Assembly (NCBI GenBank): GCA_048885865.1
Contig: JBHLLF010000039.1
Span: 1 to 24,524, forward strand
Direction: 5' to 3'
Length of the DNA stretch: 24,524 bases
Source: Candidatus Hermodarchaeota archaeon
GTDB lineage: Archaea > Asgardarchaeota > Thorarchaeia > Thorarchaeales > Thorarchaeaceae
Notes under the pieces: model-generated
The model's input: the letters and a program-made list of their open reading frames with translations, nothing else
Databases searched by the model: none
Told to the model about the DNA's origin: nothing
Made by a program: the position numbers and the translations under genes
Part shown: positions 1 to 24,524 of the stretch, piece by piece
How the letters are laid out: each line of letters begins with the position of its first letter
Position numbering within the stretch: position 1 is the stretch's first letter

Positions 1-4
1 AATA

Positions 5-52
5 CGTATATGTATATACGCCAGATACATTGTATATGGTTGAATATATTAG
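5..52 (+). promoter_or_regulatory. Putative promoter of the pantothenate operon with palindromic operator-like sites
   Basis: Inverted repeats CGTATA-tgta-TATACG (5-20) and CCAgATACAtTGTATaTGG (21-39) lie directly upstream of the AT-rich TATA-like AATATATTA (~44-52). Confidence 0.45.
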
Positions 53-81
53 GCGCAAAAACAGGCGATGGAGTGACCACC

Positions 82-1014
82 TTGAACTCACAGGGAGAGA
101 ACCTGCTAGATATTGCCCAAGCCTTTGTGCCGGGGCACATCACAGGGATCTTTCGAATCCATGATGAACATGAAGACCCGCTCCGTTGTGGGTCCGTTGG
201 AGCGGGATTCTGTGTGGATATAGGCACTACCACAACTGTGAAACTGGTGGACAGTACGAAACTAGAGGTGTCAGTCGCGTATAACGGCAGACCAATCAAC
301 GCCCCAGTAACAACGACGGTGATTCAGAGATTGCTACAACAAAATCACAGAGTCTGCAAAGTGGAAGTCGACCATGAGTCGATGCTGCCTATCGGTGTCG
401 GCTTTGGCGCTTCCGGGGCAGGAGCCTTGGGAACTGCAATTGCCCTCTCTAGTCTCATTGATGCTGAGTCCTATTCTCTAGATGCAGCAAAGCATGCACA
501 TTATGCTGAGATTGTCAATCACACTGGGCTTGGAGATGTGATTGCGCAGACAACAGGCGGGATGGAACTCCGTACAAAACCCGGTGCACCTGGAATTGGC
601 GAAGTTGTCAAAATTGCTCTGAATGAATCTTTCAAAATAGTCCTGGCTGGTGCTCCAGGTCTTGAAACCAAGAGTGTGCTCACAAACAAGCGGCATAGAG
701 GACGCATTATCAAAGCAGCTGATGAACTAATGGAAGAGCTTAGAGCGAACCCCACAGTTGACAGTTTTATACATTATTCAAAGCAGTTCGCTCACTCAAT
801 AGGACTGATGACACCTCGAGTTCAAACGGCACTCAATGAACTCGAAGAAGCCGGACTCAATGACTCAAGTATGGTGATGCTGGGGGACTCGATTTTCTGC
901 TTCTGCAAGAATGATGAGTCTGATCATGCTATTGACATCCTGTCAAGGTTCTGGGAGATTAATCAGGTTCAGTTGACTGGCATTTCAGAAGATGGTGGGA
1001 GGCTAGTCCTGTGA
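82..1014 (+). CDS. pok: Pantoate kinase (GHMP kinase family, archaeal CoA pathway)
   Basis: Motifs AFVPGHITGIF, GSVGAG, GHMP PIGVGFGASGA, HYAEIVNHTGLGDV, PGAPG and SMVMLG. The ORF is open from 10, but the true start is more likely TTG 82 (after GGAGTGA) or GTG 73. Confidence 0.9.
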   Translation: MNSQGENLLDIAQAFVPGHITGIFRIHDEHEDPLRCGSVGAGFCVDIGTTTTVKLVDSTKLEVSVAYNGRPINAPVTTTVIQRLLQQNHRVCKVEVDHESMLPIGVGFGASGAGALGTAIALSSLIDAESYSLDAAKHAHYAEIVNHTGLGDVIAQTTGGMELRTKPGAPGIGEVVKIALNESFKIVLAGAPGLETKSVLTNKRHRGRIIKAADELMEELRANPTVDSFIHYSKQFAHSIGLMTPRVQTALNELEEAGLNDSSMVMLGDSIFCFCKNDESDHAIDILSRFWEINQVQLTGISEDGGRLVL

Positions 1015-1799
1015 CGAAAATCGAAGTGCCTGCAGATCATCCGCGGAAGGTTTCGTTGGACATCCGAGAGAAAATCATTGAGGGGCATGAGAAGAACATT
1101 GTTGCTACAGCTGGGCTCTTAGCTCATGGACGCGGAGAAGCATTCGACTATATGATTGGTGAAATCACAAACGCCGATGCTATGGTTGCATGCAGAGCCG
1201 CAGTGGCTGCATTGCTGTTAGCAGAGCATCCTGTCATCAGTGTAAACGGAAATGTTTGTGCCCTGGTTCCAGATGAGATGGTTGAGTTGTCCGAGCTCAC
1301 TAGGGCACCACTAGAGATCAACCTGTTCTACTATCGGCCAGAGAGGGAAAACGCCATTCATGAAGCCCTATTGGCTGCTGGTGCAGAAGAAGTATTGGGA
1401 ACACACGACAGACCATCCGAGACAATCCCAGAACTAAGTAGCAATAGAAGAAAGGTTGACTCAGAAGGGATAGCCAAGGCTGATGTGGTCTTGGTTCCTC
1501 TTGAAGATGGAGACAGGACAGAGGCACTAAAGGCAATTGACAAGTTTGTGATAACTATTGATCTCAATCCGATGTCACGCACCGCGGTATTCTCTGACAT
1601 CACTATTGTTGATAACATTGTAAGGGCCGCACCCCTTATGGTGCAGTATGCTCGTGAAATGAAGAATTGGCCTCATGAGAAATTGGACGCTCTTGTGGCG
1701 GATTTTGACAATCAGAGGAATCTAACTAGGGAGGTCTCTCTCATGAAGGCCCATCTTGCTAGCCAAATAGAAGCAGCTCACAGGGAGGATGAACCTTGA
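1011..1799 (+). CDS. pps: 4'-phosphopantothenate synthetase (4-phosphopantoate--beta-alanine ligase)
   Basis: Motifs HPRKVSL, GLLAHGRGEAFDY, PVISVNGN, VPLEDGDR and IDLNPMSRT. The GTG start overlaps the upstream TGA (GTGA), with GGGAGG SD. Confidence 0.93.
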   Translation: MTKIEVPADHPRKVSLDIREKIIEGHEKNIVATAGLLAHGRGEAFDYMIGEITNADAMVACRAAVAALLLAEHPVISVNGNVCALVPDEMVELSELTRAPLEINLFYYRPERENAIHEALLAAGAEEVLGTHDRPSETIPELSSNRRKVDSEGIAKADVVLVPLEDGDRTEALKAIDKFVITIDLNPMSRTAVFSDITIVDNIVRAAPLMVQYAREMKNWPHEKLDALVADFDNQRNLTREVSLMKAHLASQIEAAHREDEP

Positions 1800-2785
1800 A
1801 GATTGTAATTATGGGCTCTGGAGCAATAGGAAGTCTGTATGGCGGATTGCTAAGCCTTGCAGGTGAGGAAGTGATCCTTCTAGTAGGTAGAAAACGCCAT
1901 GTGGAGGCTATCAACAAACGCGGTTTGAAAATCAAAGGTGTGTTAGGCGAACATACACTCCCCCTTAGCGCCACACAAGACAGTGAGGATATCGATGCTG
2001 CTGATTTGGTTCTCATTACAACTAAAGCATATGATGCAGTTGAAGCGGCCAGCCGAATGAAACACCTGGTGAAGAGAGGGACATATTTCCTTGTTCTCCA
2101 GAATGGAATTGGTACAGAGAAGAAAGTAGCTGAAGTTCTCGAAACTCATAGAGTGCTGAGGGCTACAACCTGTATGGGTGCATTGATGACTGCACCTGGA
2201 GAAGTCACTGCTACCGGTGTTGGAATCACTGAGATAGGGTCGCATTTCCCAGAGAATCAAGAAATGGTTGAAGAAGTGGTCGCCATTTTGAGAAATGCAG
2301 GGTTCCAGGTAGTTTCTTCCGAGAATATCGAGGGAGTTGTCTGGACTAAGACTATTGTCAACTGCGGGATCAATCCCATAGGCGCGCTAACAGGTATGAC
2401 TAATGGAGAGATCTATAATGACATGCGACTTCGGGAGCTTGTCATCAAGCTTGTAGAGGAAACCGCCCATGTGGCTGATGCTCTGGGCATAGAACTCACC
2501 ACTGACGATCCGGTTCGATATGCACTTGGAACTGCTAAGGCCACTTCTGACAACATCAATTCCATGCTTCAGGACATCCGATGCTGTAAGCAGACAGAAA
2601 TTGATGCAATCACCGGAGAAGTAATACGACTAGCGAAAGAGCTTGGTATTGAAACGCCTTTGAGCGAGTCTGTATATGCACTTGTAAAGGCTCTCGAGTC
2701 GAAAGTCACCAAATTCGAGAAAGATGCAGATAAGATGTCTACCTTGTCAGTCGAAGAGGTAGAACGTGCAATCACTGGTACCTGA
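1796..2785 (+). CDS. panE: 2-dehydropantoate 2-reductase (ketopantoate reductase)
   Basis: Rossmann GSGAIG, TTKAYD, LQNGIG, WTKTIVNCGINP and NSMLQD...TEIDAITG. The TTG start overlaps the upstream TGA (TTGA), with GGGAGGA SD. Confidence 0.93.
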   Translation: MKIVIMGSGAIGSLYGGLLSLAGEEVILLVGRKRHVEAINKRGLKIKGVLGEHTLPLSATQDSEDIDAADLVLITTKAYDAVEAASRMKHLVKRGTYFLVLQNGIGTEKKVAEVLETHRVLRATTCMGALMTAPGEVTATGVGITEIGSHFPENQEMVEEVVAILRNAGFQVVSSENIEGVVWTKTIVNCGINPIGALTGMTNGEIYNDMRLRELVIKLVEETAHVADALGIELTTDDPVRYALGTAKATSDNINSMLQDIRCCKQTEIDAITGEVIRLAKELGIETPLSESVYALVKALESKVTKFEKDADKMSTLSVEEVERAITGT

Positions 2786-3455
2786 ACATTCTACTTGCCA
2801 TCGCAAATGATGCCTCTGCATGTTGCTTCGCATTACTTGTGATTGCATTCATGTGTCCCGGAAGTGCAATGACAAAATCCCACTCTGTGATTCTTCGCAG
2901 CGATTCAACTAGTTGATGAGGATCTCCTGTAGGAAAGTCAACTCGTCCGAAGCTTCCTCCTGGAAATAGAGTATCGCCTGTTATTAGAATCCCCTGATCT
3001 TCGATATGCAGACATATGCTACCAATAGAGTGGCCAGGAGTGCTATACACTTTGAAGCAAACATCACCAAGGATAAGGTCTTGCCCTTCCTCAAGCAGGC
3101 TATCGATCTTAATCTGTGGTAGTTCCACTCCAAAAGTATTAGAAAGAGTCAATCTCATATCGCCAGAGTTGATCATGTCACCCTCGGATTTGTGAAGGTG
3201 CAATTTCGGACTGTATTCTGCGATAATTGGTAGGACACCACCGATGTGATCTATATGGCTATGAGTGAGTACGATGTCTGTCAATTTCTCCACAGATGCG
3301 CCAATTTTCACAAGGTCTTGATTTAGTGCGCCTGGGTTCATTCCAGTCCCAGCATCGATCAGAATCTGTCTTTCTCCTCCGTTGATGAAGATGATATTTG
3401 AGTCAAAGGAGTTGCTTACTTTGATGTAGATGTTATCACTGACTTGCCTAAACAT
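2772..3455 (-). CDS. Metallo-beta-lactamase-fold hydrolase (glyoxalase II-like)
   Basis: Motifs IDAG, THSHIDHIGG, TPGHS, GDTLF and PGH. Confidence 0.88.
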   Translation of the reverse strand: MFRQVSDNIYIKVSNSFDSNIIFINGGERQILIDAGTGMNPGALNQDLVKIGASVEKLTDIVLTHSHIDHIGGVLPIIAEYSPKLHLHKSEGDMINSGDMRLTLSNTFGVELPQIKIDSLLEEGQDLILGDVCFKVYSTPGHSIGSICLHIEDQGILITGDTLFPGGSFGRVDFPTGDPHQLVESLRRITEWDFVIALPGHMNAITSNAKQHAEASFAMASRMFRYQ

Positions 3456-3459
3456 CTCG

Positions 3460-4584
3460 TCACCCCATGTGCTCCATTAGACTGTCAATCTCACCTTCAT
3501 TGTTATAGAAATGCGGCGACACTCTTAGTCTTCCATTGCGCACTGAGCAGTAAATTCTATTCTTCTTGAGCTTCTGCTCAAGCTGTTCTACATTATCTGG
3601 TGAACACGAAACAATAGGAGACCTATGATTCTCCTGGAATTCATAGTATTCAATACCTTTCTCACGAAGACGTTTCCGAACATAGTCCGCATTTTCAAGT
3701 GCTTTTCTTTCGCATTCCTTTGCTGGCAGTGAAGTGAGCATTCGGAGAGTTTCAAGAAGTCCAACATATGCGATCATTGCTGGAGACCCTATCTGGAACA
3801 TCTTTGCGTCCGGAAATGGTTCTCTCTCGAAGTACCCGAATTCTCTCAATTCCTTGACTCCCCACCAACCCAGGTACTTTGGTGTTAGATTATCCATAAT
3901 CCTATCACTTACATAGACATAGCCAGCTCCAATCGGGCCCAGCATCCACTTTGGTGCCTGTCCTGCCGCAAAGTCAACTTCCTCCTTGACGAGATTTGTA
4001 ACAGCCCATCCTGCCGCCTGAATGATGTCAGCTGCAATGTAGCCTCCGGAATCGTGAATGATCCTAGCAAGTGCCTTCAAGTCTGACCGAAATCCCGAAC
4101 TAAATTGCACTTGACTAACCGCCAATACTCTCGTATTCTCGTCAACCAGTTCCTTGAAGGCATCGGTTGGAGCGGCCCCTTCTTTTGACTTCACAACTCT
4201 CAACTCCACTCCTTCCTGTCTACAAAGATGCTGCCAAGGAATGTAGTTGGCTGGAAACTCCAAGTCGCATAATACCACATTAGAACCTTTGGGATATTCT
4301 ATGCTATGAGCAAACGCGTTTACACCTGATGTAGTGTTAGGTGTGAACCCAAAGTTCCTTCGTGCTCCACCCAGGAGATTCGCTAAGAGCTCCCGAATCT
4401 CCTTTATTTTCTCAAGCGTTTCATCAAAATCCCCCTTGGCTATGAGTCTATTATCCAAATACTCCTTCATTGCCGTCACGCATGTCATCGGTGGGATGCC
4501 AGTAGCAGCATTATTGAGATAGGCCATGTCTGATAGAGTGGGAAACATCTCCTGGACAAAATCGGAGTCAATTGTTTCGGGCAT
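3460..4584 (-). CDS. Class V PLP-dependent enzyme (C-S lyase/desulfurase-like fold)
   Basis: Motifs YLNNAATG, EFPAN, DIIQAAG, APKWMLGP (PLP Lys) and RVSPHFYN. No desulfurase Cys-loop motif. Confidence 0.85.
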   Translation of the reverse strand: MPETIDSDFVQEMFPTLSDMAYLNNAATGIPPMTCVTAMKEYLDNRLIAKGDFDETLEKIKEIRELLANLLGGARRNFGFTPNTTSGVNAFAHSIEYPKGSNVVLCDLEFPANYIPWQHLCRQEGVELRVVKSKEGAAPTDAFKELVDENTRVLAVSQVQFSSGFRSDLKALARIIHDSGGYIAADIIQAAGWAVTNLVKEEVDFAAGQAPKWMLGPIGAGYVYVSDRIMDNLTPKYLGWWGVKELREFGYFEREPFPDAKMFQIGSPAMIAYVGLLETLRMLTSLPAKECERKALENADYVRKRLREKGIEYYEFQENHRSPIVSCSPDNVEQLEQKLKKNRIYCSVRNGRLRVSPHFYNNEGEIDSLMEHMG

Positions 4585-4695
4585 GTCTAGGTGTCGCGTT
4601 AAAGCGCCAGATAAAGCTCACTCTCTCTGCGGACACAATCCCCCCAAGATTTAAGACCGGTTTCATCTCCGTAAATCTTTGGAGAGAGGTTGTAA

Positions 4696-5589
4696 TTGCT
4701 CAGGAGGCTGACTTCTCGATTCAAAGGCAAAAAGAAGGAAGAGCCAAAGGTAGAGGATACACCAGTTGCCCGTCCTGAAACAACTAGGACAACCGCAGAA
4801 CCTCGTGAAACAACGCCTCCTGAAGAGATCGAGGCAGCACCCGGTCAGCCTTTCACAGCACCTCGAGAAACACCACGGGTAGGTCGTCGTGAGCCACTTC
4901 CAACAGGAACTCTTGTTGCTAGTACAGAAACAACCGAACTAAGGATTGACGAAGAGGCAACCTCCAATATTGCACGAGCCGCCCGAATCCGTCCTCAGTC
5001 CGTGTCGGAGATTGTTGCAGGAGAGGCCTTGAAACGAGATGAGGAAGGGCGTATCCACATCAAAATCGTATTCTATGGCCCATCACTCTCAGGCAAGACT
5101 ACTGCACTAAGATGGCTTTTTGCCAATGTTAGGGCATTAGCCAAGGGGAAGATAGTCGAGATTTCAGACGAGCTAGGCCGGACTACCTACTTCGACTTCA
5201 TACCTGTTTCTGCCGGTGAAAAGGTGATTTTTGACGTTTTCACTGTAGCAGGTCAACGAAGACATGCTACTCAGCGGATAAATGTTCTTCGAGGAGTAGA
5301 TGGCATGATCTTCATGGCAGACTCCACCCCTGAGCAGATGAACGAGAACTTGGCATCAATACAGGAGCTTCGTATCGCGCTTGGGACTGATCGCTTGGCG
5401 ACATTACCCATTGTAGTTTCGTTGAACAAACGAGACCTGCCAAATGCTCTGCCAGTAGACCGCATGATTCAGATGCTAGGCCTTGAAGGATATCCCGTAT
5501 TTGCCACAGTTGCCACTGAAGGAAAGAACCTCCTTAGAATGTTCCAGCGTATCCTCAGGGACTCGCTTGTCTACAAGGTCGGCGTTTAA
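4696..5589 (+). CDS. MglA-like small Ras-superfamily GTPase with ~115-aa disordered N-terminal extension
   Basis: KIVFYGPSLSGKTT (G1), RTTYFDF (G2), TVAGQ (MglA-type G3), NKRD (G4) and TVATEG (G5). TTG start after GGAGAGAGG. Confidence 0.88.
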   Translation: MLRRLTSRFKGKKKEEPKVEDTPVARPETTRTTAEPRETTPPEEIEAAPGQPFTAPRETPRVGRREPLPTGTLVASTETTELRIDEEATSNIARAARIRPQSVSEIVAGEALKRDEEGRIHIKIVFYGPSLSGKTTALRWLFANVRALAKGKIVEISDELGRTTYFDFIPVSAGEKVIFDVFTVAGQRRHATQRINVLRGVDGMIFMADSTPEQMNENLASIQELRIALGTDRLATLPIVVSLNKRDLPNALPVDRMIQMLGLEGYPVFATVATEGKNLLRMFQRILRDSLVYKVGV

Positions 5590-5687
5590 TCCATCATTTG
5601 CCATCTACTGCTTTCGAGCCAGCATAACCGAAAAGGTAATTTGGAGTTCAGAGTGAGCGAAGCCCCTGAGGTCAATCCCATATCAAT

Positions 5688-5763
5688 AGCCCCGTGGTGT
5701 AGCGGTCCAGCATCAGTGGTTCTGGCCCACTGGACCCAGGTTCGAGTCCTGGCGGGGCTACCA
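5688..5763 (+). tRNA. tRNA-Gln (anticodon CTG), CCA encoded, no intron
   Basis: Acceptor stem AGCCCCG/CGGGGCT, anticodon arm AGTGG-TT-CTG-GC-CCACT (CTG at 5722-5724), T arm CCAGG-TTCGAGT-CCTGG and 3' ACCA. The A1-U72 pair is typical of archaeal tRNA-Gln. Confidence 0.97.
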
Positions 5764-5931
5764 CCCTTTTACGCAATTTCCGTTCACTAGGCATCTTATT
5801 CGGTCAAAAACGGACTTTTGAATTCGATTTTTGCTATATAAAACTAAAAGAAAGAATTTTCGATTTATCGAACACGGCGCGCATTTTAGCGAAAACCTAT
5901 AGATTTATAGGCCAAACATCCGTCTCAGAAA

Positions 5932-6030
5932 GTTGGAGACGCAAGGCCCGCGTTCACGCTTTGTGTTCCTGTTGCTTCAGTCTGCGTCCCTCCCGGCGGA
6001 GATCAACAGGCTGCGGGTCTTCTCCACATC
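5932..6030 (+). ncRNA. Candidate structured small RNA of unknown class (overlaps a 36-aa TTG ORF at 5933-6043)
   Basis: TATA-like TTTATA at 5904-5909. Nested helices TGGAG/CTCCA, AAGGCCCGC/GCGGGTCTT, CCTGTTG/CAACAGG and TCTGC/GCGGA. G-U pairs indicate the + strand. Confidence 0.5.
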
Positions 6031-6119
6031 ATCCTACTTCTAAATAACGACGAATGCTATCCATCTCATAACAAGCTTCTTATCAACCTGCACGCAGAAA
6101 ATTCGCTGAGTGAGCGAAC

Positions 6120-6899
6120 ATGGAGCGCGTTGATTTCGGCTGGGATGAATTCTGGGCTGAGGTGTTCAGGGTCAAATACCGTCAAATCATTCCGGGAATT
6201 CAGCAATATGATAAGATGGTCGTTGAATTCTGCCTAGATGTCTTGGGCTTGAAGAAAGGAAAGAAGCTGCTCGACATAGCCTGTGGAGCCGGTGATCAGA
6301 GCATCCTTTTTGCAAAACACGGAATCAATGTTTCCGGATTTGACCTTTCAACAAAGCTCATTGAAATTGCCAAGGAGAAAGCAGCTGAAGCCAAATTTGA
6401 GGTGGATTTTTCGACGGGCGACATGAGGGAGATTGATTTTCCAAGTCAGTTTGATGCCGCGGTGCTTCTCAGTCATAGCTTTGGCTTCTTTAATCATGAT
6501 GAGAACAAGAGTGTTCTTGAGGGATCATTCAATGCCCTCGTTAAGGGGGGGAAACTTCTTCTTGACCTAATGAATCCCTACAATCTTCCGCGTTTCCAAA
6601 AGACATGGACAAAGATAGAGGATGGCTATCTGTTAAGTGAGCCTCATGTACTTGATGCACCATCAGGAGTACTAAGAGGACGTCCTGCATTATTCATTGA
6701 CATGGCTAATGGTCGCATAATCGAGATGAATGAAGATGCACTCGCTGGCAATGACATCCGAATGTACACTGCACTTGAAATTCGTGAGCTCCTAAAACAA
6801 GTGGGCTTTTCCAAGAGTGAGCTCTACGGACAAAACAAACTTCCGAAGATGCCATATGCCGCAAACTCTGAACGTATGGTTGTAATAGCCACCAAATAG
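6120..6899 (+). CDS. Class I SAM-dependent methyltransferase
   Basis: Motif I LLDIACGAG, GFDLS, GDMRE, FDAAV, SFGFF and GGKLLLD. Confidence 0.9.
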   Translation: MERVDFGWDEFWAEVFRVKYRQIIPGIQQYDKMVVEFCLDVLGLKKGKKLLDIACGAGDQSILFAKHGINVSGFDLSTKLIEIAKEKAAEAKFEVDFSTGDMREIDFPSQFDAAVLLSHSFGFFNHDENKSVLEGSFNALVKGGKLLLDLMNPYNLPRFQKTWTKIEDGYLLSEPHVLDAPSGVLRGRPALFIDMANGRIIEMNEDALAGNDIRMYTALEIRELLKQVGFSKSELYGQNKLPKMPYAANSERMVVIATK

Positions 6900-6910
6900 A
6901 GTCCCATGAC

Positions 6911-7039
6911 GATAATCTTTTAAGAATCCGTAAGGCTCTCCGCGCTAGCCACCGAGGCCTTCGGTGACCCCAACCTAGTTCTCTTGGAACTATGACTTAG
7001 AAGTTGGGGTCAGACTATTCGTAAATAAGGTGAATCCAA
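6911..7039 (+). promoter_or_regulatory. Promoter and structured 5' leader of the EF-2 paralog
   Basis: TATA-like TTTTAA (~6918-6923). Helices CACCGA/TCGGTG, TGACCCCAAC/GTTGGGGTCA and TAGTTC/GAACTA. SD AGGTGA lies before the TTG start. Confidence 0.55.
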
Positions 7040-9253
7040 TTGGTCAAGATAAAGGACCCAGACGCAATAAAGAGACTCATTATGTCAGATGATTATGAGC
7101 ATAAGAGAATCATCTCAATCAGCGCACATATCGATCACGGCAAAACTACCACCACAGACTATCTTATGCGCCGTGCAGGTCTTATGAGTGACGCCGCTGC
7201 GGGTCAAGCTCTAATGACGGATAGCGACGAGGAAGAGCAGGAAAGAGGTATCACAATTTTCACCTCTGTTGTACTGCTTAACTTTGAAGTTGATGGGGAA
7301 GAGTATTTGGTGCAGCTTTCCGATACTCCTGGCCATCTTTCGTTCACTGGTGAGGTTTCTCGTGCACTGCGAGCCAGCGATGGGGCTGTAATTCTAGTTG
7401 ACGCTCTTGAAGGAGTGATGACTCAAACCGAAACTAACATTCGGCTTGCAGTTGGTGGAGAAGCATGTAAGCCCGTCCTTTTTGTAAATAAGGTGGATAG
7501 GCTGATCAACGAGTTGAAACTTCCTCCAAAGAAAGTCTACGAGAGAATTGACATCATTGTTGCAAAGGTCAACGAACTCATCAAGAAGGTTGCACCCAAG
7601 GAATATGCGAAGGATTGGAGAGTCAAGTTCGAGGACGGCAGTGTTGCGATTGGTAGTGCAAAGACTGGATGGGCCTTCACTATGAAGACACTTCAAAAGA
7701 AGGAGATTCAGCCTATCGTTGTGTTTGAGAAGTACAATGAGGGTGATGAGAGATGGCTAAGGGAAAACCTGCCACTGGATGATGCCCTTCTGGAAATGAT
7801 TGTAAACCATCTTCCAGATCCAAAGGAGGCTCAAAAATACAAGATTCCACGCATCTGGAAGGGTGATCTTGAAAGCGTAGAAGGCAAGGCGCTTCTTGAG
7901 TGTGATCGCAATGGCCCTCTGCTTGGAATGATTACCAAGATTTTCGTCGACCCGAAAAGCAAGAGACCCACTCTTATTGGGAGAGTCTTTTCTGGTACTG
8001 TTAAGTCTGGGCAGTCTATTCGCTTGGTCAATATGAAGCAGAATGCTACAGTAAAACGGCTAGGTGTCCAAGAGATTACTGACATTTTGCCTATGGATGA
8101 AGTTCCAGCAGGGAACCTGTTCTCTGTGTTCGGATTCATGTGTCCATCTGGTGAGTCCTTTGTGACGGTGGACTCTGATATGCAGGGCTTTGAGGCCATA
8201 GAGTATGTCAGTGAACCTGTTGTTAGCAGAAGCATCAAACCAGTTGATCCTCAGGACATTGCAAAACTGGGTGAAGTTGTTTCAAAATGGATTATGGCTG
8301 ATCCAACAGCAAGATTCATTCATGATAAGGAATCTGGCGAGTACCGTCTTGATGGAATAGACCCTCTACAAATTGAGATTCTGACTAAACGAATCAACGA
8401 ACAGGTGAAGATTATCATATCGGAGCCAATCATTGTCTATCGTGAGAAGATCACCGAACGTGGTCAGGAGTTTCACACGAAATCTCCAAACGGTCATAAT
8501 CGTCTAAGACTGTTCGTAGAGCCTCTGGATGAGAAGACTATCGAACTCATCAAGAAGAAGAGGATTACTAGGGACATGAACTCACGTGAGCGCGCAGCCA
8601 TTCTCCGCGATGAGGCAGGATGGGATGCGAAGGAAGCTCGCAAGATTCTTGATATCTACGAATCAAGCATGCTTGTCGATGCCATGAGTGGTGTGCAGCG
8701 ATTCGACAGAATCTACTCATATCTCGAAACCACATTTCGTGAGTTTATAGACCAAGGACCGATAGCAAAAGAGCCCGTCATGGGTGTTAAGGTAGTACTT
8801 ACAGATGCAACGGTTCACACTGACCCTGCACACACTGGCTACAACGAAGTTGCCACGATGACCAGTTCTGGTCTTAACATGAGCTTCCTCACTGGTGCTG
8901 CAGGTCTCTACGAGCCAATTTTGAATGCAGACATCAAGACTCCGACTGATACGCAGGGGGGCATCATCAAAGTGCTTACTGGTCATCGAGGTCAGATTGT
9001 TACGATTGAGGCTGAGGAAGACACGGTCACAATCAGAGGAACATTACCAACAGCGGAGACCATTGGCATTGCCGATGAGTTTCGCAGTGCTGCTGCCGGT
9101 AGAAGCTTCTTTGGCTATGAGTTTCGAGGATTCGAGCCATTGCCTGGAAATATGCAGGAAGAAAAGATTCTGGAGATTCGGGCACGGAAAGGCATGCCAG
9201 AGGAGATGCCGTCTACAAGTTCTTGGAGTCGTTGGGTCTACAAGCGGACTTAA
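7040..9253 (+). CDS. Archaeal elongation factor 2 family GTPase, probably the diverged paralog aEF-2p
   Basis: Motifs AHIDHGKTT, ERGITI, DTPGH, NKVD, KSPNGHNR and C-terminal IRARKG. The diphthamide loop reads HTDPAHTG rather than ...HRG, and the gene is not flanked by S12/S7 genes. Confidence 0.9.
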   Translation: MVKIKDPDAIKRLIMSDDYEHKRIISISAHIDHGKTTTTDYLMRRAGLMSDAAAGQALMTDSDEEEQERGITIFTSVVLLNFEVDGEEYLVQLSDTPGHLSFTGEVSRALRASDGAVILVDALEGVMTQTETNIRLAVGGEACKPVLFVNKVDRLINELKLPPKKVYERIDIIVAKVNELIKKVAPKEYAKDWRVKFEDGSVAIGSAKTGWAFTMKTLQKKEIQPIVVFEKYNEGDERWLRENLPLDDALLEMIVNHLPDPKEAQKYKIPRIWKGDLESVEGKALLECDRNGPLLGMITKIFVDPKSKRPTLIGRVFSGTVKSGQSIRLVNMKQNATVKRLGVQEITDILPMDEVPAGNLFSVFGFMCPSGESFVTVDSDMQGFEAIEYVSEPVVSRSIKPVDPQDIAKLGEVVSKWIMADPTARFIHDKESGEYRLDGIDPLQIEILTKRINEQVKIIISEPIIVYREKITERGQEFHTKSPNGHNRLRLFVEPLDEKTIELIKKKRITRDMNSRERAAILRDEAGWDAKEARKILDIYESSMLVDAMSGVQRFDRIYSYLETTFREFIDQGPIAKEPVMGVKVVLTDATVHTDPAHTGYNEVATMTSSGLNMSFLTGAAGLYEPILNADIKTPTDTQGGIIKVLTGHRGQIVTIEAEEDTVTIRGTLPTAETIGIADEFRSAAAGRSFFGYEFRGFEPLPGNMQEEKILEIRARKGMPEEMPSTSSWSRWVYKRT

Positions 9254-9365
9254 ATCAGAATAATTGTGAGCGAGGACCAGCGCGTCTTCGCTCAAACTCC
9301 TTTCTTTTTGATACTCACACACTTTCGATGGATATTTGTCCTGCTGTGCGACTTGTTCAACTACC

Positions 9366-10697
9366 ATGAACGGGGATGTTGTAGAAGAACTGGAAACATT
9401 GGTGTCATTTCAGACAATAAGTGATCCACTGGATAAAAGAGCAAACTTGGGTTGCGCACAGTATATTGGCAACAGACTTGAAGACGCTGGTTTCATCTCA
9501 GAAATAATCGAGTTTGAGGGGTATCACACGGTCTATGGTCGGTATGGCCAAGGCGAGTTCAAAATACTCTTCCTAGCCCATTTTGATGTTGTACCTGTGG
9601 GTGAAGGTTGGGAGTCTGACCCCTTCAAGCTCCGTGTTGATGGAGATATCGCTTATGGCCGAGGCTCATCCGATAACAAGGGAAATATCGTGTCACTTCT
9701 TCTCTTGGCGGATAGACTGAAAGAGAGCGCATTCCCTTGCACTGTTATCATCGCTGCTAGTGGTGATGAGGAGATTGGCGGAAGAAATGGCGCTTTCAAG
9801 CTCAAGGAGCATCTCATCAAGCAGGGTCTTTTTCCAGACTATGCAGTCATAACTGATAGTGTAGGCCAGCAAATCATTCATCGCCGACGGAATGTGTTGC
9901 CTACCTACATCAAGGCAAAGAAATCTGTCGCTAAGATGCGAGGCAGAGCAGAAACAATTAGATTTGAGACCGATGTTTTCGGCTCAACATCCCGGCACTC
10001 AGCTTACATGCGGCCAAGTGTGGACCGACATGCGATGCTTGCAGCCTCCAAATATCTTGATGTAAACCCGTATACCGTCGTGAAGGATGTTAGAGGTGCT
10101 TTCCTGAAATCGAATGTCGTACCTGGATGGATTGAGGTTGACCTCCTCCATCCCGATGCGTCACAACCAGAATCAGAATACGACGAAGCTCTAACCGGCC
10201 TTATGAGAGCACTTCTTCCCCTATCAAACGCGGCCTTTCCAACTGAACATTCAGACCACGGAAGAATAATCTCGCCCAATCTCTTATCTATTGAGGGTGA
10301 TCTCTGGAATCTTTATTGTGATATTCGTGCAATGACAAATGACGGAGAAGCTGTGGAGAGGGCTATCCAGAGAGCACTGGAGGGGCGTGTTGATCTGTTC
10401 TCATTGCGTGTGAGCCCTGGCGTCGGATATGTCGACACTGATCCAAACTCGAGCCTGATACGAGCCGCGCGATGGGCTCTTGAGAAGGAACAGATTCCAC
10501 ACAGGGTGATCGAGGGATATGGCGCCTCTGATTCTCGTTTCTTTGCTGGAGAGGGATGTGAGCTATTCGACTTTGGGCCACGTGGTGGTAACACCCACGG
10601 GCCGAATGAGTGGGTATCAGTCTCCTCAATAAAGGAGAACGCTGATTTCTATCATACTCTGATAGACGTGCTCTTGAGAAAGCCAGGAGGACTATGA
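9366..10697 (+). CDS. M20/M25/M40 family metallo-hydrolase (ArgE/DapE-like)
   Basis: Metal and catalytic motifs AHFDVVP, GRGSSDNKG, GDEEIGG, GASDSRFF and HGPNE. ATG 9366 is preferred over the upstream TTG 9336. Confidence 0.88.
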   Translation: MNGDVVEELETLVSFQTISDPLDKRANLGCAQYIGNRLEDAGFISEIIEFEGYHTVYGRYGQGEFKILFLAHFDVVPVGEGWESDPFKLRVDGDIAYGRGSSDNKGNIVSLLLLADRLKESAFPCTVIIAASGDEEIGGRNGAFKLKEHLIKQGLFPDYAVITDSVGQQIIHRRRNVLPTYIKAKKSVAKMRGRAETIRFETDVFGSTSRHSAYMRPSVDRHAMLAASKYLDVNPYTVVKDVRGAFLKSNVVPGWIEVDLLHPDASQPESEYDEALTGLMRALLPLSNAAFPTEHSDHGRIISPNLLSIEGDLWNLYCDIRAMTNDGEAVERAIQRALEGRVDLFSLRVSPGVGYVDTDPNSSLIRAARWALEKEQIPHRVIEGYGASDSRFFAGEGCELFDFGPRGGNTHGPNEWVSVSSIKENADFYHTLIDVLLRKPGGL

Positions 10698-10719
10698 CCC
10701 TCTGTTCTGCCTATCTCAT

Positions 10720-13700
10720 CTATTTGCTAAGAGCTATCGCTACCACAAGATTCTCCTCGCCGAACTTGTATTCCTCTTGGAAATCCCCGCCCGGTTTCTT
10801 AACCTGTTTCACGCTGGTCGCTAGCGTTTCTTCTGTGATGTATTGCTGATGGAACTCAACCGCTTCAGCTAATCGGTTGCTTGATGAATATTGGACCTCT
10901 ATCCTATCATTGACATTCAGATCGGCTGACTTACGCACATCTTGAACCCGTCTTACGAATTCTCGTGCCAATCCTTCAAGTTCCAGCTCCCGTGTCAACT
11001 CGGTGGTCAAGGCAGCAAGATATCCTCCCTCGGAAGCTGTCGAAAAGCCCTCTTTAGCTTCAACTATGACTTCGACTTCATCAGGCAGTATTTCGAATTT
11101 CTCACCATTCACCTCTACTTCAACAGATTTGCCAGCCTGAAGTTGCGTTGAAGCTTCACGGGGATCTAGACTTAGTATTGCACTTCTAAGGGCTGGGAAC
11201 TGAGAGCCGTACTTCTGACCCAGCTGTTTGGGGAGCGGCTTGAGCTGGTAACTTACTACCTCTGCGGTGACATCCAGCAATCGAACGCTCTTGACATTCA
11301 ACTCATCGCCTAGCAATTCTGCATAGCGCATCACGACATCTCGTTCTTTATCCAATCCAACTGTAAATGCTATCTCAGACAATGGTTGGCGGAGCTTGCG
11401 ATTTGCTTTGTTTCTCGCAGCATGTCCCAATGAAACTAATCTCAGTACAAGTGCCATCTCGCTATTAAGGACCTCATCCACAGCATCACTCACTGGCCAA
11501 TCGCAATGATGCACACTCTCAGCTGCATCTGAATGCACGCTTCGGACTATATTCTGATGCATAACTTCAGACACAAACGGTACAAATGGCGCTAGCAATC
11601 GAGAGAGTTTCACTAAAACTCGATATAACGTGTCATAAGCTGCATTCTTGTCGGCATCTTCCTCATCACTCGACCCAGCTTCCACCCAGAAACGGCGACG
11701 GCTTCGTCGGAGATACCAGTTACTCAGGTGATCTATGAATCGGTCTACAACAGCAGCCGCCATGTTTGGTTCATATGATTCCAAGAATGCTGTAACATCT
11801 TGAGCAACCTCGTTCATCCGGGAGAGTATCCATCGGTCTAGTAAGCTGGGCGTTGTCTTCAAGCCCTTCTTGGGAACCCAACCGTCAATGAGGGCATATG
11901 TGACAAAGAAAGAATAGACATTCCACAGCGGTATGAGAAAATGCCTCCGCACTTCATCGCCACGAGCATATCCAAAGGCAAGGTCCTTCTCAGGCTTGTG
12001 CAAACAGTAGAGCCATCGCATCACGTCCACACCCATTGAGTCAGCAGCCTCATTGAATTCTATCATGTTCCCCCATGACTTGTGCATCTCTCTTCCATCG
12101 TCAGCAGTCAAAAGGGCATAGGTGAAGACATGCCTGAATGGTGCTTTACGTTCGAGTATAGTGCTCATTGCGAGAAGGCTATAGAACCAATTTCTAAATT
12201 GACCTGGAAAACTCTCGCTGATGAGGTCTGCAGGGAACCACTTGTTCCAGTACTTCCTATCTGAGTTGTACCTCATTGTACTCATTGCAACTATTCCCGC
12301 ATCCAGCCAGGGATTACCCACGTCTGGTATTCGCTTCATTATCTCGCCGCATTCGCTACATTCTATCTCGATCTCATCGATGAATGGTCTGTGAGGTGAG
12401 TGACCTTCGAAGGCATCCCATCCAACCAAAGCTCGTTCTTGTAGTTCTTCTCTACTCCCTACCACCTCGAAATGACTGCAACTCGTACATTCCCATATGG
12501 GCAATGCAAGACCCCAATAGCGTTTCTTAGATATCATCCAGTCATCCATGTTCCGCAGCCAATCCAACTCCCTTTCCTTGCCAAAGGATGGATACCAATT
12601 GGTTTCCTCAGTAACTACCTCCATTATCTGGTATCGAAGATTCTCATCTTTCTGCTCTTCGGTGACCTCTTCATAGGGTACGTCAAGTTTGGTCCCCATC
12701 GAGATGAACCACTCATCAACGAGACGAAAGACCAATTCTTCCTGGCAACGCCAGCATACAGGGTATCGATGCGTATAGTCCTCAACCTTGTAGGTCAATC
12801 CCTTTTCAGTCAAATTGTCGAAGATTGGTTGGGCGACCTCATTGACATTCATCCCAGACAACCAGTCAAACCCTTCGATGAAGATACCATTTTCGGTAAG
12901 AGGCGCTATTGCGACAAGATCAAACTCCTTGGAGAGTTGGAAGTCCTCAGCTCCGCAGCCAGGTGCAATGTGCACTATACCCGTTCCTTCCTCTTCTCCC
13001 ACTTCATCCCAGAGTATCACTTTGTGCTTTCCTGAAACTCCACTCTCCTTCTGAGCCGGAAGCTCGTCAAATGGACCATGATATGTCCAACCCTCTATGT
13101 CAAATCCAAGCATTTCCTCCTCGACTTCGTAGTCGCCCTTCAGCATGTGCAGAGTCCCTCGACTCAAGTAGAATACTTCCTTGCCCTGACGTACCTTCAC
13201 ATAGGTCAGCTCTGGACCTACTGCAGCAGCCACATTGCTGCTCAGAGTCCAAGGAGTCGTGGTCCATATCAGAAGACTCTCACCGGGTCGATCAACCAAG
13301 GGGAATCTCAACGTTATACTGGGGTGTGTCAGCTCACGATAGCCTTCAGTGACTATCTCATGTTGGCTAATAGCTGTTCCGCACCTAGCACACCAAGGCA
13401 TGACGTCTCTGCCCTTGTATATCCATCCTCTATCATGACATGACTTCAAAACAGTCCAAATAGTGTAATTGTTCTCTTCGGAAAATGTGTAGTATGAACC
13501 GCCAAGTTCGGGCATTCCAAGCCTTCCTACTAGCTGCTCAACTGTGCCAGTAACTGGTCCCTCAACACCCTCAAGAGTCATGACTGCCAACGGATCATCA
13601 TCAAGTGCATCATGGAGAGTCTTGAGAGTTTCCAGGTTGTCCCAGTCCATCCAAAATCCTAGCCGTTTGCTTTGCTCGGTCATTACTCCAGCATATTTCA

Positions 13701-14073
13701 GGACTCGCTGCTTGCACAATATGATGAATTTCTCGAGTCCAAAATCCTCTATGTCTTGCTTCCCCTTAAAGCCCATATCTCGTTCAACATTGACCTCCAC
13801 CCAGAGTCCTTGACAATCAAAGCCATTCTGATATCGTGTATGATGCCCCTGCATTGCATTGAATCGATGGTATAGGTCCTTGTATGTCCGTCCCCATCCA
13901 TGATGAACGCCCATAGGATTATTGGCGGTGATAGGGCCGTCAATAAACGACCATATCGGGCTTTTCGCCCTCAATTTCCTCAGCTTCTCAAAGATTTGCT
14001 GGGCTTCCCAAAACTTGAGTATCTCCTTCTCCTGAGCAACGAAATCAACTTGGCTGGATACTGGTTTAAACAT
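10720..14073 (-). CDS. ileS: Isoleucine--tRNA ligase (type 2 IleRS) with variant signature motifs
   Basis: Motifs DGPITAN, GFDCQGLWVE, editing WTTTPWT and GTGIVHIAPG, DWMISKKRYWG, and IleRS2 C-terminal EGLAREFVRRVQDVRK. The HIGH position is GVHH and the KMSKS position is EMHKS. SD GGTGAT. Confidence 0.95.
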   Translation of the reverse strand: MFKPVSSQVDFVAQEKEILKFWEAQQIFEKLRKLRAKSPIWSFIDGPITANNPMGVHHGWGRTYKDLYHRFNAMQGHHTRYQNGFDCQGLWVEVNVERDMGFKGKQDIEDFGLEKFIILCKQRVLKYAGVMTEQSKRLGFWMDWDNLETLKTLHDALDDDPLAVMTLEGVEGPVTGTVEQLVGRLGMPELGGSYYTFSEENNYTIWTVLKSCHDRGWIYKGRDVMPWCARCGTAISQHEIVTEGYRELTHPSITLRFPLVDRPGESLLIWTTTPWTLSSNVAAAVGPELTYVKVRQGKEVFYLSRGTLHMLKGDYEVEEEMLGFDIEGWTYHGPFDELPAQKESGVSGKHKVILWDEVGEEEGTGIVHIAPGCGAEDFQLSKEFDLVAIAPLTENGIFIEGFDWLSGMNVNEVAQPIFDNLTEKGLTYKVEDYTHRYPVCWRCQEELVFRLVDEWFISMGTKLDVPYEEVTEEQKDENLRYQIMEVVTEETNWYPSFGKERELDWLRNMDDWMISKKRYWGLALPIWECTSCSHFEVVGSREELQERALVGWDAFEGHSPHRPFIDEIEIECSECGEIMKRIPDVGNPWLDAGIVAMSTMRYNSDRKYWNKWFPADLISESFPGQFRNWFYSLLAMSTILERKAPFRHVFTYALLTADDGREMHKSWGNMIEFNEAADSMGVDVMRWLYCLHKPEKDLAFGYARGDEVRRHFLIPLWNVYSFFVTYALIDGWVPKKGLKTTPSLLDRWILSRMNEVAQDVTAFLESYEPNMAAAVVDRFIDHLSNWYLRRSRRRFWVEAGSSDEEDADKNAAYDTLYRVLVKLSRLLAPFVPFVSEVMHQNIVRSVHSDAAESVHHCDWPVSDAVDEVLNSEMALVLRLVSLGHAARNKANRKLRQPLSEIAFTVGLDKERDVVMRYAELLGDELNVKSVRLLDVTAEVVSYQLKPLPKQLGQKYGSQFPALRSAILSLDPREASTQLQAGKSVEVEVNGEKFEILPDEVEVIVEAKEGFSTASEGGYLAALTTELTRELELEGLAREFVRRVQDVRKSADLNVNDRIEVQYSSSNRLAEAVEFHQQYITEETLATSVKQVKKPGGDFQEEYKFGEENLVVAIALSK

Positions 14074-14243
14074 CTACATCACCGACTCTGGCACTGATAA
14101 TCCATGCAGCTAGAGCAATTCAAAAGCCGAATAGGTTCGCAATCAAAGAATGGACTACGTTGAGTTTCACATGTGCTAGTGAATTTGGCAATCCATCCTT
14201 GTCCACCTTTAGTACTCCTTCCTGCAACCGACCCCGTTAAAAA
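14074..14243 (-). promoter_or_regulatory. ileS promoter and ~140-nt structured 5' leader
   Basis: Minus-strand TTTTTAA at 14243-14237. A 13-bp helix AAGGATGGATTGC/GTAGTCCATTCTT with three G-U pairs encloses a TTCAC/GTGAA hairpin. Confidence 0.45.
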
Positions 14244-14358
14244 GCTTAGGCTAAGCATACTTGACCTTTCATAATGTCCCCTTGAAACAACCAAGACTTA
14301 ATTGTCACTTGCGAAGGAAGAATCTCTGCAATCAAGGACTTGAAGGTGACCTGAGCAA

Positions 14359-15027
14359 ATGAGTTCTCTTGAAGACAGGCCATTAGATAAGCTAGCAGAT
14401 ATGATACTGAATGTCCTTTGGCAAGACCTTCTTGAAGTCTGGAGCGCTATTAGAAACAAGATGGACACTGAAGGTGATGATGCCGTTCGAACGGCTTTTG
14501 AAGAAGCCAGAAGTAGATTCCTCCAAGGACCCTTCGCAGATCATCTCGAAGTTCGATGGGGAATGGACTTGTGTGTTCACTGCAATGATGACAACATTGA
14601 GAAGAATGGCATTGCATATGTGAAGCCGAACGGCGATGGTCTCGAGTTCAATCAATGCTTGAACTGCCATATCGGGATTCTCTACGGTTTGGTATCTGCG
14701 AAGGCTACAATGGACACTTACAACATCGCACTTGGGAAGCCTGGACAATTTAATGGGATGTCCTTCTTTTGGAATGCAATTGTTCCCGATTCATTAAAGA
14801 AATACCAGCCAACATACGAAGTCATCCACGATGGACAGTGGATAGGCACAGTCTCTTTTGACAAAGCGCTCACACCAAGGTATCTCGCCTTCACTGCTAT
14901 GATAGAGTCCAATGCACGAGATGCTGAGGAGCAATGGACCTCAGAGATTCCAGAAGACTTGCGTCACGCCATTGATGCATTTCTGGATGTAGCTCGCCAT
15001 CAAGTTGAAGTTGCACTTGTCCTTTGA
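14359..15027 (+). CDS. Hypothetical protein with CxxC-x24-CxxC putative zinc site
   Basis: 222-aa ORF with AGGTGA SD and motifs CVHC and CLNC. No family recognised. Confidence 0.7.
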   Translation: MSSLEDRPLDKLADMILNVLWQDLLEVWSAIRNKMDTEGDDAVRTAFEEARSRFLQGPFADHLEVRWGMDLCVHCNDDNIEKNGIAYVKPNGDGLEFNQCLNCHIGILYGLVSAKATMDTYNIALGKPGQFNGMSFFWNAIVPDSLKKYQPTYEVIHDGQWIGTVSFDKALTPRYLAFTAMIESNARDAEEQWTSEIPEDLRHAIDAFLDVARHQVEVALVL

Positions 15028-15030
15028 GCA

Positions 15031-15351
15031 ATGTATCAGGTGACAATGTTGCCAGAGAAGCTAGTTCGTGACAGGATTCCTGAGATCATTAAGCAAAAAG
15101 GTGGAGATCCACAAATTCGGATTGCTACTGGACCTGAACTTGACAAGCTGATCAGGCGCAAAGTAGCAGAGGAAGCTCAAGAACTGCTAATCTCTGGGGA
15201 GGATGAGGAGATCGCAGATGTTCTCGAAGCATTAGACGCTCTAATAGCACATCGAGCAATGAACCGTGCATCAATAGAGAAGGCACGCTTGAAGAAACGC
15301 CTTGAAAGGGGTGGGTTTGAGAAAGGATTTGTCCTCGAGATGCAAGATTGA
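15031..15351 (+). CDS. MazG-like/PRA-PH nucleoside triphosphate pyrophosphohydrolase
   Basis: Motifs KLVRDRIPEII, KVAEEAQE, EEIADVLE and KRLERGGF. The start may be ATG 15046. Confidence 0.85.
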   Translation: MYQVTMLPEKLVRDRIPEIIKQKGGDPQIRIATGPELDKLIRRKVAEEAQELLISGEDEEIADVLEALDALIAHRAMNRASIEKARLKKRLERGGFEKGFVLEMQD

Positions 15352-15476
15352 ACATGCCCCTTTTCATACTCGGAAGTTTCGGACAAAGGTTATATTGCAA
15401 AAACCTCGCACCCCGCTTTAGAATACCACCCTGTTCAGTGGTGGTTCCATATAGTGATTATGGAGTGGAATGATTT

Positions 15477-17120
15477 ATGGCAACTGATGAAGTCAAGCCG
15501 GTTCCAGAGGAACCCGTCACTCATGAGGATTCTGGCGGTTATGCTAGGTTTCAGGTAGAGAAGTATCCTGAGAGGCAGCTTCCCTACAAGACACAATCGA
15601 TCTGTCCTGAGTGCTTCTTGACAAATGATGATGTTAAGGTAATAGATGCCACGCTCTATGAGGAAGATGGGAAGGTCATGTACAAGAAGACCTGTGATGA
15701 GCATGGCGAGTTTATTGACGTTTATTGGGGCGACGCTAAGATGTTTAGAGAGGCGTCGAAATGGTGGTACAAGTCAGTGGGTCTAGACAATCCCAGAACT
15801 GAAACAGTAAAGGGATGTCCAGAAGACTGCGGGCAATGTCCCGAACACAAATCACACACTGCACTGGCTCTTCTGGACGTCACGAATAGATGCAATCTAA
15901 GATGTCCAATCTGCTTCGCTGTAGCTGCAGAAGGCGGAACAGTCTATGAGCCTACCCCTGAGGAAGTCTTTGACATGATGGTCAACCTCAGGAGCAATGA
16001 GCCAGTTCCCGCACCTGCTCTTCAGTTCGCAGGCGGTGAGCCCACAGTCAGCAAGCATCTGCCTCAGTACATAAGATGGGCGAAGGAGCTGGGCTTTAGA
16101 CATGTCCAGATTGCGAGCAATGCTATCAGGATTGGAAAGAGCAAGGAGTATTTCCAAGAACTTAGAGACGCAGGACTGTCCACTGTGTATATGCAGTTCG
16201 ACGGTATCACACCTGATCCCTACATCGAAGCACGTGGTTCAAACTTGCTGCCTGTCAAGAAGCAAGCCATTCAGAATGCTCGAGAAATTGGGATGGAGTC
16301 TCTTGTTCTTGTACCAACCGTCGTGAGAGGTGTAAACGAAGATCAAGTTGGCGGTATCATCGAGTTTGCAGTTGAGAACAGGGATGTCATTCGGTGTGTG
16401 AACTTCCAGCCAGTGAGCATCACGGGTCGCATTGACCATGATGCACGTAACGAGATGAGGATCACCATTCCCGATGTCATTCATCTGATTGAGGAACAGA
16501 CTGGTGGAAAGATACCAGCGGACGCATGGTATCCAGTTCCAGCGATGATGCCTGTAGGTAGAGCTCTTGGTCTCATGAAGGGCACTCCCCAGCTTGAGCT
16601 CAGCACTCACTTTGCTTGTGGGATGTCCACATTCATCTACATTAACGAGGATGGCGATTACGAGCCAATTACCAACTTGATCGATGTTTCCAAGTTCCTG
16701 GTTCTACTTGAGGACATTTCCAACCTCTTTGCACAGCAAAAGACTGGTGCTAGTGCACGTGCAAAAGCAAAGCTTGCCGCTGGTGCTAGGCACATCAAGA
16801 GAAAGGGAATCATCAAGGACCTTCTTTCGGCTTTCCTTAATCGAGGCGACTACGAGTCATTGGCAAAGTTCATGCGAAGAATAATCATGATTGGCCTTAT
16901 GCACTTCCAGGACCCCTACAATCTGGATCTGGAACGTATCCAACACTGCGATGTCAACTACGCAGCACCTGATGGTCGGATTATTCCGTTCTGCACCATG
17001 AACACCATCCACAGGTCAAGACTGGAAGACAAGTTCGCTCAGCCATTGGATCAGTGGAGGAACAGACACAAGCCCAGTCAGGTTGAAGAAGAGAGCATCT
17101 CAAAGCCTTACAAGGGATAG
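15477..17120 (+). CDS. tes: Tetraether lipid synthase (Tes / GDGT-MAS, MJ0619-family radical SAM enzyme)
   Basis: N-terminal SICPEC...KTCDEHG, GCPEDCGQCPEHKSHT, radical SAM CNLRCPIC, GGEPT, MQFDG, NFQPVS, HFACG, MHFQDPYN and DGRIIPFC. Confidence 0.88.
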   Translation: MATDEVKPVPEEPVTHEDSGGYARFQVEKYPERQLPYKTQSICPECFLTNDDVKVIDATLYEEDGKVMYKKTCDEHGEFIDVYWGDAKMFREASKWWYKSVGLDNPRTETVKGCPEDCGQCPEHKSHTALALLDVTNRCNLRCPICFAVAAEGGTVYEPTPEEVFDMMVNLRSNEPVPAPALQFAGGEPTVSKHLPQYIRWAKELGFRHVQIASNAIRIGKSKEYFQELRDAGLSTVYMQFDGITPDPYIEARGSNLLPVKKQAIQNAREIGMESLVLVPTVVRGVNEDQVGGIIEFAVENRDVIRCVNFQPVSITGRIDHDARNEMRITIPDVIHLIEEQTGGKIPADAWYPVPAMMPVGRALGLMKGTPQLELSTHFACGMSTFIYINEDGDYEPITNLIDVSKFLVLLEDISNLFAQQKTGASARAKAKLAAGARHIKRKGIIKDLLSAFLNRGDYESLAKFMRRIIMIGLMHFQDPYNLDLERIQHCDVNYAAPDGRIIPFCTMNTIHRSRLEDKFAQPLDQWRNRHKPSQVEEESISKPYKG

Positions 17121-17130
17121 TACTCCCAGC

Positions 17131-17176
17131 TGGGATGAAGGAGCTCTGCTCCTCATCTCACTCATCTTTTACTTTA
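17131..17176 (+). terminator. 3' hairpin plus T-rich tract after tes
   Basis: TGGGATGA-a-GGAGC-tct-GCTCC-TCATCTCA, followed by CTCATCTTTTACTTT. Confidence 0.55.
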
Positions 17177-17370
17177 AGAAAGAAACTTTTTCAGTGCTGA
17201 AACTTAGAGTATGTTTCTAATTCTCGGCTCCGCCCCTTCAAAAACGCAACAAAGGCGCGCTTTACAGAGGTCTAGAAAACCAACTTCAGAGGGGACTTTA
17301 AGAATACTTAACAAGATGCTCTATCCGCATGCCATAAATTTAATAAGTTAGCTCAGCACTAGGCCTTTAA

Positions 17371-17506
17371 CGCGGTGGGTGTGTGGGACATGTCCATCGC
17401 TACAATATATGAACGGCGAGCATGTGGGCTAGTTTTTCGTTACATGCCCTCAATTACGAAACTCCCCCCTCCTACCACGATTTCCCGCGTGCTCGCCACC
17501 TCCTAA
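17371..17506 (+). ncRNA. Candidate structured small RNA or small-ORF mRNA (38-aa ATG ORF at 17390-17506)
   Basis: TATA-like TTTAATAA (~17339-17346). A 14-bp helix GGCGAGCATGTGGG/CCCGCGTGCTCGCC has two G-U pairs. It encloses a TTTCGT/ACGAAA hairpin and a C-rich loop. Confidence 0.5.
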
Positions 17507-17570
17507 TTCTACTCACCCAAATGATGTCAGATAAAATCCTTAATTAGCAAACAGCCCATCTCGATGTCGG

Positions 17571-18494
17571 ATGTTGATTATGAATCACAGGCGAGAGATC
17601 AAGCTACTACAGGTTGATGTTTTCACCGATACGCCTTATGGTGGGAATCCTGCAGCAGTCATTATGGCTCCAGAGAGTCTGAATGACAGTGACATGGAGA
17701 AGATAGCGCAAGAGATGAATGTCCGAGAAACTGTCTTCGTCCTTAAGTCGAAAGTTGCTGACCACCGATTCAGATACATGACCCCGCGGGGAGAGATAGA
17801 TTTCTCAGGACATGCGACAATAGCAGCTTTCCATGCCCTGATTCATGAAGGCCTCGTGGAGATATATCGGGATGAAACAATGGTGAGTTTTGAAACTAAG
17901 GCCGGTCTAATGCAAGCTGATATCGTGAAAAACGAAACCACAAGGTTGCATGAGGTGCAGATTACTCATCAGAAGCCACAGTTTCTTGATACTTACGACC
18001 CGAATGATTTCAACGAGGCACTTGGACTCACCCTCGCAGATATTGACCGTCTAGTCCCTATGCAAACAGTTTCGACTGGCATTCCTATTCTTGTTATTCC
18101 ACTCTCAACTTCGAAGGCTTTTGAGAGGATCAGCTGCGATTGGGAACGTCTAATAGAATTACAGCAGGACACTGATTTCGCTTCTATTTGCGTCTTCACA
18201 AGGGATACAAATGATGAAACATCGGATGCGCAGTTAAGGCATTTTGCTCCCTCTTTTGGTGTCAATGAAGACGCAGTGAGTGGCGCTGCAGCTGCATGCG
18301 TAGCTAGCTACATGATTCGATACGGGATTGTTGATGATACGCTTGGAGTCGCAAGTATTGTCATAGAGCAGGGCCATAGCGTTGGCCGTCCTGGTAAGAG
18401 CTTTGTCGAAGTCAGAGGCGACCGAGAAAACATCGAGCTTGTAAAGGTGAGTGGGACCGGCATTCTGGTCATGACTGGGACTCTTTACATCTAA
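17571..18494 (+). CDS. PhzF/YddE-family isomerase (DAP epimerase fold)
   Basis: Motifs VDVFT...GGNPAAV, ETVFV, EIDFSGHATIA, NEDAVSG and EQGHSVGRPG. Confidence 0.9.
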   Translation: MLIMNHRREIKLLQVDVFTDTPYGGNPAAVIMAPESLNDSDMEKIAQEMNVRETVFVLKSKVADHRFRYMTPRGEIDFSGHATIAAFHALIHEGLVEIYRDETMVSFETKAGLMQADIVKNETTRLHEVQITHQKPQFLDTYDPNDFNEALGLTLADIDRLVPMQTVSTGIPILVIPLSTSKAFERISCDWERLIELQQDTDFASICVFTRDTNDETSDAQLRHFAPSFGVNEDAVSGAAAACVASYMIRYGIVDDTLGVASIVIEQGHSVGRPGKSFVEVRGDRENIELVKVSGTGILVMTGTLYI

Positions 18495-18564
18495 CTGAAC
18501 AGGGTCATGCCCTGCTCCAAAGCCTTATCTTTGCAATGCTTTGGTTCTTGCCAAGTGAAAACCC

Positions 18565-19953
18565 ATGCTAGACCTCATGAGCAAAGCTATAGAAGGCATT
18601 TCTGACAAGAAGGTTACATTCGCAGATATCCGCCAGGAATCTCGCGAAGGTACTATGCTTGCTGTCATCAATGGTGCGTTAAGGCGCTTCAATCAGACGA
18701 ATAGAGCGGGCACCGTTGCCAGAGTCCTAGTTGGTGAGTCTTGGGGACAAGCGTCAACAACGCAAAAGGTTACCAAGGAGCGTCTTGAAACACTTCTATC
18801 TGAAGCAACTAAGATGGCAAAGGCAAGCGCAAAGTATTCTCGGAAGGACATTGACATTTCCAATGTCAATTCTGAGCAAAAGTCCGTATGGCTCTCTGTG
18901 AAAGAAAATCCACAGGACGTTTCCACAGAGGAGAAGATTGAGTTTGTTATGGCCGTTGATAAAGGTATGAAGATTGATGACCGAATCATCAATACCAACA
19001 CAAGCTACCAAGATGGGAAATTCGTCTTTAGACTAGTCAATACAGAAGGGGCTAGACTTGAATGGGATGAACTCCGAATTCGAGCCTTTGCATATCCCGT
19101 GGCACGAGAGGGTGAACGGATGTATTATGACTATGATACCGTTGGTGGCCAAACTGGATATGAGTTGATCAGAGGAGTAGACACAAACGAATTCACCGAG
19201 AAAATCGCGAAAGGTGCTTTGGAATTACTGAAAGCGGAGAAGCCGCCTTCAGGCAAGATGACCATTATAATGGATGGTGACACAGCTGGAACTATTGCTC
19301 ATGAGGTCTGTGGTCATGGAAGCGAAGCTGATGAGGTGGTCAAAGAACGCTCATTTCTAACAGGCCTAGTCGGAAAGAGAGTCGGGTCAGATATCGTCAC
19401 AATGGTTGATGATGGAACACTTGAAGGCAAACTGGGGTCCTTCCCCTATGACTCTGAGGGTACTCCTGCTGGGAAGACATTCATCATCAAAGATGGGATT
19501 TTCAGTGGCTACATGCATACCCTGGAAACCGCGGCTTTGATGGGAGTACAGCCGACAGGAAATGGACGTGCTCAGGACTACAATCGCAGAATCTTTGCTC
19601 GAATGAGTAACACATTCTTTGGACCCGGGGAGTGGTCCATAGATGAAATGATTTCAGACACCAAGGATGGTCTGTACATTCTGAAGCCTATGAGCGGCAT
19701 GGAGGATGTGGTTGGTGGTGGAGTTCAGGTGAGTTGTTTGAAAGGCTACGTCATCAAGAATGGAGAGAAACAGCAGCTTGTCAGAAGCAATGCCTTGACT
19801 GGAAAGGTGCTCGACATCCTAGCAACTGTTGATGCAGTCAGCAAAGACATTGACTTCTCTGGAGGAACATGCGGCAAAGGTGAAGAGGACTTTATCTCTG
19901 TGACTAGTGGCGGTCCTCACATGCGCGCCGAGCTCATCGTTGGAGGTGGGTGA
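18565..19953 (+). CDS. tldD: TldD-family metalloprotease subunit
   Basis: HExxxH motif HEVCGH-SEAD, DSEG, TGNGRAQ, RMSNT and C-terminal CGKG...SGGPH. Confidence 0.9.
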   Translation: MLDLMSKAIEGISDKKVTFADIRQESREGTMLAVINGALRRFNQTNRAGTVARVLVGESWGQASTTQKVTKERLETLLSEATKMAKASAKYSRKDIDISNVNSEQKSVWLSVKENPQDVSTEEKIEFVMAVDKGMKIDDRIINTNTSYQDGKFVFRLVNTEGARLEWDELRIRAFAYPVAREGERMYYDYDTVGGQTGYELIRGVDTNEFTEKIAKGALELLKAEKPPSGKMTIIMDGDTAGTIAHEVCGHGSEADEVVKERSFLTGLVGKRVGSDIVTMVDDGTLEGKLGSFPYDSEGTPAGKTFIIKDGIFSGYMHTLETAALMGVQPTGNGRAQDYNRRIFARMSNTFFGPGEWSIDEMISDTKDGLYILKPMSGMEDVVGGGVQVSCLKGYVIKNGEKQQLVRSNALTGKVLDILATVDAVSKDIDFSGGTCGKGEEDFISVTSGGPHMRAELIVGGG

Positions 19954-19954
19954 A

Positions 19955-21316
19955 ATGAACCTGAGTGAGATAGCCAGAGAATTAGTGACCAAGTCAGAAA
20001 ATGCTGGTGCAACACAAGCTGAAGCATATGCAGTCTTGGCTAGGACTTCCAGCATCTACATTGATGACAACATCCCAAAGATTGCAGATGTGAAGGAGGA
20101 GGTAGGTGTCGGACTCAAGTTCATCATAGGCAAGAGAATTGGCTTCACAAGTTCCACGCTTCTGTCTGAGTCTATTGAAGATGTAGTCGATCGTGCAGGG
20201 TCTATGGCAAAGGTTTCTGCAGAAGATGAAAAGTTCGTTTCACTACCTGATTCTAAGAAACCCAGTGGCTCAGCTGATCAATTCTATGACCGATTTACTG
20301 GAGAGGCAGATAGTGATGTTTTGCTTGAGAAGACAATGACACTTGTTTCATCAGCAGTTGGGGATAATGTGAGTGTTCCAAATGGAGTTCTTAGGACGAG
20401 TTCTACTGATTTCCGAATCACGAACTCTCTTGGTGCGGATGCAGAATCTAAGTCTACAATGGTCTTTGGCTATTTCACAGCAAAGGCTGAAGAATCTGGT
20501 TCAGTTGGTGAAGGTGTACAGCGATGCTGGTCTCGGAATCTTGATGACATAGATTTTGCGAAAATTGGGGCAAAGCTGAAGCATCAAGCCATGGACGTAA
20601 TCCAATCTAAAGGGTTCAAAGAGAACTGGAATGATGCTGTGGCAGTGCTAGCTCCCAGCGAAGGTAGCGAGATGCTTGGAAGCATGATTGGATATGCTGT
20701 ATCAGCTGAGAATGTAAACAATCGATCAAGCCCATGGAGTGACAAAATGGGTGAGTTAGTTGCGCATGAAGGCGTGACAGTTGTTGATAACGGTCTCTCT
20801 GAGAAAGGTCTGTTGAGTGCCTTGGTCGATGATGAAGGGACACCAATGCAGAAGACATCCGTTATTGAGAAAGGTGTACTGAAATCATACCTGTATGACA
20901 GCTACAATGCAGCACAAGTTGATTTGAAATCGACTGGAAACGGTATAAGACGGGACTCTCGCGATGCACATGGCTCGTTTTCTAGCCCTGTAAGGTGCAG
21001 GTCAACAACCCTTGAAGTACCAGCTGGTGCAAAGAGCGTGGATGACATAATTGGTGAGGTGAAGCGTGGCGTCTACATTGAGCACTTTGCTTGGCCGCAA
21101 GTGGAGCCTCTTACTGGAACATTTTCCAATGAAATCCGAAATGCACAGCTTATTGAGAATGGAGAGCTGACAACCAAGATCAAATACGCGCTTCTTGTAG
21201 GTAATCTCTTTGAGTCTATCCAGAGTGAAGTTGTGTTTGGCTCAGACTTGGAAGTCCACGACAACCGTGTCATGCCCACAATCGCAATATCTGGCACAGA
21301 GATTGTTGGTCAATAG
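19955..21316 (+). CDS. pmbA: PmbA/TldE-family subunit
   Basis: Follows tldD by 1 nt. Has DDEG and STGNG motifs and lacks HExxxH. ATG 19955 follows the GGAGGTGG SD. Confidence 0.85.
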   Translation: MNLSEIARELVTKSENAGATQAEAYAVLARTSSIYIDDNIPKIADVKEEVGVGLKFIIGKRIGFTSSTLLSESIEDVVDRAGSMAKVSAEDEKFVSLPDSKKPSGSADQFYDRFTGEADSDVLLEKTMTLVSSAVGDNVSVPNGVLRTSSTDFRITNSLGADAESKSTMVFGYFTAKAEESGSVGEGVQRCWSRNLDDIDFAKIGAKLKHQAMDVIQSKGFKENWNDAVAVLAPSEGSEMLGSMIGYAVSAENVNNRSSPWSDKMGELVAHEGVTVVDNGLSEKGLLSALVDDEGTPMQKTSVIEKGVLKSYLYDSYNAAQVDLKSTGNGIRRDSRDAHGSFSSPVRCRSTTLEVPAGAKSVDDIIGEVKRGVYIEHFAWPQVEPLTGTFSNEIRNAQLIENGELTTKIKYALLVGNLFESIQSEVVFGSDLEVHDNRVMPTIAISGTEIVGQ

Positions 21317-21417
21317 ATTCAATTCGTCCAAATGCAAAGTGAATCTCGGCACTTGGAAATCCTAAAAAGGAGGGCACCCCAAAATCGGATGTAGCTCGCT
21401 TGAAGAGAGGGTTCCAC

Positions 21418-22500
21418 ATGAGCAGATTCGAGGAGATTTGGAAAGAAGAAGTAGAGAAGATCAATGCGGCTCTTGAAGAGTTCATCTCAATGAAGAGAGA
21501 ACGAGCATCCCATATGGGTACCATCCATGATGAATACTACGACAACATCAAGGAGTACATCATGCGTGGAGGGAAACGACTCCGACCTTTGGCTCTAATC
21601 GTTGCTCATAAGGCTGTGAAGAAAGAGATTAAGGTTGAACATCTATATCGAGCAGCGTGTTCCTTGGAGATTCTGCACAACGGGTCTCTTTTGCACGATG
21701 ACCTTATTGATCACGATGAAACAAGACGAGGAGGTCCCACCTTTCATGCTCGTTATCGTGAATGGTTCAAGAATCAGTTCGGGGGCACTCCTGAGAGAGC
21801 TGCAGACTTTGGCATGACTCTTGCTATCCTTGGCGGCGACTCCCTAATCAATCTTGGAGCTGAAGCAATCAACGCAGCGGAACTGAGTCCAGAGATTGGG
21901 ATGAAGCTACTAGACTACTACCAGCAAGGATTCAGTGATCTAGTTGAAGGTGTTCTTCTTGAGATGACAATGATAAAGGATCCTACAGTGGAAGAATCTA
22001 CCTATATGGAGATGGTTTACAGAAAGACAGCCACCCTGTTTCAAAAAGCTCTACAGATGGGTGCCACAGTTGCAGGAGCAAGTGACTCTCAACTTGAAGC
22101 CTTTAGCGAGTTTGGATCAAAGGTGGGGCAGGCCTTCCAAATGCAGGATGACATCCTTGGATCATTTGGTGATGAGGAAGTGACAGGGAAGTCTGCTGAA
22201 GGAGATATTCGAGAAGCAAAGAAAACTATGCTCTTGATAAAGGCACTCGAACTGGCGAAGCCTGATCAAAAGAAGATTCTACAAAGCCTTCTCGGGAAGG
22301 AAGGTATGACAGGAGAAGAGGTTGAGAAGGTTAGAACGATCTTCCGTGAGTCTGGTGCGCTTGAAGCCACCGAGGGAATCAGAGATCGCTTGCTCAATGA
22401 TGCACAATCTGCCCTGAAGAATGCTTCTCCTCCACTTGACACGAAATACCTCGAGTTCTTACTAGAACTCTCAGTGTTTCTTACCACAAGGGCATTTTAG
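21418..22500 (+). CDS. trans-Isoprenyl diphosphate synthase (polyprenyl synthetase family)
   Basis: Motifs GGKRLRP, FARM LLHDDLID...RRG, GD, KTA, SARM FQMQDDILG and GKSAEGDIREAKKT. ATG 21418 is preferred over TTG 21400. Confidence 0.92.
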   Translation: MSRFEEIWKEEVEKINAALEEFISMKRERASHMGTIHDEYYDNIKEYIMRGGKRLRPLALIVAHKAVKKEIKVEHLYRAACSLEILHNGSLLHDDLIDHDETRRGGPTFHARYREWFKNQFGGTPERAADFGMTLAILGGDSLINLGAEAINAAELSPEIGMKLLDYYQQGFSDLVEGVLLEMTMIKDPTVEESTYMEMVYRKTATLFQKALQMGATVAGASDSQLEAFSEFGSKVGQAFQMQDDILGSFGDEEVTGKSAEGDIREAKKTMLLIKALELAKPDQKKILQSLLGKEGMTGEEVEKVRTIFRESGALEATEGIRDRLLNDAQSALKNASPPLDTKYLEFLLELSVFLTTRAF

Positions 22501-22504
22501 TATG

Positions 22505-23152
22505 TTATTCATTGCCAATCAGACGAAGACTTAGAAGAAGCACATCTTCCCCCTTGGATGCCAGAATATGCTTCATGGGCTTTCTCATGCCAGGGATGTT
22601 TCTTATGACATATTTCATGAACTCGTCAGGTGATTCCAATAGAGCTCGTCTCATTCCTTTAATATGCTGCATGAGAATATCTCTTGCAGCCTGGTCTGAC
22701 ATTTCCCCTCGGATCACCTTGTCTCTTAGAGTACTCAGAATCTCTTCTGCAATGATTCTGGACTCGGTCACGATTCTACCATGAGGAGTCTTCTTCTTCC
22801 TCCTCTGCTTGTGGCGTGATCGCTTTGCCGCTTCAATCAGTGCCCGAATCTCATCCTCGTCTTGGAGTTCCTCCTCCATCTCTGACTCAATCACCAGCTT
22901 CCTCCAAGCCTTCTTTCCTTGAAACTCAAGAGGTGATACAAAGCCCTTTGCGTGCATCTCCTGCAATTGCTTCTTGAAATCAACTTCCAGCATAACTGAA
23001 CTTCGAGCTGACATATGCAGATACTTCTGATATAGAACTGGCTCAAACTCGATTATGGACCACCCGAATGCCCTGAGTATATCTATCTCTATCTCTCTCT
23101 CATAGTCATCGGGCATCAGTCTATCATACATCCCTATCCGATGCTCCCTCAA
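22505..23152 (-). CDS. Hypothetical protein with acidic linker and highly basic patch
   Basis: 215-aa ORF filling the gap between convergent and divergent genes. The start is uncertain (TTG 23152 or ATG 23131). Confidence 0.7.
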   Translation of the reverse strand: MREHRIGMYDRLMPDDYEREIEIDILRAFGWSIIEFEPVLYQKYLHMSARSSVMLEVDFKKQLQEMHAKGFVSPLEFQGKKAWRKLVIESEMEEELQDEDEIRALIEAAKRSRHKQRRKKKTPHGRIVTESRIIAEEILSTLRDKVIRGEMSDQAARDILMQHIKGMRRALLESPDEFMKYVIRNIPGMRKPMKHILASKGEDVLLLSLRLIGNE

Positions 23153-23412
23153 CTTTTGCAGCTATTATGAGTCAGTCTGAAGCAATATGAAGGTATGCGG
23201 ACTATCAAAAATCGACAGGTCTGACTGCTTGGGCTTTGGCGTTTCCTAAAATGGGGAGCTGACGCAAGAATATCTTGAGCAACTCCCCTTTGCATACGAA
23301 AGACCTTCCTTTTGCTTGATTGATATGCAGTAGGACTTATTACAAGCTGTGGCAAATGTATCCTTCACAGAACTGAACTCTTTGTTCTGTACGTATTAGG
23401 AGAAAGAGAGAA

Positions 23413-24524
23413 ATGAGTGAATATTCAGGAGGCGTTTCCAGAACTGCGTTTGTTGCAGTCTTGCTAATCGCGATCATTGGAACCGCCGGATTAACGTATA
23501 TCTTCTTAGGTGGATTGCCTGGTCCGACTACTACAACAACCACGACTACGACAACCACCACACCTGGAGATGAATATACGTTACACATTCTTACTAGGCA
23601 TAGTGTTGCTATTCAGAATTTATATGAAGCAGAATTCCTAGCAACTGACGCTGCCATAGACGCCGGTATAACCAACATTGAGTGGCAAGATCCATACGAC
23701 AATCTATGGCCTCCCATACTTGACGATGGATGGGCAGACGTCATTTGGGGTGGCGGACCAACTGTGTTCGACAACCTAATGACCGATGGTTACCTTGAGC
23801 CATGGACAAGTGCTATGATGGTAGCAGCTGCTGCAAGAGTTCCTGATACCTATGGAGGAGTTGACTTGAAGAGGAGTGACGGTGGTGATATCATGTGGGT
23901 GTCAGCAGCCACCTCCGGATTCGGATTCACAGTCAATGATTACTTCTGTGATGCAAATGGCTTGCCAAACTCCACAATTGCTGCAAACTGGACCGATCTA
24001 GCCAGTCCAACACTTGCTCAGTATCTACCTATACTGCCAACAGTTGCTGTTGCAGATGCATATGCATCATCATCAGTCAGACGCGCATATGAGATCATCA
24101 CCCAAGGTTATGGATGGGATGCAGGTTGGTCGATTCTGGCACGAATTGTCGGAAACGGTGGATTCTATGGTGGATCTTCAGCTGTCAAGGAAGCAGCTGA
24201 GCAGGGTGCAGTTGGCTATGGATTAACGATTGACTTCTATGGCTTTCAATCAACGAATGTCAATCCGAATGTCGTATACATCAGCCCTGGTGACTACAAC
24301 ATTGTCAACGGAGATCCAATTGCAATTTCCTCTACAAGTACTCAGAAAGGACTTGCTGAGGTCTTCGTAGATTACGTTCTAAGTGCTGAGGGTCAGGCTG
24401 TCTGGACAAACCCTGAAGCCCTTAGGCTTCCAGTCATGGTTGAGGCTTTTGACGAACCTACTGCTGATCCATTCTGGGGTCCGTTCCTAGAAAATGTCTA
24501 CACTGAAACTGCAGCAGCTGTCGT
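23413..24524 (+). CDS. ABC transporter substrate-binding protein (Fe3+/AfuA-like family), truncated by window end
   Basis: Absent from the ORF track because it has no stop in the window. Translated by hand: MSEYSGGVSRTAFVAVLLIAIIG... membrane anchor, Thr12 linker, ILTRH, DVIWGGG, SGFGFTVN, WTDLA, IDFYG, NGDPIAI and LSAEGQ. Confidence 0.88.
   Translation, partial: MSEYSGGVSRTAFVAVLLIAIIGTAGLTYIFLGGLPGPTTTTTTTTTTTTPGDEYTLHILTRHSVAIQNLYEAEFLATDAAIDAGITNIEWQDPYDNLWPPILDDGWADVIWGGGPTVFDNLMTDGYLEPWTSAMMVAAAARVPDTYGGVDLKRSDGGDIMWVSAATSGFGFTVNDYFCDANGLPNSTIAANWTDLASPTLAQYLPILPTVAVADAYASSSVRRAYEIITQGYGWDAGWSILARIVGNGGFYGGSSAVKEAAEQGAVGYGLTIDFYGFQSTNVNPNVVYISPGDYNIVNGDPIAISSTSTQKGLAEVFVDYVLSAEGQAVWTNPEALRLPVMVEAFDEPTADPFWGPFLENVYTETAAAV
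23527..23562 (+). repeat. Poly-threonine (ACN)12 coding linker
   Basis: ACT ACT ACA ACA ACC ACG ACT ACG ACA ACC ACC ACA. The mixed codons suggest selection at the protein level. Confidence 0.85.

Follow-up and report, generated by a model that had tools for sequence, protein, structure and literature searches.

The window analysed here, the whole stretch of 24,524 nucleotides, contains two intergenic elements, which we call E1 and E2, each with a TATA promoter of its own and a pyrimidine-rich tail. ARAGORN and Rfam recognized only one known RNA gene in it, tRNA-Gln (5688-5763), and neither element matched an Rfam family at E<=1. The features referred to below are:

5904..5909, + strand: TATA box of the E1 promoter, TTTATA within ACCTATAGATTTATAGG, sequence and position kept in 20 orthologous loci
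5933..6043, + strand: chance ORF of 36 codons with a TTG start over E1, judged not to be a gene
about 5935..6030, + strand: E1 RNA, ~95 nt, a three-way junction whose fold is closed by its own ends; 3′ end unmapped
5984..5998, + strand: conserved apex of E1, GCGUCCCUCCCGGCG, with the loop CCUCCC at 5989-5994
6070..6086, + strand: promoter-like box of the methyltransferase gene, ACAAGCTTCTTATCA, between E1 and the gene
6120..6899, + strand: class I SAM-dependent methyltransferase gene (Pfam and NCBIfam assignment), 3′ of E1 on the same strand
17339..17346, + strand: TATA box of the E2 promoter, TTTAATAA / AACTTTAATAAG, kept in 18 orthologous loci
about 17370..17505, + strand: E2 element, a panhandle RNA
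17372..17400, + strand: 5′ hairpin of E2 (predicted fold), found in subfamily A only, 5′ arm GGUGGG
17390..17506, + strand: chance ORF of 38 codons over E2, judged not to be a gene
17415..17500, + strand: E2 core, a large loop closed by a 14-bp helix (17415-17428/17484-17497), with a 3′ ACC
17442..17477, + strand: core of the E2 family, ACAUGCCCUCA ... CUCCCCCCUCCUACCA, with hardly any change in an alignment of 99 members from all subfamilies

The initial annotation had described a TATA-like box in front of both elements, a helix running from end to end and an exposed CCUCC-containing loop, and we found all of these in both, at the same places. The E1 TATA box lies ~25 nt from the RNA 5′ end in the 20 orthologous loci; the transcript ends of both RNAs were placed from promoter spacing alone. 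The two elements appear to be independently promoted, and each would be transcribed as a unit of its own.

The E1 fold has three helices. P1, interrupted by a bulge of 4 nt, is formed by GGAG/CUCC and AAGGCCCGC/GCGGGUCUU; the P2 hairpin is variable, its sequence and length being wholly different between genera; and P3 consists of CCUGUUG/CAACAGG, GUCU/AGAU and CGUC/GGCG. The covariance model built on E1 (R2) matched positions 5933-6030 with 109 bits. Among the aligned orthologs, a compensatory change was seen in 18 of the 26 pairs, and paired cells made up 96% of the alignment helices, vs. 41-56% in slid controls. The apical loop CCUCCC was kept without exception in the 37 aligned orthologs, which represent all genera, within a nearly invariant apex, and its probability of being unpaired in the computed fold is 0.98. 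A candidate pseudoknot between the 5′ GACGCA and the loop UGCGUC is compatible with most orthologs; one locus (L038) carries GACACA and UACGUC, changes that are not compensatory, and another (L040) is without the pairing.

E2 is one of three copies of its family in this genome. Its members have a covarying helix of 14-25 bp between their two ends, and this helix encloses a C-rich, near-invariant loop of about 45-65 nt; the loop is conserved among paralogs and in 17 genera, in contrast to the freely varying helix. All 14 pairs of the closing helix showed compensatory change among 99 family members, with 91% paired cells compared to 40-58% in slid controls (99 members). The model of the E2 family (R1) scored E2 at 113 bits in the window, and the z-score of the fold ranged from -3.4 to -5.7. 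The CUCCCCCCUCCUACCA segment (17462-17477) is enclosed by the 14-bp helix and is unpaired with a probability of 0.98; the sequence CCUCCUA is common to the E2 core and the 3′ end of 16S rRNA (GGAUCACCUCCUAAGC). The G-rich 5′ arm of the additional hairpin reads GGURGG or GGAGGG in other genera, and its two arms covary between genera (e.g. GGUAGG/CCUAUC and GGAGGG/CCCUCC); this G-rich arm may also be complementary to the loop CCUACC. Representative members of the E2 subfamilies show, at a qualitative level, a helix followed by ACC. One of the E2 paralogs and the gene it faces are convergent.

Within the order, E1 was detected in 79 of 87 genomes, among them all 26 sampled from the family, and it was found nowhere else. 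It is single-copy: R2 gave one match per genome in the 79, with one genome having an extra partial match at a contig end. The E2 family is present in 86 of the 87 genomes, with 1-11 matches each, and in none of 123 other Asgard genomes. All named matches were Thorarchaeota or Promethearchaeota metagenome-assembled genomes. The strand of the elements is set by G-U pairs, and their minus strand is no more stably folded than shuffled sequence. Together, these data show that E1 and E2 are real genes for folded RNAs, under constraint at the RNA level and restricted to Thorarchaeota (Asgard archaea). We think it probable that the two genes are distinct and non-homologous, each specifying a small structured non-coding RNA.

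Among known archaea, the Asgard lineage is the one most closely related to eukaryotes; to our knowledge, none of its small RNAs has been characterised by experiment. In our literature search, no paper on families of small RNAs from Thorarchaeota or other Asgard archaea came up. Comparative evidence strongly supports both RNA genes described here, which Rfam lacks. One of them belongs to a multi-copy, order-wide family with an unusually rigid loop, and such rigidity hints at a molecular partner that is itself fixed. Both RNAs can now be annotated in Thorarchaeota genomes with covariance models, and post-transcriptional control, or a new RNA-protein particle, can be approached through the sequences of the loops, the methyltransferase linked to E1 and the putative masking hairpin at the 5′ end of E2.

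With respect to function, we infer one of two roles for the invariant C-rich loops: pairing with G-rich, Shine-Dalgarno (SD)-like RNA, or binding of a conserved protein. In the first case, E1 and E2 would act in trans: the exposed C-rich tract would pair with mRNAs at G-rich, SD-like sequences and keep ribosomes from binding; in subfamily A of E2, the tract could be masked by the additional 5′ hairpin, through its G-rich arm. We hold this mechanism tentatively, at somewhat less than an even chance. The openness of both loops and the CCUCCUA that E2 has in common with 16S rRNA are consistent with it, as are the SD sites of the host, where GGAGG, AGGAG and GGTGA (GGUGA) peak at -14 to -8 before the ATG (2083 ORFs). 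The proposal of the initial annotation that the elements are undescribed archaeal sRNAs presenting an anti-SD sequence is still fair as a description of their shared look, since conserved unpaired CCUCC tracts occur here in a user of GGAGG-type SD sites, but it does not extend to shared ancestry, and a genome-wide test of targeting to ribosome-binding sites (RBS) gave no specific support. With gene starts crudely called, complementarity to the E2 loop of <=-14 kcal/mol was found in 123 start regions vs. 108 internal controls (1.14×). The ratio of start to internal sites, from the same crude calls, was 1.45× for the E1 loop, 1.46× for a reversed-loop control and 2.4× for the 16S tail, i.e. no specific enrichment of loop complementarity in start regions genome-wide. 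A genome search for long complements of the loops pointed to neither an rRNA nor a tRNA as partner and returned just scattered sites resembling strong SDs; for the E2 loop, rRNA contained no long exact complement (14-mers, <=2 mismatches), and the few near matches were scattered. The candidate complementary sites in mRNAs are of the UAGGAGGGG type.

There are several precedents for such a mechanism. The LhrC RNAs of Listeria, which have C-rich loops, exist as sibling copies and resemble the E2 family in this respect. Other C-rich-loop sRNAs of the Firmicutes, with a UCCC motif, are RsaA-K and RsaE/RoxS (PMC2790875, PMC6158497), and anti-RBS loops are on record in this phylum (PMC2790875). They are like E1 and E2 in being independent small units with a conserved unpaired C-rich tract on a stable stem, complementary to GGAGG-type RBS. 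They differ in that there is no similarity at the sequence or model level, the host here is archaeal, the tract of E2 is ~45 nt long vs. a short seed, and we saw no start-site enrichment. In archaea, sRNA41 and sRNA154 of Methanosarcina mazei are intergenic sRNAs with anti-RBS loops that mask ribosome-binding sites (reviewed in PMC5867862). Compared by description only, E1 and E2 are likewise archaeal, intergenic and equipped with anti-RBS sequence in their loops, but they come from another phylum, and the function known from experiment in Methanosarcina is deduced here. We know of no Rfam entry for sRNA41. E1 and E2 have features of the anti-SD sRNA class, as small units, transcribed to judge from their sequence, with a conserved unpaired C-rich motif in a host with complementary SD sites.

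Somewhat less likely, in our view, is a ribonucleoprotein role for the E2 family and perhaps for E1, comparable to that of Y RNA, vault RNA or CsrB: the RNAs would serve a conserved protein as scaffolds or decoys, or would mimic the C-rich 16S 3′ end and bind a factor recognising that end; the loop would then be a protein surface rather than an mRNA seed. The near-fixity of ~45 nt of loop over all paralog subfamilies and 17 genera, with a helix free to vary, exceeds what a base-pairing seed needs and rather suggests that the partner is a protein or a fixed RNA. The shared CCUCCUA and the lack of specific enrichment in complementarity to mRNA start sites also fit here. Y and vault RNAs have a long stem made from their two ends, with a pyrimidine-rich loop left open, a length of ~90-130 nt, several paralogs per genome and a short 3′ tail. 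E2 resembles both in its terminal stem made from the two ends, its pyrimidine-rich loop, its paralogs and its short 3′ overhang, a likeness of architecture only, whereas the loop sequence is unrelated and neither the Y_RNA nor the vault family of Rfam matches. Membership of the Y RNAs was rejected because no TROVE/Ro60 gene was found in 41 family genomes (23 of them >=90% complete), while controls gave matches. Also against a protein partner, no candidate protein was identified and no conserved neighbour gene was found across the three E2 copies of this genome.

More specific, and in our opinion unlikely, is the joint reading in which the E2 RNAs are subunits of an undescribed ribonucleoprotein specific to Thorarchaeia and E1 is the dedicated partner or substrate of the adjoining, family-restricted methyltransferase. 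Two forms of it can be envisaged: E2 might be a decoy that mimics the C-rich 16S 3′ end and titrates a factor of ribosome maturation or initiation, or a minihelix with a 3′ ACC that is acted on by enzymes of tRNA ends, such as RNase P and the CCA-adding enzyme.

We also considered identities with other known RNAs. No cloverleaf or T-loop was recognised in either element, the helix followed by ACC being the only tRNA-like trait of E2. tRNA-Sec was considered for E1 on account of a CUUCAGU segment and rejected: this segment is a bulge in P3, a T arm is lacking, and the helix that resembles an acceptor stem is interrupted by a bulge of 4 nt. 5S rRNA (for E1) and SRP RNA were rejected because the canonical genes are located elsewhere, that for 5S rRNA at G000 C5:48416-48535 (58.7 bits), as is also the case in two closed genomes.

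The position of E1 raises the question of whether it serves the methyltransferase specifically, as a cis-acting, riboswitch-like leader or a dedicated RNA partner, instead of being a general regulator in trans. Indeed, E1 is upstream of the methyltransferase gene, on the same strand, in every examined locus where the downstream flank is present. Moreover, the two have an equally narrow range: methyltransferase orthologs were found in 25 of 26 family genomes, compared to 26 for E1, and other Asgard families had no ortholog with >35% identity. We nevertheless consider this explanation improbable. The whole block is syntenic in any case, and E1 and the gene are 0.6-2 kb apart in some genomes. The spacer from E1 to the promoter-like box of the gene is pyrimidine-rich, resembles a terminator and varies in length (~13 to 160 nt across genera), whereas the box itself is conserved at a fixed ~35-48 nt before the ATG. 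A 5′ leader has no promoter between itself and its gene; here, both the methyltransferase gene and phzF seem to have a promoter-like box of their own, that of phzF also at a fixed distance from its ATG. Lastly, no riboswitch in Rfam matches E1.

The initial annotation had further suggested that E1 and E2 belong to one family. They do have in common a TATA box, a self-closed helix, an unpaired CCUCC-containing loop and a CCAC-type 3′ end, and they lie 10-17 kb apart in a synteny block conserved in many genera. Despite this, we regard homology as very improbable. With filters off and at E<=10, R1 missed E1 and R2 missed E2 in the window: the next best match of R1 after E2 had 10.7 bits, and E1 was unlisted. 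R2 also never matched an E2 copy across the 87 genomes of the order. This failure of each element's model to detect the other had been set in advance as the outcome that refutes the one-family reading. Blastn revealed no similarity between the two either. The 3′ arms are indeed identical at 12 of 17 positions, as had been pointed out, but such identity is expected by chance: of 200 random 136-nt segments taken from the same window, 63 match E1 equally well. Furthermore, the elements differ in architecture, with a three-way junction in E1 and a panhandle with one large loop in E2, and in copy number.

Weaker still, to the point of being scarcely credible, is the idea that the elements are mRNAs for peptides of ~37 residues in a type I toxin-like layout, whose fold blocks translation. 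ORFs do span both elements (5933-6043 and 17390-17506) and stop just past the helix, and the peptide read from E1 has a hydrophobic stretch, FVFLLLQ. The variation of start, stop and frame among orthologs and paralogs refutes this reading, and a loose alignment that had been proposed between the two peptides is unsupported because neither frame is conserved. For E1, the start position varies (T/A/C) among orthologs so that the start codon is lost, 10-nt indels in P2 break the frame, and in several congeners a stop 27 nt past the anchor leaves 17 codons. In the E2 family, we counted 92 distinct start/stop layouts in 124 members; the frame is shifted by a run of 6 vs. 7 C residues, and in subfamilies B and C a stop follows straight after AUG CCC UCA, i.e. 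after 3 codons. From these comparisons, neither E1 nor E2 is predicted to encode a peptide, which removes hidden peptide genes and a toxin-like module as a false lead. All three frames of E1 are similarly open, and in both elements substitutions track base pairs rather than codons.

The window spans all of the 24.5-kb contig C39 in a 3.58-Mb archaeal assembly (46% GC) and holds two real Thorarchaeota RNA gene families that were previously uncatalogued. One is represented by E1, a structured element at about 5935-6030, and the other by E2, at about 17370-17505, both on the plus strand. The initial annotation's observation of both elements was sound, as the features it ascribed to them exist at the sequence level. 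The main features are as follows.

5688-5763: tRNA-Gln(CUG), the sole match in Rfam (E≤1) and ARAGORN searches
5904-5909, plus strand: TATA box of E1 (TTTATA), about 25 nt ahead of the element, whose ends are paired and whose apex exposes CCUCCC
17339-17346, plus strand: TATA box of E2 (TTTAATAA)
17372-17400, plus strand: 5′ hairpin of E2
17415-17428 with 17484-17497, plus strand: 14-bp helix of E2, closing a large loop that contains CUCCCCCCUCCUACCA

Neither element had a match in Rfam (E≤1) or ARAGORN. Their plus strands fold better than shuffled sequences (z = -2.0 for E1, -3.4 for E2 and -5.7 for the E2 core), and their minus strands no better.

The proposal that E1 and E2 belong to one family is refuted by the very criterion that the initial annotation had set. 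We built covariance models from E2 relatives (R1, alignment A2) and from 14 E1 orthologs (R2, alignment A3) and ran them on the window with all filters off (E≤10). R1 matched E2 with 113 bits and did not find E1; R2 matched E1 with 109 bits and did not find E2, so that each model missed the other element. Across the 87 genomes of the order, R2 found E1 in 79, with a single match in each except for one extra partial match at a contig end, and never matched an E2 copy. No similarity between the two was detected by blastn. The reported 12/17 identity of their 3′ arms is correct, but is at chance level, E1 reaching at least 12/17 against 63 of 200 segments of 136 nt drawn at random from the window. 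The architectures are also unlike, a three-way junction for E1 and a panhandle with a single large loop for E2, and the two are alike only in presenting a CCUCC-containing loop.

The suggestion that each element is spanned by a short peptide gene fared no better: starts, stops and frames are not kept among relatives. We read the proposed E1 frame in 26 distinct orthologs, anchored at the invariant apex. The putative TTG varies (T/A/C), so that the start shifts or disappears; the variable hairpin P2 has indels of about 10 nt that alter the upstream frame; and in several congeneric species a stop 27 nt past the anchor leaves 17 codons; the remaining two frames are similarly open. Among 124 distinct members of the E2 family there are 92 different start/stop combinations, with AUG CCC UCA UAA in subfamilies B and C and a frame shift between loops of 6 vs. 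7 C. In both elements variation tracks base pairs rather than codons, and the peptide interpretation is refuted.

The E2 core has two further paralogs in this genome, on contigs C34 and C43. Across the order, R1 found the family in 86/87 genomes (1-11 matches each, about 300 in total); these copy numbers are lower bounds in MAGs, since near-identical copies break assemblies. Indeed, contigs often start or stop within a copy (e.g. G080:C13:1-68, G081:C7:1-68, G078:C224:1-91 and G008:C6:4-97, in relatives' genomes), indicating such breaks. Tandem pairs also exist, such as two copies 240 nt apart on G095:C26. R1 had no match in the 123 genomes searched from 25 other Asgard families, and an exact-pattern scan for the loop (one genome per species) returned only records of Candidatus Thorarchaeota, Promethearchaeota or archaeal MAGs, which identifies the source of the window as a Thorarchaeon, within the Asgard archaea. 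Flanking genes differ among the three copies of this genome, a convergent gene faces one copy, and phzF, the gene downstream of E2, is preceded by a TATA-like box of its own, 27 nt from the ATG; we therefore rejected E2 as a leader.

An alignment of 99 members, all from contigs named as Thorarchaeota (A4), shows a nearly unchanged core, YGUWACAUGCCCUCA-(0-7 nt)-UAACUCCCCCC(C)UCCUACCA, and a freely varying closing helix, with compensatory change at 14/14 modelled pairs. Paired cells amount to 91%, vs. 40-58% with slid partners, and none of 500 shuffles attained the covariation score. Subfamilies B, C and D carry a conserved box, CTTATTAGG or CTTAATAGG, about 22-25 nt upstream of the first base of a terminal helix (GUGG.../...CCAC); from this spacing, the RNA is a 21-25 bp panhandle from which A(A)CCUC overhangs at the 3′ end. 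The window's copy, of subfamily A, has one more hairpin at its 5′ end, and the two arms of this hairpin covary from genus to genus. The G-rich arm (GGURGG or GGAGGG) also has a complement in the loop (CCUACC or CCCUCC), which may permit an alternative, self-masking pairing. In the paralog on C43, a further hairpin of about 23 nt with a cUUCGg cap (L002:2960-2985) is inserted directly after the invariant CCUACCA; sister copies in other genomes do not have it, and on inspection it showed no clear bulge-helix-bulge motif. It should be noted that the E2 3′ tail CACCUCCUAA (17497-17506) is identical to the terminal 10 nt at the 3′ end of 16S rRNA (GGAUCACCUCCUAAGC, contig C21). Since the orthologs read CACCUUCU, CACCUCAU or CACCUACU, only the closest relatives share this match, which probably reflects a chance resemblance between pyrimidine-rich terminators.

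E1 is single-copy and was present in 26/26 genomes of a separate family sample, its TATA box being conserved along with it; searches of the sister family and of 123 other Asgard genomes gave no match. In 37 orthologs (A5), compensatory change occurs at 18/26 pairs, and 96% of cells are paired vs. 41-56% with slid partners, a value attained by 0/500 shuffles. All genera form a hairpin at P2, with sequences and lengths unrelated between them, while the loop CCUCCC occurs in 37/37 orthologs within a nearly invariant apex, GCGUC...GGCG. Canonical 5S rRNA and SRP RNA genes are located elsewhere. A co-oriented class I SAM methyltransferase gene lies downstream at every examined locus where the downstream flank is present. 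A promoter-like box of its own (ACAAGCTTCTTATCA) precedes the ATG of this gene at a constant spacing, and the pyrimidine-rich spacer between this box and E1 ranges in length from about 13 to 160 nt; E1 would therefore appear, from sequence, to be a separate unit. Orthologs of the methyltransferase (59-100% identity) were found in 25/26 family genomes and in no other genome of the phylum sample, the same distribution as that of E1. The sole exception to co-occurrence in the sample is G051 (genus g27, 91% complete), with E1 at C1:104171-104269 and no linked methyltransferase at E≤1e-20. Because the whole block is syntenic, this common distribution falls short of proof, and a functional tie is a lead.

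As to function, the C-rich loops of E1 and E2 may base-pair with ribosome-binding sites. In support of this, structure prediction leaves both tracts unpaired (0.98), the host uses GGAGG/GGUGA sites, CCUCCUA is common to the E2 loop and the 16S 3′ end, and precedents are known from Firmicutes (PMC2790875, PMC6158497) and Methanosarcina (PMC5867862). Three points speak against it as a full account: the enrichment of loop complementarity in start regions was not specific (1.14x for E2, 1.46x for the reversed control and 2.4x for the 16S tail), no long complement to the loop was found in a stable RNA, and about 45 nt are nearly invariant among E2 paralogs. This near-invariance suggests a protein or other fixed partner. 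The main rival is an RNP functionally analogous to a Y-RNA-type particle. Membership of the Y-RNA type itself is excluded, as a search of 41 genomes found no TROVE gene.

Upstream of E2, the radical SAM gene at 15477-17120 encodes the tetraether (GDGT) lipid synthase Tes (NCBIfam NF045702, 626 bits); the methanopterin enzyme suggested by a Pfam zinc-ribbon name was rejected on this match. Between IleRS and Tes (14359-15351) lie two ORFs, of 222 and 106 residues, for which Pfam and NCBIfam gave no match. The window also encodes aEF2 and a PhzF-family protein. The AT-rich stretch that separates tRNA-Gln from the TATA box of E1 (5785-5870) contains direct repeats of the TTTCGATTT type (tcgatttttgc ... 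ttcgatttatcg), which may serve as an operator or as an upstream promoter element. The gene immediately upstream of tRNA-Gln (4696-5589) encodes an Arf-like protein of 297 residues, a typical 'eukaryotic signature' protein of Asgard archaea, with an Arf/Ras-type small GTPase domain at its C-terminus (Pfam Arf, E 6e-10).
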